Shown piece by piece: positions 1-64,000 of a stretch of DNA of 64,000 bases; position 1 is the first letter of the stretch, and the number at the start of each line of letters is the position of its first letter. The stretch comes from Candidatus Uhrbacteria bacterium (GTDB lineage: Bacteria > Patescibacteriota > Patescibacteriia > JACRJV01). The DNA lies in contig JACRJV010000019.1 of NCBI GenBank assembly GCA_016215325.1, forward strand, positions 9,959 to 73,958, given 5' to 3'. The notes below the pieces were generated by a model. That model worked only from the letters and a program-made list of their open reading frames with translations, was not told the DNA's origin and did no database searches. Position numbers and translations under genes: made by a program.

Positions 1-235
1 TTCCAGAACGTCGATCCCGTTCGACTTGTGCGATGTCCTTATCCAAATCCGGAAAATCTTTCATGACTTCAAATGTCTCCTGCCATGATTCAAACTCTTC
101 CGCAGACATCATGACCACTGTTGGTTTTCCTTTCTCAGTAAAAGTATAGTGGGTGCCAGGGATCTGCACCCTTTTAGCAATATCAAAAATCTTCGTTCTC
201 GCCTGGGAGATAGGTAATGTAGTTTTCGTATCCAT
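1..235 (-). CDS. Phd/YefM-family type II antitoxin (partial, C-terminus beyond window edge)
   Basis: Reverse-complement translation from ATG at 233-235 reads MDTKTTLPISQARTKIFDIAKRVQIPGTHYTFTEKGKPTVVMMSAEEFESWQETFEVMKDF..., the typical Phd/YefM N-terminal pattern. Not in the ORF track because it is truncated by the window start. Confidence 0.55.
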   Translation of the reverse strand, partial: MDTKTTLPISQARTKIFDIAKRVQIPGTHYTFTEKGKPTVVMMSAEEFESWQETFEVMKDFPDLDKDIAQVERDRRSG

Positions 236-276
236 AAAATCTTGTATAAATGACTATATGTACATTATAATGTACA

Positions 277-1524
277 TCAATGTATTCTGTCAACACCCAA
301 TACTAAATTCGGATTGACATCGAGTTTCTTCCACGGCGTGAATTGTTTTTTGAGTGCATGGAAGTATCCGGCAATCGCGATCATGACGGCGTTGTCGGTG
401 CAGAACGAAGGTATTGGTAATTGGTAATTAGTAATTGGTAATTCGCGAGCAACAGCCGCCGCGAGTTGCTCACGAAGTTGTTTGTTGGCGGCCACGCCAC
501 CGGCGAGAATGACTGTTTTAATCTTGTATTCTTTTGCCGCGCGTATTGTTTTTGCCACCAGTACATCAACGACAGCTTTTTGGAAACTGGCGCAGATATC
601 CGCAACAACAACAGGAGTTAGCTTGTAGCTTTTAGCTTGTAGCGTCGTCACCCTACCAGCTAATTTCCTAATTTCCAATTCTTTTACCTTGTAGAGCACC
701 GCCGTCTTAATCCCGGAAAAACTAAAATCATAATCATTGCTCTTGATCATCGGGGCGCTGAAAGGGAACACGGTCGGGTCGCCACTTTCTGCAAGACGCG
801 AGACCACCGGCCCTCCCGGATACTCTAACCCCAAAATCTTTGCCACTTTATCAAACGCTTCTCCCACCGCATCATCGCGCGTGGCTCCGATGATTTTATA
901 ACCCAACGGTTTTTTCATGAGCACAAGCTCTGTGTGACCGCCCGAGACGACGAGGGCCAGGGCGGGATAGGGTATGGGGGTTAGGGTATGGGGGTTAGGG
1001 TCGGTTTTCACGCCTAAACCCTGGACCCTGAACCCTATACCCTTTCGCTGCAGCCAGGCTGCAGCGATGTGTCCTTCCATGTGGTTGACCGCCACCAACG
1101 GAATCTTCCATGCCCACGCGAGGGTCCGCGCTGTTTCGACGCCGACCATCAACGAGGTGATCAGCCCTGGGCCATAGGTGACTGCAATGGCATCGATCGG
1201 GGGTTTTGTATTTAGTATTTTGTATTTAGTATTTGTTTCGGATTTCGGATTTCGAATTTCGGATTTTCGCCCTGCTGAGACGAGCGCCTTCTCCACTACC
1301 GGAATAATCTTCTCTACATGCTCCCGCGCTGCCACCTCCGGCACCACCCCACCGGTCTTCCGGTGTGTCGCAATCTGCGAATGCACGACATTGGAAAGAA
1401 TTTTCACGTCAATATTCCCCGACCAAAGGCTCCGTCGAGACGGGGCCTGCGTGGAGGGGCTCGAAAATTCGAGTACCGCCGCAGCCGTCTCATCGCAACT
1501 GGTTTCAATCCCAAGAATTCTCAT
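277..1524 (-). CDS. tsaD: tRNA N6-adenosine threonylcarbamoyltransferase TsaD (Kae1/Gcp), with four in-frame repeat insertions
   Basis: MRILGIETSCDETAAAV..., GGVVPEVAAREH, HMEGH, VVSGGH, AFDKVAKILGLEYPGGP and FCTDNAVMIA motifs. The track ORF starts earlier (1593); the conserved start MRIL is at 1524. The protein is about 75 aa longer than typical TsaD because of four low-complexity insertions. Confidence 0.9.
   Translation of the reverse strand: MRILGIETSCDETAAAVLEFSSPSTQAPSRRSLWSGNIDVKILSNVVHSQIATHRKTGGVVPEVAAREHVEKIIPVVEKALVSAGRKSEIRNPKSETNTKYKILNTKPPIDAIAVTYGPGLITSLMVGVETARTLAWAWKIPLVAVNHMEGHIAAAWLQRKGIGFRVQGLGVKTDPNPHTLTPIPYPALALVVSGGHTELVLMKKPLGYKIIGATRDDAVGEAFDKVAKILGLEYPGGPVVSRLAESGDPTVFPFSAPMIKSNDYDFSFSGIKTAVLYKVKELEIRKLAGRVTTLQAKSYKLTPVVVADICASFQKAVVDVLVAKTIRAAKEYKIKTVILAGGVAANKQLREQLAAAVARELPITNYQLPIPSFCTDNAVMIAIAGYFHALKKQFTPWKKLDVNPNLVLGVDRIH
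410..447. repeat. Tandem repeat GGTAATT(A/G)GTAATTGG inside tsaD (encodes ...LPITNYQLPIP...)
   Basis: The string ggtattggtaattggtaattagtaattggtaattcg is visible; it is an in-frame insertion relative to the conserved TsaD C-terminal FCTDN region. Confidence 0.6.
618..690. repeat. Tandem repeat AGCTTGTAGC / TAATTTCC inside tsaD (encodes ...LQAKSYKLTPVV...)
   Basis: gttagcttgtagcttttagcttgtagcg followed by taatttcctaatttccaatt. The coding frame is maintained. Confidence 0.55.
964..1043. repeat. Palindromic repeat (GGGTATGGGGGTTAGGGT x2 ... CTAAACCCTGGACCCTGAACCCTATACCC) inside tsaD
   Basis: Two GT-rich direct copies are followed by their approximate reverse complement. It translates in frame as GIGFRVQGLGVKTDPNPHTLTPIPYP, inserted between the HMEGH and VVSGGH motifs. 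Confidence 0.65.
1203..1268. repeat. Tandem repeat GTATTTAGTATTT / TTCGGATTTCGG inside tsaD
   Basis: gttttgtatttagtattttgtatttagtatttgtttcggatttcggatttcgaatttcggatttt. It translates in frame as ...SEIRNPKSETNTKYKILNTKPP... between conserved TsaD segments. Confidence 0.65.
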
Positions 1525-1528
1525 ACCA

Positions 1529-2347
1529 TTACCGTAAAAGAACATCTTTCTTCCTTTTGTTCGTAAAATCAACAACTGTTTCCCGCTGCTCATCTCCCAT
1601 CATCTCCCACATCACCTCAAAGATTGACTTGAAAATGTCGACCATGGCCGGGACCGCCACGACCACGGCTAACGAACTCAGGTGCGGGCTCACGATGAGA
1701 ATTTGATCCGGATAAATATCAATCGTGCTTTTAAAAGTATACTTGGCGGGGAGGTATCGTACATCGCGCAATAGTTTAGGATCGGCCGGATTGTCCGTAC
1801 GCGAATCAGCGGTGAGGAGCAACCGTGTTTTAATGTTTGTCCGCCCGCGCTCCACGCGAAACCGCTTGAAAAATGCCGGATCAATATCTTCCCAGCCATG
1901 CAACGAACCAATAATGCAGTATTTTTTATTCTTGTACCGCATCAGAAGACTGGTATAGAACGCTTCTAATTCTTCTTTTGTTTCGATGAACCGTAACCCC
2001 AACTGCTGGTCTTGTTTCCTTCCCAACGACTCAAGCGTTGGGATAATATTAGTAAACAACTCTAATTTTTTCTCAAAATACTGCGCCAACCGCTGCGGCT
2101 TTTCGGCGTAGTAATAGCGCTTGTTCTTACGAAAATATACCGAAACAAAACCCTTGTCTGATAAGGTCTTGAGGATAGCGTAAATTGTCGTGCGCTTCAA
2201 ACCAGCCTCTTTGGCAACCGTGCTGGCAAGCGACCCACCGATTTTAAGTAATGCTAAATAAACACTCACTTCCGGCTCTGAAAGGCCGAGGTTTTTGAGG
2301 ATTGCAATGTTTTCCATAGTGTCTAAATTGTACAACACTTTATTCAT
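1529..2347 (-). CDS. TrmB-family HTH transcriptional regulator
   Basis: N-terminal ...LKNLGLSEPEVSVYLALLKIGGSLASTVAKEAGLKRTTIYAILKTLSDKGFV (TrmB-type wHTH). Start probably at the internal MENIAIL (2317). Confidence 0.7.
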   Translation of the reverse strand: MNKVLYNLDTMENIAILKNLGLSEPEVSVYLALLKIGGSLASTVAKEAGLKRTTIYAILKTLSDKGFVSVYFRKNKRYYYAEKPQRLAQYFEKKLELFTNIIPTLESLGRKQDQQLGLRFIETKEELEAFYTSLLMRYKNKKYCIIGSLHGWEDIDPAFFKRFRVERGRTNIKTRLLLTADSRTDNPADPKLLRDVRYLPAKYTFKSTIDIYPDQILIVSPHLSSLAVVVAVPAMVDIFKSIFEVMWEMMGDEQRETVVDFTNKRKKDVLLR

Positions 2348-2351
2348 AATG

Positions 2352-2366
2352 TCAATATTATATTGA
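2352..2366. promoter_or_regulatory. Palindromic candidate operator TCAATATTATATTGA in the divergent trmB-like promoter region
   Basis: Perfect 7+1+7 inverted repeat. A near-identical TCAATATATATTGA lies upstream of the TrmB paralog at 42499. Confidence 0.4.
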
Positions 2367-2499
2367 TTCTGTTTGATATTTCACTATTTATCCGTCATCA
2401 ATTGTAGACTGATATTCTCAACTTTGCTATGCTCCCCTGTTCAGATGAACAACCGATTCAGCTGGACGGACAGGACTTTGACAGGAGGCTTACCCATCC

Positions 2500-3027
2500 A
2501 TGGACAGCATCAACCGATTCATCTTCTTCACCCTGGCAACGTTGATGAATGACTGCGAGGAGAAATGGGGCAAGATATTCGGAGAAAGGTTCGCGTGCGC
2601 AAAAGAATATTTCCGAGACACAACCAATGGCAAAGTGTCCACCCGCCTCTACTTTAACGAGAGCGACGATGCCTTTTACGATGGGAATGTGCTGGAGTTG
2701 CTTCCGTTCTTACAGCATTACTCCCTCCTCATTGCCGAAGACTTGCGGCATTGGGAAAGCATTCACGCTACCGTTTACATCCATCTGGGGTGCGATGGAG
2801 AAGCGTGGGGACGAACTCTCTTGGAGGCAACGCTGCAAGCAATCCTTACCATCCAACTTCTACCAAGACCTGACGCGATCACGGTCTGGAGTTGCCGGTG
2901 CATCCACCAGTTCGTCCGCACTATGTTGCCGCATTCCTATCACAAGATCTGGCCATGTGGGGAAAATGGCTGCGATAAATTTCTGGAGACTGTGGTCAAG
3001 ATCAGCCAGTCTGGTGATACGTTCTAA
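2500..3027 (+). CDS. hypothetical protein
   Basis: 175-aa ORF with plausible composition and no recognisable motif. Immediately upstream of a receiver-domain gene. Confidence 0.4.
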   Translation: MDSINRFIFFTLATLMNDCEEKWGKIFGERFACAKEYFRDTTNGKVSTRLYFNESDDAFYDGNVLELLPFLQHYSLLIAEDLRHWESIHATVYIHLGCDGEAWGRTLLEATLQAILTIQLLPRPDAITVWSCRCIHQFVRTMLPHSYHKIWPCGENGCDKFLETVVKISQSGDTF

Positions 3028-3043
3028 GTAAAAGGGAGTAGCG

Positions 3044-3418
3044 ATGCTTAAGAGTAAAGTTCTTATCGTGGAGGATGATCCGGGTTTTATACGGAAGTAC
3101 CAGCACGAACTGGCTGATGTTGCCGGCCAGGCACAATTCATCTACGCCAGCGATACGCGACAAGCCGAGGCGCTCTTCCGAGCAAATCCCGATATCGTCC
3201 TCATCACCATGGACGCTGCACTGGAAACCGGAAGCCCCCAAGATGGAGTCGAGCTTACGAAAAGATTCCGGTGCGTATTCCCGGGGCCGATCATCGCCGC
3301 GGCGGCAACGCTCAACAACAAACACCTTGTAAAGGCGGGGTGCGACCACTGCTGCGAAAAGTACGAACTCGCACAGAAGGTGCGGGATCTGCTCCAGCGG
3401 CGATCGATGCAGCGCTGA
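3044..3418 (+). CDS. single-domain response regulator (CheY-like receiver)
   Basis: KVLIVEDDPGF..., conserved Asp pocket (VLITMDA) and Lys near the C-terminus. No kinase is adjacent. Confidence 0.75.
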   Translation: MLKSKVLIVEDDPGFIRKYQHELADVAGQAQFIYASDTRQAEALFRANPDIVLITMDAALETGSPQDGVELTKRFRCVFPGPIIAAAATLNNKHLVKAGCDHCCEKYELAQKVRDLLQRRSMQR

Positions 3419-3627
3419 CAGCGCGAAACACTCGGCGGACGCGATTCGGGCCCTCACAAGCCCCGCGCGTTCGCCTCTTTCCTTTTTTCAACACCTCACT
3501 TCCCCCCGTCTTTGTGCTAACGTATTAATACGATAGTACAAAGGATCTTGTTTGACCTACCAAACAATTTCGCGTACGCTGTACATACGAAGAGAATCCC
3601 TTTGAGGATCTCGAAGCATATGCGAAT

Positions 3628-4140
3628 ATGTCGAAAAAAATCGTTCTTGTGCTATTGGTTGTGGGGTTTATTGGTCTTGGATACTACTTAATCTCTCCAG
3701 TATTTCGTGTCGTTGAAACAAACGAAGCATCTCCGCTAGCGCAGACGCCTCCGACAACGACCTCTCAACCGCCCACACCACAACCGCAAGACACAACAAC
3801 GCAAACGCAAGCCATCGTACAACCATCGGTTGTTGCCCGTGGCACCTTCCTGCCCCATGCGCATGCCGTAAACGGCACCGCGATGGTGATCCAAGACAAG
3901 CAAAAAACAACCCTTCGCTTCGAAAATTTTGATACCGTTAATGGTCCAGACCTCCGCATCTACCTGGCAACCGACCTGCGAGCAAAGGATATTGTCGACC
4001 TCGGCCCCATCAAAGCTACCAAAGGGAATGTAAACTATGCGCTCGACCGAAATATCGATATTTTGAAATATCGATATGTGTTAGTGTGGTGCCGTGCATT
4101 TAGTGTCCTGTTTAGTTCGGCTGAACTCCAGACATTATGA
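3628..4140 (+). CDS. DM13-domain protein, membrane-anchored
   Basis: N-terminal TM helix, Pro/Thr/Gln-rich linker, then GTFLPHAHAVNGTAMVIQD...LRFENFDTVNGPDLRIYLA, the characteristic DM13 pattern. Confidence 0.6.
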   Translation: MSKKIVLVLLVVGFIGLGYYLISPVFRVVETNEASPLAQTPPTTTSQPPTPQPQDTTTQTQAIVQPSVVARGTFLPHAHAVNGTAMVIQDKQKTTLRFENFDTVNGPDLRIYLATDLRAKDIVDLGPIKATKGNVNYALDRNIDILKYRYVLVWCRAFSVLFSSAELQTL

Positions 4141-4712
4141 AGCTGTTTATTGTCCGCCATGGCGAAACCGAAGAAAATCGCAACGGCATCCTCCAGGGCC
4201 AAGGGATGGGGACGCTTTCGGCGTTGGGTCTAGAACAAATCCGCAAACTCGCTGGGCGGTTTGCCCAGGAACGGTTCGATGCCATCTACAGTAGTGATAT
4301 TACCCGGGCGCGCAAAACAGCCGAAGAAATCGCAAAACATCATCCGAATACACCGCTCACGATCACACGGCAACTGCGCGAAGTGAACATCGGCGCATTC
4401 AGCGGCAAACACAAAGACAGTGTCGATTGGAATAACTTGCCTCCAGACTTTGAGCATGATCATCAACTCGTGGATCGAGCGTCACAATTTATCCAGTCGC
4501 TCATGCCTCAACACTTTGGGCAGAGTATATTGTGCGTTGCACATGGCCGGATCAATGCAGCGCTGTTATCGGTATTGCTCGAAAAACCGCATTCGTGGAT
4601 CGATGAAATCGAAAACCTTGGGAATACCTCGGTCAATGTACTCGAGCGCGAACATACCGGCGCCTGGAGGATGGATCTCTTTAATGATACTGGACATCTC
4701 AACGACCTGTGA
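4137..4712 (+). CDS. histidine phosphatase family protein (phosphoglycerate-mutase-like)
   Basis: LFIVRHGETEENRNGILQG (RHG catalytic motif) and SSDITRARKTAEEI. Confidence 0.8.
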   Translation: MKLFIVRHGETEENRNGILQGQGMGTLSALGLEQIRKLAGRFAQERFDAIYSSDITRARKTAEEIAKHHPNTPLTITRQLREVNIGAFSGKHKDSVDWNNLPPDFEHDHQLVDRASQFIQSLMPQHFGQSILCVAHGRINAALLSVLLEKPHSWIDEIENLGNTSVNVLEREHTGAWRMDLFNDTGHLNDL

Positions 4713-5470
4713 GCTTCACATCCATCGCGATCACTGTCGTACTACTGTCCTCGATGCCAGTTTTAACGCATGCACAATCTGCCTCGATCGATACGGATGG
4801 CGACGGCCTGAGCGACGAACAAGAAACGACCTTGTACCGTACCGCAACCCACAACCCCGATACGGACGGGGATGGGTACAGCGATGGTCAAGAAATTAAA
4901 AACGGCTACAGCCCGCTGATGCCAGGCCCTCAGTCGAAGCTCTCCACCAGCGATACGGATTGGGATGGACTCTCCGATGGACTGGAATACAAATTTAAAA
5001 CAGATCCCACGAACCCTGACACCGACGGGGATGGATATTCTGATGGAGCAGAAATCCGCAATGGCTACGACCCGACCGACAAAACAGATCGCGATAAAAA
5101 ACTTGCCAAGCAAATCGAAATCAATCTCAAGGGGCAGCGCATGAAAAAAATTCTCGGCGGTGTGGTATTGGCCGAGTATCCCATCTCCACCGGCAAATGG
5201 AAAACGCCAACGCCCAAAGGCACCTTCAAAATTCTCAACAAAACCCCGCGCGCATGGAGCAAAACGTACGGGCTGTATATGCCCTGGTGGATGGCGTTCA
5301 CCCGGCAAGGTCATGGGATTCATGAACTGCCCGAATGGCCCAACGGGTACAAAGAGGGGACAAACCACCTCGGCACTCCGGTATCGCATGGCTGTGTACG
5401 GCTCGGCATTGGACCGGCTAAAGATATGTACGATTGGGCGCCGGTGGGCACACCAGTGGTGGTGCGCTAA
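4709..5470 (+). CDS. L,D-transpeptidase (YkuD domain) with N-terminal thrombospondin-type-3-like DxDxDG calcium-binding repeats
   Basis: Signal peptide, repeated DTDGDG(L/Y)SD motifs, and C-terminal GTPVSHGCVRL (catalytic His/Cys of L,D-transpeptidases). Confidence 0.8.
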   Translation: MSFTSIAITVVLLSSMPVLTHAQSASIDTDGDGLSDEQETTLYRTATHNPDTDGDGYSDGQEIKNGYSPLMPGPQSKLSTSDTDWDGLSDGLEYKFKTDPTNPDTDGDGYSDGAEIRNGYDPTDKTDRDKKLAKQIEINLKGQRMKKILGGVVLAEYPISTGKWKTPTPKGTFKILNKTPRAWSKTYGLYMPWWMAFTRQGHGIHELPEWPNGYKEGTNHLGTPVSHGCVRLGIGPAKDMYDWAPVGTPVVVR

Positions 5471-6090
5471 ACCTGCACGATTTTCGCAGCCTTGCGTTCG
5501 ATCGGCTCTACGCGACGCAGCATCGCGATCATCGAACGCGACAGAATCTTCTGATGCGGTGAGTGGTCAAGCGCGTCAGAAATATCCCAAAGGTCATCCT
5601 CGGAAACGATCCAATCTTGTTGTTGAATGTACCGAAGATCAAACGCTTCTGAAAACGCACGCATTGTTTTCTTGCCACTGGGCAGATGATACTCGTGGAA
5701 ATAACTCATGGCTAGTTCCCGGACACTTGCGTATACCGGATCGCGATATCGTAACACCGCATGTGTTGTCTTACTGATCGCGCCCCAGTATCGGCCGCGG
5801 CGGAATAACGCAACGACATGCTCATCATCGTCAGTGGTTGTTTTAAGATCCAACAGCAACGGCGGCCGACCATGGTACCACAACGCTGCGGCGGCGAACA
5901 ACGCGCCTTCCAAACAATGCGCGACGCGATCGCGAATAACCCGCCGCGGACTCCGGCAGGTTTCGCCCTCCTTCTCATAGTTAAAGGGGGTACGATTAAG
6001 AGCATCCTGGATCCGAGATGGCGAGGCCAGTCGCAGAAATAACCGATGCTCTCCCGCATTGAGAGACTGATACGGAAACATATATCCCAT
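5467..6090 (-). CDS. hypothetical protein (possible Cys/His hydrolase or acetyltransferase-like fold)
   Basis: 207-aa ORF containing TCRSP...AHC...DDDEH. It resembles the Cys-His-Asp arrangement of NAT/transglutaminase-like folds but is not diagnostic. Confidence 0.35.
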   Translation of the reverse strand: MGYMFPYQSLNAGEHRLFLRLASPSRIQDALNRTPFNYEKEGETCRSPRRVIRDRVAHCLEGALFAAAALWYHGRPPLLLDLKTTTDDDEHVVALFRRGRYWGAISKTTHAVLRYRDPVYASVRELAMSYFHEYHLPSGKKTMRAFSEAFDLRYIQQQDWIVSEDDLWDISDALDHSPHQKILSRSMIAMLRRVEPIERKAAKIVQV

Positions 6091-6167
6091 TGTATCGCAT
6101 TGCCCAGAATATCGACAATTGACCCGATGCCAGTATTTCGATAGTATTAGAATGCTTTTTGCATGTT

Positions 6168-6242
6168 GCCGCCATCGTCTAGTGGTTAGGACATCAGGTT
6201 TTCATCCTGGCAACCGGGGTTCGATTCCCCGTGGCGGTACCA
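6168..6242 (+). tRNA. tRNA-Glu (anticodon TTC)
   Basis: Cloverleaf read by hand: acceptor GCCGCCA/TGGCGGT, D-arm GTCTAGTGGTTAGGAC, anticodon stem TCAGG/CCTGG with loop TTTTCAT, T-arm CGGGGTTCGATTCCCCG, encoded CCA. Confidence 0.9.
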
Positions 6243-6274
6243 TCCTTCGCTCAAGCTTCGGATGGCAGGTCACC

Positions 6275-6296
6275 AAACCGGCTCAATGCCGGTTTC
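6275..6296 (+). terminator. rho-independent terminator after tRNA-Glu
   Basis: ccggctcaatgccgg hairpin followed by TTT. Confidence 0.5.
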
Positions 6297-6311
6297 AATA
6301 TATCTTAATAT

Positions 6312-7232
6312 ATGAACGCTGAATTCTCCCTATTCATCCTCTTTGCCGTAACGGTGATTGGATTCTTAATAGCCGATCTTGGTTATTTTAACCGGAGATC
6401 ACACACTATTTCACCCCAATCGGCGCTTACCCAATCGTTATTCTGGATCGCAGTTTCGTTTGCCTTTGGCTTCCTGGTGTTCTTGTTTTTGGGACGCGAT
6501 TCTGCCGCAGAGTTCATGAGCGCGTATGTCACAGAGAAAATGTTGTCCGTTGATAATCTTTTCGTCATCTTGCTGATCTTCAGCTTCTTTAAAATCGAAC
6601 CCCAATATCACCACCGTATACTCTTTTGGGGGATCTTAGGCGCGATCGTTTTTCGAGCCATATTCATTACCGCCGGGGCCTATATCGTGAGTCAATTCCA
6701 CTGGGTGCTCTATATCTTCGGCCTCATCCTCATCTATACAGGGATCAAACTGCTCGTTGAAAAAAAGGAGGAGCACGCCAATTTTCATAACAATCCCCTC
6801 CTGCGATTCGTTCGCCGATATCTGCCGTTCACATCAAGTCCACATGGGGGTAAATTCTTTGCGCGAGAACATGGGAAGTTGTACGCCACAACACTCATGA
6901 TGGTGCTGATCATCATTGAAGCGACAGATATTGTCTTTGCCGTGGACTCCATCCCCGCTGCGTTTTCGATCTCTCGCGATCCGTTTGTGATTTATACCTC
7001 AAACGTTTTTGCTATTTTGGGATTGCGGGCATTATTCTTCCTCATCGAAAGCGTGGTCAATCGCTTCCACCATCTCCAAAAGGGGCTTTCGTTCGTTCTC
7101 ATCTTCATTGGGCTCAAAATGCTGGCGGACCTGGTCGATATCCATATTTCCTCACTTGTTTCGTTTGCAGTGATCATGGCCGCCTTCGGCGCAACGATCC
7201 TCCTATCCATATTGTTCCCTAAAAAAATTTAA
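6312..7232 (+). CDS. TerC-family integral membrane protein
   Basis: Multiple TM helices and the signature ...KMLSVDNLFVILLIF... Confidence 0.8.
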   Translation: MNAEFSLFILFAVTVIGFLIADLGYFNRRSHTISPQSALTQSLFWIAVSFAFGFLVFLFLGRDSAAEFMSAYVTEKMLSVDNLFVILLIFSFFKIEPQYHHRILFWGILGAIVFRAIFITAGAYIVSQFHWVLYIFGLILIYTGIKLLVEKKEEHANFHNNPLLRFVRRYLPFTSSPHGGKFFAREHGKLYATTLMMVLIIIEATDIVFAVDSIPAAFSISRDPFVIYTSNVFAILGLRALFFLIESVVNRFHHLQKGLSFVLIFIGLKMLADLVDIHISSLVSFAVIMAAFGATILLSILFPKKI

Positions 7233-7272
7233 GGTATACTGATCTCACATTTTATATTTTCACTTTCACAAT

Positions 7273-8106
7273 ATGAATGATCTTCCCATCCCCACCAACG
7301 ACCAACCCATGTTTTCCACACCCACACAACCCGCGCGAGGGTTTTTTGATGCGATCCCCGCAAAGACGGCGTACTGGATGGGGATTGGCACAGGGCTGGC
7401 AATCACTTTTACTGTGGGATTCTTCCTCCTATTGGGCATGTACGCTAAAGGAGTAGAATTCCCACGGAAAACGGCGAATGGCGCAGGGGCGAACACGAAC
7501 CAGCCAGCGCCGAGCAATCCAACGGATACCGATCCCTCTGCGCAACAACCAACCGCCATTCAAGTTGCCCCGGTGAGCGATTCCGATCATATTCGTGGTG
7601 ATAAGAACGCCCAAGTCACCATTATCGAATTTTCGGATACAGAATGCCCCTTTTGCAAACGATTTCATGTGACCATGAAACAACTGCAGGAGGCGTACGG
7701 CGGAAAGGTAAGTTGGGTCTATCGCCACTTCCCGCTGGATTCCCTGCACCGCAAGGCTCACGACGAAGCGCATGCAACAGAATGCGCAGCAGCACAAGGG
7801 GGCAATGACGCATTCTGGAAATATATTGATCGTCTCTTCGAAATTACCCCCTCCAATGATGGGCTTGATCCCGCAGAACTTCCAAAAATCGCCCAGCAGA
7901 TTGGGTTGGACGTAAAGAAGTTTAATGAGTGTCAAACGGCCAAGACATACGCTGGGAAAATCCAAGAACAAGAAAACCAGGGTGTTGCAGCGGGCGCACA
8001 GGGCACGCCTTACTCGGTGATCGTTTCGGGCGATCAAAAAATCCCCATCAATGGAGCTCTCCCCTTTGATCAGATCAAACCCGTCCTGGACTCACTCCTA
8101 AAGTAG
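7273..8106 (+). CDS. DsbA-family thiol:disulfide oxidoreductase (thioredoxin fold)
   Basis: N-terminal TM helix; IIEFSDTECPFCKRFH (CPFC active site). Confidence 0.8.
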   Translation: MNDLPIPTNDQPMFSTPTQPARGFFDAIPAKTAYWMGIGTGLAITFTVGFFLLLGMYAKGVEFPRKTANGAGANTNQPAPSNPTDTDPSAQQPTAIQVAPVSDSDHIRGDKNAQVTIIEFSDTECPFCKRFHVTMKQLQEAYGGKVSWVYRHFPLDSLHRKAHDEAHATECAAAQGGNDAFWKYIDRLFEITPSNDGLDPAELPKIAQQIGLDVKKFNECQTAKTYAGKIQEQENQGVAAGAQGTPYSVIVSGDQKIPINGALPFDQIKPVLDSLLK

Positions 8107-8114
8107 GATCTGCG

Positions 8115-8147
8115 CCTCCCCTCCGGTAAACCCCGGAGGGGTTTTGT
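8115..8147 (+). terminator. rho-independent terminator downstream of the dsbA-like gene
   Basis: cccctccggtaaaccccggagggg hairpin followed by ttttgtat. Confidence 0.6.
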
Positions 8148-8172
8148 ATATAAGCAAACAGGCGTTGCAAAT

Positions 8173-8589
8173 GTGCCTCCGCTGCGGTATTGTGATGGGA
8201 CTATGCAGCGCCTGGAAAATGCCATTGTACGCCCAATACTCTCCGGTATTGCGATGGGCCTTATTGTCGGATTCGTGCTCATGATTCGAATACCAGTTCC
8301 GACGCCCCAGACGCTTCCAGCAACATCAGTGGTCAGCCGAGCGCAAGCAGCAGGGCGTCTCCAAGCCGCAGAAGCGATCGTGCCACTTGTCCAACGATTG
8401 CGAACAAAATGGGATGGATCGGACGAAGAGGCGGACAAAATAATCCAGGATGCTCAGCAACTCCTGCAACGGGCGCGAGACGCGTTTACACGTTCCGATT
8501 ACGACACAGTGTTTTCCGATGCAACGGCGAGCATTATCCAAGCAGAACACGCTCGTCTGCGCCTTGAACAATTACAACTCGATGAATAA
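8173..8589 (+). CDS. hypothetical membrane-anchored coiled-coil protein
   Basis: One TM helix (ILSGIAMGLIVGFVLMI), then a charged helical region. Probable start at MQRLEN (about 8203). Confidence 0.4.
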   Translation: MPPLRYCDGTMQRLENAIVRPILSGIAMGLIVGFVLMIRIPVPTPQTLPATSVVSRAQAAGRLQAAEAIVPLVQRLRTKWDGSDEEADKIIQDAQQLLQRARDAFTRSDYDTVFSDATASIIQAEHARLRLEQLQLDE

Positions 8590-8594
8590 GTGTT

Positions 8595-10634
8595 ATGCCG
8601 TTTACTCTCGTTCCACCCTATCCCCCTTCTGGTGATCAACCCCGTGCGATCCAACAGCTCACAACTGGGGTCCGCTCTGGCGCCCATGATCAAGTATTGT
8701 TGGGCGTAACCGGATCCGGCAAAACCTTCACGATCGCCAATGTGATTCAATCCGTTCAAAAGCCGACATTGGTCATCGCTCACAACAAAACGTTGGCCGC
8801 ACAACTCACGCAAGAGTTCCGTACGTTCTTCCCCAACAATGCGGTGGAATACTTTGTCTCGTATTATGACTATTACCAACCAGAGGCCTACCTCCCATCC
8901 ACGGATACCTACATAGAAAAAGAGACGCAAATCAATGAGGAGATTGATCGCCTCCGCCATGCGGCCACCACCGCCATAATGACCCGCACCGACGTGATTG
9001 TCGTGGCCACGGTCTCCTGTATCTACAGTCTCGGCTCCCCAAATGAATACAAAAAAATGCTGATTGGGCTCGTGGTCGGCCAGCCGACTGAACGCCAAGC
9101 ATTGTTAGAACAATTGATTACGCTGCATTACACCCGCAACGATATTCTCAAACGCGGCTGCTTCCGGGCCAAAGGGGAATTATTCGAACTCATGCTGCCA
9201 GACAAAGAACAGATCATCCGCGTTGACTTGAGTGGCGGCGTGGTGCGCTCGATCGAGGTGTTTGATGCCGTGAGCCGCGCACAGCGCGAAAGCGTCCAAC
9301 AGCTGCTCGTGTTCCCGGCCAAGCATTTTGTGGTCGCCGAAGGAGTCAAGGAGGCGGCACTCCAGGCCATCGAACAAGAACTCAACCAACGCCTGGCTAC
9401 TCTCGACAAAGAGGGTAAGTTGTTGGAAGCCGAACGCCTCAAACGCCGCACGCGCTATGATCTGGCTATGATCCGAGAGATCGGTTATTGTAGTGGAATT
9501 GAAAATTACTCGCGCTATTTGTCTGCTCGGCCGCCTGGCAGTCCTCCGTACACACTCGTGGATTATTTCCCCAAAGATTTTTTGATGGTGATCGATGAGT
9601 CCCACGTGACGGTCCCTCAAATCGGCGGCATGTATGCCGGGGATCGCAGCCGCAAACAAACATTGGTCGAGCACGGGTTCCGCCTGCCCTCGGCGCTGGA
9701 CAACCGACCGCTCCAATTTAGCGAATTCGAAGAGCGCATGCCGCAGACAATTTACACCAGTGCCACACCGGGGAAGTATGAGCTTGGCAAGACGAGTCCC
9801 GCCGCAGCAGGATCCCGCACGCTGCGGGATAAGTCAAGCTCCGCCGATTCTTCATCTCTTCATCTCTTCATCTCTTCATCTCCCCTCATCATCGAGCAAA
9901 TCGTCCGCCCCACTGGCCTTGTAGACCCCGAAATTGTTCTCAAGCCCGCAGACAACCAAATCCCGGATCTTGAGAAAGAAATAGGGAAAGAAATAGAGAA
10001 TAAATGCCGGGTACTGGTGACCACGCTCACGAAAAAAATGGCAGAGGACTTGAGTGAGTATCTCCATGATCGCGGATACAAAACAAAGTATCTGCACAGC
10101 GATGTGGATACGATGGACCGAATCCGGGTGTTGGAAGACCTGCGCCGCGGCACCATCGACATCTTGATTGGTGTCAACCTGTTGCGGGAAGGGCTCGATC
10201 TCCCGGAGGTTTCGCTGGTGGCCATCTTGGATGCCGACAAAGAAGGGTTCTTGCGCAGCGACACGTCACTCATCCAAACCATGGGCCGTGCCGCCCGCAA
10301 CATCCGCGGCCGGGTGATCCTCTACGCCAATACGGTGACCGGCTCCATGAAGCGCGCCATTACCGAGACCAGCCGCCGCCGCAAAAAACAAGTCGAGTAT
10401 AACCTCGAGCATGGCATCACTCCCAAGTCCATCGAAAAGGCCATCCAATCCATTGTGGATTACGAACTCAAGCCGGAACTGCCGAGTGAATTTGTGGAGA
10501 TCGAAAAGTTCGAGGATGTCCCGGGGCTGATCAAAATAAAAATGAAAGAAGCCGCGCAGAGATTGGAGTTCGAACGGGCGGCTTTGATCAGAGATGAAGT
10601 AGTCCAATTAAAAAAACTCATCAGCACCCGATGA
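8595..10634 (+). CDS. uvrB: excinuclease ABC subunit B (UvrB) carrying a 33-aa in-frame repeat insertion
   Basis: Walker A GVTGSGKTFT, VIDESHVT, beta-hairpin region, helicase motif VI and the C-terminal UvrB-C domain (EAAQRLEFERAALIRDE). Confidence 0.95.
   Translation: MPFTLVPPYPPSGDQPRAIQQLTTGVRSGAHDQVLLGVTGSGKTFTIANVIQSVQKPTLVIAHNKTLAAQLTQEFRTFFPNNAVEYFVSYYDYYQPEAYLPSTDTYIEKETQINEEIDRLRHAATTAIMTRTDVIVVATVSCIYSLGSPNEYKKMLIGLVVGQPTERQALLEQLITLHYTRNDILKRGCFRAKGELFELMLPDKEQIIRVDLSGGVVRSIEVFDAVSRAQRESVQQLLVFPAKHFVVAEGVKEAALQAIEQELNQRLATLDKEGKLLEAERLKRRTRYDLAMIREIGYCSGIENYSRYLSARPPGSPPYTLVDYFPKDFLMVIDESHVTVPQIGGMYAGDRSRKQTLVEHGFRLPSALDNRPLQFSEFEERMPQTIYTSATPGKYELGKTSPAAAGSRTLRDKSSSADSSSLHLFISSSPLIIEQIVRPTGLVDPEIVLKPADNQIPDLEKEIGKEIENKCRVLVTTLTKKMAEDLSEYLHDRGYKTKYLHSDVDTMDRIRVLEDLRRGTIDILIGVNLLREGLDLPEVSLVAILDADKEGFLRSDTSLIQTMGRAARNIRGRVILYANTVTGSMKRAITETSRRRKKQVEYNLEHGITPKSIEKAIQSIVDYELKPELPSEFVEIEKFEDVPGLIKIKMKEAAQRLEFERAALIRDEVVQLKKLISTR
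9795..9893. repeat. Repeat element inserted in frame in uvrB (GTCCCGCCGCAGCAGGATCCCGCACGCTGCGGGA hairpin plus (TTCATCTC)x4)
   Basis: Translates as SPAAAGSRTLRDKSSSADSSSLHLFISSSPLII between the conserved TSATPGKYELGKT and EQIVRPTGLVDP. The same GTCCCGCCGCAGCGGGATCCCGC word recurs at 18575-18610. Confidence 0.6.
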
Positions 10635-10641
10635 GCTCAAA

Positions 10642-11184
10642 TCATCCTTGCTCCTTCATGAGTCGAGCAAACTCTTTCCGCGCGTGCTCCAATTTGGGCT
10701 CAATCACAAGCTGGCAGTATCCATCGCCCTTATTCTTGTTATAGTAGTCCACGTGGTATTGTTCCGCCGGGTAAAACTGATCCAACATCATTACCTCTGT
10801 GACGATCGGCTGGCCCTTCGATGTGGAATCGTTGAGCCGTTGAATATAGCGCTCGGCCGCCGCACGCTGCGGCTCGGTGGTCACAAAGATGGCGGACCGG
10901 TACTGCGTACCCACATCGTGCCCCTGACGGTTGAGGCTTGTGGGGTCATGGGTAGCAAAAAAGACACTAAAGAGATCGTCCACGGATATCACCGACGGAT
11001 CATACATCACTTGGATCACCTCGGCGTGACCCGTGCAGCCACTAGAGACCTGCTCATAACTCGGTGCGGAAGTGGCGCCTCCCGCGTATCCTGGCAAAAC
11101 CGAGACAACGCCCTTCAGGCGTTGGAAGATGGCTTCGGTGCACCAAAAGCACCCGCCGCCAAACACAATGGTTTCTACTGACAT
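10642..11184 (-). CDS. msrA: peptide-methionine (S)-S-oxide reductase MsrA
   Basis: TIVFGGGCFWCTEAIF and GHAEVIQV...DP motifs. Start chosen at MSVETIV; the track ORF extends to 11214. Confidence 0.85.
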   Translation of the reverse strand: MSVETIVFGGGCFWCTEAIFQRLKGVVSVLPGYAGGATSAPSYEQVSSGCTGHAEVIQVMYDPSVISVDDLFSVFFATHDPTSLNRQGHDVGTQYRSAIFVTTEPQRAAAERYIQRLNDSTSKGQPIVTEVMMLDQFYPAEQYHVDYYNKNKGDGYCQLVIEPKLEHARKEFARLMKEQG

Positions 11185-11408
11185 AGGATAATGCATGGAT
11201 ATTTCCCTCTTCAAAGGGGAAATCCTTCGCCTTCTATTGACAAGTTATAAAATGTATGCTATACTATATTTTGTACTGCAAGAACTGAACTGGAATACTC
11301 TTCTCGCTGTTCGCTAGTCCCGATTGCACCGATCCTAGATAATTACCGATACGGATGCCTCAGAATGAATCGAATGGCGAGAACAGTATTTCACCCTTGC
11401 TATCCCAT

Positions 11409-11438
11409 TATACCCCCGCCATGGCGGGGGTATTTTAT
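11409..11438. terminator. perfect palindromic hairpin TACCCCCGCCATGGCGGGGGTA followed by TTTTATT (terminator-like)
   Basis: Visible in sequence. It lies between msrA and the aro-operon end and could act bidirectionally. Confidence 0.45.
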
Positions 11439-11513
11439 TACTTGTTTTGAAAACATTCATAATTCGATTCGCGCAAGATACGCGCAACAATCGTGCAAGA
11501 AAAGTTCGCTTCG

Positions 11514-12680
11514 TTACTTTGAACCCAAAAATGTTTTGAGCGCCTGAAGGGCCGCTTCCAATTCTTCCTTTTCCGCTCCGAAGGAGAATCTCAGATATCC
11601 TTCTTGCCCAAAGGCTACTCCTGGAACTGTGGCGATGTTGCCCTCTTCCAAAAGTCTCAATGCGAACTTCATGGAGTCGGTCTCTTGGCTCCCCAGGGCC
11701 TTGAGCGAAACAAAACTGTAGAGCCCTGAAGGCGCCGACAGAATGCTTGCGCCAAACAATTTGTTAAAAATTTTGGTAAACACATCGCGGCGTTCACGCA
11801 TGGGGGCTCGCACGGAGTCGATCACGGCCCGTGCATTGTGCACCCCTGCCAATGCGGCCCACTGGCTTATACTGGAAGTGCCCGTGGTGCTTTGGCCCTG
11901 AATGGTGCTCAATCGCGATATCACCGGCTCGGGAGCCAACACAAACCCCACGCGCCAGCCGGTCATGGCAAAATGCTTGGAACAACTTTGGATCACCACA
12001 ACGTTCTCCTGGAATTCGGGGAATGACCCGCACGACACAAATTCATTGTTGTCGTACATGAGCCCGCTATACACTTCATCGGAGACGACCGTGATGTGTT
12101 TCGATGCGGCAAACTCAAGAATGGAGCGCAATTGCTTACGAGTATACAATGTGCCCGTCGGATTGCTCGCGTTGTTTAAGACCAATATTGTTGTTTTAGC
12201 AGTACTGACCCGTTCAATATCTTCACGACTCACGCGCCATCCATTTTCTTCTTTTGTCGAGGTCACCACAGGCACCCCGCCAAACATTTCTGTGATACCG
12301 GAATAGGATACCCAATAGGGTGCAATCATCACCACTTCATCGCCCGGGTCCAGTATGGCCTGGAACAAGGCGTAGAGCCCAAACTTCCCTCCACAGGTCA
12401 CAATACAGTTTTTTGAAGTATAGACGGTCTTGTACGTGGTGTTCATCCAATCACTAAATGCTTGACGTAATTCCGGGATCCCGGCAACCGGAGGGTAATG
12501 CGTTTTGCCCTCCCGCATGGCGCGCTCTGCCCCCTCAATGATACTGGGGTGGCAATCCACCATGGGCTCGCCGGCGCTCAAGTTAAACACGCGGATCCCG
12601 GCGGCTTTCTTTTGGAGGGCGAGTCCGTTCATTTTGATCGTCGCGGAAACAGACAGTTTGAGGGTGGAGGAGAGTTTCAT
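11514..12680 (-). CDS. class I/II PLP-dependent aminotransferase (aspartate/aromatic type), last gene of the aro operon
   Basis: LSAGEP...DCHP, NPTG, SCSKHFAMTGWRVG (PLP Lys region). Confidence 0.85.
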   Translation of the reverse strand: MKLSSTLKLSVSATIKMNGLALQKKAAGIRVFNLSAGEPMVDCHPSIIEGAERAMREGKTHYPPVAGIPELRQAFSDWMNTTYKTVYTSKNCIVTCGGKFGLYALFQAILDPGDEVVMIAPYWVSYSGITEMFGGVPVVTSTKEENGWRVSREDIERVSTAKTTILVLNNASNPTGTLYTRKQLRSILEFAASKHITVVSDEVYSGLMYDNNEFVSCGSFPEFQENVVVIQSCSKHFAMTGWRVGFVLAPEPVISRLSTIQGQSTTGTSSISQWAALAGVHNARAVIDSVRAPMRERRDVFTKIFNKLFGASILSAPSGLYSFVSLKALGSQETDSMKFALRLLEEGNIATVPGVAFGQEGYLRFSFGAEKEELEAALQALKTFLGSK

Positions 12681-12937
12681 AATTTTTGAATTCTTTTAGA
12701 CTCTTTGACAATTAAACGAAACACTTGTTCAACCCATCGTGGATCGAGATGAAGATGTAGAGAAAGCTTGCATCGATCCTCTCGCATCCGCAGTTCCCGT
12801 AAACGATCCGTTACTGCCAACCTCCCTTTCTTTTTTTCTTTGCCAATGGCCTCAGAGAACCGCAGTCGCTGTGCAAGAATTTTAATGATTGATCGATCTG
12901 TTGCGTCAATTTTTTGTCGGAGAGTTGTGATGTTCAT
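12677..12937 (-). CDS. chorismate mutase (AroQ class, monofunctional)
   Basis: 86 aa; LRQKIDATDRSIIKILAQRLRFSEAIGKEKK pattern. Overlaps neighbours by 4 nt. Confidence 0.7.
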   Translation of the reverse strand: MNITTLRQKIDATDRSIIKILAQRLRFSEAIGKEKKKGRLAVTDRLRELRMREDRCKLSLHLHLDPRWVEQVFRLIVKESKRIQKL

Positions 12938-13620
12938 AGAGTACGCTCAATGCGTTGAAGATTCTGTACGAACGTTTGCCGCATACGTTTACTATACGGG
13001 TTATAGTTCTGCAGGTCACGGAATAACTGTTGCGTGTCATGGTGAACCAAATCCGTCATCCGTAACAATGTCTCATAATCGGGGGTTGCAACCAACTGAG
13101 GGCGCAATCGGAGTGGCTCGAGCCCGCGACCGATAAAATGCACCAACGCTTGCGAACGCGCCATCTGTTGGTCATGCCGCTGCGCTGTGGAGAGAATACT
13201 GGTGAGTTGGAGTGTCTGGAGGATCTGCTCAAATCGTTTCTGCTGCGCCGAAGACGCTCGCAGATACGACACGACGATCTTTTTGCCCTTGATCCCGCTC
13301 TGCCGTACCGAGTCTGGACCGAATAATGGGTGGGTCGCAATCAAGGGTTGGGTGCGATGAAAAACGGTACGCATGACACGCGCCGGATACATCTTCACTG
13401 AACAGGCATCCACTACAATCGTGGATAGAGAAAGTAGTGGTGCTACCTTCTTGCAGCACTGCTCAAACGAAGAGATTGGAACGAGCAAAAAGAGGAGATC
13501 TGTATCGATGCGTTCTTTCCGGATTCTGGGGTCATACATTTTTACTACGTACCCCTTCCCTTTGAGGCTCTTGGCCCAGAGTCTCCCAAATCGACCGTGA
13601 CCGATGATGCCGATGTTCAT
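12934..13620 (-). CDS. tyrA: prephenate/arogenate dehydrogenase
   Basis: MNIGIIGHGRFGRLWAKSL (Rossmann GxGxxG) and a TyrA-like C-terminal region. Confidence 0.75.
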   Translation of the reverse strand: MNIGIIGHGRFGRLWAKSLKGKGYVVKMYDPRIRKERIDTDLLFLLVPISSFEQCCKKVAPLLSLSTIVVDACSVKMYPARVMRTVFHRTQPLIATHPLFGPDSVRQSGIKGKKIVVSYLRASSAQQKRFEQILQTLQLTSILSTAQRHDQQMARSQALVHFIGRGLEPLRLRPQLVATPDYETLLRMTDLVHHDTQQLFRDLQNYNPYSKRMRQTFVQNLQRIERTL

Positions 13621-13744
13621 AAAACTCGAAATCCGAATATCGAAATCCGAAAAAAATCTAAAATGTTTAAAATTTTTGATATTTGAATTTTACTATTGTC
13701 TCGAATTTCAAATTTCGTGCTTCGGATTTTTAATGCAGTCGACA
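13617..13744. repeat. Intercistronic palindromic repeat (CGAAATCCGAA ... TTCGGATTT family)
   Basis: cgaaatccgaatatcgaaatccgaa ... cgaatttcaaatttcgtgcttcggattttt. It is the reverse complement of the TTCGGATTTCGG word found inside tsaD. Confidence 0.6.
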
Positions 13745-14320
13745 TCATAATTTCTTCACCACGATAAACGTTGTTAGGTTGGGATGCTGATCCTGAATCC
13801 CTTTTTCCAAAACCTCGAGACCATAGAGTTGGGCAGATCGTGCCGGCGCAATAACAGCAGTTTGCGCATCCAATATCCCTGCCCCAAGATCGCGAGCCGC
13901 TTTGGCCGTATCGTCCCAATCTTTGAGCGGCACCCCTTCAAACGCTTGCTTGAGGTATCGTTCGCATTGCGAAAATGCCTGGGGGTGACTGGCAATCCGT
14001 TTAATCTGATCCCGTGTTGTGCCGGGTTTTACCAACAGACACTGTTGCACTTCAATCCAAATTTCATCCACCAGGGTAAACAAATGGTGTCCCATGGCTT
14101 CAAACGCAGTTTGCACCAATCCGCCACGCGAATTCACCACCGGAAAAATCCCAAGCTGAGCCTCGCCCTGTTCCACCGCGGTCAACACACCCTCCATATC
14201 AATCGCGTAGATCATGGAAGGCGCAAATCCTTCGCGCCCAGCATAGACAAGTCCTGCTTCTTCCGAGAAAGAACCGGCATCACCGGAAACAGCAAGTGTA
14301 ATCGTTTTGGTATTATTCAT
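13745..14320 (-). CDS. pheA: prephenate dehydratase (PDT domain only)
   Basis: ITLAVSGDAGSFSEEAG..., TRD..., ESRP-like region; no ACT domain. Confidence 0.8.
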   Translation of the reverse strand: MNNTKTITLAVSGDAGSFSEEAGLVYAGREGFAPSMIYAIDMEGVLTAVEQGEAQLGIFPVVNSRGGLVQTAFEAMGHHLFTLVDEIWIEVQQCLLVKPGTTRDQIKRIASHPQAFSQCERYLKQAFEGVPLKDWDDTAKAARDLGAGILDAQTAVIAPARSAQLYGLEVLEKGIQDQHPNLTTFIVVKKL

Positions 14321-14400
14321 AAGTCAATAATGATTCGCGGTATTCGGATAGTAATTCGCGGTATTCGCATTATGTTATTGGTTTTGTGCCTTATGTCGTA
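14321..14400. repeat. Intercistronic repeat (ATTCGCGGTATTCG x2 family)
   Basis: gattcgcggtattcggatagtaattcgcggtattcgcatta; related words occur at 34520-34550 and 58483-58500. Confidence 0.5.
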
Positions 14401-15460
14401 AATAATGATCCATCATCACGAGTGCTGCCATCGCATCGACAATGGGGACGGCACGTGGCAATACACATGGATCATGCCGCCCTGCTGCCTCCAACGTAAC
14501 CGATTCTCCACTGGTTGTCACGGTATTTTGTTTCTGACCAATCGTTGCGACGGGCTTAAACGCAACGCGAAAGTAAATCATCTCACCACTGGAAATCCCC
14601 CCGAGTGTCCCGCCCGCATTATTTGTTTTAGTACGGATGCTTCCTTTTTCAGCAGGAACGAACTCATCATTGTGTTGACTACCCTTAAGCCCCACACTCT
14701 CAAACCCCAACCCAATATCAAAGCCTTTGACGGCATTGATCGAGAGCATGGCCTTACCCAAATCCGCTGGGAGTTTATCAAATACCGGCTCCCCCAAGCC
14801 TGCCGGGACGTGGCGGATCACCCCACGGATAATCCCACCGATTGAGTCTTTTGCAGCGCGCACTTCTTCAATTTTATCAATCATCTGTTGCGCCACTTTC
14901 GAATCAGGACAACGGACCATACTGGAATCAATTCCAGAACGAGAAACAGTGTTCAAATCGACCGTTGTTTTAATGTCCCCCACCTGCTGCACAAAACTCA
15001 CAAATTCCATCCCGAGCTTCTCTCGCAAATATTTTTGAGCGATCGCTCCGACCGCTACCCGCGCCAATGTTTCTCGCGCCGATGCCCGCCCCGACCCTCT
15101 CCACTCCCGCAATCCATACTTTGTCACATAGGTGTAGTCCGCATGCGAAGGCCGCAGCACGTCCTTCATGGCCAGATAATCTTCGCTCTTCGCGTCCTCG
15201 TTATACGCCACCAACAATATGGGTGTGCCGGTGGTCAGCCCATCTGTAACACCCGAGAGAATATGGATCGTGTCTTTCTCGCTTCGGGGTGTGGTAATGG
15301 CGCTCTGCCCTGGCTTGCGACGATCTAATTCTTTTTGAATATCTTCTTGGGCAATCGCAAGGCCTGGAGGACAGCCATCGATAATCACGCCAATAGCGCC
15401 CCCGTGCGATTCGCCGGCCGTCGTAATCCGAAATAATTGTCCAAAGGAGTTACCGGGCAT
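14375..15460 (-). CDS. aroC: chorismate synthase
   Basis: MPGNSFGQLFRITTAGESHGGAIGVIIDGCPPGL... The track ORF has a spurious N-terminal extension read through the upstream repeat. Confidence 0.9.
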   Translation of the reverse strand: MPGNSFGQLFRITTAGESHGGAIGVIIDGCPPGLAIAQEDIQKELDRRKPGQSAITTPRSEKDTIHILSGVTDGLTTGTPILLVAYNEDAKSEDYLAMKDVLRPSHADYTYVTKYGLREWRGSGRASARETLARVAVGAIAQKYLREKLGMEFVSFVQQVGDIKTTVDLNTVSRSGIDSSMVRCPDSKVAQQMIDKIEEVRAAKDSIGGIIRGVIRHVPAGLGEPVFDKLPADLGKAMLSINAVKGFDIGLGFESVGLKGSQHNDEFVPAEKGSIRTKTNNAGGTLGGISSGEMIYFRVAFKPVATIGQKQNTVTTSGESVTLEAAGRHDPCVLPRAVPIVDAMAALVMMDHYLRHKAQNQ

Positions 15461-15477
15461 ACCACCGAGTAAATTAA

Positions 15478-15535
15478 GCAAGATAAGCGAGATAAGTAAA
15501 TTAAGCGAGACACGCAAGATAAGCTATTTTTACAA
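15478..15535. repeat. Intercistronic repeat (GTAAATTAAGC / AAGATAAGCGAGATAAG family)
   Basis: taaattaagcaagataagcgagataagtaaattaagcgagacacgcaagataagc; the same words flank the 4HB gene at 62400-62882. Confidence 0.55.
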
Positions 15536-16607
15536 TTGCATCATTCAACGGATGCGCGTACTGCCCATTGTTCACATATACTTTTCCAATTTTTTCTAAA
15601 AGGACATAGCGTGTCTGACCCGCGCGTACCTTCTTGTCATTCTTGGTGGCATTGATAATTTGCGTTGAAGAATATCGGCGCAGGACGGCAAATGGCAAGT
15701 TCCATGGCGCGAGTACCTCTTGAATTTTATCAAACTCTTTCTCTGGCAGCACGCCCAGTGTCTGCGCAATCTTCGCTTCGACAAGAACCCCAACCCCGAC
15801 AGCCAAACCGTGGTGGATGCGGTACCCGCTTACCTGCTCCAGAGCATGGCCAATGGTATGCCCGAAATTGAGCACAGCCCGCTGCCCTTGTTCGGTTTCA
15901 TCCCGCGCGATCACCCCAGCTTTGATCGTGACCGCGCGACGAATAAAATCAATCGCGTCCTGAAGTCGATGGGTTTTACGAAATCGTCCGACAATCTCCA
16001 AGGATGCCGGATCAGAAGTGATAAACATCTTAACCGCCTCCATCATTCCGGAGGTTATCTGCGGCTGCGACAGCGTCTGCAGATATTGCACATCAATAAT
16101 CACACGACTCGGCTGCCAAAATGCGCCGATTAAATTCTTTCCTTCTGGCGTATCAATCCCCGTTTTGCCGCCAATCGAACTGTCCACCATCGCCAGCAGC
16201 GTTGTGGGGACTTGAATATAGGGGATGCCCCGCAGGTAGGTGGCCGCCACAAATCCAGCGACATCACCGACCACTCCGCCGCCCAACGCCACAATCACCG
16301 TATCCCGTCCGCAGCGCTGGCCAAGCATCGCGCGCTCCAGCGCGGTTTTCGTTGTTTGATTTTTTGCGCCTTCGCCATGCGGCATGGAAAGTATGATGGT
16401 TTTGGAAACAAAACGCCGGATGCGTCGTGCCAATGAGCTGGCATACGTCCGTCGCAGATGCGTATCGGTAATAATCACGCACGCCACGGGATTGATAGCG
16501 CGGATCGCTCGATCCATCTCGGATACCAGAGATCGCCCGACGACAATATCGTACGAACGTGGTTGGAGTACCGGCAGATCCACATGAATTGTAGAGAGGA
16601 GAGGCAT
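15501..16607 (-). CDS. aroB: 3-dehydroquinate synthase
   Basis: ALGGGVVGDVAGFVAATYLRGIPYIQVPTTLLAMVDSSIGGKTGID and NFGHTIGHALE. Confidence 0.9.
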   Translation of the reverse strand: MPLLSTIHVDLPVLQPRSYDIVVGRSLVSEMDRAIRAINPVACVIITDTHLRRTYASSLARRIRRFVSKTIILSMPHGEGAKNQTTKTALERAMLGQRCGRDTVIVALGGGVVGDVAGFVAATYLRGIPYIQVPTTLLAMVDSSIGGKTGIDTPEGKNLIGAFWQPSRVIIDVQYLQTLSQPQITSGMMEAVKMFITSDPASLEIVGRFRKTHRLQDAIDFIRRAVTIKAGVIARDETEQGQRAVLNFGHTIGHALEQVSGYRIHHGLAVGVGVLVEAKIAQTLGVLPEKEFDKIQEVLAPWNLPFAVLRRYSSTQIINATKNDKKVRAGQTRYVLLEKIGKVYVNNGQYAHPLNDAIVKIAYLACLA

Positions 16608-16613
16608 AGGGTG

Positions 16614-17648
16614 CTAGGATCGCCCAAGTTCTATCAACGTCTCTTCTGTTTGCTCCCACGAAAGGCAGGGGTCGGTGATGGATAGCCCATTACGATTGAT
16701 GGTTTCCGATGTGCACCGCGCCACACTCTGTGAGCCGCCGGTCAAGAAACTCTCGATCATAAATCCTTTAACGTATTTTTTGAACTCCTTCTCGCGGTTC
16801 ATCAATTCCATTGTTTCACACACGACCGTCATTTGCCGGGCGTATTCTTTCTTCCCATTGATCTTGCAATTGTCGTGGCTGGCGTCGATGAGGATCGCTG
16901 GGTTTTTCACGTTCGCTTTCTCCAAGATTCCAACCGCCTTCGCGATATTTTCCTGGTCATAATTTGGTGCAGAGTTTCCGCCGCGTAATACCAAGTGGGC
17001 AAAGTCGTTCCCGCGCGTTTCTACCTGATACCCGTTAAACACAGTCGTGTGGCCATGTTGAGCAGCAATAATCCCATTCACCCCTATCTCAAGGTTCCCG
17101 CTGGTGGGATTCTTCATTCCTACCGCGCACTCTACTGCCGACGCAAAGATGCGGTGCTCTTGATCCTCGGTCGAACGAGCGCCAATGGCCACCCAACTTA
17201 ATAGCTCAATAAATCCCCGAGCATTATGCGTGAACACCGCCTCGTCGGCAATCGGCAACCCCATCTCAACCGCCCGCACCATGAGACTGCGGGAATACGC
17301 AATCCCCTTTTCAATGTCCGGAGGCAAAAAAGGATCCGGCTGATTCACTGGGCCTGTCCATCCCTTGGTTGTCCGCGGTTTTTGGATATACAACCGCAGC
17401 ACTACTTTCACACGATCTTGGATTTGATCCGAGACAGATTTGAGTCGCTTAGCATACTCAATCACGCTTTCGTAAGGCCATGCGGAACAAGGGCCGACCA
17501 CCACGAGCATGCGATGATCTGAACCCGAAAGGATCGCTTTTACTTCCTCGCGGTCACGGGCAATGCGAGCATGCCCCTCCAATGATAATGGGAAGGCGTT
17601 GATAATTTCTTCTGCGCTCGGTAATTTTTTTATCGTTGTAAGATTCAT
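16614..17648 (-). CDS. aroG: 3-deoxy-7-phosphoheptulonate (DAHP) synthase, class I-alpha
   Basis: MLVVVGPCSAW..., KPRTTKGWTGPVNQPDP, ...CKINGKKEY... Confidence 0.9.
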   Translation of the reverse strand: MNLTTIKKLPSAEEIINAFPLSLEGHARIARDREEVKAILSGSDHRMLVVVGPCSAWPYESVIEYAKRLKSVSDQIQDRVKVVLRLYIQKPRTTKGWTGPVNQPDPFLPPDIEKGIAYSRSLMVRAVEMGLPIADEAVFTHNARGFIELLSWVAIGARSTEDQEHRIFASAVECAVGMKNPTSGNLEIGVNGIIAAQHGHTTVFNGYQVETRGNDFAHLVLRGGNSAPNYDQENIAKAVGILEKANVKNPAILIDASHDNCKINGKKEYARQMTVVCETMELMNREKEFKKYVKGFMIESFLTGGSQSVARCTSETINRNGLSITDPCLSWEQTEETLIELGRS

Positions 17649-17700
17649 ACAAATAATGCGAATAACCATTCGTCATTCTGGCTTGGCCAGAATCCGATCT
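17649..17700. repeat. Intercistronic hairpin repeat (CGTCATTCTG...CAGAATCCG family)
   Basis: aatgcgaataaccattcgtcattctggcttggccagaatccgatc; related words at 18551-18565 and 61141-61170. Confidence 0.45.
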
Positions 17701-18539
17701 GATCCTGCCTGCCCCGCCTTGGCGGTGGGTCTCGGCCAAGATGACAACACCTCGCGCCACTCTTGTGGATCAACGCCGATACCAGACCACAATCGGATCT
17801 GTTCAACCCCTTGCGCGATAAACATTTCAATTCCGGATATTGTTTGCGCGCCTGCTAACCGCGCTTGCTTGAGCAATGCCGTCTCTAACGGGTTATACAC
17901 GCAGTCCATAACCTTCTGATACTGCTCAAAATGATATCCGGGCAGCGGGGAGGCGCTGCTATCAGGATGCATGCCAATGGGCGTGGTGTTTACAATAATG
18001 TCCAAGGGCTGTTTGTAAACATCTTCGATAGTTTTAAGTACAGTACCGCCAAATTGTTGTGCGAGGATTTGTGCCTTTTGCGGTGTGCGGTTCCAATAGT
18101 ACTGCGCGGCTTTCTTTTTGGAAAGAGTTACGGCAACCGCTCGTGCTGCCCCTCCGGCACCGAGGATCAGTGTATTCTTCCCTGCGATGTCGATCCCCCG
18201 CAGGGCATGCTCAACGCCAATGACGTCGGTATTATATCCCCGCAACATCGAATTCTCCGAAATCACCGTATTGACCGCACCGACCTCGCGCGCTGAATCA
18301 TCCAGTCCATCAAGGTATGGAATAATCGATTCCTTATGTGGGATGGTTACGGCCGTAAGGCCGATGCCAAGCGTGCGAATTGCCTGGACCAGCGCCGAAA
18401 CATCAGGGTGTGGGAATGCCAGCATGATTGCGTCGATTCCAGCCGAAGCGTAGCTTGTGGTATGCAGCAATGGACTCATGCTATGGGCAAGGGGGTAGCC
18501 AATAACCGCATTGAGTTTTGTTTTGGTAGTAATATTCAT
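17673..18539 (-). CDS. aroE: shikimate dehydrogenase
   Basis: VIGYPLAHSMSPLLH, GYNTDVIG, GAGGAARAV motifs. Confidence 0.85.
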   Translation of the reverse strand: MNITTKTKLNAVIGYPLAHSMSPLLHTTSYASAGIDAIMLAFPHPDVSALVQAIRTLGIGLTAVTIPHKESIIPYLDGLDDSAREVGAVNTVISENSMLRGYNTDVIGVEHALRGIDIAGKNTLILGAGGAARAVAVTLSKKKAAQYYWNRTPQKAQILAQQFGGTVLKTIEDVYKQPLDIIVNTTPIGMHPDSSASPLPGYHFEQYQKVMDCVYNPLETALLKQARLAGAQTISGIEMFIAQGVEQIRLWSGIGVDPQEWREVLSSWPRPTAKAGQAGSDRILAKPE

Positions 18540-18660
18540 AATTTGAGCATCGTCATTCTGAGGCTAAAACCGAAGTCCCGCCGCAGCGGGATCCCGCCCG
18601 AGGCGGGAAATCCTCAACTACAAGGTCCTGCGCAAAACTCAGGATGACACAACGGACTCG
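18540..18660. repeat. Intercistronic composite palindromic repeat (CGTCATTCTGAGG...CTCAGGATGACA with inner GTCCCGCCGCAGCGGGATCCCGCCCGAGGCGGGAA hairpins)
   Basis: Read directly from sequence; it shares the GTCCCGCCGCAGCGGGATCCCGC word with the uvrB insertion. Confidence 0.6.
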
Positions 18661-19100
18661 TTCACTCTCTTCAAATGTTCAGCAAGGATTTTTACCGCCT
18701 CTTGATACCCTTGTTCTTTCTTCCCGCTGACTTGTGCGATACATGCCGGTGCAATCACAGAATGCGCCCGCCACGATTCTCGGGCATGAATATCCGAAAG
18801 GTGCACTTCCAGGCAAGGGAGCTTCGTGTCCAGCAGCGCGTCATACAAAGCATAACTGTAATGCCCAAGTGCCCCGGGGTTCATGATGATTCCCGCTGCC
18901 GTTGAGGCATTTTCCTGGAGCCAATCGATCAAAGCACCTTCATGATTCGATTGAAAGGCGCGGATGATATACCCTAGAGCCTGCGCCGTGGCGCGCGTCT
19001 GTTGCTGGAGGGCATCCAGCGTCAACGTCCCATACAATTGTGGATCGCGTGTACCAAGGCGATTCAGGTTAGGCCCATGGATAAGGAGGATGGTGTTCAT
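18639..19100 (-). CDS. aroQ: 3-dehydroquinate dehydratase, type II
   Basis: MNTILLIHGPNLNRLGTRDPQLYG...QSNHEGALIDW... Confidence 0.9.
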   Translation of the reverse strand: MNTILLIHGPNLNRLGTRDPQLYGTLTLDALQQQTRATAQALGYIIRAFQSNHEGALIDWLQENASTAAGIIMNPGALGHYSYALYDALLDTKLPCLEVHLSDIHARESWRAHSVIAPACIAQVSGKKEQGYQEAVKILAEHLKRVNESVVSS

Positions 19101-19633
19101 ATCATGCCGGCGCGTAAACATAATGCTAATTTTTCGGTAACTTCACCGATAGAACTATTGTTGGCAATGGTGAACGTCGCTAATCGCTCATAGATTGTCC
19201 GGCGCTGCTCCCACATCCGCTCAAAGGCATCATAGGGGTTTTCGTCCGGGGCAAAAAATGCTGGACGCCCATTGACCATGATGCGTTCGAACACCTGTGA
19301 TTTGGGGGCGGTCACATGGATCACGATGTGGCGGCCGATCATCGGCTGATGCTCGCTCTGGAGGATGGTGCCTCCGCCTAATGAGATCACGATTTGCTCT
19401 TTGGCGGCGAGAACGTTGCGTAATACATCCCCTTCCAACTGACGAAAAAACTGTTCTCCGTGTTCATTCATGATCTGGCGAGCCGTAAGCGTCTGATGAT
19501 GCGTCTGCTCATAGAATTGCTCCAGCTCCCGATCGAGATCACGATACGGCAACTCCATGGTCCGTGCAAGCTCTCGGCCAATGGTTGATTTCCCAACATT
19601 CTTAAATCCAATAAGGAGAATGTGTCTGGTCAT
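19097..19633 (-). CDS. aroK: shikimate kinase
   Basis: ILLIGFKNVGKSTIGRELA (P-loop) and a LID region. Confidence 0.9.
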   Translation of the reverse strand: MTRHILLIGFKNVGKSTIGRELARTMELPYRDLDRELEQFYEQTHHQTLTARQIMNEHGEQFFRQLEGDVLRNVLAAKEQIVISLGGGTILQSEHQPMIGRHIVIHVTAPKSQVFERIMVNGRPAFFAPDENPYDAFERMWEQRRTIYERLATFTIANNSSIGEVTEKLALCLRAGMI

Positions 19634-20934
19634 ACTAAGTTAATTCGTGCGCCCAAAGATTGCATCATCGATACAAAGTTTGGGAACGTTTTGTTAATGC
19701 CTTCGGCCGTGGTAATGATTGTACCCCCTTGGGCGCACAGTCCCGCGATACTCAATGCCATAATGGTTCGATGATCATGATAGCCGTGGAGTTGGGCCCC
19801 AGACAATGACGATTGCCGGATTGTGAGGCTATCAGGTTCTTCTGTAATGTCTGCCCCCATCTTGGCTAATTCTGTGCGCATCGAACGCAGTCGATCGGTT
19901 TCTTTTAGCCGCGCCTGTGCGACGTTCACTAAGTGCGTTGTGTCTTCTGCTTGTGTGGCAATCACCGCAAGGGTTGGGACTAAGTCGGGGATGTCGTTAC
20001 AGTCGATGGTCATGCTATTCAAACTCCGTCCACCCCGAACAATAATACCTTCTTGATTGACCGATATATCTGCGCCCATTTCTTGGAGGATGGAAATAAA
20101 GCGTTTGTCCCCCTGCGCATCATTCATATCGAGCCCATTGAGCACGACCTCTCCTCCGCGCAAAACCCCGGCGGCAATCAAATACGATGCAGAGGAAAAA
20201 TCCCCAGGAATACTTTTTTCAAATGAACGGTAGCGTTGTCCGCCGGAAATGTGGAAGACATCGCGACCACCTTGCGATTGCCACTGATAACGGATGGCTT
20301 GTTCATCCAGCCATCGCGTGGTCATTGCCACATACGGGCGCTCATGGAGGTTCTCCACCGTAATGACAGAATCCTCCGGAGCACAGGGCAAGCTCAACAG
20401 CAGCGCCGAACAAAATTGCGAAGTAATGCCATCGACCCTCGCCGATCCGCCCTTCAGTGGTCCCTCACAGAAAAACGGCCAACCATGATGATCCGGCGCG
20501 GCTGTGACGCGCATCCCAAGGGTGCCAAGAGCATCCACGAGTGGCGTGATTGGACGCTGCCGCATTTGAGGCCCGCAATCGAACTGAATCGGATCCAGCC
20601 CGGTACGCAACCCCAGCATTGGCAGAACAAACCGGGTGGTAATACCAGAGTCACCGGTGAATACCGTTTTGGAAGCCGGACGCAGTGGTAATCCATTGCT
20701 TTCAACCTCTATATCGATGCGATGATTGGACTGCGCGTAAACCTTCACCGTTGCGCCAAGATCGCGGCAGACCCCGACGGCCTGATCGGTATCATCCGAG
20801 GCGAGCGCGTTCAAAAGAGCGCTGGTCCCGCTGGCCATGGTTGCCAACAGCAAAGCGCGCACCGTATGCGATTTTGAACTCGGCGACGTCACAGTGCCAG
20901 AGATAGTCTCGGTTTTTCGAACTTGTATTTCCAT
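19630..20934 (-). CDS. aroA: 3-phosphoshikimate 1-carboxyvinyltransferase (EPSP synthase)
   Basis: GTVTSPSSKSHTVRALLLA, LGAT..., DHRTIMALSIAGL motifs. Start at MEIQ; the track ORF starts earlier. Confidence 0.9.
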   Translation of the reverse strand: MEIQVRKTETISGTVTSPSSKSHTVRALLLATMASGTSALLNALASDDTDQAVGVCRDLGATVKVYAQSNHRIDIEVESNGLPLRPASKTVFTGDSGITTRFVLPMLGLRTGLDPIQFDCGPQMRQRPITPLVDALGTLGMRVTAAPDHHGWPFFCEGPLKGGSARVDGITSQFCSALLLSLPCAPEDSVITVENLHERPYVAMTTRWLDEQAIRYQWQSQGGRDVFHISGGQRYRSFEKSIPGDFSSASYLIAAGVLRGGEVVLNGLDMNDAQGDKRFISILQEMGADISVNQEGIIVRGGRSLNSMTIDCNDIPDLVPTLAVIATQAEDTTHLVNVAQARLKETDRLRSMRTELAKMGADITEEPDSLTIRQSSLSGAQLHGYHDHRTIMALSIAGLCAQGGTIITTAEGINKTFPNFVSMMQSLGARINLV

Positions 20935-21184
20935 ACAATGAGTTCTTCGTATCTCGTTGTAAAAAAGAAAAAACCTCTGGCCGAGGTTCTTGTTGCATTT
21001 CATCCTTTTATCGATTTTGGGTTTACACAATGCCAACAATGTCCTCGGAGGTTGAGGGGGTAAAAATGAACCAAAAAGAATACTGTTTGCATTGCATTAT
21101 CATATGGGTAAACAATAGCGCATTGACGATAGTATGTCAATATGCGCTGGCGTTTTTGGGTGATGTATAGTAGAATTACCCCTT

Positions 21185-24085
21185 ATGGAAAAAATCATCG
21201 TGCGTGGTGCCAAAGAACATAACCTCAAAAATGTGAACCTCGAAATCCCTCGGGATAAGCTTATCGTATTTACCGGGATCTCGGGATCGGGTAAATCCAC
21301 CCTCGCGTTTGATACCATCTTTGCCGAAGGCCAGCGCCGCTATTTAGAATCTCTTTCTTCGTATGCCCGCCAATTTTTAGGGCAGATGAAAAAACCGGAC
21401 GTCGAATCCATCGATGGACTCTCGCCCGCAATTTCGATCGACCAAAAAACCGCATCGCATAATCCGCGATCCACTGTCGGCACCGTCACCGAAATCTACG
21501 ACTATCTGCGATTGCTGTATTCCAAGATCGGCCTCCCGCATTGCCTGGATTGCGGTCGCGCGATCCAGCAACTCACCATTGATCAGATCGTGGAGTCAAT
21601 AATCGATGAGTTCAACGGGCAAGAGGTGATGATCTTTTCCCCGGTCGTGCGCGGGCGCAAAGGCGAATATCATACTCTGCTCAACGACTTCTATCTCAAA
21701 GGGTATGCCAAAGCGCGGGTTAATGGCGCCCTGGTGGCTCTGGGGGAGCGTATTGTGTTGGATCGCTATAAAACCCACACCATCGACATATTGATGGATG
21801 CGGTCATCGCGACCGTTGAGAACATGGGTCGATTGTTTGAGGCCGTCGAATTTGCCACCGGCAATGCCGAGGGAAATGTACTTGTCGCGAGTAAATCAAG
21901 CGGGTCAAGTAAATTAAGCTTGTCGCGAACGAAGAAAAAAAACTCTCTAGAACCTAGCGCCTATAACCTAGAACCTCAAACCGAACGCCTCTATAACCTC
22001 AAACTCGCGTGCCCCTATTGCAATTTGAGTTTTCCCGAAATTGCTCCACGCCTTTTCTCTTTCAACAGCCCCTACGGCGCTTGCCCGACGTGCACGGGGT
22101 TAGGAATAAAAAAAGAAATTGATCCAGAACTGATCATCCCTGACAAAACGAAAACGATCGAAGAAGGCGGAATCCTCCCAGATTCCTACAGCCAATTTAA
22201 TTATTATGGATCGATCTTGCGCTCACTGGCGGATCACTACCACCTCCCCAGCAACCGCCGCATCAAGGACCTCCCCAAAGAAACACTCAATGCCATCCTT
22301 TATGGCGCAGAAGATCCCATTCCTCTGCGTGTCAAATACTACATGAATGGACGGCCGCGCGTCTTCAAGACTCGCTTCCCAGGACTCATCCCATTGTTAG
22401 AGGAACGCTATCAAAAAACAGAATCTGACACGGTGCGATCGGATATCGAGGCGTATATGTCCAGCTCCGATTGTCCCACGTGCCACGGAGCGCGGCTCAA
22501 ACCCGAAGCATTAGCTGTAAAAGTCAGTACCCAGTCGATTGTTGATATCGCGCAACAATCCATCGCCAGCGCATATCAGTTTTTCCAAACGCTCCCCGCG
22601 ATACTCAATGCACGGCAAACACTCATCGCCGATCGCATCCTCAAAGAAATCACCAATCGGCTCAAATTCTTAGTGAATGTCGGCTTAGAATATCTCACCC
22701 TGAGTCGCACCGCCAATACCTTGGCCGGCGGCGAAGCACAACGCATTCGCCTCGCCAGCCAAGTGGGCAGCGCCCTCACCGGCGTGCTCTATGTACTGGA
22801 TGAGCCGTCGATTGGCCTCCATAGCCGAGATAACGCCAAACTGTTAGAGACCTTAAAACACCTGCGCGATATCGGCAACACTCTGATCGTGATCGAACAT
22901 GACGAAGAAACTATGCGAGAAGCCGACTGGCTCGTGGATATCGGGCCCCGCGCGGGCAAGCACGGCGGCACGATCATCGCCAGCGGCCCTCCCGAGCAGG
23001 TGATCAAGCACCCAACATCGTTGACCGCTCAATATTTGCGCGGAGAGCGCTCAATACCAGTGCCAGAGCAACGTCGAAGGCCACGCAAAAACTCTTTAAT
23101 CATTCGCGGGGCTCGCGAACATAACCTTAAAAACATTGCGGTCGAAATCCCGCTGGGGGTGCTTGTCTGTATTACCGGTGTATCAGGCTCGGGAAAATCC
23201 ACGCTCATAGAGGATATCCTCTATCCGGCGCTGGCGAAGAAACTCCATCATGCCAACACCCGGGCGGGACTCCATACAACCATCGAAGGAATCGAACACA
23301 TTGATAAGGTCATTGTCATCGATCAATCGCCCATCGGCCGCACACCGCGCTCGAACCCCGCCACCTATACGGGGATGTTTACGCCCATCCGAGAACTATT
23401 TGCCGCCACCAAGGGGGGGCGCATCCGAGGCTATGGCCCGGGGCGGTTCAGTTTTAATGTCCGCGGCGGACGGTGCGAAGCCTGCCAAGGGGACGGCGTC
23501 CAGAAAATCGAGATGCAATTTTTGCCTGATGTGTATATCCCCTGCGATGTCTGCGCCGGCAAACGCTATACCTCTGAAACACTGGCGATTACGTACAATG
23601 ATAAAAACATTGCAGACGTCTTAGCGATGACTGTTGAAGAAGGATATCTATTTTTTAAAGATATTCCCCAAATTGCCGACAAGCTAAACATCCTTAATGA
23701 TGTCGGCTTAGGGTATATTGAGTTGGGCCAGTCCGCCACCACGCTCTCCGGCGGCGAAGCGCAACGGATTAAGCTCGCCACCGAGCTGGCGCGCCGCGCC
23801 ACCGGCAGAACATTCTACATCCTCGATGAGCCGACCACGGGCTTGCACTTTGAAGATATCCATAAGCTCCTGTCGGTGCTCGAGCGCCTGGTGGATGCCG
23901 GCAATACCGTCTTAGTGATCGAGCATCAACTCGACGTGGTCAAAACCGCGGATTGGATTATTGATCTTGGCCCCGAAGGAGGAGACAAGGGTGGCAGTAT
24001 TGTAGCCCAAGGCACGCCCGAGCAGGTCGCCAAGATGAAACAAAGTTACACGGGACAGTTTTTAAAACCTCTTCTCAAGCAATAA
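21185..24085 (+). CDS. uvrA: excinuclease ABC subunit A (UvrA) carrying an in-frame repeat insertion
   Basis: Two ABC modules ([15 protein letters not shown]; [13 protein letters not shown]), LSGGEAQRI signature twice, and zinc-finger CxxC pairs. Confidence 0.95.
21890..21985. repeat. Repeat element inserted in frame in uvrA (GTAAATCAAGCGGGTCAAGTAAATTAAGC plus TAGAACCTAG/TATAACCT words)
   Basis: Translates [31 protein letters not shown] between the conserved ...NAEGNVLVA and [13 protein letters not shown]. It shares the GTAAATTAAGC word with 15478-15535 and the 4HB flanks. Confidence 0.55.
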
Positions 24086-24871
24086 TCATTGACGCTGTCC
24101 GCTGCCGGGCTGTTCGAGGGTATTGAGGAGCCGTTGAAACTCGGCCGATGATTTAAATTCAATCGGCCGCGGATGCGGATACCCGATCGGAGTGTCCAAT
24201 ACGATCCGCGATCCCGCCTGCTGTGAACGGTCTTTGGAGAGCTTGATGACCCGCGTTCCCAAATAAATTGCTTCGGGCAAATCGTGTGTGACAAACACGA
24301 TGGTCATTTTTTCGCGTTGATACACATCGAGCAAAAATTGTTGCATCTGTTGTCGGCGCGCAGAGTCCAACGCGCTGAATGGCTCATCCAATAGTAAGAC
24401 CTTGGGGTGTGTAATCACCGCTTGTGCAATCGCGACCCTCTGCTCCATGCCACCCGAAAGTTGGTATGGGTATTTTACTGCCGCATCTTCTAACCCCATA
24501 TCACGAAGGTACTGCCAAACATGGGCCGACTCTTCGTTGTGGTTCGTAAGCGTACGCAGTCGTTGGGCGCACAATCCAAACACAATATTTTCAAATACGG
24601 TGAGATGCGGGAACAATGAATATTGCTGATACACAATGGTGCAACGCCGATCCGGCATGGTTTTCAACTCCCCCGCAACCATAATACTCCCCTCCCATGG
24701 TTGCTCGGCACCGACCAGGAGTCCTAAGAGTGTTGATTTGCCGCAGCCCGATGGGCCGACAACGGTCACAAACTCTCCCTCATGGACAGAAAGGTTCACC
24801 CCGTGGAGTACGGGTGTCTGTTCGTACCCGTGACGGACACCAGTGATTTCAACGACAGGATTATGAGACAT
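24086..24871 (-). CDS. ABC transporter ATP-binding protein (nitrate/sulfonate/bicarbonate NitT/TauT family)
   Basis: GPSGCGKSTLLGLL, LSGGMEQRVAIAQA, LLLDEPFSALD. Confidence 0.85.
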   Translation of the reverse strand: MSHNPVVEITGVRHGYEQTPVLHGVNLSVHEGEFVTVVGPSGCGKSTLLGLLVGAEQPWEGSIMVAGELKTMPDRRCTIVYQQYSLFPHLTVFENIVFGLCAQRLRTLTNHNEESAHVWQYLRDMGLEDAAVKYPYQLSGGMEQRVAIAQAVITHPKVLLLDEPFSALDSARRQQMQQFLLDVYQREKMTIVFVTHDLPEAIYLGTRVIKLSKDRSQQAGSRIVLDTPIGYPHPRPIEFKSSAEFQRLLNTLEQPGSGQRQ

Positions 24872-24875
24872 ACGG

Positions 24876-25700
24876 TTATCGGGTATACCACGGATATCGA
24901 TGAGCGATCCACCATGCAATCAACGCATCAAATGTAAACGACAATGCCGCGATCCACAAGACATACGGGATGATCACGTCCATCGCCAGGTATCGACGAA
25001 CCAAAAAAATTCGATACCCCAGGCCGTTACTGGAGGCAATGGCTTCCGCAGCGATGAGAAATATCCAGGCGTTTAATAACTGCAATCGCAATGATGTGAG
25101 CGCTGGGGGCATGATCTGCGGCAGAACCACCCGTCGAATTATCGTGGGTGTTCGAGCTCCGAGTGCGAGAGCGCTGATGAATTGTTCTTTGGGCATGCGC
25201 TTCACGCTAAAGTACACGTCCAAAATAATCGTGGGAGTAATACCGATGATAATCAATGCGATCTTCGTGGTTTCTCCAAGACCCGAAATAATAAACACAA
25301 TCGGCAGGATCGCAAGAGGCGGCACCTTGCCAAAATACAAAATGAAACGAAACAGGATTGCTTCCACGATGGGAAAGAGCGCCAGACTCATCCCAATAAT
25401 CACACTCATGCCAAAACTCGCGACTACTCCAACACCAAGGCGCTGAAGACTCGCGACGGAATCTTCAATGAGCAACATTCGTTCATTCTCGCCGGGTGAC
25501 AATACATAGCGGACTCCGCTTACGAGCTGCGCGATATTCGGAACGATTTTATCATCGGGATTCCGTACATGGCGGATGCGCGACACAATCCCGTATCCGA
25601 CCAACACCACCATGAACGCGAGGATGCTCAATGCCAAGCGGCGTCGGTATGCAATCGTGGTATACACCGAAAGACCGAAGAATGATCGGAGACCGTTCAT
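24876..25700 (-). CDS. ABC transporter permease (NitT/TauT family, BPD_transp_1 fold)
   Basis: Six predicted TM segments and an EAA-like loop (ALGARTPTIIRRVVLPQ). Confidence 0.8.
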   Translation of the reverse strand: MNGLRSFFGLSVYTTIAYRRRLALSILAFMVVLVGYGIVSRIRHVRNPDDKIVPNIAQLVSGVRYVLSPGENERMLLIEDSVASLQRLGVGVVASFGMSVIIGMSLALFPIVEAILFRFILYFGKVPPLAILPIVFIISGLGETTKIALIIIGITPTIILDVYFSVKRMPKEQFISALALGARTPTIIRRVVLPQIMPPALTSLRLQLLNAWIFLIAAEAIASSNGLGYRIFLVRRYLAMDVIIPYVLWIAALSFTFDALIAWWIAHRYPWYTR

Positions 25701-25707
25701 ATCCCGA

Positions 25708-26835
25708 TTATTGTTTATCGGTAGCGGCTTCCTGCATGAACTGATCGGTATATCGAATCTTCACATTATTGTTGTCACCAAAGATGCTCCCGTCGGGGAA
25801 TGATACGCCAACGGCCTCGGCCGATTTTGCATTGGGCCCATACAGGCCGTGCTTAAAACTAAATTCAGCCACTTGGGGGGTTATATCCTTGATGGTTTGA
25901 CTGCGCGTGATTTCGGCAGCCTCCTTGGGTGTGTACCACAGGTTCGTCGTTTTGAGTTGTTGTTTGTAGAGATCAACACTCGTGCCACTGCGATCCGCCA
26001 TTTGCTTGAGTGCCCGCTCCGCTTCGGGAGACGACGCTTTCATTATTGCAAGCGTTTCGTACCAAGCACCGGTTAAGGCGCGGGCAAGCTCGGGGTGTGC
26101 CGTTACCACATCGGTCCGAACAAACATGATGTCTAAAATTTCGTAGGGGATTTGAGATGAGTCAAATACTTTCTTTGCTTCGGGCACCTGTGAAAGAATG
26201 GTGAGCAACATCGGGTTCCAGGTCACGACCGCGGGTTGAGTGGCGTTGGAAACAAACACCGGGCCGATATCGCTGTCGCTGGCGTTCACAATATGCAAAT
26301 CTTTTTCCGCTGATTGCCCCGTACACTCTGTTTCGAGAGCGCGAGCGAGCAAATAATGCGAAACAGAATACTGTACCAGATTGATATTTTTATTCTTGAG
26401 GTCGCAGAGCCCCAATCCATCACGGGTAATCACGGCATCATTCCCGTTGGAATAATCGCCCATAATAATCGCCGTTGAATCAATGCCACCCGTACCCGCA
26501 AAATTCATCGCATCCATATTGGTCATGAGTACCGCGTCCGCTTTGCCTGCCACATATGCCTCAATGCTAGGGACATAATCAGCTTGTTGGAGATTGATTT
26601 TGATTCCGTATTTGCACCCCCACGTGTCCAGGATTCCCGATTCTTGAGCATACGGCCACGGCATCCATCCCGCGTAAATTGACCAGAGCACCGTGAATGT
26701 TTGCGTCGTCTTACATTTGCCGATTGAAGATTGGGCGTTCGGAAGCGGCGCACGGCGCTCTATCCCATAGATTGCAATACCCGCCATCGCAACAATAACG
26801 AGTGCTCCACCAAATTTTTTGAATGTATTGGTCAT
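25708..26835 (-). CDS. ABC transporter substrate-binding protein (NMT1/THI5-like)
   Basis: Signal anchor, then a periplasmic binding-protein pattern. It sits in an operon with the permease and ATPase. Confidence 0.75.
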   Translation of the reverse strand: MTNTFKKFGGALVIVAMAGIAIYGIERRAPLPNAQSSIGKCKTTQTFTVLWSIYAGWMPWPYAQESGILDTWGCKYGIKINLQQADYVPSIEAYVAGKADAVLMTNMDAMNFAGTGGIDSTAIIMGDYSNGNDAVITRDGLGLCDLKNKNINLVQYSVSHYLLARALETECTGQSAEKDLHIVNASDSDIGPVFVSNATQPAVVTWNPMLLTILSQVPEAKKVFDSSQIPYEILDIMFVRTDVVTAHPELARALTGAWYETLAIMKASSPEAERALKQMADRSGTSVDLYKQQLKTTNLWYTPKEAAEITRSQTIKDITPQVAEFSFKHGLYGPNAKSAEAVGVSFPDGSIFGDNNNVKIRYTDQFMQEAATDKQ

Positions 26836-26973
26836 AGGGCATTTCAGGCCTCGTGGCATTAATAATAGAACGGTGTATCATACTGATAAGTACGATAATC
26901 GTCAATGAATTTATTGTATTTCATTAAAAATTTTACTAGTATTATTGACATTCTGTGAATAATATGATAAAAT

Positions 26974-26992
26974 TCGTCAATAAAGTTGACGA
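26974..26992. promoter_or_regulatory. Palindromic candidate operator TCGTCAAtaaagTTGACGA (plus ATTATT...AATAAT at 26941-26965) in the divergent ABC-importer/trmB-like promoter region
   Basis: Perfect 7-bp inverted arms, 22-40 bp upstream of the trmB-like start at 27014. Confidence 0.4.
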
Positions 26993-27013
26993 TTATATAC
27001 CCCCATTCTCCCT

Positions 27014-27769
27014 ATGGACAACTCACTCCTTCAGCAACTCGGGCTTCACGAAAAATCGGCGCGTGTGTTCCAAGCAGCTCTGGAATTGGGTGAGGCCACG
27101 ATGACAGAAATCGCCAAAAAAGCGGGACTCAAACGCCCGACCACCTATCTTGTCGTCGATGACCTCGAGTCGATGGGTCTCATCTCGCGAATACTCAAAG
27201 GCAAACGGTTCTACTACTCCCCGGTGCATCCCCGTCGCCTTCAGGATATTGCACGGTTGCGCGAACGGCGAATTGCGGAATCTCTCCCCGAGCTCGTGGC
27301 CCTCTATAACGCATCGACGAATAAACCAAAAATTCAAGCGTTTGAGGGGCTGGAGGGCATGCGCCTCCTCTATAACGAACTCTACCAATCCCTGAACAAC
27401 AAAGAAGAGGCGCTCTTTTTTACCCGCATTGGAGCGTTACGCGAAGTGCTTCCTCAAGCTCTCACCGAATATAAACAGATGCTTGGACAATTAAAGAACC
27501 CCAAGATCCGTGAATTAAACTATGGTGACGATGCGGGGAAACAGTGGTATCACGAAATGCGTAGATTTTATAATAAAAACTTTCAAATGCGCCTCCTCCC
27601 AACAACGCACGAATTTGGTAATTGTGACAACCTTATCTTTGGGAATAAATTAGTTATTTTCTCACTCAAGAACGATGTCTTTGTGATTGTGATTGAAAGC
27701 CCTGAGATCGCCAAAACATTCCGAGCGCTCTTTGACTGGGCGTGGAAAATGGGAAAGGAAGCATCGTAG
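27014..27769 (+). CDS. TrmB-family HTH transcriptional regulator
   Basis: LLQQLGLHEKSARVFQAALELGEATMTEIAKKAGLKRPTTYLVVDDLESMGLI. Confidence 0.7.
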   Translation: MDNSLLQQLGLHEKSARVFQAALELGEATMTEIAKKAGLKRPTTYLVVDDLESMGLISRILKGKRFYYSPVHPRRLQDIARLRERRIAESLPELVALYNASTNKPKIQAFEGLEGMRLLYNELYQSLNNKEEALFFTRIGALREVLPQALTEYKQMLGQLKNPKIRELNYGDDAGKQWYHEMRRFYNKNFQMRLLPTTHEFGNCDNLIFGNKLVIFSLKNDVFVIVIESPEIAKTFRALFDWAWKMGKEAS

Positions 27770-27772
27770 AAT

Positions 27773-28558
27773 ATGTACAGCGCCCGGCAGGTCATGAAGA
27801 CACACGGGACAATTCCTCAAGACTGTGTTACAGTAACACCATCTTATGGTAGGTCTATATTCTCTATGATGCGACGCAATATTCGAGCTTCTGCGCTGCC
27901 AATCGGTATCATGATGATTGCCCTTTTTTCTTGGAATACTCCCAGTGCTCATGCGTTGAGCCTTTGGCAATCACTCCGATCTCTCTTCACGCAAAATCAA
28001 ACAACAGAGGCCCGTGTCGTGACGCCCGCAAGACCCCCGCAACTCCCGGTTACTCCGACTGGCTATCGCAAACCCGCTCCGGCGCCGACTCGTCGCAATC
28101 CCCGCCCTGCAACGCCCGCCTATCGGCCAAAACCAGCAGCCTATCGAGCACCGGTGCAACGACCGACCCCTAAACCCGTTCCAGCATATCGGCCACTGCC
28201 TCCGGCGTATCGACCTCGTCCTATCGAATATCGGACCCCGGCCTCGAGACCCGTTCCGACACCCGCCTATCGACCCGTCACGCCTGCCTATCGCCTTCCC
28301 ACACCTGAATATCGACGCCCACCGGAATACCGGACCCCTGCCCGCCCAGCGCCTCCGCCACCGATAGAGCCCCCAGTAATTCGAGTTCAACCGGCATACC
28401 GTTTTGTGCCACCTCCAGCACCTCTTCCACCGGCATCGGTCATAGATCCCGCTCCGGTTGTCATTCCCCCTCCAGAATACCGTACAAACCCGTCTGGATA
28501 TCGCAGTCTTCGCAACCGTCCAATCAGCACTCTCACGCCATGGTGGTATCAACAATAA
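27773..28558 (+). CDS. secreted proline/tyrosine-rich repeat protein ((P)AYRP(x) repeats)
   Basis: Signal peptide (IGIMMIALFSWNTPSAHA), then about 20 copies of xYRxP / PAYRP. Probable start at the internal MMRRN. Confidence 0.5.
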   Translation: MYSARQVMKTHGTIPQDCVTVTPSYGRSIFSMMRRNIRASALPIGIMMIALFSWNTPSAHALSLWQSLRSLFTQNQTTEARVVTPARPPQLPVTPTGYRKPAPAPTRRNPRPATPAYRPKPAAYRAPVQRPTPKPVPAYRPLPPAYRPRPIEYRTPASRPVPTPAYRPVTPAYRLPTPEYRRPPEYRTPARPAPPPPIEPPVIRVQPAYRFVPPPAPLPPASVIDPAPVVIPPPEYRTNPSGYRSLRNRPISTLTPWWYQQ

Positions 28559-30492
28559 AAAAAATATTCCACATTAAAGAACACTGGATTCTCTCCAGTG
28601 TTCTTTGTTGGTGTACATTCACAATCCTCGCAAGTGTATTCTACATAACCATCGGCATTTCTCTCATATCGTCCGTTGCTGCCCTTGCTCTTGCGATCTA
28701 TTCTACTCAGTCTCTGGTGAAAAAAACAATGCAATGCTCACAGCGACTTCCCATAGAACGGTTGCCAACCACGAGACAAAGGATCGCCATTCTCTCAGCA
28801 ATACTCGTTGATGTATTCCTCCTTTCAATCGTGTGGTCACTCCGGACTGATTGGGCGCTCCAAACCCCATGGGTCGCTGTCACGATTCCATTTTTCCTGG
28901 CCCTTGGGATATCAACGGCCTTATTGTTATTCGCAGCACAGCAGAAGTCATCATACCTAACTCTTGTGGGTATGACTGCCCACTGGGCGCTCTTGTATGG
29001 AGTTGCACTCATCGCGTTTCGCTACGGCTACGGCTATGATCCGATCATTCACCAAGCGGCAGAGCGCACCGTAGCAGAGCATGGGTCGATTCAGCCCTTC
29101 CAACCTTTCTATATCGGCCAATACTCAATTGTCGGTGCACTCCATGCCCTCACCCGTATTCCAACCGATTTCATCGATCGCATGCTCGTCCCCGTGTTTG
29201 CAATCACAACTCTGCCGACCATCATTTGGTATGGACTCGTACGCGGATACAAAATTCCTTCACACGCAGCAGCCCTCGCTGTACTCGCTCTGCCGATCAT
29301 TCCATTATCAGACCTTACCTACACTGTCCCATATACCCTGACAGTCCTCTATGCAATTTGGTTCGTTTTTCTGTTGCCTGTAAGCATTGACAGCCCTCTG
29401 GCCCGTTGGACCATCGCCATGATTGCCATCGCTGCAGTGGTCACGCATCCTCTGTTGGGTGTCCCCCTTCTACTGCTCAGTCTATGTGTACTGATCAGCG
29501 CTCGAATAAAACAGCAAAAACTTTTGTCGTTATTATTATTTTTCGCCATTCCGACGACTCTCATCGGAATGTTCGGCATATTCCGGCTACTCCATGAACA
29601 ATCTTTTTTTGCACCATGGAGTATTTCGGACTTCTGGACGAATGCCATTGTGGTCTTCTCTATGCCCTACCCATTCAGTGAGGTGGCATGGTACTGGAAA
29701 TTCCTGTATCAATATGAACACTATGGTCTGCTCATCGGCCTGATTATTATGGGCGTGATCGCCCTGATGAAAACAAAAAATGGTCACGATCAACGCCCGC
29801 TACTGGCACTGGTTGCGGGAATGCTCGTCACTGTTGTGCTCCTGCCCACACTGATTGCCATCCCTGGCGTGGTTGAGTATGAACAATATGAGTTCGTTCT
29901 CCGGTTGCGAGATTCGATCGTCCTTTTTCTTCTTCCAATACTGCTTGTAAACATCGGGATGCTACTGCAAAAAACACGATCGATGCTGGTACGATGGGCG
30001 ATAATCGGCGCTATGGGGATACTGACATCGATCGGCTTTTACCTCACCTATCCACAGATTAATCCTGTTGTCCAAGCATCCGGGTGGAATATGGGTCGGC
30101 ACGATATCGATGCGGTCCAAGCGATTGAAGATGATGCTCGAGGGAATCGATTCGTGGTGATCGCCGATCAACTGTTATCCGCTGTAGCATTGAGGGAGCG
30201 CGGATTTGATCAAACACTGCCTACACCTCAACAAGGGGGCATTTACCCTTATGCGATCTCCCCGTCAGAGTTCCTATTCCCCTATCGAGAAGAAATTTTG
30301 TATAGTCAGTTGCGACCAGACGTCGTCACGGGATTATTCGAATATCTTGATCTTGAGTATGTGTATGTCGCGGTTCACGAATATTGGTATCGAGTGGACG
30401 CCATTGAACAAGAAATTATTGACGCGAGCGGTGAGATCATGGTTGGACCCGCAGGAGTAAGGCTCTACCGTTTCCAGAGAGCTCCGAGATAG
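28540..30492 (+). CDS. large polytopic membrane protein (possibly a glycosyl/arabinosyl-transferase-like envelope enzyme)
   Basis: 650 aa with at least 12 hydrophobic segments and a C-terminal soluble domain; no diagnostic motif recognised. Confidence 0.45.
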   Translation: MVVSTIKKIFHIKEHWILSSVLCWCTFTILASVFYITIGISLISSVAALALAIYSTQSLVKKTMQCSQRLPIERLPTTRQRIAILSAILVDVFLLSIVWSLRTDWALQTPWVAVTIPFFLALGISTALLLFAAQQKSSYLTLVGMTAHWALLYGVALIAFRYGYGYDPIIHQAAERTVAEHGSIQPFQPFYIGQYSIVGALHALTRIPTDFIDRMLVPVFAITTLPTIIWYGLVRGYKIPSHAAALAVLALPIIPLSDLTYTVPYTLTVLYAIWFVFLLPVSIDSPLARWTIAMIAIAAVVTHPLLGVPLLLLSLCVLISARIKQQKLLSLLLFFAIPTTLIGMFGIFRLLHEQSFFAPWSISDFWTNAIVVFSMPYPFSEVAWYWKFLYQYEHYGLLIGLIIMGVIALMKTKNGHDQRPLLALVAGMLVTVVLLPTLIAIPGVVEYEQYEFVLRLRDSIVLFLLPILLVNIGMLLQKTRSMLVRWAIIGAMGILTSIGFYLTYPQINPVVQASGWNMGRHDIDAVQAIEDDARGNRFVVIADQLLSAVALRERGFDQTLPTPQQGGIYPYAISPSEFLFPYREEILYSQLRPDVVTGLFEYLDLEYVYVAVHEYWYRVDAIEQEIIDASGEIMVGPAGVRLYRFQRAPR

Positions 30493-30579
30493 CAACATAA
30501 AAAGAGCGCGCCCGGCAGGTCCCGATGAGGGAACGCTGCCGGGCGTTTTTTACGACGACGCAAACGAAGTGGCGTTCAC

Positions 30580-31234
30580 TCAGGGAATCAGATAAACTCT
30601 GTCCCATTCTTTCGCGCCGATCATCTCGGGTTTGATGACCGAAAGAACAACCTTCAACTCCGGGTACCGCTCCTGGAGAACCTGCCGAGCCTTGTACTGG
30701 ACCTCGATATGCTTTCGCAACTCGGCATCCGGTCCCGTGCCCTTGAGTTCGGGGTATTTGGCTGCCATTGCCGCGCAGCCGGCCTCGCAGCCTTTTGTGT
30801 GGCCTTGAAGAATGACGACCCTGTTGTGGTGCGCATTCTTCAAAATTTCCACTTGACGGAATACGAACTCCGGGTCGTCCTGATGCAACGGATCCACGAT
30901 TGCAAGCCCCCCCGCCCGGAACCGAAATATCATCGTACGATGTGGTCTTGAGCGCCTCACGAACCGATCGGCGAGTGTTGTCACCATATCGCCCATCCGA
31001 ACACCGGAGCAGAATGGCCTCGAACCCGTGCGCCTTAAAGGGCGCTTGATGGATCGCCGCGAAGATCGGGGTCGACTTCAACACCTTTTCCGCAACAGCG
31101 TTGATGCGCCCGGGCAGCGAATTAGGCATTGTCTCGTGGGGGACGAAGATGCCCAGAATGGGGAAGATTCCCAGAATCAAGGCAACTGCAACTCCAAGTA
31201 CTATTGTGTTGTGAACGTTGTTACTAATCTTCAT
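30580..31234 (-). pseudogene. membrane-anchored beta-carbonic-anhydrase-like protein interrupted by a +1 frameshift in a G7 homopolymer (30907-30913)
   Basis: Frame 1 reads ...AILLRCSDGRYGD...ISVPGGG and frame 2 reads LAIVDPL...NRVVILQGHTKGCEAGCAAM. Removing one G from GGGGGGG joins them. The CxDxR ... G-G ... GH..C pattern resembles beta-CA. Confidence 0.5.
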
Positions 31235-31424
31235 TGGAAACCCTCCGTTTCCTTGGCGTCTCGTGCCGAACAATGGTGATTCGTCGTGAAGCCCATTTTC
31301 GGCATTCTATAGTATACGAGGATGCGAAGGGTCCTCAAGGGTAGTACCCTTGACAATTTGCCAAATTTGTGCATCAAAAAACCGCTCTTGCGGCGGTTTT
31401 CACATTCCATCATCTCGCACATCT

Positions 31425-32504
31425 TTAGTGTTTATCCTTCTCGTGTCGCTCCAGCACATCCACTGCTCGAGTGTTATGATCAATGGTCACCACCAACCGT
31501 CTCAAATACGGGATAAGCTCTGGGACGCGCTGGCCAATCACATCCAACGCAAAGTTATCTAAGAAGAGCGCTTTCTCTTGCGCCAACAAACGTTCTGGTC
31601 CGGCAGGATCTCGATAGGGCGCCGAGGAAAGCAACACCACGCCGGTATCCTTCGAAATCCGGCCTTCGTCAAGATTGCCTTTAATCAACGTTGCGGCCGT
31701 GGCAATGGCATCGGCAAGATACGGATCAAAAGGGCCCACGATCAAAGCCATGTTAATTTCGTGGAGCCAATCAAACCCCCGACCAACCCCTAATACCCAC
31801 TCGCGATGCTCTGCTTCGACATCAGGCCGATTGGAAGATCGGATTTTTGCAATATGCTGGATGTTGCCTTGCAATAACGGGATGACATCCGGCACAATTG
31901 CCTGAGGCATATTGGGATATAATCGCGATAGTAACGAAACAAGAGCATCAGTCGAAGTGTCAATCACATCGGCCATATCCACCATTTCGCCATTGCTGCC
32001 GTGGAGGATCAAACTTTCGTAATCCGTCTCAATGCCGCATTGGAGGGTGTAAACAACATTCGTTCCAAACACGCGATCAAACTGTTGTTTGAGGTTATGC
32101 GTATACCGCTGCGCTTCATCGGCATCATAATTAAACCCTCGGCACCCCCGATGGGTATTGCCACGCGCATAGTGATAGGTGACCAAGATGAGGCAATGAC
32201 GGCCGCGATGGACAGCGTACTTGACCCACGACTCAATGGATTGTTGAAACGCGATCCATCCAAGGTTAAATCGACCTCCGAGGTTTCTCCAAGGCTGAAG
32301 GATTCCTAAAGCGGTGTTCGTCATCACCGCTGCGTGCAGGCGTCCATCCATACACTTGAGCACGCCAATTTCGGTCGGATGCTGAGCCCGATACAACCGC
32401 CGCTCGAGCGCGGTGCCGGGATTGCAATATGTTTCGGAATTTTCTTTATTGAGCTCTAAGAGATACTCGATCCCGGTCATTCCTTTTGGGATACGGCTGG
32501 ACAT
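31425..32504 (-). CDS. hypothetical protein with a CxDGR motif (VLKCMDGRLH ... THRGCRG), possibly distantly related to the adjacent beta-CA-like gene
   Basis: 359-aa ORF whose motif arrangement is similar to the neighbour; no confident family call. Confidence 0.4.
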   Translation of the reverse strand: MSSRIPKGMTGIEYLLELNKENSETYCNPGTALERRLYRAQHPTEIGVLKCMDGRLHAAVMTNTALGILQPWRNLGGRFNLGWIAFQQSIESWVKYAVHRGRHCLILVTYHYARGNTHRGCRGFNYDADEAQRYTHNLKQQFDRVFGTNVVYTLQCGIETDYESLILHGSNGEMVDMADVIDTSTDALVSLLSRLYPNMPQAIVPDVIPLLQGNIQHIAKIRSSNRPDVEAEHREWVLGVGRGFDWLHEINMALIVGPFDPYLADAIATAATLIKGNLDEGRISKDTGVVLLSSAPYRDPAGPERLLAQEKALFLDNFALDVIGQRVPELIPYLRRLVVTIDHNTRAVDVLERHEKDKH

Positions 32505-32509
32505 AAATA

Positions 32510-32962
32510 TTATTGTGAAACATTAGACGATGATGTACCGTGCCGTGACCGATGCTTGCGCGCTACCCGCAGCCGCGCCAGAGAACGCTCCAATGCCGCG
32601 GCGGCTTCGGCGCCCTTGACATCATCTTTAAATCCTTCTTCGCGCATGATCTTTTGTGCGCGTTCCATAGCTTCTTTCGCCCGTTCTTCCCGAATCGCTT
32701 CCGCGGGTTCAGCCGCGTGGGCCAAGATCAAAACCTCATCGCCTTCTTTCACTTCCACAACCCCGCCGGTCACCAAGAAAGAGTTGAGCAATGTTCCACC
32801 CATGCCGGATTTAAGCTCTACTTCACCGGGGACGAGTTCAGCGATGAGTGCGCGATGCCCGGGGAGAATGCCAAGCTGGCCCATAGTGGTGGGCAACAGC
32901 ACCTCACCAGCCTCGGCCTTGAGGAGGATTTTTTCTTGTGAAATTAGTTGGATGTGCAGCAT
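32510..32962 (-). CDS. atpC: F-type ATP synthase epsilon subunit
   Basis: MLHIQLISQEKILLKAEAGEVLLPTTMGQLGILPGHRALIAEL. Start at MLHIQ; the track ORF reads through the upstream repeat. Confidence 0.85.
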   Translation of the reverse strand: MLHIQLISQEKILLKAEAGEVLLPTTMGQLGILPGHRALIAELVPGEVELKSGMGGTLLNSFLVTGGVVEVKEGDEVLILAHAAEPAEAIREERAKEAMERAQKIMREEGFKDDVKGAEAAAALERSLARLRVARKHRSRHGTSSSNVSQ

Positions 32963-33083
32963 AGGAAATTGGTTACTGGAAATTGGAGAATAGTAATGGA
33001 ACATGGAAATTAGTGTTTGAATACGTTTCCAATCTCCATACACCAATATCTATTACCATTTTCTATTTTCTAGCAACCAGTTT
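32963..33083. repeat. Intercistronic palindromic repeat (GGAAATTGG / TAATGG words and complement)
   Basis: ggaaattggttactggaaattggagaatagtaatggaacatggaaattag ... tttccaatctccatacaccaatatctattaccattttc. Confidence 0.5.
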
Positions 33084-35454
<2,371 letters not shown>

Positions 35455-35459
35455 AATCC

Positions 35460-36974
35460 TTATTGCTGATTAAATTCTGTGAGCACTTCTTTCAGCTTGT
35501 CGATTGTCTTTTCTTCCAACTTCCCCGTTTCAGTAATGGCTTTCACGACTTGGGGCGCATTGGCAGCAACATACGCATGCATTTGTTGTTCGCGCTCACG
35601 GACATCGGCCAGAGGAGTCGCATCAAAGTACCCATTGGTGCCGGCAAAGATGCTCAGCACTTGGTTCGTGACACTCATGGGTTTGAATTGGTCTTGTTTG
35701 AGAAGCTCAGTGAGACGTTGTCCGCGTTCAATCCGCTTGCGGGTTTCCTCATCCAAGTCTGTCGCGAATTGCGCAAAGGCCTCAAGTTCTCTAAACTGTG
35801 CGAGTTCCAAACGAAGCTTACCGGCTACAGACTTCATGGCTTTGGTCTGGGCGCTACTGCCCACACGAGAGACGGAGAGACCCACGTTCAACGCCGGACG
35901 CACGCCTTTGTAAAACAAATCGGTTTCCAAATAAATTTGTCCATCGGTAATCGAAATGACATTTGTGGGAATATAGGCTGATACATCCCCTGCCTGTGTT
36001 TCAATAATCGGCAACGCCGTCAACGATCCGCCGCCGTTTTCTTTATTGAGTCGCGCGGCACGCTCCAATAACCGAGAGTGTAGGTAGAAGACATCACCAG
36101 GGTACGCTTCACGACCAGGTGGGCGGCGCAACAGGAGAGACACTTGACGATACGCCCACGCGTGCTTGGAAAGATCGTCGTATACGACGAGCGCGTCTCC
36201 CCCCGACTCCATCATAAATTCGCCGATGGTAGCGCCACTAAATGGCGCCATAAACCACAACGGTGCGGGGTCTGATGCTCCAGCCACCACCACCACCGTG
36301 TGTTCCATCGCACCATGCTCTTCGAGTTGTGCCACGATCCGAGCCACCTTGGATTCTTTCTGGCCAATCGCAACATAAATACAGGTGACACCCGTCCCCT
36401 TTTGGTTAATAATCGTATCTAAAGCGACTTGAGTCTTCCCAGTTTGGCGGTCCCCAATAATAAGTTCACGCTGCCCACGGCCAATCGGAATCATGCCATC
36501 GATGGCCTTAATGCCGGTTTGAATCGGTGTGTTTACCGCCTGCCGCGTAATAACACCGGGAGCAATTTTTTCGACCGGATCAAACCGATCCGAGACAATA
36601 GGACCTTTGCCGTCGAGCGGTTCGCCCAAAGGATTGATGACACGTCCGACAATCGACCTCGAAACCGGAATGGATAATACACGATTCATTGCCCGTACGG
36701 TGTCGCCCTCACGAATCAGTTTATCGTCTCCCAGCACTACGACCCCAACCGTATCTTCTTCCAAATTTAAGGCAAATCCTTGGCCCAAGGGCTTCGCTTC
36801 GCCTTCGCGAAAAAACTCTACCATCTCCATGCTGCGGACGCTTGGTAACCCAGTAAGGCGGGCCACCCCATCCCCGACCTCCACCACGCGACCCACTTCT
36901 TCTTTGGTGGCCTTGGGAGTGAGGCTGGCGATTTTCTGTTCAATGATGTGGATCAATTGTTTCGCGTCTTGCAT
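35460..36974 (-). CDS. atpA: F-type ATP synthase alpha subunit
   Basis: [19 protein letters not shown] and the ELIIGDRQ P-loop. Confidence 0.95.
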
Positions 36975-37053
36975 AACGATAGAATTTAGAGTCCAGAATT
37001 TAGAATCTAGATTTTTGAACGGTCCCGTTCCTAACTTCTAGATTCGAGATTCT
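36975..37053. repeat. Intercistronic palindromic repeat (AGAATTTAGAATCTAGA ... TTCTAGATTCGAGATTCT)
   Basis: Visible inverted repeat between atpA and atpH. Confidence 0.5.
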
Positions 37054-37449
37054 TTATGAGACAAGTTGCCCGAGTGCGTCCGCGACTGAGGCGCGAATCA
37101 AATGTGTATCGGTTTGCGCGCGTACTCCACCGACGACGTTCGGCTGTTCTTTATACTGTGGCACAACTTCTTTTCCCAACAATTGTGCTAAGAGGGGGGC
37201 GAGAATTTTTTTTGATGCCTCGCCAAGGCTTCGTGCGCTGCTGACTTCCACGCGCACCTTTCCATTCTTTTCCAATATCAATTTCTCAACCTCTGCGTGA
37301 ATCATCGGCAGATGCCGGCCAAGGCCATTGCGATACAACCATTCCCCAATCGTCTCCAGCGTCTGTTTCAATTCACTTCCACTCCACTTCTCACTCACAT
37401 CAACAATGAGGCGAGCAATGGAGTGAATGGTTGCGCGACGATTTTTCAT
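37054..37449 (-). CDS. atpH: F-type ATP synthase delta (OSCP) subunit, N-terminally short (131 aa)
   Basis: The C-terminal OSCP pattern ...VVGGVRAQTDTHLIRASVADALGQL is present. The usual ~45-aa N-terminal domain is absent and stops occur upstream. Confidence 0.7.
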   Translation of the reverse strand: MKNRRATIHSIARLIVDVSEKWSGSELKQTLETIGEWLYRNGLGRHLPMIHAEVEKLILEKNGKVRVEVSSARSLGEASKKILAPLLAQLLGKEVVPQYKEQPNVVGGVRAQTDTHLIRASVADALGQLVS

Positions 37450-37576
37450 ACCAGTGTAGTAGAACTTCGATTATTTTCTTAACTAAGGCTAGAAAGTGGA
37501 CTTTCCTCAGTGATCACCTTAAAGTAGTAACTTCTTTATTTTCAGTTTTACTATCGAAGTTTCACTACCGGGCATA

Positions 37577-38092
37577 TCAAGAGTGGAGCGATTTGGCCAT
37601 CTGTTCAATCATTGTTTCGTCGTCTTTGGCGTTCATTTTTTTTGTCAAGAATTTACTAGCAACATCGACGACCAATTTAGTCATGCTTTTCTCCAACTCT
37701 ACCATAGCTGCCCTCTGTTCTTGTTTAACAACCTTCTGCGCCTCGGCCATCATGGTATCGATTTTCTGCTGGGCCTGTGTCTTGGCTTGTGTTATCATTT
37801 CCGCCGATTGCGCCTGAGCAACAGCTACTACCTCTTGCGCTTGCTTGCGGGCAGAGACAAGCATTTCCTGATGCTCGCGATTCCAAGTTGTACGTTGTTC
37901 ATCCATTTGTTTGGCATCATCCACGCCTTTTTGAATTTTCTGTGCGCGCTCCGTCATGAGGGTGGTCAGCGGCTTGTAGGCCACTTTCCACAGCACGAAG
38001 AGCAGGATCGCAAAATTCACGATCTGTGCCAACAGCAACTTACCTTCAATGCCAAGAGTTTGTATGAGTTCCACAATAAAAACGGTTAACAT
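37577..38092 (-). CDS. atpF: F-type ATP synthase subunit b
   Basis: N-terminal TM helix then a long charged helix. Confidence 0.8.
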   Translation of the reverse strand: MLTVFIVELIQTLGIEGKLLLAQIVNFAILLFVLWKVAYKPLTTLMTERAQKIQKGVDDAKQMDEQRTTWNREHQEMLVSARKQAQEVVAVAQAQSAEMITQAKTQAQQKIDTMMAEAQKVVKQEQRAAMVELEKSMTKLVVDVASKFLTKKMNAKDDETMIEQMAKSLHS

Positions 38093-38144
38093 TTAGGGTA
38101 TAGCGTTTAGTTCTAAACGCTGACCGCTAAACCCTAGACCCTTT
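38093..38144. repeat. Intercistronic palindromic repeat (TTAGGGTATAGCGTTTAG ... CTAAACCCTAGACCC)
   Basis: Shares GGGTAT/CTAAACCC words with the tsaD 964-1043 insertion. Confidence 0.5.
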
Positions 38145-38396
38145 CTAGACAAACTTCACGATGAGCGAAATCACCAACGAATAGATGGCGATGGCTTCAG
38201 CAAACGCGATCGCTAAAATCATAGCTGTCTGGATTTTGTTTGCCGCCTCTGGGTTACGGCCGATGGCATCCAAGGCGTGTGCGCCGATCTTCCCAATCGC
38301 AATGGATGGGAACACCGCACCTAAGACAATGGTGGCGGCCGCGGCAATATTTTTTACCGCAGCAAGGGACTCGTTGAGATTGGCAGGTTCTGCCAT
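38145..38396 (-). CDS. atpE: F-type ATP synthase subunit c
   Basis: Two TM helices, GAVFPSIAIGKIGAHALDAIGRNPEA...AIAFAEAIAIYSLVISLI. Confidence 0.9.
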   Translation of the reverse strand: MAEPANLNESLAAVKNIAAAATIVLGAVFPSIAIGKIGAHALDAIGRNPEAANKIQTAMILAIAFAEAIAIYSLVISLIVKFV

Positions 38397-38411
38397 AGAA
38401 GTAATAATGTA

Positions 38412-39143
38412 TTAATGATGGCTACTTGTCGCCATGGAAAAAAATACTAAGGTGAGCATCGTAAACACAACCGCTTGGATCAGCCCCACAAACAATTCCA
38501 ACCCGTAAAACGGCAACGGTGCTAAGAATGGGGCAATAAATCCGACAATCATCAGCAGCACCTCACCGGCAAAAATGTTCCCAAACAACCGGAACGCAAA
38601 CGAGATGATCTTGGCGAATTCACTCACAATCTCTAAAAGGCCCACAAAGAATAACACGGGATTGCTAAAATTAAAATAGCGCTTGAGGTACCCCGCGCCA
38701 TTGGCCATAAAGCCGAATACCTGCGTCATGACAACCGAAATGACCGCGATGGCAACGGTCATATTGAGATCGGCATACACAGAACGTAAGAGCGGCAGGA
38801 ACTCTCGTTCGCCCTCGTGGATCTTGTAGAACCCAATCGTCCCAAATCCTGGGAATATCCCAAACCAATTGCTCAACACAATAAATAGGAAGAATGTCAC
38901 AAGCAACGGGAAGGCCTTCTTAGCCATTTCCTTGCCGAGCAGGGGTTCAACTAATTCTTGTCCGGCTTCAAAGACAGTCTCCATCACATTCTGAATCCCG
39001 GTTGGCACCAAAGAGAGCGATCGGCGCAACAACAATGCTCCAATAATAAACACCCCCATGACAATCCAAGCGGTGACGAGGGTGTTGGTGATCGGGAATC
39101 CCCAAATATGTCCGAGCACTTCTGCCGCTAAACTGATATGCAC
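38412..39143 (-). CDS. atpB: F-type ATP synthase subunit a
   Basis: Five TM helices and the conserved Arg region (...SFAFRLFGNIFAGE...). Confidence 0.9.
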   Translation of the reverse strand: MHISLAAEVLGHIWGFPITNTLVTAWIVMGVFIIGALLLRRSLSLVPTGIQNVMETVFEAGQELVEPLLGKEMAKKAFPLLVTFFLFIVLSNWFGIFPGFGTIGFYKIHEGEREFLPLLRSVYADLNMTVAIAVISVVMTQVFGFMANGAGYLKRYFNFSNPVLFFVGLLEIVSEFAKIISFAFRLFGNIFAGEVLLMIVGFIAPFLAPLPFYGLELFVGLIQAVVFTMLTLVFFSMATSSHH

Positions 39144-39245
39144 ATTAACGGGAATTACGAATCATGAATAATGAATCATGGATTTTTTGTATCGTGCCCT
39201 GATTCCTTATTCCCAATTCCTGATTCCTGCGACATTTCCTTCGTA
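39144..39245. repeat. Repeat (GAATCATGAATAATGAATCATGG ... TGATTCCTTATTCCCAATTCCTGATTCC) overlapping the atpZ 3' end
   Basis: Tandem/inverted low-complexity words are visible; the atpZ-like C-terminus reads through part of it. Confidence 0.45.
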
Positions 39246-39448
39246 ATTTCCTTCATCTTCATCGCCAACCATATACTGGTAATGACGAAGGCAGCAGCCA
39301 CCCCAACAAGCAACATAAGAGGTGAGCTCCCCCATTGCTTATCCAGCCATCGCCCGAGCAGTGCTAAGGCAACCAGGGGGATCGCGATCACATACCCTAA
39401 GTCCCAGGCCAACCCCAACGCCGTCCAAAGGGAATCGTATCTGCGCAT
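39176..39448 (-). CDS. AtpZ/AtpI-like small membrane protein preceding the atp operon
   Basis: Two TM helices (LGLAWDLGYVIAIPLVALALLGRWLD...LMLLVGVAAAFVITSIW). Confidence 0.5.
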   Translation of the reverse strand: MRRYDSLWTALGLAWDLGYVIAIPLVALALLGRWLDKQWGSSPLMLLVGVAAAFVITSIWLAMKMKEITKEMSQESGIGNKESGHDTKNP

Positions 39449-39557
39449 AGTGCCTTAATGGTAAGTAAAAATGCGAAACTGTCAAGGGTTTGGAACCTCA
39501 TTACAAACTTCATTCCCCGTGCATTGATTAGGATAGAAATTCACGGAAAACACAAGC

Positions 39558-40322
39558 TCACTGACAAACGTACTGATAAAAATCGGCCTTTCCATTTTCT
39601 CCTTCTTTATAATCGCTGAATTGCTGAATGGATACAAACCCGGACTCGCGTAAGCGCTGACGTAATTCTCCGCGTTTAAATGGGTACATTGTCAGCGTTC
39701 CGCGCTCCCCTGTTTCTTGATGCCGGTATTCAAATATAACGGAATCGTCGTGAATTTCGATCGGGCGAGCGTGGACCCGTTCGCCGCAATAGACATACTT
39801 CCCGCTATACTCAAATTTCCCCGCGGCAATCTCATTGCGATGATCCAAAATATATTGATAATTCCGCTCGTCGATTATCAGTACACCATCGAGTTTGAGA
39901 ATTTTCTTAAACTGTCGGAGAGCAGCAAGTTGATCTTGTTTGGTAAAAAGGTAAGTAATGGAATTGCCCAACAGGATCACGGCATCAAAATGGTTATTGG
40001 AAAATTGAGCATCAAGCGCCCGCCAATCCAGTGTCGTAATTTTCAAATCAACATTTTCTTTCCGGGCATTTTCGATCGCCGTTTCCCGAAAGACAGAGTC
40101 CAGCTCATTACTGGTGACATCAAATCCTTGTTTGATCAGATAAATAGAATCGCAGCCATCCCCCAACGACGCCTCCAGAACCGTCTTCGCTCCATATTCC
40201 TGCAATGCCCGCACCAAAAACCCGTTTTCGCCCTTTCTGCGTTTTTCCCAATCAATAAATTCTCCCCAGATATTGGCGAGGTGTAAATTTTGGTAGTTTC
40301 CCGGAACAATACCATTGCTCAT
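39558..40322 (-). CDS. class I SAM-dependent methyltransferase (glycine/sarcosine N-methyltransferase-like)
   Basis: VLEASLGDGCDSIYL (motif I) and DAVILLGNSITYL (post I/II). Start at MSNGIVP. Confidence 0.75.
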   Translation of the reverse strand: MSNGIVPGNYQNLHLANIWGEFIDWEKRRKGENGFLVRALQEYGAKTVLEASLGDGCDSIYLIKQGFDVTSNELDSVFRETAIENARKENVDLKITTLDWRALDAQFSNNHFDAVILLGNSITYLFTKQDQLAALRQFKKILKLDGVLIIDERNYQYILDHRNEIAAGKFEYSGKYVYCGERVHARPIEIHDDSVIFEYRHQETGERGTLTMYPFKRGELRQRLRESGFVSIQQFSDYKEGENGKADFYQYVCQ

Positions 40323-40434
40323 ACGAATCTCTTTCTGGATCATAGCAGACAAGGAGCGAAAGAAAAGGACCTCCCAAGCTTGGCCCAGGAGGTTCCTATA
40401 TTTCGTCACGAAGAGACGAAATCGGAGTAGTGTC

Positions 40435-41880
40435 TTACACAGGGTCTAGCAAGAAGCCGCCGACGCGGTGCGGCGGGAGGTACTGCTCGGCCGTCTTAAT
40501 CATGCCCTGCAGAGCATAGTGTATGCCCATCGGTGTCATGCCGGTGAGATGCTCGACCCCGAGGCGCTGAAGAACATGGTAATCAGGGTTGTCGTCGCTC
40601 GCGAGATCGCAACCCACGGCCCTCCCGTATCCCTCCACGATGCCCGGCGTACGCAAGAACTCCTCGAACATCGGTGTCCCCCGCAGTGCCATCACGATCG
40701 AGAGGTAGATCCGCTCCACATGGCCGGTCGCCAGCAATACTTCGAGCGATCGGAGATTTTGTTGGCAGCTTCGGGGCGACTCGCCAGGCAGCCCCAAGAG
40801 ATACGCCATAGTCGTGCGGATTCCGTTACTGCCCAATGCGGTGATCACGCGCTTGCAGTCTCCAATGCTTACTGCCGCTTTGTTCACCCGCGTGATCTGC
40901 TCCAGTCCGAAGCTCTCTACCCCGAAGAAAAGGCTGAATACGCCAATGACGTGTAATGCGGCTATCATGCGATCGAATTCCACCGGAGTAAGCGCAATGA
41001 AGTCCGGCATATAGGCGTAGGCGCGAATCATCGGCGTAGGAACGCTCATTGGCTCGGCCGTCGCGAGTTGCTCCATGCGAGTCAGACTCACGGGGAAAAT
41101 GTCATCCGCCATATAGAAGAGCGTCGCCCCATAGTTTTGCCGCAGGAATTCGATCTGCCTCCAGAACGCATCGGGATGCAATACCCGGCCGACAGTTTCG
41201 GCCGATGTGCAGTACGTGCACACACCTTCTTTGATCGCCTTCATGCACCCGCGGAAACTGAACATGGTCAGTGGCGGCACCAGCCACGGATCGAAGCCCG
41301 TCTCGCCTATGCTAGCGATTGCGTGAAGATAGGGAGCGAGTCGACGATCGCGATGCTCAAAACTCTCGAAGTCCCACAATGGGAGTGCGTCCATTGGCGT
41401 GAACGTAGGGTGCGTAAACCGCACGTAGTTACCATCCCGATACCAGCAGTTCGGGAGAATCCGCACTGGTGCTCCGCTTACAATCCTCTCGAGCGCTTGT
41501 TCACCATCGCGCACGACGACAGTGTCGATGAACGAATACTTCTGGAGCATCAAGCGTGCGACCCCACCGGTGTTCGGGCCGCCAACCACGACGTGTGCGT
41601 CGGGATTCTTTTCTTTCGTCATTTTCGCGATCCCGACCACCCGTTCGTGATTGGAGAACCAATCCGTGAATCCGATCACATCGTATTCGGCCGCTCGCTC
41701 TGCGATCTTTTCGTCATCACGATCAGGATCAAGGCAAATGACTTCCGAATGACCATGTGCGCGTAGGTACGAACTGAGTACGGCCAAACCCGTTTCCGGC
41801 GGACGAACCGTTGACTCGTAGGCTTGCCGAGCGCCGTAGCGCTCATCAGCGTTGGGTTGGACGAGCGCAATTCTCACCAT
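40435..41880 (-). CDS. B12-binding-domain radical SAM protein with non-canonical Cx8Cx2C cluster motif
   Basis: N-terminal cobalamin-binding fold (RIALVQP...GLAVLSSYLRAHGHSEVICLD...DVIGFT), then FRGCMKAIKEGVCTYCT and a TIM-barrel-like remainder. Confidence 0.75.
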   Translation of the reverse strand: MVRIALVQPNADERYGARQAYESTVRPPETGLAVLSSYLRAHGHSEVICLDPDRDDEKIAERAAEYDVIGFTDWFSNHERVVGIAKMTKEKNPDAHVVVGGPNTGGVARLMLQKYSFIDTVVVRDGEQALERIVSGAPVRILPNCWYRDGNYVRFTHPTFTPMDALPLWDFESFEHRDRRLAPYLHAIASIGETGFDPWLVPPLTMFSFRGCMKAIKEGVCTYCTSAETVGRVLHPDAFWRQIEFLRQNYGATLFYMADDIFPVSLTRMEQLATAEPMSVPTPMIRAYAYMPDFIALTPVEFDRMIAALHVIGVFSLFFGVESFGLEQITRVNKAAVSIGDCKRVITALGSNGIRTTMAYLLGLPGESPRSCQQNLRSLEVLLATGHVERIYLSIVMALRGTPMFEEFLRTPGIVEGYGRAVGCDLASDDNPDYHVLQRLGVEHLTGMTPMGIHYALQGMIKTAEQYLPPHRVGGFLLDPV

Positions 41881-41897
41881 GTTGATTCACCTCCTCG

Positions 41898-42212
41898 TCA
41901 GTGGGGCCGTTGAATCGCGTCTCCATTCTTGTAGGACGGATCCAACTTCTTCACAAAAAGACGCTTCCACAAGGGCGCCACAGGGTCTGCGAGCACTCCA
42001 TATTGACCGCTGCGACAGATGAGGGTATATCGCTTCCGCTGGGGAATGCGGTCCACGTCGATGAACTGCCGAGTGTCGTCCAGGGCACGCAGAATTTCCT
42101 CCCAACCAGCAAAGCGACCACATACATACCCCAACCACCCTCCCAGTAACAGAGAGAGCGCTACTGTCCATAGAAATCGTTTCGCGAGATCACTTCTTTC
42201 AATCCGCATCAT
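41898..42212 (-). CDS. small membrane-anchored hypothetical protein
   Basis: N-terminal TM helix (LWTVALSLLLGGWLGYVCG); start of the GC-elevated three-gene unit. Confidence 0.35.
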   Translation of the reverse strand: MMRIERSDLAKRFLWTVALSLLLGGWLGYVCGRFAGWEEILRALDDTRQFIDVDRIPQRKRYTLICRSGQYGVLADPVAPLWKRLFVKKLDPSYKNGDAIQRPH

Positions 42213-42390
42213 GATCGCCCCTTCCAGATCGTATCCGATCTAATTTTCACCAACACCGTGTTATAAACGTGCGTTCCGGTCGACAGCCTATGCTATTGCA
42301 ATCAACGTTGTATCGTATTCAACTTTCACACTATAGTCAATGATTGTCCTAAAACATAACATTCTATCGAGAAGAATTTAATATCAATGA

Positions 42391-42404
42391 TCAATATATA
42401 TTGA
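42391..42404. promoter_or_regulatory. Palindromic candidate operator TCAATATATATTGA upstream of the trmB-like gene
   Basis: Perfect inverted repeat about 95 bp upstream of the 42499 start; near-identical to the 2352-2366 site. Confidence 0.4.
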
Positions 42405-42498
42405 CAATTTACTCACATTTTTCTATATTGATTTCATGTTGTCATAAATATCGACAAATTAAAATTGCCTGTGCTTGTCGAAGGCCTAATGAAACCCT

Positions 42499-43245
42499 AT
42501 GAAAATCGAAGATGTCCTCAAACAATATGGCCTGGATGCCGATGAAACTGCAGTTTATTTGGCAGCCCTTCAACTCGGCGGGAGCCCGGTGCAAGAAATT
42601 TCCAACCAATCGGGTGTCAAACGCACCAGCGTCTATTTAGTGGCAAAGTCTTTAATGAACAAGGGTATTTTGGGCGAATACAAAACCCGCCGGGGCTTGC
42701 ATTTGGTCGCACAACCGCCGGAATTACTGGTTTCTCAACTCGAGGAAAAGGCCAAAGCCATGGCCAGCATCATCCCCCGCCTTAAAGCCATTGCTAAAAA
42801 AGAGCCGCATAAGCCGCAAGTACAATATTTTGAAGGAAAGCAAGGTTATTTTTCGGTGTGCGAAGATACTTTGCAAAAACATGCTAGCGAACTCCTGTGG
42901 CTGGGCGACCCAGCTGAAATTTATGCTGTTATCGGCGAGAAATACGACAACGACTATTACATCCCTACCCGCGTTAAACGGAAAATCTGCCTCCGCGGAC
43001 TGTTAATAAAAAATGCTTGGTCAGAAAAACTAGTGGCCAACAATCGACCAGACCTTTTGCGCGATATCAAATTCCTCCCCGACGATTTCCCGTTTTGTTC
43101 CACTCAATTCATCTATCATAATAAAGTCGCTTTTATTAGTTCGACGAATGAATTGATCAGCGTTCTGGTCCACAGCCAAGATTTGGCTGCCATGGAACGA
43201 GCTAAGTTCGAACTTCTTTGGAGTAAATATGCTCTGTTGAGATAA
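42499..43245 (+). CDS. TrmB-family HTH transcriptional regulator
   Basis: IEDVLKQYGLDADETAVYLAALQLGGSPVQEISNQSGVKRTSVYLVAKSLMNKGIL. Confidence 0.7.
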   Translation: MKIEDVLKQYGLDADETAVYLAALQLGGSPVQEISNQSGVKRTSVYLVAKSLMNKGILGEYKTRRGLHLVAQPPELLVSQLEEKAKAMASIIPRLKAIAKKEPHKPQVQYFEGKQGYFSVCEDTLQKHASELLWLGDPAEIYAVIGEKYDNDYYIPTRVKRKICLRGLLIKNAWSEKLVANNRPDLLRDIKFLPDDFPFCSTQFIYHNKVAFISSTNELISVLVHSQDLAAMERAKFELLWSKYALLR

Positions 43246-43311
43246 TATTTTTGCTTATTGGATCTTGACCATACTAAGCGTTCTTGCTTCAATATGTCCG
43301 CAACTGGGCTA

Positions 43312-43339
43312 TTGACATCGCTCTAAATATCCGTATAAT
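43312..43339 (+). promoter_or_regulatory. sigma70-like promoter of the 23S-5S rRNA unit (TTGACA - 16 nt - TATAAT)
   Basis: ttgacatcgctctaaatatccgtataat lies about 310 nt upstream of the 23S 5' end. Confidence 0.55.
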
Positions 43340-43648
43340 AGAAAGGCACTCTAAAAAAGCTGTAAATCTTCCTTACTTACTCTTGACCCCAACGATGTGA
43401 AATCTCTCTTCTCTCTTTCCCGAATTCTCCCAAGCGGCTAAGTTTTGCTCGAAACCCGAACGCTGCTTGATGGACCAAGTAGCGTTTTTTAGTTCTTCAT
43501 TGGCGATGGCGATGTTGCGACACGATGATAGCGAAGGCCCCCCTTCCCTGTGACCGGTTCACAACCAGAACGCAAATTGACAATTCGGTAGTAGTAAACC
43601 ATGCAACAAATTTAGTGGTCCATTAAGAGGGTTACATGCTCTTTTAAT

Positions 43649-46758
<3,110 letters not shown>

Positions 46759-46793
46759 ATTAAAAGGCATGGAATACATCTATTCTCTTCAGT

Positions 46794-46920
46794 GTGGTCT
46801 TGGTGATCTCAAGCGGCATGGAACCACCTCTTCCCATCCCGAACAGAGTCGTGAAACGTGCCAGCACCGATGATACTTGGGTTAAACCAAGCCCTGGGAA
46901 CGTAGGCCATTGCCAAGACC
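46794..46920 (+). rRNA. rrf: 5S ribosomal RNA
   Basis: CCCATCCCGAACAGAGTCGTGAAACGTGCCAGCACCGATGATACTTGGG... with complementary ends tggtcttggtga / ccattgccaagacc. Confidence 0.8.
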
Positions 46921-46936
46921 ATATTGAAGAGAATGA

Positions 46937-46968
46937 AAACACCCCCAATCAAAGGGGTGTTTCTTATT
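46937..46968 (+). terminator. rho-independent terminator of the rRNA unit
   Basis: aaacacccccaatcaaaggggtgttt hairpin followed by cttattgttt. Confidence 0.6.
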
Positions 46969-47041
46969 GTTTCATTGTAAGATACTCTTAATCTCAACGT
47001 ATTGTATACTATAGGAGGCTACCACTGGTAGCATTTTCATC

Positions 47042-48235
47042 ATGATTACTCCTTCCTCAATTATGAGCTCCATTAGCAAAACTTCACTTTTATCTCTGAT
47101 TGCCTCCATCCTATTAGGAGGTGCCGTTGTCGACACTATATGGCAAATGCCAACGACACAATCAGCAGGCAATCCTGCCACGATCGTTGTCCCCGAAGAA
47201 CAAGCAATTATTACCGCAGTAAAAAAAGCACGCCCAGCTGTTGTGAGCATTGTGGCCAACAAGAAGGTGACGGTGCAGCCGCCTATTATTTTCCAATTCC
47301 CCAACGATTTCTTTAATGATCCATTCTTCCAACTCCCACGCCAACAACCGCAAACACAGCCCCGAGAGGAAGAACGCGAGGTCGGCAGCGGCACTGGATT
47401 TATCGTGGACCCCAATGGCATGATTGTCACCAACAACCACGTTGCCGGGGATCCGAGCGCAACATATAAGGTCATTCTCAATGATGGTCGTTCGCTTCCA
47501 GGAACTATTATTGCTACCGATCCGGTCAACGATATCGCGGTACTCAAGATTGCTGCCACTGGGCTTCCAACAATCCCGTTGGGTAATTCTGATACGATTG
47601 AAATTGGCCAAACGGTGGTGGCGATCGGAAATTCCCTGGGCCGCTATCAAAACACGGTCACGCGCGGGGTCATCAGCGGGACCGGACGCAATGTGGTGGC
47701 CGGTGACAACCGGGGGCGTGCCGAAGAACTCACGAACATTTTACAGACCGATGCAGCAATTAACCCCGGCAACTCCGGTGGGCCACTGGTCAACAGCAAG
47801 GGTGAAGCAGTCGGGATGAACACGGCAACGGATTTGCAGGGCCAAAGCATCGGTTTCGCAATCCCCATTAATGTGGTCAAAGAAGTGGTGACATCCGTTC
47901 GAACAACCGGCAAGATCATTCGCCCCTGGCTCGGTGTCCGCTTTGTCATGATCACTCCGGAGATTAAATCCCAACGACAAATCAACGTATCGGACGGCGC
48001 ATTACTCGTTTCTGGTGGCAGTGGTGAACCGGCGGTCATCGAATCCTCGCCCGCATTCCGGGCAGGGATGCGAGAAGGCGACATCATTCAAACGATTGAT
48101 GGGGAAAAGCTCCAAAGCACCAAGACATTGCAAAGTATTATTGCGCGTCATAAGGTCGGCGATAATCTCAAGCTCAAGGTACTACGCGATGGGAAAACAA
48201 TAAACGTCAACGTGCGGCTCGAGCAAGCCCCGTGA
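47042..48235 (+). CDS. htrA: HtrA/DegP-family serine protease (trypsin-like domain plus PDZ)
   Basis: GSGTGFIVDPNGMIVTNNHV, ...INPGNSGGPLVN (catalytic Ser), C-terminal PDZ (GDIIQTIDGEKL). Confidence 0.85.
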   Translation: MITPSSIMSSISKTSLLSLIASILLGGAVVDTIWQMPTTQSAGNPATIVVPEEQAIITAVKKARPAVVSIVANKKVTVQPPIIFQFPNDFFNDPFFQLPRQQPQTQPREEEREVGSGTGFIVDPNGMIVTNNHVAGDPSATYKVILNDGRSLPGTIIATDPVNDIAVLKIAATGLPTIPLGNSDTIEIGQTVVAIGNSLGRYQNTVTRGVISGTGRNVVAGDNRGRAEELTNILQTDAAINPGNSGGPLVNSKGEAVGMNTATDLQGQSIGFAIPINVVKEVVTSVRTTGKIIRPWLGVRFVMITPEIKSQRQINVSDGALLVSGGSGEPAVIESSPAFRAGMREGDIIQTIDGEKLQSTKTLQSIIARHKVGDNLKLKVLRDGKTINVNVRLEQAP

Positions 48236-48261
48236 ACAGTACAAATCGATCCGAATACAAA

Positions 48262-48290
48262 AACGCTCTGTGCTATCAGAGCATTTTTGT
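48262..48290. terminator. rho-independent terminator between convergent htrA and trxB
   Basis: gctctgtgctatcagagc hairpin followed by atttttg. Confidence 0.55.
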
Positions 48291-48312
48291 CATATTCGGT
48301 TTTATTCGGGCG

Positions 48313-49254
48313 TCATTCGGATCGATTCGTACTCATCAGACCACCCACGTACTGATACGCGCTCGTTGCCGCCATCGATCCTTGTGCGGCGGCCACAATA
48401 TCTTGTTTAAATCCTCCAGTCTCATTACAGAGATCACCGGCTACCATGACGCCGGGAATATTGGCTTGCATAAAGGGGTCGACTTCCACAAATCCCCGGG
48501 CATCCAACTCGACACCCAGTGATTTGGCAAGATCGTTATTCGGCAATGCCCCCACCTCCACAAACAGTCCCCCAAGGGCTAGTTCGACGGAACCGTTCAA
48601 GGGTTTACTTAAAATAATTTTTTCCAATCGATCAGCTCCAATAATCTCTTTGACTTCTGTCTCATACACCATCTCAACATTTTTCTTTTGCGTGAGCCGG
48701 GCGTAGTTCACCGGCTCTGCATTGACCGCTTTCCCTCGCGCGATCAGATAGACCTTTTCGGCATAGAGCGCCGCAAGGTTTGCTCCCTTTACCGATGAAT
48801 CCCCTCCACCGATTATTGCAATGGTCTTCCCCTTGTACAGTGGCGCATCGCACGTTGTGCAGTAGGATACCCCTTTGCCCGTGAGCGCTTCTTCGTTGGG
48901 CAAATTCAACCGGCGGCGGCGCGATCCCGTGGCAAGAATCACGCTTTTAGCCTCCAGAGTTTCTCCGCTACCCAGTGTTGCGACAAAGTGGCCTTCGGCT
49001 TTCTTGGTAATCGCCGTCACCCATCCGGCCATGATTTTCGCACCCACATGCTCTGCTTGTTCCTTCATCTTCACCATCAAATCATACCCGTCAATCTCAA
49101 TGTAGCCCGGGTAATTTTCAATCAGTGCCGCCACGGCCGTCTCGCCGCCAAAATCTTTCCCTTGGACAATCACGGTATTCAAAAGATATCGACCGGCATA
49201 AATGCCAGCAGAGAGCCCCGCTGCGCCAGAACCCACAACAAGAAGATCGTACAT
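48313..49254 (-). CDS. trxB: thioredoxin-disulfide reductase
   Basis: DLLVVGSGAAGLSAGIYAGR (FAD), SYCTTCD (redox CxxC), IIGGGDSSV (NADPH). Confidence 0.85.
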   Translation of the reverse strand: MYDLLVVGSGAAGLSAGIYAGRYLLNTVIVQGKDFGGETAVAALIENYPGYIEIDGYDLMVKMKEQAEHVGAKIMAGWVTAITKKAEGHFVATLGSGETLEAKSVILATGSRRRRLNLPNEEALTGKGVSYCTTCDAPLYKGKTIAIIGGGDSSVKGANLAALYAEKVYLIARGKAVNAEPVNYARLTQKKNVEMVYETEVKEIIGADRLEKIILSKPLNGSVELALGGLFVEVGALPNNDLAKSLGVELDARGFVEVDPFMQANIPGVMVAGDLCNETGGFKQDIVAAAQGSMAATSAYQYVGGLMSTNRSE

Positions 49255-49343
49255 AAAACTAGTATATGGTATGAGGTATAGGGTATAAAGTATACGCCGA
49301 AATCATTAGGAAACGTCGCGCGGTATACCTTATACTTAATACC
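49255..49343. repeat. Intercistronic palindromic repeat (GTATAGGGTATAAAGTATAC ... GTATACCTTATACTTAATACCTTATACC)
   Basis: Inverted repeat of GGTAT/ATACC-rich words between trxB and the glutaredoxin-like gene. Confidence 0.5.
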
Positions 49344-49610
49344 TTATACCCCGATACCAAGTGCGCTTGCCAACGCCGACTGATCAAACCCGATAATTAA
49401 TTGCTCATTGCCGCCATCTTCGTCCGAGATGGCAATCACCGGTACCCCCATTTGACCAGACTTATTAATCATTTCATCGGCCGCCGATTGATCGATCGCC
49501 ACATCTTTTTCAATGTAGGCGATGTTATTATCCTTAAAATAGGCCTTTGCCATCTTGCAATAGCCGCAGGTCGGGGTGGTGTAAATTATAACCTTCTTCA
49601 TATTTGCCAA
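49344..49610 (-). CDS. glutaredoxin-like (NrdH/YruB-type) small redox protein
   Basis: VIIYTTPTCGYCKMAKAYF (CxxC), ...GVPVIAI... Confidence 0.65.
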   Translation of the reverse strand: MANMKKVIIYTTPTCGYCKMAKAYFKDNNIAYIEKDVAIDQSAADEMINKSGQMGVPVIAISDEDGGNEQLIIGFDQSALASALGIGV

Positions 49611-49656
49611 ATTAATAAATTGAGTAGATGGAGTATATCAACACATTGGTCTCGCG

Positions 49657-50997
49657 TCAATAATTGGCGAGCAGCCGCCTCGTTACCGTTTTGTACTCTT
49701 CCACATTGGGTTGGTCGAACGCGTTCACGCCCAACAGCTTCCCAAGGAACATCATCTCGATCATCTTCCACTGCATAAATGCACCGAAGTTGAATTCATT
49801 GAGCTCTGAGAATGTTGCCTGCATAAAAGGATGCTTCTTGCGGGCATACGCCGCTTGAGTTCCTTTGAGAATTGCTTGGAGCACTTCATCGGTCGATCGT
49901 CCGTCAATCACGCCGCCGACCAATGAACCAAGGGCTGTTTTTTTTGGTAATCTCATATTGTCATCCTGGCCCCATACAGCAATAAACGTCGTTACCTTAT
50001 CCTGCGGCCCGCCGAGGTACAGCTGCCCCATCGAATGCAGATCAGTCGAACCAATTGATACCGTTGGCATCATCCCATTCCCTTCTTTACCAATGCTCTC
50101 ACCCATCAGTTGGCGATACCATTTTCCGAGTGATTCCAAGTCTGTCCGGAAGAAAAAATTGTCATTGATTGCGCGCCCATGCGTGGCATGGTGATACAGC
50201 ACGCTCGCGCTCTTTACTGCGGGGCTAGAGTGTAAAGATCCGAGACATTGCCGAACCGCCCACCGGGCTCCGGAGAGCATGGCGGCGACATCAAGATGAG
50301 CGATTGCTAATGGGAACAATCCGACCGCTGTAAAGACCGAGTATCGACCGCCGACAATCTTTGGGATTGCCAACACATGGTATTCTGATTTTTTCGCCAA
50401 CTCCCACAACGGCGAATGTTCATCCGTGGTGACGACGACATCTTCGGGTTGGAACGGCCCGGCCTTTTTTACAAGAAGTTCCGCATTCATGATCGTCTCT
50501 GTCGTGCTGCCGGATTTGCTGATGATATTGAGGATCACGCGCCGTTTTTGCCGACGCGCAATAGCGATTTCATTCTCAATATGCGAGAATTTAAAACGAT
50601 CAACCGTATCAGCGAACAACAATTCGCCGACATTGCTCGCACCCATCACCACTGCGGATGGCCCCCGCAACGCTTCGTACACGGCTTGTGCCCCAAGATT
50701 GGATCCGCCAATACCCACGACGACCAGCAACGGCGCCGGTGCACGAAGGCGATCGACTAGCCGATCAACATCACGGATGATCCGTCGGTCGCCGGGCAGC
50801 GCAATCGACGTCTCGTGTACGGTATAGTCCTTTTGGCGGGCGGCCTTCTTGAGTCGATCAACATAGCCAGCGACCCGGCTGCGATATCGCTTGTACTCAT
50901 CGACACTCAGTCCACTATTGCGGAATGACCAGGTAATCATAGGATGCAATTTTTCCTGAATGACCAAACGCCCAATAACGAAGTTCGGGTCCGTCAT
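49657..50997 (-). CDS. pgi: glucose-6-phosphate isomerase
   Basis: LLVVVGIGGSNLGAQAVYEAL, SKSGSTTET, the catalytic region ...GGRYSVFTAVGL... Start at MTDPNF assumed. Confidence 0.85.
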   Translation of the reverse strand: MTDPNFVIGRLVIQEKLHPMITWSFRNSGLSVDEYKRYRSRVAGYVDRLKKAARQKDYTVHETSIALPGDRRIIRDVDRLVDRLRAPAPLLVVVGIGGSNLGAQAVYEALRGPSAVVMGASNVGELLFADTVDRFKFSHIENEIAIARRQKRRVILNIISKSGSTTETIMNAELLVKKAGPFQPEDVVVTTDEHSPLWELAKKSEYHVLAIPKIVGGRYSVFTAVGLFPLAIAHLDVAAMLSGARWAVRQCLGSLHSSPAVKSASVLYHHATHGRAINDNFFFRTDLESLGKWYRQLMGESIGKEGNGMMPTVSIGSTDLHSMGQLYLGGPQDKVTTFIAVWGQDDNMRLPKKTALGSLVGGVIDGRSTDEVLQAILKGTQAAYARKKHPFMQATFSELNEFNFGAFMQWKMIEMMFLGKLLGVNAFDQPNVEEYKTVTRRLLANY

Positions 50998-51082
50998 TAC
51001 CCTCGATACAAACACTATTGTAGGCATTATAAAACAAAATACCCGCACGGCATAGCCGCACGGGTATCATCCGAGCAAAGAT

Positions 51083-51418
51083 TTATTTCATCTCCCGGTG
51101 AAGCGTATACCCCAACATAAACCGTGCCAGCACCAGGACAATCAACGTGATCAGAGTGTTCGGGGTTGAAGCAGTGGCAGCCGTAATCACCTGTGCTGCA
51201 ATCAAAAATTCAATTCCAACGAGCAGGCGTTTGCCAAAATTTTTGCGGATTTCTTCCCAGCGCTTGAGGGGCTTGAACATGTTGTAGAGTGCCACTAATG
51301 CGTAGGAATACATCATGCTGATGCCAATGATTGTAAGGAAAAATCCAAACAAATCATTGAGGTACACCAGTACATCGTTGGAAAAAAATGTTCCCATAAC
51401 AAATTGTAAAAATGACAA
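51083..51418 (-). CDS. hypothetical small membrane protein (3 TM helices)
   Basis: 111-aa hydrophobic ORF. Confidence 0.45.
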   Translation of the reverse strand: MSFLQFVMGTFFSNDVLVYLNDLFGFFLTIIGISMMYSYALVALYNMFKPLKRWEEIRKNFGKRLLVGIEFLIAAQVITAATASTPNTLITLIVLVLARFMLGYTLHREMK

Positions 51419-51484
51419 GCAGTCATACTATACCATATGTTACAAAAATTAGGAAAAAAGTATCCACACCCATTGCTCAATGTT

Positions 51485-51531
51485 AAAACCGCCACCCCTA
51501 TCCCTCCTTTCAGGTTGGTGTGGCGGTTTTG
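51485..51531. terminator. rho-independent terminator (AAAACCGCCACC...GGTGTGGCGGTTTT) at the 3' end of the GC-rich gene
   Basis: Long hairpin with flanking A/T tracts on both sides. Confidence 0.55.
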
Positions 51532-51533
51532 AT

Positions 51534-52310
51534 TCAGTCGGTGATTGTTTCAAACTGCCCCGCAACGACGACCGGGGCAGTCAGCCGGGCAAGCGCTGCT
51601 TCGAGCACGGCGTTACCAATGCCGTCGTGGCCGTGCTCGTAGCGGAACATCGCCCTGGCAAGGGCGAACAGCCGCGGCTGGTTCACCTGGCCGGCCTGGA
51701 TGAGGCCGAGGTCCTGGTGGTCGCGGACGCCGGTAAACCGGCGAATCGTAGCCACGTAGCCGGATCGATCGTCCTCCACCGTGGTATAACGCGCCACGGT
51801 TTTGGATGGGGTCCGGAACCCGCCCTGGCGGTAGCGCACCAGGACGCAGTCCATCCAAGCGGCGACACCGTCTTCCAACGTCGCAAAGACGATGTGCCCC
51901 CGGCGGTCGCGGCCAACCTCGCCGGGCCATGGACCCTTGCGGCGAGGTTTAAGATTCCCGGGATTGTTGTTGCGCCAGGGAATCGTGGGCTCGTCGACCA
52001 GCCCGCTGCTGTGACGCGACCGCGATGGTGCGATGGTCGGGCTCTGGTCTTTTCGCACGGTCCTCGGGGTTGCGGACGCAGACTCCGCTTCCTGCCAAGG
52101 ATTGCACGCGCGAGAGTCGGGCGCCGTGCTGGCCGCCTGGGCAGCCGCCTTGGTCGTTGCACCCACCGTCGGGTCCTCCTCGTCCCACGGGCTGCACGAT
52201 CGCCCGTCGGCTTGGCTCTGGGGGTAGACGGGCTCGGCGCCCAAGACGAGTGCCGCAGTGACCACGGCGATCGAGATCAAAAGTCTCATCGCAAAACCTC
52301 CAAACATCAC
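51534..52310 (-). CDS. secreted hypothetical protein encoded on strongly GC-rich (likely foreign) DNA
   Basis: Signal peptide MRLLISIAVVTAALVLGAEP. The composition shift is visible (long runs like gccgggcaagcgctgcttcgagcacggcg). The antisense 307-aa ORF is Arg-rich junk typical of high-GC DNA. Confidence 0.5.
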   Translation of the reverse strand: MMFGGFAMRLLISIAVVTAALVLGAEPVYPQSQADGRSCSPWDEEDPTVGATTKAAAQAASTAPDSRACNPWQEAESASATPRTVRKDQSPTIAPSRSRHSSGLVDEPTIPWRNNNPGNLKPRRKGPWPGEVGRDRRGHIVFATLEDGVAAWMDCVLVRYRQGGFRTPSKTVARYTTVEDDRSGYVATIRRFTGVRDHQDLGLIQAGQVNQPRLFALARAMFRYEHGHDGIGNAVLEAALARLTAPVVVAGQFETITD

Positions 52311-52444
52311 CGGTTTTTGGTACTCAATTTTGTAGGTACTCTCAAGAAAAACGAACCGAGCAATATACCATTTTATTTCGAATTCGTCAACCTTTCGGAC
52401 TAATTTCGGACTAATTCAATACCTTTGCATCACCGAGAGCGACA

Positions 52445-52472
52445 TAAAAAACCGACCCTCTATCGGGTCGGC
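52445..52472 (-). terminator. rho-independent terminator after the 52496-53530 gene (ccgacccgatagagggtcgg plus TTTTTTA on minus strand)
   Basis: Read from the reverse complement of accgaccctctatcgggtcgg preceded by aaaaaa. Confidence 0.55.
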
Positions 52473-52495
52473 CTCAGCATCAATGCCAGGATATC

Positions 52496-53530
52496 TTACA
52501 ACTTGTACTGTTTTTTGAGCTTTTCCCGCAGTGGCCGCAGGGCATCCTGGTCCAATCTCCGTGCTCCTGAACGCGGCGCATGTTCCGTCATCCGCAGTAA
52601 TTCTTCTGCCTCTGGCTTGGTAAGATACACCACCTCGCCCAAGAGGTTCACGAGGCGATCAGCGGCAATGGCAAACCCATTGTACGTCGCACCGTGGGGA
52701 TTGCCGGGTCTTACCATGCGCCGGAGCTCACGCAATGCATCCTGTTTCTCATACTGCAGCGTGACGTCCTGGACTCGACCGTCATCGATGGCATTTTTAA
52801 TGCGCGGGTGAAGGTTGCGGTACCGCGTCTGGAAGCTTAGGAGCTTATCATCGGTTGGGAACGTCTGTAAATACTGTTGATAGGCACCCATCCACAACCG
52901 TGCCGCAGCGGCGCGCTCCGAACCAGACACGACCTGCATGGCGGGGTTGTTATATGTTTCCAACAAGGCAAACTGCCCCTCCAATGTGGCCTGCGCTCTT
53001 GCCCGTTCCTGCCGCAACCGATCCTCGCGTGTGGGGAACTCTGCCTGATCGAGCTCTTGGACTTTCTCTACAAGCCCGGGGATGTTCGGCAACATCACGA
53101 TCGACTTCTTTTCTTCACGGATCTGATTGATCAATCGCTTGATCGACTGTACAGAGACCATCGTCCGGGTCTCCGGGTCCCAAAGCGTACCCTTGCCAGA
53201 ACCCAATGCGGCAAATAATTCGACAAAATTATTGGCACGCTGGAATTCGGGAGAAAATGGAGGATTTTCTATCATTAAATCAGGGTCGGTCAACGCAATA
53301 ACCTTCTGCAGGGTACCATCGCCAGCATCTGATCGCTGAACAATCGCCTTACCAGAGTGTTCGTCGTAACCGACAATCGTCCACCCCTCCTCCACCGGCC
53401 GCTGCGGGTCGCCTTCTTTTCCCCGACGTACTTTCACAATGGGTCCTAACATGATCTCCGACGGTTTGCGGGCAGCGTCCGGGCGCTGGGGATTGGCAGC
53501 GACGATCTTCGATGTTTCAGCCGGGTGCAT
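52496..53530 (-). CDS. hypothetical protein (344 aa), function unknown
   Basis: A long ORF with coherent composition. It contains DPDLMIENPPF, but no SAM-binding motif is placed appropriately. Confidence 0.45.
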   Translation of the reverse strand: MHPAETSKIVAANPQRPDAARKPSEIMLGPIVKVRRGKEGDPQRPVEEGWTIVGYDEHSGKAIVQRSDAGDGTLQKVIALTDPDLMIENPPFSPEFQRANNFVELFAALGSGKGTLWDPETRTMVSVQSIKRLINQIREEKKSIVMLPNIPGLVEKVQELDQAEFPTREDRLRQERARAQATLEGQFALLETYNNPAMQVVSGSERAAAARLWMGAYQQYLQTFPTDDKLLSFQTRYRNLHPRIKNAIDDGRVQDVTLQYEKQDALRELRRMVRPGNPHGATYNGFAIAADRLVNLLGEVVYLTKPEAEELLRMTEHAPRSGARRLDQDALRPLREKLKKQYKL

Positions 53531-53846
53531 AGAGAGAAGGTCAACGGTCGAATCAGTATCTGTACGACTCCGCTCGAACCTTTTTCAATCAGGGCTCCCG
53601 ACGAAGTCGGGACGAGCGCGGAGGGCAGATTTAGGTTGCATCCATTGTATCAAATATTACTCGAATTAGCTAGAACAGTGCCCCGTATGATTCTTCCGAA
53701 CATGTTTCTTCGGGAATTTCTTTCGGAATTTTAGGGGCAAAGCGGACACATAATATTTACCAAAATCCAATTTCTCAAAAAATAACAGACGCTATGCAAC
53801 ACTTGAATACGAACGATGCTGTAAACTGGAATGGCCCCAGTGAACC

Positions 53847-55436
53847 TCAACTACTAACGAAATTTACTGACAACTTTTTATAATACCGTTGCCGTTGCTT
53901 AAACTGCCTCTCGAGAAATGGAATTTGCGCATCACGGTAATCGATAATCGTCTTTTGGCTGCCAATATCTCTGAGTCGCCCGATATACTGAACGAGCTTA
54001 CCCTCGAATGCAAAAGGAAACGCCAATATCAAACAAGAAATTCCACGAATATCGATGCCCTCGCCAAAGAATTGTCCAGTGGACAAGATGACTCGATAAT
54101 GTCCCGACTCAATTTGTTTCAGCTTTGATGTTCTTGACCGAGCAGAGTCGTCCCCGGAAATAACGATCGTCTCGCACTTCCCCTTAAGATACAGGGCTAA
54201 AATTTCCAAATGTTCCTTTCGTTCGCTTAACACCAACAGTCTTTTGCCGTCGCTCACATTGCTCAAGATGTCTTCAATAATCATCTGATTCCTCGCTGTA
54301 TCGAAACAGACAACTTTTGCCAAGAGTTGAAAATTATCAGTGGTAAATTTAAATGGTAGAGCTAAAGTTGTTGTGTGGATGAGTACTTCCGGTGGCTGAC
54401 GTGAAAGTTCAGAGACTGGGGCGATATCAGAAGCTTCCATACGAGCGACGATGTCGCCGATATACACATAGATCAATTTTTCATCGTTGTGCTTTCGCTT
54501 TGGAGTCGCCGTCAGACCGTAGAGATATTTTGGATTTAACTCTGCAATGACTTCACGGAACGTTGCAGCCGGAATGTGGTGACATTCATCCACAATAATC
54601 GTTCCGAATGTATCCCGTAGCTCTGTGAGGTTGCCTTTGCGAGCCAAGCTCTGCAACAGACCGACGGTTATTTGCTTGCCCAATTTTTTCTTCGTTCCAG
54701 AATATTGGCCAATATGCGCTTTCGCAATCCCTAAAAATGTCTGGATTCTTTCAACCCACTGATCGAGCAATTGTTTGCGGTGGACAAGAATAAGCGCCGG
54801 TAGCTGCCTTCGGGCTATCAGTTCAAGGCCGATAACCGTTTTGCCGCTCCCGGATGGAGCAACAATGAGATTACCAAAACCGGCTCCGGTCAACGTGTCT
54901 TGATTGGGGAACAAGCGATCAAAACTGACTTCCTTTTCAAACTCAGAGACATGAAATGCTCTGCGGATCAGCTCAAGCGCGATTTGTCGGCTCTTGTAGC
55001 ATGGATAGGCTTCAGAAAAGAACATCCAGACATGACCGCCGTTGCCAGAGCGTGAACGCTCCAGATATGCAGAAAGTCCGACTTCCGCGCAAGCTACGCT
55101 AAAGGCTTTACTATCAGCGAGCCAATTCTCGCCATCAAAATCTGCCACAATAAAATACGATGTGTTGTCTGAGAGTATCGGATACATTCCGATAACGTGG
55201 CCTCCGAGGGGATGTTTTTTAACAACATCATTCGTTAGCGCTATCAGCTTCTTATATTCGAAATCTTTCATGGAGCCTCCGCGCCGCTTATGCGCCATGA
55301 ATTCATCCCAAATAAAATCATAGGCCGGACTGTATCCAGACCGGCCTTCTTTTTCCCATCGGCGAGCATAGACATCCGTACGCCCATGAAATAGCGACAT
55401 GTATAACTCAAGTTGTTGCTCGCTGATAACAACCAT
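53847..55436 (-). CDS. fusion protein: N-terminal archaeo-eukaryotic primase-polymerase (AEP/PrimPol)-like domain plus C-terminal superfamily-2 DEAD/DEAH-box helicase
   Basis: N-terminus: YFIVADFDGENW (DxD), RSRSGNGGHVWMFF (sG-G-H), SFDRLFPNQDTLTG (motif III-like). C-terminus: APSGSGKT (Walker A), IIVDECHH (DExH), LTATP (III), QYIGRLRD (VI). Confidence 0.65.
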   Translation of the reverse strand: MVVISEQQLELYMSLFHGRTDVYARRWEKEGRSGYSPAYDFIWDEFMAHKRRGGSMKDFEYKKLIALTNDVVKKHPLGGHVIGMYPILSDNTSYFIVADFDGENWLADSKAFSVACAEVGLSAYLERSRSGNGGHVWMFFSEAYPCYKSRQIALELIRRAFHVSEFEKEVSFDRLFPNQDTLTGAGFGNLIVAPSGSGKTVIGLELIARRQLPALILVHRKQLLDQWVERIQTFLGIAKAHIGQYSGTKKKLGKQITVGLLQSLARKGNLTELRDTFGTIIVDECHHIPAATFREVIAELNPKYLYGLTATPKRKHNDEKLIYVYIGDIVARMEASDIAPVSELSRQPPEVLIHTTTLALPFKFTTDNFQLLAKVVCFDTARNQMIIEDILSNVSDGKRLLVLSERKEHLEILALYLKGKCETIVISGDDSARSRTSKLKQIESGHYRVILSTGQFFGEGIDIRGISCLILAFPFAFEGKLVQYIGRLRDIGSQKTIIDYRDAQIPFLERQFKQRQRYYKKLSVNFVSS

Positions 55437-55455
55437 AGATTACAGAAAACGCCAG

Positions 55456-56427
55456 TCATCGCACATCTGTGCGGTCCAAAATTTTGAATCCGTCCATAAC
55501 AGCTTCACAGAGAAAATCTTCTAATTGGCTCTGGTCTTCTTTCGTTTGGGCCTTGTAAAGATAGGTGTAATAAAGTTGTTTTTGTTCCTGACGGATAATC
55601 GCGGGGGCAAAATTTGCATTAAGCAATATTGCATTCATGAGCAAACGGCCAACACGGCCATTCCCATCAGAAAAAGGATGAATTTGCTCAAATGTGCTGT
55701 GTACACCGGCAGACAACGCGATGATATCTTTTGTTTTTTTATTAATGCGAACCATAACTTCCGGTATTAATTTCGGGACACTGACATAATTCGCAGTCGG
55801 CAAATTTACGCCGGTGATTCTGACGGCGTGATTGCGATAGACTCCAGCATCCGGGCGGACTCCATTCATGAGAATGCTATGGAGCTTTAATACTAAATCC
55901 TCATCAATTTTTTCTTCTTTGGCGATATAGTCAAACAAGTAGTTAAGAGCTGTTTGATGATTTTTTGCTTCCAGTTGCTCGGTCAGACTTTTGTGAGGTA
56001 AGGCTACATTGTCAAAAAGAATCGCCGCAGTATCCGGTTCGGTCAATGTGCTCCCTTCGATGCTATTGCTATGGTATGTGAGTTTTAAGATAAATTGATC
56101 ACGAATATCAGGGTTGGCTATAATGTTATTTACAACATTTTTGTGCTCTCTCATTTTTTTTCGTAAGACGTTTTTTTTGGCGGTGAGCTGATCATCGGGG
56201 ATTATTTTCTGCCCCGTCACTTCCAAAAAGAGTTCATCAATGGATGCTTGCATCTTTGGCCTCGGGATGGACTTGCCAGTCCACCAGCTGTTAAAGGCAA
56301 CAAAAGATACGCCAAACTTTTCAGCTAACTTGGTTTGGGTTAAGCCGAGCATTTTTTGAATTATTTCTAATTTTTGTCGTATAGTCATAGGATTGTGTTT
56401 ATTCGTTAATCGACCATTTATTGACAT
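55456..56427 (-). CDS. Fic-family protein with N-terminal XRE-type HTH
   Basis: HTH (TIRQKLEIIQKMLGLTQTKLAEKFGVS) and Fic motif HPFSDGNGRVGRLL. The track ORF starts at a TTG (56454); ATG starts are at 56427 and 56388. Confidence 0.8.
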   Translation of the reverse strand: MSINGRLTNKHNPMTIRQKLEIIQKMLGLTQTKLAEKFGVSFVAFNSWWTGKSIPRPKMQASIDELFLEVTGQKIIPDDQLTAKKNVLRKKMREHKNVVNNIIANPDIRDQFILKLTYHSNSIEGSTLTEPDTAAILFDNVALPHKSLTEQLEAKNHQTALNYLFDYIAKEEKIDEDLVLKLHSILMNGVRPDAGVYRNHAVRITGVNLPTANYVSVPKLIPEVMVRINKKTKDIIALSAGVHSTFEQIHPFSDGNGRVGRLLMNAILLNANFAPAIIRQEQKQLYYTYLYKAQTKEDQSQLEDFLCEAVMDGFKILDRTDVR

Positions 56428-56434
56428 ATTATCA

Positions 56435-56448
56435 AACTTTATAAAGTT
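56435..56448. promoter_or_regulatory. Perfect palindrome AACTTTATAAAGTT at the 5' end of the fic gene (candidate autoregulatory operator)
   Basis: Visible; a second half-site, TATAAAGTTTGA, lies 20 bp upstream. Confidence 0.35.
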
Positions 56449-56695
56449 AGTCAATATATCAAGATTCTATAAAGTTTGAAATCTTGTCAAGTATACTTTA
56501 CAAGTAGTATAAAATGTAGGAAAACAAGAGCAATATCAGCTTGAAATGCATGATTCTCTTGTTACCAATCTATACTTGAAGATGTGAACGTATTGAAAAA
56601 CAGGGGGGAAACGCAATGGACGGCCCTAGTGGCCGCCCATGAAATCGCATCGCGATCTTCCCAAAATTCTGTTCAAATCGACGTTTGTTTGATTC

Positions 56696-56770
56696 TGGAG
56701 CGGGTAGCGGGAATCGAACCCGCCTGTGGAGTTTGGAAAACTCCCATAATAACCACTATATGATACCCGC
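56696..56770 (-). tRNA. tRNA-Gly (anticodon TCC)
   Basis: Reverse complement folds as acceptor GCGGGTA/TACCCGC, D-arm, anticodon stem GGAGT/ACTCC with loop TTTCCAA, T-arm GCGGGTTCGATTCCCGC, encoded CCA. Confidence 0.9.
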
Positions 56771-56861
56771 CAACGCATACGTGCTTTGGCGAGGCTCGCC
56801 CAAGGGGCGGCCCGCCTTAGCACAGATCACAGATTGCGCAAAATATTCTACCATCCCAATT

Positions 56862-57278
56862 TCATTGCCGCAAGGCAAAAATCACGCACGCGGCTGCAAT
56901 CTTAAATGCCCCGGCAAACAGTTGGAGCATCGTATAGCGGGTGCCAACACGAAAATATAATCGATCCGATACGGCAGTAGGGACAACAAACACCGCCCAA
57001 AGCAATCCCGCAACCGCCAGAGCGGTCTTCCACGAGAGTCCTGCCAAACCGCTCCATTCCCCAAATATGCTAAACATGATCCCAGAAAAAATGGTGATGA
57101 TGACCGAGGTCATCATGGTGCGGCGTTGCGCGCCGCTGGTGCTCTCCCCCGGCCGGGGAGGCGTCCAGATAGCGCTGTCCATCCGAGCGTACACCGCGCG
57201 TTGCACCCATGATGATCCGTACAACACCCAGTCCAAAAGGCTCCACGCAACGACAATCGCGATCATGGTAAAAATCAT
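56862..57278 (-). CDS. hypothetical membrane protein (4 TM helices)
   Basis: Start assumed at MIFTMIAIVVAW so it does not overlap the upstream PLD-like gene. Confidence 0.4.
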   Translation of the reverse strand: MIFTMIAIVVAWSLLDWVLYGSSWVQRAVYARMDSAIWTPPRPGESTSGAQRRTMMTSVIITIFSGIMFSIFGEWSGLAGLSWKTALAVAGLLWAVFVVPTAVSDRLYFRVGTRYTMLQLFAGAFKIAAACVIFALRQ

Positions 57279-57285
57279 AAGAGGT

Positions 57286-58380
57286 CTATAGGTAGGGTTG
57301 GAGGATATTGACGAAGCGCTCCAGCACCCGGTGGACAATGCCGCGGTGAACAGTGCGGACGTTGATCCCGGTGGTCGCATCAGACCATTGGCGAATGATG
57401 CGCGAAAGCTCCCGCACCATATCCCGGCGCCGGAACACGATATTGGCTTCAAAATTGTTATCAATACTGTTGGCATCGATATTCGTCGAACCAATCATCG
57501 CTTCACTCTCATCAATGAGCATCGCCTTGGAATGATTCATGCTGCTGCTTTTTGAAAACCGAACATCAATCCCCCGTCGCTGGGCCTGGCACGCAGAGAG
57601 GCGATTAATGAGGCTAAAAAATTTCTCGCGGGGGTCCTTGGGCAACAGAACGCGCACGCGCACGCCCCGCGCCCGCGCCCGCGCGAGTCCTTCCAAAAAC
57701 CATCCATGCGGGATAAAATACGGCGTTACGATGGTGATGGAATCTTTGGCTCGATCAAAGCTGCGTTGGTAGAGTCGCTGGAGGTGCGAGGATCCTGCCC
57801 CAGGGACATGGGCAAGATAATAGGATTTTGCCCGGTGAAGCCAACCGCCACGCATCCGCTTATGCCGGAGAGTAAGTACCGCTGGCTCGGTTCCGCCGCA
57901 AATCTCGTAGGATCGGGCGAACGAACGCAGCAAATGCTGCACAATCGCCCCTTCCAGTCGGACATGGAGGTCAAACCAACGCGCATAGGCATGCCCCACA
58001 TTCACTCCGCCCAAAAACCCTACGCGCTCATCCACCACCAACACTTTGCGGTGGTTGCGGGTAAACCACCAATTGCGCATGCGTACCGGATTCCACCATG
58101 GGACCAAGCGATTAAAATAGAGCACTTCCACCCCGGAACGCTCTAATGATTCCTTCAGATGTCGATTCTGCCATCCCCAGAACATTCCAATGCTGTCAAC
58201 GACCACTTTGACGGCCACACCAGAGCGCGCCTTGCGTTGAAGAAGTTGATAGAAATCATGCCGCCGCGTGTCATCCATCAAAATATAACACTCCCAGTAA
58301 ATGGATTTCTGGGCGCTGGCGATCTCCCGATACATGGCGTCCCATGCGGCTCGCGTTTTTGTGTAAAATCGATATTTCAT
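57286..58380 (-). CDS. phospholipase-D-family protein with two HKD motifs (ClsB-like cardiolipin synthase)
   Basis: HRKVLVVDERVGFLGGVNVG and NHSKAMLIDESEAMIGSTNID. Confidence 0.75.
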   Translation of the reverse strand: MKYRFYTKTRAAWDAMYREIASAQKSIYWECYILMDDTRRHDFYQLLQRKARSGVAVKVVVDSIGMFWGWQNRHLKESLERSGVEVLYFNRLVPWWNPVRMRNWWFTRNHRKVLVVDERVGFLGGVNVGHAYARWFDLHVRLEGAIVQHLLRSFARSYEICGGTEPAVLTLRHKRMRGGWLHRAKSYYLAHVPGAGSSHLQRLYQRSFDRAKDSITIVTPYFIPHGWFLEGLARARARGVRVRVLLPKDPREKFFSLINRLSACQAQRRGIDVRFSKSSSMNHSKAMLIDESEAMIGSTNIDANSIDNNFEANIVFRRRDMVRELSRIIRQWSDATTGINVRTVHRGIVHRVLERFVNILQPYL

Positions 58381-58482
58381 AGTTGCTGCAATATCCGCAG
58401 ACTGGTGGCGGTCGCCCCTCTTTCCTATCCTACGTTCAATTTTGCCGAGTGTCAAAATACGCTCCAATTTGCTCGGAGCGTA

Positions 58483-58545
58483 TTTTTATTCGTAGTATTC
58501 GCATACCCGACCGGCGGTTGCCGATGTCGGGTATTCGTGTTATAA
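58483..58545. repeat. Intergenic repeat (TTATTCGTAGTATTCGCATA ... GGGTATTCGTG; ATTCGCGGTATTCGCATTA family) with inner hairpin CCCGACCGGCGGTTGCCGATGTCGGG
   Basis: Visible between the PLD-like gene and hup. Confidence 0.4.
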
Positions 58546-58818
58546 GATCGCTTCTTTCGCGGCTTTTGCAACACGGAACTTGAGTACGGTCTTTGCCGGG
58601 ATTTGGATTGATTCCCCGGTTGCCGGGTTGCGGCCCTGTCGCGCTTCGCGATGTTTCTTGACCATCTTGCCAAGGCCCGGGAGGCTAAACTCTCCATGAG
58701 ACTTGGTTTCTCGGTACGCCACTTCGACTAAGGCGTCCATGAGCTCTGCCACTTCTTTGCGGCTTTTCCCGCACTTCTCGGCAAGCTCTGCGTACAGCGC
58801 TGACTTTGTCATTTTCAT
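58540..58818 (-). CDS. hup: HU-family DNA-binding protein
   Basis: MTKSALYAELAEKCGKSRKEVAELMDALVEV...GRNPATGESIQIPAKTVLKFRVAKAAKEAI. Confidence 0.85.
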   Translation of the reverse strand: MKMTKSALYAELAEKCGKSRKEVAELMDALVEVAYRETKSHGEFSLPGLGKMVKKHREARQGRNPATGESIQIPAKTVLKFRVAKAAKEAIL

Positions 58819-58939
58819 AGACAAACAATCAGTTAATGCGAATAAACCATTATGCAAAACAAAACGATTTCTCCCCCTAGTATATGGTTTTGCTTGTAAA
58901 AACGCAAGGTCAGACACCATCGGGGCAGTCAAGGGGAGC

Positions 58940-60160
58940 TTATGCATCAATACTCCCGTCCTCCGGCGTGGCAACAGGTAAGCGGCTGCTAGAAAGGGTA
59001 ACCCCCTCTAATTGCTCGGTTTCCTTGATTTTTCCGCCTAAATTGCGGGTCCGCTCGATCTGGGGGAACACCCGCGTTTGCCATGAATTCACCGCTTTTT
59101 CCCACCCTTCGGCGGCTTTGCGTATCCCGCCGCCCACTCCCTGCAGGTGCCCGACAAAAGCGGCAAGGCGCCTGCCCAATTCCTCCACGGCTGAACCCAA
59201 AACGCGGGCGTTTTCTGCCAGCTTCTGCTGTTGCCAGCTATGGCGGATGAGTTGGATGAGCGGGATCACGGTCATGGGGCTGGCCAAGATCACTTTTTTG
59301 GTAACTGCTTCTTGGAATATCGCGGGGTCCGTTGCAAACGCAGCGCGGATCGCCGCCTCACTTGGGATAAACATCACGACAAACGGGACATCCGCATCCA
59401 AGCGCTCTTGATATTCCTTGCGCGAAAGCAGCTGTACGTTGGAGCGGATATTGGCGACCAATTTCTGATAATGCTCGCGCTGGGCATTCGGATCTTCGGT
59501 CTCCTGTGCAAGCACATACTCACCGGCCACTTCCTTAGAGTCGATGATCAACTTTTTCCCGCCCGCCAACCGGACGACAAAATCTGGGCGCACGTCATCC
59601 ATGCCGTTTTCTCCGCCCACGGCCACCTGCGTGTCATAATGAATACCGCGCACCAGATCATTTTGTTCCAAAATTTCCTGGAGCACGTGCTCCCCCCACT
59701 TCCCTCGGACTCCGGAGGAAGACGTGAGAACCTTCTTCAGACTGCTCGTCTCTGCCCACAGCTGTCGCTCGGCATTCAGCACCTGGTTCATCGATTCTCC
59801 AAGCCTGCCATAGATCGTAGTGCGTTCTTTCTCAAACTGGACCACCAATTTTTGATATTCCTCTAACTTGGTTTTCATCTCTGCCACGGTATGCGCAATC
59901 TCCTGTTTCTGCCGCCCCACAGAATCATCTGTTTCGGTCTTCACTTGCCGCAGGTCCTTCATGGCGGTTGTCAAAAACTGCTCCGCGCTCTTTTGCAGCG
60001 TTTCGGTAGCGGCAGCCTTGAACTCCGTGCGAATCCGTTCCCCGGTGTCGCGCTGGGCATCGAGTTGGGCCTTAAGCCCGGCGCTTTTGGACGCACTCAT
60101 AGCCCAAGCGACGACCGCGCCCAAGATAAAACCAATAACGAGATAAAACAAAGTATACAC
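58940..60160 (-). CDS. rmuC: DNA recombination protein RmuC
   Basis: N-terminal TM, long coiled coil, then a C-terminal RmuC nuclease-like region (...DFVVRLAGGKKLIIDSK...VMFIPSEAA...). Confidence 0.8.
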   Translation of the reverse strand: MYTLFYLVIGFILGAVVAWAMSASKSAGLKAQLDAQRDTGERIRTEFKAAATETLQKSAEQFLTTAMKDLRQVKTETDDSVGRQKQEIAHTVAEMKTKLEEYQKLVVQFEKERTTIYGRLGESMNQVLNAERQLWAETSSLKKVLTSSSGVRGKWGEHVLQEILEQNDLVRGIHYDTQVAVGGENGMDDVRPDFVVRLAGGKKLIIDSKEVAGEYVLAQETEDPNAQREHYQKLVANIRSNVQLLSRKEYQERLDADVPFVVMFIPSEAAIRAAFATDPAIFQEAVTKKVILASPMTVIPLIQLIRHSWQQQKLAENARVLGSAVEELGRRLAAFVGHLQGVGGGIRKAAEGWEKAVNSWQTRVFPQIERTRNLGGKIKETEQLEGVTLSSSRLPVATPEDGSIDA

Positions 60161-60178
60161 AGTCAGCGCGTAAGTCTG

Positions 60179-60853
60179 TTATGAATCAAAGATATCTTTT
60201 TCTAATTTTTTTGCCTGCGCAACAAAAAAATTCCTCCATTCTTCATGATCAATTGTTGTGATCATTCGCGGAAGATCCTCAACTTCGATCGCTTGCAGTA
60301 ACCGTGCTCCCAATTGTGCGGCATCAATATGCCAATCAAACTTGATTTTTGCTGCCTTGAGAAGATCGGCAAAGCTATATGAGAACGTTTGGAGAATAAA
60401 ATAAATGTCTATATAGTCACGTGATCGTGGCTTCATGACAATCGTATGCACCTTATTTACGGCAATATCGTAGCAACTATCAACAGTAACGCCGTGATGC
60501 CGTAACCCCTTCTCGATGCGTGGAAACGGATAATAGTTAAAATCGACTTTCAAAGAGTCTCCATTCGGGAATGAATAGAGGAATGTGTGAAGCCCAAAGT
60601 AGTTTTGATAATCAACACGTTGCGCGCCGATCTTCTGCTGAACCTTTTTTACAAACGGCCGCACCAAGGTAACATCGAACTCTTCCTCGCAAAACAAATC
60701 GATGTCTTCAGAGTATCGATGTTGAAGATAAAATTCTGCCAACGCTGTCCCTCCGGTGAGATAAAAACGCTGAGAAAATTTTTTTTCATCCCCAAATAGT
60801 TCTAAAAATTGCGTTTGCTCTTTGGTGAGAATGCTTTTGGGAGTCTTCCCCAT
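60179..60853 (-). CDS. AbiEii/AbiGii-family nucleotidyltransferase (type IV toxin-antitoxin toxin)
   Basis: FYLTGGTALAEFYLQHRYSEDIDLF matches the GGTAL...RxSxDIDL signature of the AbiEii (DUF1814) family. Confidence 0.65.
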   Translation of the reverse strand: MGKTPKSILTKEQTQFLELFGDEKKFSQRFYLTGGTALAEFYLQHRYSEDIDLFCEEEFDVTLVRPFVKKVQQKIGAQRVDYQNYFGLHTFLYSFPNGDSLKVDFNYYPFPRIEKGLRHHGVTVDSCYDIAVNKVHTIVMKPRSRDYIDIYFILQTFSYSFADLLKAAKIKFDWHIDAAQLGARLLQAIEVEDLPRMITTIDHEEWRNFFVAQAKKLEKDIFDS

Positions 60854-61122
60854 AATAGAAATTCAAAGTACTGAGCTTTCAGTGGGTCAAGTGATAACTT
60901 ACTCCAATACCGCTTCAAATCACTTCTACTAATCTTACTCCCTCGCAGTCCGTAATTAATCTGTTGTTCTAACTTCCACTGCTCGAATTTACCGGCCTTT
61001 TTCAGAGCGGTTTCATCAGTCGACCAGTTATAATAAGATGGGGACGATTGTTTCATACCACTGTAGTATAGCATAGAATGCCCAATGAATCCAGTGTTCG
61101 GACCGACGCATTTCACCATCAT
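60802..61122 (-). CDS. small ORF upstream of, and overlapping, the AbiEii-like gene (possible truncated antitoxin partner)
   Basis: 84-106 aa with no recognisable HTH; the 52-nt overlap with the toxin start suggests translational coupling. Confidence 0.25.
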   Translation of the reverse strand: MMVKCVGPNTGFIGHSMLYYSGMKQSSPSYYNWSTDETALKKAGKFEQWKLEQQINYGLRGSKISRSDLKRYWSKLSLDPLKAQYFEFLLWGRLPKAFSPKSKRNF

Positions 61123-61265
61123 TGCGAGCCGCAGAGAAGCGATCCAGATCGGATTCTGGATAAGACCAGAATGACGAGAAAAAGAAAAGGCTCCGGGCGA
61201 TGCATGCGTGGATACAGAGCGCCCGGAGACCTTGAAGTTGGTTTGAATCGTTGGCCGTGCGAGGC

Positions 61266-61814
61266 CTACTTTTGGGAAGCGTGCTCTTCCCTAAGTGCGG
61301 CGATGGCCACCTCGCCCACGACAGCCTGTGCGCGGACACACACTTCTTCCGCGATCGTCTGACTCTTGAGAACGGCCTTGATGATCTCGTCGGCGATCTG
61401 GGGCTCGCCGACGCCACACAATCGTGCGATGACTCGCTTCGTGGCCGGGCGCGAGTCGCCGAATCCGAATTTGAACAGCTCCAGCCGATACCCGCGCGAC
61501 TGCGGTGAGCTGAGCCAGTACCCAAAATGGACCGCCGCCGATGCCACAACAATGACGGCCGCCGCAAATGAGCGGTACTGATAGGCCATCACTCCGAAGA
61601 TGCCAAAGAACGGCACGACACCATACTGTACCATCCACTTGTGCAGCCGCTCGTTCCGGTCGAACGACGCAAACGTGACCATCAGTGAGGCGCCGAAAGC
61701 GGTCACCGAGACGGCGGTCACCGCCGCGAATATCCGCTCGGTGCTGTCCAACGGTGAGATGACCTGCAGTACCATACCCAACAGAACCATTACGATGTAC
61801 CAGAACATTTTCAA
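61266..61814 (-). CDS. hypothetical membrane protein on GC-rich DNA
   Basis: Four TM helices plus a C-terminal soluble region. Antisense ORFs are Arg-rich junk. Confidence 0.4.
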   Translation of the reverse strand: MKMFWYIVMVLLGMVLQVISPLDSTERIFAAVTAVSVTAFGASLMVTFASFDRNERLHKWMVQYGVVPFFGIFGVMAYQYRSFAAAVIVVASAAVHFGYWLSSPQSRGYRLELFKFGFGDSRPATKRVIARLCGVGEPQIADEIIKAVLKSQTIAEEVCVRAQAVVGEVAIAALREEHASQK

Positions 61815-61905
61815 TCAGTCCTCCTTTAAGGACTTGTGAGCACGCCAGACGAGGCGCGCTCATTAATGTTGATTCGACGCGACGTCATACACGACGGCCC
61901 AACCG

Positions 61906-62298
61906 CTAGCGTTTCAGCAGTCGGTATGGGTGTCTCACCGCGGGGGTGAGACCTTCGGCCTTAACGGCCGAGATGATGTCCTTCTCCAGCCACCCCACTG
62001 CGGCCCACCCATCAGGATAAATCACAGCACCGGTGCCAGTGGGGTTGATCTGTTCCCCGAACGGGCTTGACTCCCATCGCACGAGCCATTCCCCATCCCT
62101 GCCCTTAATCTGGAAACGCCCCGTGCAAAAGGTGATTGGTATCATCACCTTTTCACTCGTCCAAACGCTTACGCCCTCCTCCTCGCCGATGGCCAAGGTA
62201 TGCTGATAGTCGAGGTTGGCCAATGTTGGGTAGCAGACCCCCTGGCCTCCGACTCTGTCAAACCTCAAAACCGATCCCTCGGATGGCTTCACAAACAT
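61906..62298 (-). CDS. hypothetical protein on GC-rich DNA
   Basis: 130-aa ORF with coherent composition and no motif recognised. Confidence 0.35.
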   Translation of the reverse strand: MFVKPSEGSVLRFDRVGGQGVCYPTLANLDYQHTLAIGEEEGVSVWTSEKVMIPITFCTGRFQIKGRDGEWLVRWESSPFGEQINPTGTGAVIYPDGWAAVGWLEKDIISAVKAEGLTPAVRHPYRLLKR

Positions 62299-62399
62299 GA
62301 TTGAATCCTCCAATTGTCAGCGTTCGTGCCTTGACCAGAACGCGGTAGCATAGTATACTCTAAATGAGTGGTCAATATCGCCACGTGGTGATTAGTAGC

Positions 62400-62459
62400 A
62401 CCTTATTACGAGCAAGATAAGCGAGATAAGCAAGACAAGTAAATTAAGCACGACATGCT
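62400..62459. repeat. Left inverted repeat flanking the 4HB gene (AAGATAAGCGAGATAAGCAAGACAAGTAAATTAAGC)
   Basis: Its reverse complement is found at 62836-62882. Confidence 0.6.
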
Positions 62460-62834
62460 ATGGGAAACATTCATTCATTCCGCGACCTTTTAGTCTGGCA
62501 AAAAGCACACCAGTTGGTGCTGGAAATATATCGTCTTACCAAGAAATTCCCTTCGAACGAAATGTTTGGCTTAGTCTCTCAGATCCGTAGGGCCACAGTC
62601 TCCGTTGCTTCCAACATCGTAGAAGGCTTTAACCGCTCCAGTGTTCAAGACAGTCTGCATTTCTACACCATGGCCCATGCGTCACTCGAGGAAGTAAAAT
62701 ATCAGCTGCTCGTCGCCCGTGACTTGCAGTACATTACTCAACAAGAATACAATCATACACTTTGTTTAGGAGAAGAAGTGAGTAAATTATTGCGATCCTG
62801 GATCAATAGCCAGAAAGAGAATACGAAGGCGTAA
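62460..62834 (+). CDS. four-helix-bundle protein (23S rRNA intervening-sequence protein / Avd family)
   Basis: FRDLLVWQKAHQLVLEIYRLTKKFP...EMFGLVSQIRRATVSVASNIVEGF...HFYTMAHASLEEVKYQLLVARDL is the classic family pattern. Confidence 0.85.
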   Translation: MGNIHSFRDLLVWQKAHQLVLEIYRLTKKFPSNEMFGLVSQIRRATVSVASNIVEGFNRSSVQDSLHFYTMAHASLEEVKYQLLVARDLQYITQQEYNHTLCLGEEVSKLLRSWINSQKENTKA

Positions 62835-62835
62835 C

Positions 62836-62882
62836 GGCTTAATTTACTTATCTTGCTTATCTCGCTTAATTTACTTCGTATG
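62836..62882. repeat. Right inverted repeat flanking the 4HB gene (GCTTAATTTACTTATCTTGCTTATCTCGCTTAATTTAC)
   Basis: Near-perfect reverse complement of 62405-62452. Confidence 0.6.
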
Positions 62883-63689
62883 GATTCCCAACTCTTCGAA
62901 CAACTCGGCCTGTCCCCCAACGAGGCCAAGATCTACGAGTCGCTCCTGCAAAACCGGCGGGTGGCTGTCTCGACGATTACGCTCAAGTCCGGAGTACACC
63001 GACGGAATGTGTATGATGCCCTCCAACGCCTGATCGAAAAGGGGTTGGTGTATCGCATTATCGGCGAAGGGGAAAATCGCTTCGAAGCCGTGCACCCGCA
63101 CAAGCTCATGGAAGTAATAAAAGAAAAAGAGCATCGCCTTGACACGGCCATGCCCGAACTTGTGAAGCTCTTTGAAAAAGATGCCTCTAAAGAATCCGTA
63201 GCGATCTATAAAGGCGTTGAAGGATTTAAAAACTATATGCGCGATTTGGTGCGCGTGGCCCAAGACACCTATTTCCTCGGGGCCAAGGCGCTGTGGTACA
63301 GCCCGGGCGTGGACCGCACCTACCTGGATGATTTCGTGCGGGTGTCGAAACAGAAAAAACTCAAGTACAAAACGCTCTACGACCCACGGGTGCCAGAAAA
63401 ATTCCCCCAGGCCCTGAAGAACGTGGGCGGGCAATACAAGATCCTTCCCAGGGGGTACGAAACCACCGGGGTTTTAGATATCTTCGGCGACTATGTGGTG
63501 ACGTTCACCAGCGTGGACGTTGCCAACTTCGGCGAGGATGGCACAATCGTCGTCATGGTCAATAGAGAACTGGCGGAGAGCTACCGCACCTGGTTTAATC
63601 TCATCTGGGATTTATGTCCATCGTTCAATAACTCCATGAGGTCTCGAAGCGCGGGCAACGCCCCTACCCCTTCTTCTCTCGCGTTTTGA
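62853..63689 (+). CDS. TrmB-family HTH transcriptional regulator
   Basis: LFEQLGLSPNEAKIYESLLQNRRVAVSTITLKSGVHRRNVYDALQRLIEKGLV. Confidence 0.7.
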   Translation: MLISLNLLRMDSQLFEQLGLSPNEAKIYESLLQNRRVAVSTITLKSGVHRRNVYDALQRLIEKGLVYRIIGEGENRFEAVHPHKLMEVIKEKEHRLDTAMPELVKLFEKDASKESVAIYKGVEGFKNYMRDLVRVAQDTYFLGAKALWYSPGVDRTYLDDFVRVSKQKKLKYKTLYDPRVPEKFPQALKNVGGQYKILPRGYETTGVLDIFGDYVVTFTSVDVANFGEDGTIVVMVNRELAESYRTWFNLIWDLCPSFNNSMRSRSAGNAPTPSSLAF

Positions 63690-64000
63690 GCAGCACCGCT
63701 GCCAAGGCGGTGCTAATCGGCACAGCCATAATCAGTGTGGCGCTGCCCACCAATGTCCGCACAATCTCCTCTGCCAAAAATTCGCTATTTAAGGTCACCC
63801 ACAGGGGACGGTCTCCTCCCAGCACCAACAGCAAAAACAGCGGGAACGATGCCCCAGCGTAGGCGAGGATCAAGGTATTCACCAGCGACGCAATGTGCTC
63901 GCGTCCCACCGAAAGCCCCCGGCGGTATAATTCCCATGGTTTAAGCCGCGGGTTGGCTTTGGCGATTTCGTCCACCACCGCAGTTTGGCCCGTGGTGATA
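63664..64000 (-). CDS. integral membrane protein, C-terminal part (possibly YibE/F-like); N-terminus beyond window end
   Basis: TM-rich C-terminus ...LILAYAGASFPLFLLLVLG...TLIMAVPISTALAAVLL. Confidence 0.35.
   Translation of the reverse strand, partial: ITTGQTAVVDEIAKANPRLKPWELYRRGLSVGREHIASLVNTLILAYAGASFPLFLLLVLGGDRPLWVTLNSEFLAEEIVRTLVGSATLIMAVPISTALAAVLLKTREKKG

Follow-up and report, generated by a model that had tools for sequence, protein, structure and literature searches.

A four-helix-bundle protein gene within inverted arrays of short tandem units: a candidate foldback cassette in the 5' leader of a Candidatus Uhrbacteria gene

We analysed a four-helix-bundle (4HB) protein gene and its surroundings in a 64-kb stretch of Candidatus Uhrbacteria DNA, referred to here as the window. 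The gene, which encodes 124 amino acids, lies between two inverted arms of 39 nt each that are 90% complementary (35 of 39 positions pair) across a spacer of 387 nt, and it is followed by a gene for a TrmB-family regulator (Table 1). Among pairs located within 1.5 kb of each other, the two arms form the longest inverted repeat of the window, and their pair score of 29.5 compares with a maximum of 12 when a 375-nt "gene" was placed at random 1,471 times in the window. The original prediction had described 40-bp near-perfect inverted repeats directly abutting the gene, which holds but is slightly generous as to length and pairing. The arms nearly abut the gene: 10 nt separate the left arm from the ATG (62460) and 2 nt separate the TAA (62832 to 62834) from the right arm. 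On its far side, the right arm is separated by 4 nt from the ATG of the TrmB-family gene. A 36-mer named in the original prediction occurs exactly at 62414 to 62449 and, with three mismatches, on the opposite strand at 62837 to 62872, where zero matches are expected (100 shuffles). Each arm consists of about four tandem 9-mers, GCAAGATAA/GCGAGATAA/GTAAATTAA (TRF: period 9, 4.4 copies), an organization that had gone unmentioned there. In the direction facing the open reading frame (ORF), two of the three frames of the left arm are closed by stop codons. We refer to the whole arrangement as the cassette. An assembly artefact is ruled out, because the cassette is reproduced both in an independent Logan assembly (L001) and on a JGI contig (L088).

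Table 1. Positions of the cassette, its host site, and related arrays in the window
Feature	Position	Strand	Basis or remark
Solo array, six units of the cassette's 9-mer family, between aroB and aroC	15468..15524	-	
Three-unit array of the cassette's 9-mer family, AGTAAATCA AGCGGGTCA AGTAAATTA AGC	21890..21919	+	in uvrA
Sigma-70-like promoter TTGACC-17-TATACT of the TrmB-family host gene	62331..62359	+	consensus scan 10/12; function putative
Conserved host 5' leader GAGTGGTCAATATCGCCACGTGGTGATTAGTAGCACC, with the imperfect palindrome ATCGCCAC/GTGGTGAT inside	62366..62402	+	comparison of orthologous loci
Inserted segment, 477 nt: stem base, left arm, 4HB ORF, right arm	62403..62879	+	missing, replaced or present in relatives
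Left arm, ∼4.4 units: GCAAGATAA GCGAGATAA GCAAGACAA GTAAATTAA GC	62411..62449	+	
4HB protein gene, 124 aa, PF05635/TIGR02436	62460..62834	+	Pfam and TIGR02436 profiles
Right arm, reverse complement of the left-arm 9-mer units: GC TTAATTTAC TTATCTTGC TTATCTCGC TTAATTTAC T	62837..62875	+	
TrmB-family HTH regulator, host gene receiving the insertion in its 5' leader	62880..63689	+	PF01978 E=4e-16

The encoded protein has an NCBI counterpart from Candidatus Uhrbacteria with 100% identity and matches both PF05635 (E=2.1e-37; 128 bits, cutoff 33.8) and TIGR02436 (121 bits, cutoff 24), confirming its assignment as a 4HB protein. Its closest relatives in the PDB are 2GSC (XCC0516; E=5.9e-16) and 2RLD (E=1.1e-5), each of them deposited with five chains. 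The PF05635/TIGR02436 family falls into at least 22,000 clusters when grouped at 50% identity and has been known from rRNA intervening sequences (IVSs) since the early 1990s; to our knowledge, it has two crystal structures and no known function. A comparison of the ORF between the window and L088 gives a dN/dS of 0.05 at a dS of 0.80, indicating strong purifying selection. Despite this synonymous divergence, the right arm is identical at 39 of 39 positions in the same two sequences, showing that the arm sequence is conserved far more than the synonymous sites of the ORF. A role of the gene in a defence system was considered and rejected, as PADLOC models gave zero matches for the 4HB protein and its three upstream neighbors. 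A tblastn search for phage carriage of 4HB likewise returned zero matches in 50,697 phage records.

To characterize the host site, we used orthologous sites 5' of TrmB-family genes whose products share 92 to 97% amino acid identity. The full cassette is found in the window and in L088. In L089, L090 and L092 its place is taken by a hairpin of ∼107 nt that lacks an ORF and is built from the cassette's 9-mer family (predicted fold, -32.5 kcal/mol, z=-4.8), while in L091 the site is empty and the leader continues through CT into the ATG. The leader is nearly invariant across the window, L088, L089, L091 and L092, with 62402 as the final base before the insertion, and the promoter hexamers are kept at the orthologous loci L089, L091 and L092. 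Given the empty, hairpin-only and full states at orthologous sites, the alignment identifies 62403 to 62879 as an insertion into the host 5' leader, and this polymorphism bears out the MITE-like cassette carrying a 4HB gene that had been proposed from the window alone. Since the promoter lies upstream of the insertion point, the cassette is probably transcribed from the host promoter. In a neighbor-joining tree of the TrmB proteins, the empty L091 falls beside L088, which has the full cassette, and the outgroups have empty sites, with branches too short to give the polarity (ORF loss versus ORF gain) or the number of events. At the TrmB site, the insert is not flanked by any target-site duplication of 3 bp or longer, and the cassette encodes no transposase, recombinase or nuclease.

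At the RNA level, the arms are predicted to form a terminal stem of ∼40 bp in the transcript (-140.5 kcal/mol, z=-3.96), which appears in both the MFE and the centroid structure and agrees with the long transcript stem that the original prediction had proposed to test for. The signature motif of the RNase III gene (rnc) was not found in the 64 kb, a result that is uninformative for the genome as a whole.

We then asked how widely this design occurs around homologous 4HB genes. Bracketing inverted arrays with a score of at least 11 were present at 57 of 81 homologous loci (70%), compared with 1.0% of 480 natural-sequence controls at the same threshold (Mann-Whitney p=5.5e-37), and arrays were 22-fold enriched in the +/-80-nt flanks of 4HB genes. 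The units have periods of 7, 8 or 9 nt, with a median of ∼4 units per arm, and in the inward reading direction all three frames are closed at 57 to 61% of the loci versus 7% of random windows. Homologues with 60 to 74% identity lie in different gene contexts, and the four that were examined all have inverted 9-mer arrays on either side. The cassette homologues sit between co-oriented genes in unrelated sites, such as atpD/atpC and cas10/cmr3; the upstream neighbor is on the same strand in 57 of 77 cases and the downstream neighbor in 49 of 77, and the median distance between the 4HB stop codon and the following ATG is 41 nt. Six of nine 4HB copies on cyanobacterial plasmids have the inverted-array design, five of these six being from Nostocales, and AGGAGTC/AGAATTC arrays bracket the plasmid genes of Nostoc, Aulosira and Trichormus. 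About 30% of the 4HB loci are without a clear inverted pair, and at some Bacillota loci the arrays on the two sides are in direct orientation. A 23S or 5S gene was found near the 4HB gene at none of 104 related loci. The additional 4HB copies with similar flanks that the original prediction had suggested looking for are found in relatives, where they lie in unrelated contexts; within the 64-kb window, no second 4HB copy was found.

The arms also follow the protein in their evolution. The proportion of shared arm 6-mers climbs from 2% to 40 to 51% with protein identity (Spearman p=3e-22), and this co-divergence of arms and ORF shows that they are inherited as one unit. Between the homologous loci L002 and L005 (arm unit of the latter, GCAAGACCA), CAAG is replaced by CCAG in every left unit and CTTG by CTGG in every right unit, indicating that unit variants change in concert across both arms. 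Among arm mismatches, we counted 57 of the G-T/T-G type and 62 of the A-C/C-A type, and selection on pairing of the sense RNA is thus unsupported, because G·U-compatible mismatches are not in excess; this wobble test is weakened, however, because many mismatches reflect the order of unit variants and not point substitutions. The similarity of the arms may be kept instead at the DNA level or through unit turnover. What the 22-fold enrichment and the arm-ORF co-divergence support is an association, statistical and evolutionary, of the 4HB gene with its repeats, and a causal role in mobility or processing, which had been thought conceivable, goes beyond it.

Within its 64 kb, the window contains one complete cassette and two solo arrays of the same 9-mer unit family, in line with the dispersed repeat family of the original prediction. 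The array between aroB and aroC, which had been placed at 15478 to 15535, has the orientation of the right arm relative to these two genes, provides aroB with its final codons and stop codon, and leaves 9 nt to the likely ATG of aroC; no hairpin is predicted for it (z=-0.02). The array in uvrA, AGTAAATCAAGCGGGTCAAGTAAATTAAGC, is translated in frame into 10 residues and is likewise predicted to form no hairpin. It has a 10-nt direct repeat, CTTGTCGCGA, on both sides, the copies of which are 38 nt apart, a distance that is not a multiple of 3 and makes the repeat ambiguous as a target-site duplication. ORF-less hairpins of the same design lie in frame inside the essential gene tsaD, where cleavage by RNase III would be harmful, a point that counts against the foldback reading developed below. 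The 23S gene of the window (43650 to 46759) is ∼15.6 kb away from the cassette, and its ∼150-nt expansions at 43923 to 44120 are neither tandem-unit hairpins nor ORF-bearing.

Several known systems share part of this design. The ORF-bearing 23S rRNA IVSs of Leptospira and Coxiella burnetii, with their "S23p" ORF, have PF05635 inside, as is the case here. Both they and the cassette are embedded in a host transcript and have ORF-less versions, and the terminal inverted repeats of the cassette, with their predicted enclosing stem, are a further IVS-like trait. The Coxiella IVS is 428 to 444 nt long, compared with 477 nt for the cassette, and both have short tandem units just 5' of the ORF; in Coxiella, these are three tandem GACAGAT heptamers, and the 28-bp terminal stem is cut by RNase III (PMC4990558). 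The differences concern the host, which is an rRNA helix for the IVS and an mRNA leader or intercistronic spacer for the cassette; the arms, both of which are overt tandem arrays in the cassette, unlike in the IVS; and the ORF, which is decaying in the Coxiella IVS and under strong purifying selection in the cassette. Excision by RNase III has been demonstrated for the Coxiella IVS, whereas for the cassette it would follow by analogy.

Other comparisons concern mobile and palindromic repeats. Correia/NEMIS elements of Neisseria and other bacterial MITEs are short and gene-adjacent, have inverted-repeat ends, are co-transcribed as hairpins processed by RNase III, and are polymorphic in their insertion among strains; their terminal repeats are of unique sequence, an ORF is lacking, a target-site duplication is present, and their transposase lies elsewhere. 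The cassette is like a MITE in its insertion polymorphism at orthologous sites but unlike one in its arms of tandem 7- to 9-mers, in its conserved non-transposase ORF, and in that no duplication was found. Foldback (FB) transposons of Drosophila and other eukaryotes are kilobase-scale elements whose inverted termini, of variable length, consist of short tandem units; some copies have a coding loop and others little beyond the arms. Here the likeness is one of design only and not of homology, as the coding copies of FB carry unrelated genes. Rickettsia palindromic elements (RPEs) form unique-sequence families of 100 to 150 bp, are located in frame within genes, and are translated, and we know of no associated form that bears an ORF. 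The arrays and hairpins in tsaD, uvrA and uvrB of the window resemble them in being in frame; unlike RPEs, the window copies are tandem-unit arrays. Finally, Avd, the accessory protein of diversity-generating retroelements (DGRs), is a nucleic-acid binder with a fold of the four-helix-bundle superfamily, and it shares this fold with the window protein but belongs to a different genetic module.

Short tandem arrays have been described on their own in several lineages. Elhai et al. 2008 (Genome Res 18:1484) reportedly dealt with small repeats inserted in cyanobacterial heptamer arrays; that work or subscription journals could hold an earlier description of the present association, and we found no paper tying non-rRNA 4HB genes to inverted arms made of tandem repeats. 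The heptamer arrays (STRR of cyanobacteria, GGGAATC of Xanthomonas, TAACTGA of Beggiatoaceae and cyanobacteria) have units of at least 7 nt in ∼2 to 6 copies, are mostly intergenic, often end right before a start codon, and have stops in all frames in one orientation (PMC4692102, PMC4679880), whereas the units of the cassette measure 9 nt. Convergent pairs are frequent, X. campestris having 70 of them, and a Xanthomonas GGGAATC array overlaps the start of XCC0516, a 4HB gene (PMC4692102). These papers interpret the arrays as regulatory or G-quadruplex motifs, without a tie to 4HB genes or to insertion polymorphism (PMC4692102, PMC4679880).

We favor the interpretation, to which we give a probability of about 60%, that 62403 to 62879 is an inserted IVS-type "foldback" cassette, in which a promoterless 4HB gene lies within two inverted arrays of short units. 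Read-through from the host promoter would transcribe the cassette, and the arms would pair into a stem of ∼40 bp enclosing the 4HB ORF. RNase III may then cut this stem, as it does in the Coxiella 23S IVS, and we propose that host and 4HB messages would therefore be separated and the insert tolerated by the host. The inward-facing stop codons of the arms could halt incoming ribosomes, and the tandem units, with their median of ∼4 per arm, are putative binding sites for the 4HB protein, whose binding to the arrays might serve autoregulation, gain and loss of the cassette, or both. The ORF-less hairpins and solo arrays would be deletion derivatives or footprints. The plasmid copies of Nostocales agree with this reading, as do the published data for Xanthomonas and Coxiella. 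Points against the foldback reading are the outcome of the wobble test, the lack of a target-site duplication and of an encoded transposase, recombinase or nuclease, the ∼30% of loci without a clear inverted pair, and the directly oriented arrays of some Bacillota loci.

A host regulatory system is the alternative that survives best, although we consider it unlikely. Here the 4HB protein would be a multimeric RNA-binding regulator similar to TRAP or CsrA, the arrays before the start codons of the 4HB, TrmB-family and aroC genes would be its operators, and the inverted arms would allow autoregulation through a choice between protein binding and stem formation. This would fit the strong conservation of the 4HB protein, the arrays stopping just short of start codons (4 nt for TrmB, 9 nt for aroC) and the 41-nt median gap between stop codon and ATG, the ∼4 units per arm beside five chains in the closest PDB relatives, and a published network of TAACTGA heptamers 5' of start codons (PMC4679880). 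However, the site is full, empty or hairpin-only next to TrmB proteins that are 92 to 97% identical, unit sequences are lineage-specific, arrays in uvrA and tsaD are translated in frame, and homologues are wedged in unrelated operons. Such volatility would be unexpected of a regulon.

It is rather improbable, in our judgment, that the hairpins are primary, i.e., palindromes made by slippage or mobile separately, with the 4HB ORF as a repeatedly captured passenger that has no role towards the arms. The ORF-less hairpins at the TrmB site and within tsaD are what this would produce, and the window's many arrays built from other kinds of unit, which have no 4HB gene nearby, as well as the 186 arrays listed for Xanthomonas (PMC4692102), point in the same direction. 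Against it, arm-ORF gaps of just 10 nt and 2 nt leave no room for ORF-specific ends, the unit sequence and period of the arms co-diverge with the protein as expected if ORF and arms travel together, and arrays are 22-fold enriched beside 4HB genes.

The original comparison with DGRs does not hold, and it is very improbable that the protein is an Avd subunit with repeats related to a template or variable region. A weak similarity to Avd models is seen (PF22296, E=9.6e-12; NF033474, E=8.9e-11), but the score of 42 bits against the NF033474 equivalog stays below its cutoff of 80, compared with 121 bits for TIGR02436, and we rejected the Avd identity on these grounds. No reverse transcriptase is present among the scanned neighbors (AbiEii, the TrmB-family regulator and two proteins lacking Pfam matches; 1.1 kb of the window remains downstream), the repeats are tandem 9-nt units with no template/variable pair, and the phage search was negative. 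The chance that the arms are a generic pair of bidirectional terminator and upstream hairpin is negligible: hairpins are common in intergenic DNA, but 0 of the 1,471 random placements match the observed score, the A/T-rich tandem-unit arms lack a T-run, no terminator-like site was called there, and 70% of the homologous loci show the same pattern.

Extending the foldback reading from this locus to the family is possible but doubtful. It would make 4HB proteins the element-encoded, unit-specific nucleic-acid-binding factors of a widespread class of transposase-less prokaryotic "foldback" elements, in which ORF-bearing cassettes are autonomous, arrays and hairpins are derivatives or footprints, and each paralogue is matched to its own unit. 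The derivatives would then include the cyanobacterial STRR, the Xanthomonas GGGAATC arrays, the TAACTGA repeats and ORF-less rRNA IVSs, and the in-frame hairpins of CPR housekeeping genes would likewise be derivatives or footprints.

The present analysis links two long-described puzzles, the PF05635/TIGR02436 family and the short heptamer arrays of cyanobacteria, Xanthomonas and sulfur bacteria: inverted arrays of 7- to 9-nt units enclose most of the 4HB genes examined and co-evolve with them, with three states (empty, ORF-less hairpin and full) caught at one site among near-identical genomes. It recasts the rRNA IVS as one of the settings occupied by a more general cassette residing within host transcripts, and it offers a concrete candidate ligand for the 4HB protein, namely, its own repeat units. 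For genome annotation, it suggests that 4HB genes wedged in cas, atp and other operons are probably insertions and not components of these systems.

The 124-aa four-helix-bundle (4HB) gene of this Candidatus Uhrbacteria (CPR/Patescibacteria) contig belongs to the PF05635/TIGR02436 family (PF05635, 23S_rRNA_IVP; E=2.1e-37), and its product is 100% identical to the NCBI entry [quoted passage not shown] The original prediction, made from the sequence alone, had placed this gene between inverted repeats, and we indeed found two arms that form a longer inverted repeat than any other pair up to 1.5 kb apart in the whole window. The flank-to-flank inverted match at the gene scored 29.5, against a maximum of 12 at 1,471 random gene-sized placements in the window, and the predicted 36-mer has only two sites, both in the arms (0 expected). 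The left arm ends 10 nt before the 4HB ATG; on the other side, 2 nt separate the stop codon from the right arm, and a further 4 nt separate this arm from the start codon of the following gene, which encodes a TrmB-family regulator. Each arm consists of about four tandem 9-nt units (GCAAGATAA, GCGAGATAA, GCAAGACAA, GTAAATTAA). This cassette of left arm, ORF, and right arm is also present in two independent assemblies (L001, from Logan, and L088, a JGI contig), and the dispersed unit copies that had been claimed at two other sites, one of them in uvrA, are real.

Features of the window and genomic contexts of the closest 4HB homologues
Feature	Position (strand)	Description
tsaD/Kae1-like ORF	277-1593 (-)	438 aa
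tsaD unit blocks	410-446, 619-680, 964-1043, 1203-1269	tandem 7-8-nt units, in frame
tsaD hairpin	955-1050	two inverted heptamer arrays; -39.3 kcal/mol, z=-4.0
uvrB	8595-10634
uvrB array	9797-9887	TCTTCATC x4.2, 100% identity, in frame
Solo array	15468-15524	six units, aroB-aroC junction
uvrA	21185-24085
uvrA three-unit array	21890-21919	in-frame translation
uvrA composite array	21890-21990	9-mer array then CTAGAAC heptamer array, in frame
23S rRNA	43650-46759	3110 nt vs 2925-nt model
23S domain I expansions	especially 43923-44120	~62 and ~85 nt
AbiEii-type toxin gene	60179-61122 (-)	PF08843, E=2.3e-19
130-aa ORF	61906-62298 (-)	between orf182 and TrmB promoter; no family match
Promoter-like motif	62331-62359	TTGACC-17-TATACT
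Leader	62366-62402	37 nt
Cassette	62403-62879	477 nt
Left arm	62411-62449	39 nt, 90% complementary to right arm
4HB gene	62460-62834	124 aa
Right arm	62837-62875	39 nt
TrmB-family gene	62880-63689 (+)	host gene
L002, L005		4HB gene upstream of convergent KhpA-like gene
L006		4HB gene between UDP-glucose dehydrogenase-like and PfkB-like genes
L007		4HB gene between atpD and atpC, ATP synthase operon

Metagenome contigs were scanned for orthologous loci, with the product of the downstream TrmB-family gene as the query. All of them share the promoter-like motif and a near-invariant leader ending in ...GTGGTGATTAGTAGCACC at 62402, after which divergence starts. Past this leader, L091 contains only CT before the ATG; three independent assemblies (L089, L090, and L092) carry an ORF-less hairpin of ~107 nt, built from GCGAGTCAA/GTAAATCAA-type arm units with a 13-nt loop (-32.5 kcal/mol, z=-4.8); and the window and L088, whose 4HB proteins are 92% identical, contain the full cassette. 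In the more distant L093 and L094 (66 to 70%), the site is empty. On a neighbor-joining tree of the TrmB proteins, which gives neither the number of events nor whether the hairpin-only loci arose by deletion, the empty L091 is nearest to the full L088 (97% identity), and the hairpin-only loci form the sister group. Promoter-proximal haplotypes are mosaic relative to cassette state, and no target-site duplication was found at the TrmB-site insertion. The occurrence of empty, hairpin-only, and full states at one site indicates that the 477-nt segment has been gained and/or precisely lost among genomes 92 to 97% identical in the adjacent protein. This insertion polymorphism supports the earlier reading of a MITE-like cassette carrying the 4HB gene.

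The highly conserved leader, which separates the promoter from the TrmB start codon and is also found in L088 to L092, contains an imperfect palindrome (ATCGCCAC/GTGGTGAT) and may serve the host gene as an operator or RNA element; insertions at this site directly follow it. In L095 (2800-3000), the same position ahead of a TrmB orthologue of 64% identity holds an unlike insert of ~200 nt with unrelated GC-rich hairpins, e.g., ATTCCCGACTTCTCGGGAAT; small elements of several types may insert preferentially at the TrmB site. The 130-aa ORF had no tblastn match in any of L088 to L092 and therefore represents a second indel beside the cassette. The AbiEii-type nucleotidyltransferase toxin gene, 1.3 kb from the cassette, may form a type IV toxin-antitoxin pair with a 106-aa ORF that overlaps it on its upstream side.

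Further 4HB copies with similar flanks were found in relatives. The closest homologues (60 to 74% identity; L002, L005, L006, and L007) are located in unrelated genomic contexts, and 4/4 are bracketed by inverted 9-mer arrays of the window's unit family, in lineage-specific variants. Scanning a single genome for each species yielded 80 more 4HB loci (45 to 68% identity) from CPR groups, Bacillota, Verrucomicrobiota, Planctomycetota, and others. The inverted-match score, defined as the best ungapped match between the 90 nt upstream of the start and the 90 nt downstream of the stop, had a median of 14.5 at 4HB loci versus a mean of 7.0 at random gene-sized gaps in the same loci, and it reached at least 11 in 57 of 81 4HB loci (70%) versus 1.0% of 480 controls (Mann-Whitney p=5.5e-37). 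Arms contain a median of 4.2 units (interquartile range, 3.6 to 4.8) with a period of 7 in 24 loci, 8 in 17, and 9 in 13, and the 80 nt on either side of the 4HB ORF are 22-fold enriched in strict arrays compared with the remainder of the loci. Some loci that score low for inverted repeats, several of them from Bacillota, nevertheless have an array of CCAAC-type units on either side, in direct orientation. In L056, L060, L068, L080, and L082 (Bacillota and others), both arrays have the same polarity, so that no enclosing stem is possible there.

Among nine cyanobacterial copies examined on annotated plasmids, six have the inverted design, five of them in Nostocales: four (two in Nostoc punctiforme, the others in Aulosira and Trichormus) have AGGAGTC/AGAATTC heptamer arms, and the units of the copy in Nostoc sp. 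ATCC 53789 are G-rich, of the GGGAAAA type. The sixth, in Picosynechococcus PCC 7003 (L108), is wedged between cas10/cmr2 and cmr3, and given its inverted arms (score, 14.5) it looks like a cassette insertion. On an Anabaena sp. 90 plasmid (L112), the 4HB gene is located upstream of cas4, with no significant inverted pair in its flanks (score, 8). The reported CRISPR association of "23S rRNA IVP" (PMC10910872) may partly reflect cassette insertions rather than a functional link. Published data from two other genera fit the design, even though neither paper draws the link between arrays and 4HB genes: one Xanthomonas GGGAATC array overlaps the start of XCC0516 (PMC4692102 supplement), which by PDB match is the 4HB protein crystallised as 2GSC, and the Coxiella 23S rRNA intervening sequence (IVS) has three tandem GACAGAT heptamers ahead of the S23p ORF and a 28-bp terminal stem (PMC4990558). 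Some family proteins (P0143, P0167, P0191, P0227, P0234, P0256, P0258, and P0259) are 270 to 460 aa long with an N-terminal 4HB domain; since outward translation often meets no stop codon in the right arm, they may be fusions with the gene that follows, formed by read-through.

Two loci share 2% of left-arm 6-mers at protein identities below 50% and 40 to 51% at identities of at least 70% (Spearman 0.32, p=3e-22), and the unit period also tracks protein relatedness (observed value reached in 1/2,000 permutations). L002 and L005, which have the downstream KhpA gene and terminator in common, differ in the constant unit part (CAAG versus CCAG in every left unit, CTTG versus CTGG in right units), so that every unit, left and right, has changed in a concerted and compensatory way. 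When the window is compared with L088, the 4HB ORF shows a dS of 0.80 and a dN/dS of 0.05, while the right arm is identical at 39/39 positions and the left arm differs by one swapped unit variant only; the low dN/dS and the near-unchanged arms despite such a dS show that the protein is functional and that the arm sequence itself is constrained. The left arm of L002 (2941-2985) is broken by a GC-rich mini-hairpin of ~40 nt (CCGCCCGAAGGCGGGG), an insertion nested in the tandem-unit array.

For 57/77 cassettes, an upstream ORF on the same strand ends within 150 nt, and for 49/77 a downstream ORF on the same strand starts within 90 nt; the median gap from the 4HB stop to the next ATG is 41 nt, about the length of the right arm. 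In 57 to 61% of loci, each of the three frames meets a stop codon within 50 nt when read into the cassette, whichever the side of entry; the share is 21 to 28% for outward reading and 7% for random windows. Co-orientation, inward frame closure, and a host promoter upstream of the insertion point thus describe what appears to be a promoterless cassette, resident in host transcripts and translationally insulated from them.

In the predicted RNA fold of 62395-62895, the arms pair into a terminal stem of ~40 bp around the ORF (-140.5 kcal/mol, z=-3.96). This is the anatomy of ORF-bearing rRNA IVSs, whose excision by RNase III was demonstrated in vitro (PMC4990558), and by this analogy the most likely mode of life is that read-through transcription would yield cassette RNA, RNase III would cut the stem and part host and cassette messages, and the 4HB protein would then be translated. 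The arms of 57 loci have 267 mismatches, of which G·U-compatible ones are no commoner than A·C (57 versus 62), a symmetry that speaks against RNA pairing as the selected property and fits better with DNA-level conservation, identical protein-binding sites at both ends, or whole-unit turnover. Avd-type four-helix bundles, named after the accessory protein of diversity-generating retroelements (DGRs), bind nucleic acids. Given this property, the ~4 to 5 units per arm, and the five chains with which the closest solved relatives were deposited (PDB), the most plausible ligand of the 4HB protein is its own flanking units. No transposase, recombinase, or nuclease is encoded in the cassette, and a search of PADLOC families gave no match.

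Other arrays of the window are located within genes. The tsaD product is probably ~100 aa longer than typical TsaD, and one of its four unit blocks forms a hairpin of the same design as the ORF-less TrmB-site hairpin, but translated. In-frame arrays are also found in the DNA-repair genes uvrB and uvrA, and the uvrA 9-mer array is flanked by a direct repeat (CTTGTCGCGA) with copies 38 nt apart. The 23S rRNA expansions contain neither an ORF nor tandem units, and the rRNA genes appear unlinked, since no 16S gene precedes the 23S gene within the window.

With respect to known systems, a DGR Avd identity was rejected (42 bits versus a cutoff of 80; no reverse transcriptase among the neighbouring ORFs scanned and no TR/VR pair). 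The cassette resembles MITEs in its insertion polymorphism and ORF-less derivatives but differs in its tandem-unit arms and lack of target-site duplication. It resembles rRNA IVSs in its working, but with its position in an mRNA leader, ~15.6 kb away from the 23S gene, it lacks their defining rRNA location. Its design resembles that of eukaryotic foldback elements, and the arrays that stand alone or in frame within genes are reminiscent of cyanobacterial STRR, Xanthomonas GGGAATC, and TAACTGA repeats and Rickettsia palindromic elements. We found no paper in the open-access literature that joins non-rRNA 4HB genes to tandem-unit inverted arms.

The observation behind the original prediction is thus confirmed and its interpretation supported. 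Compared with known IVSs, what is new is the habitat in mRNA leaders and intercistronic spacers, the tandem-unit arms and their concerted evolution, the three-state polymorphism, and how general the design is in a family that counts at least 22,158 clusters at 50% identity. We give a chance of roughly one in four to the reading that a large class of foldback elements lacking a transposase has the 4HB proteins as its trans-acting factor and would also explain bacterial heptamer arrays.
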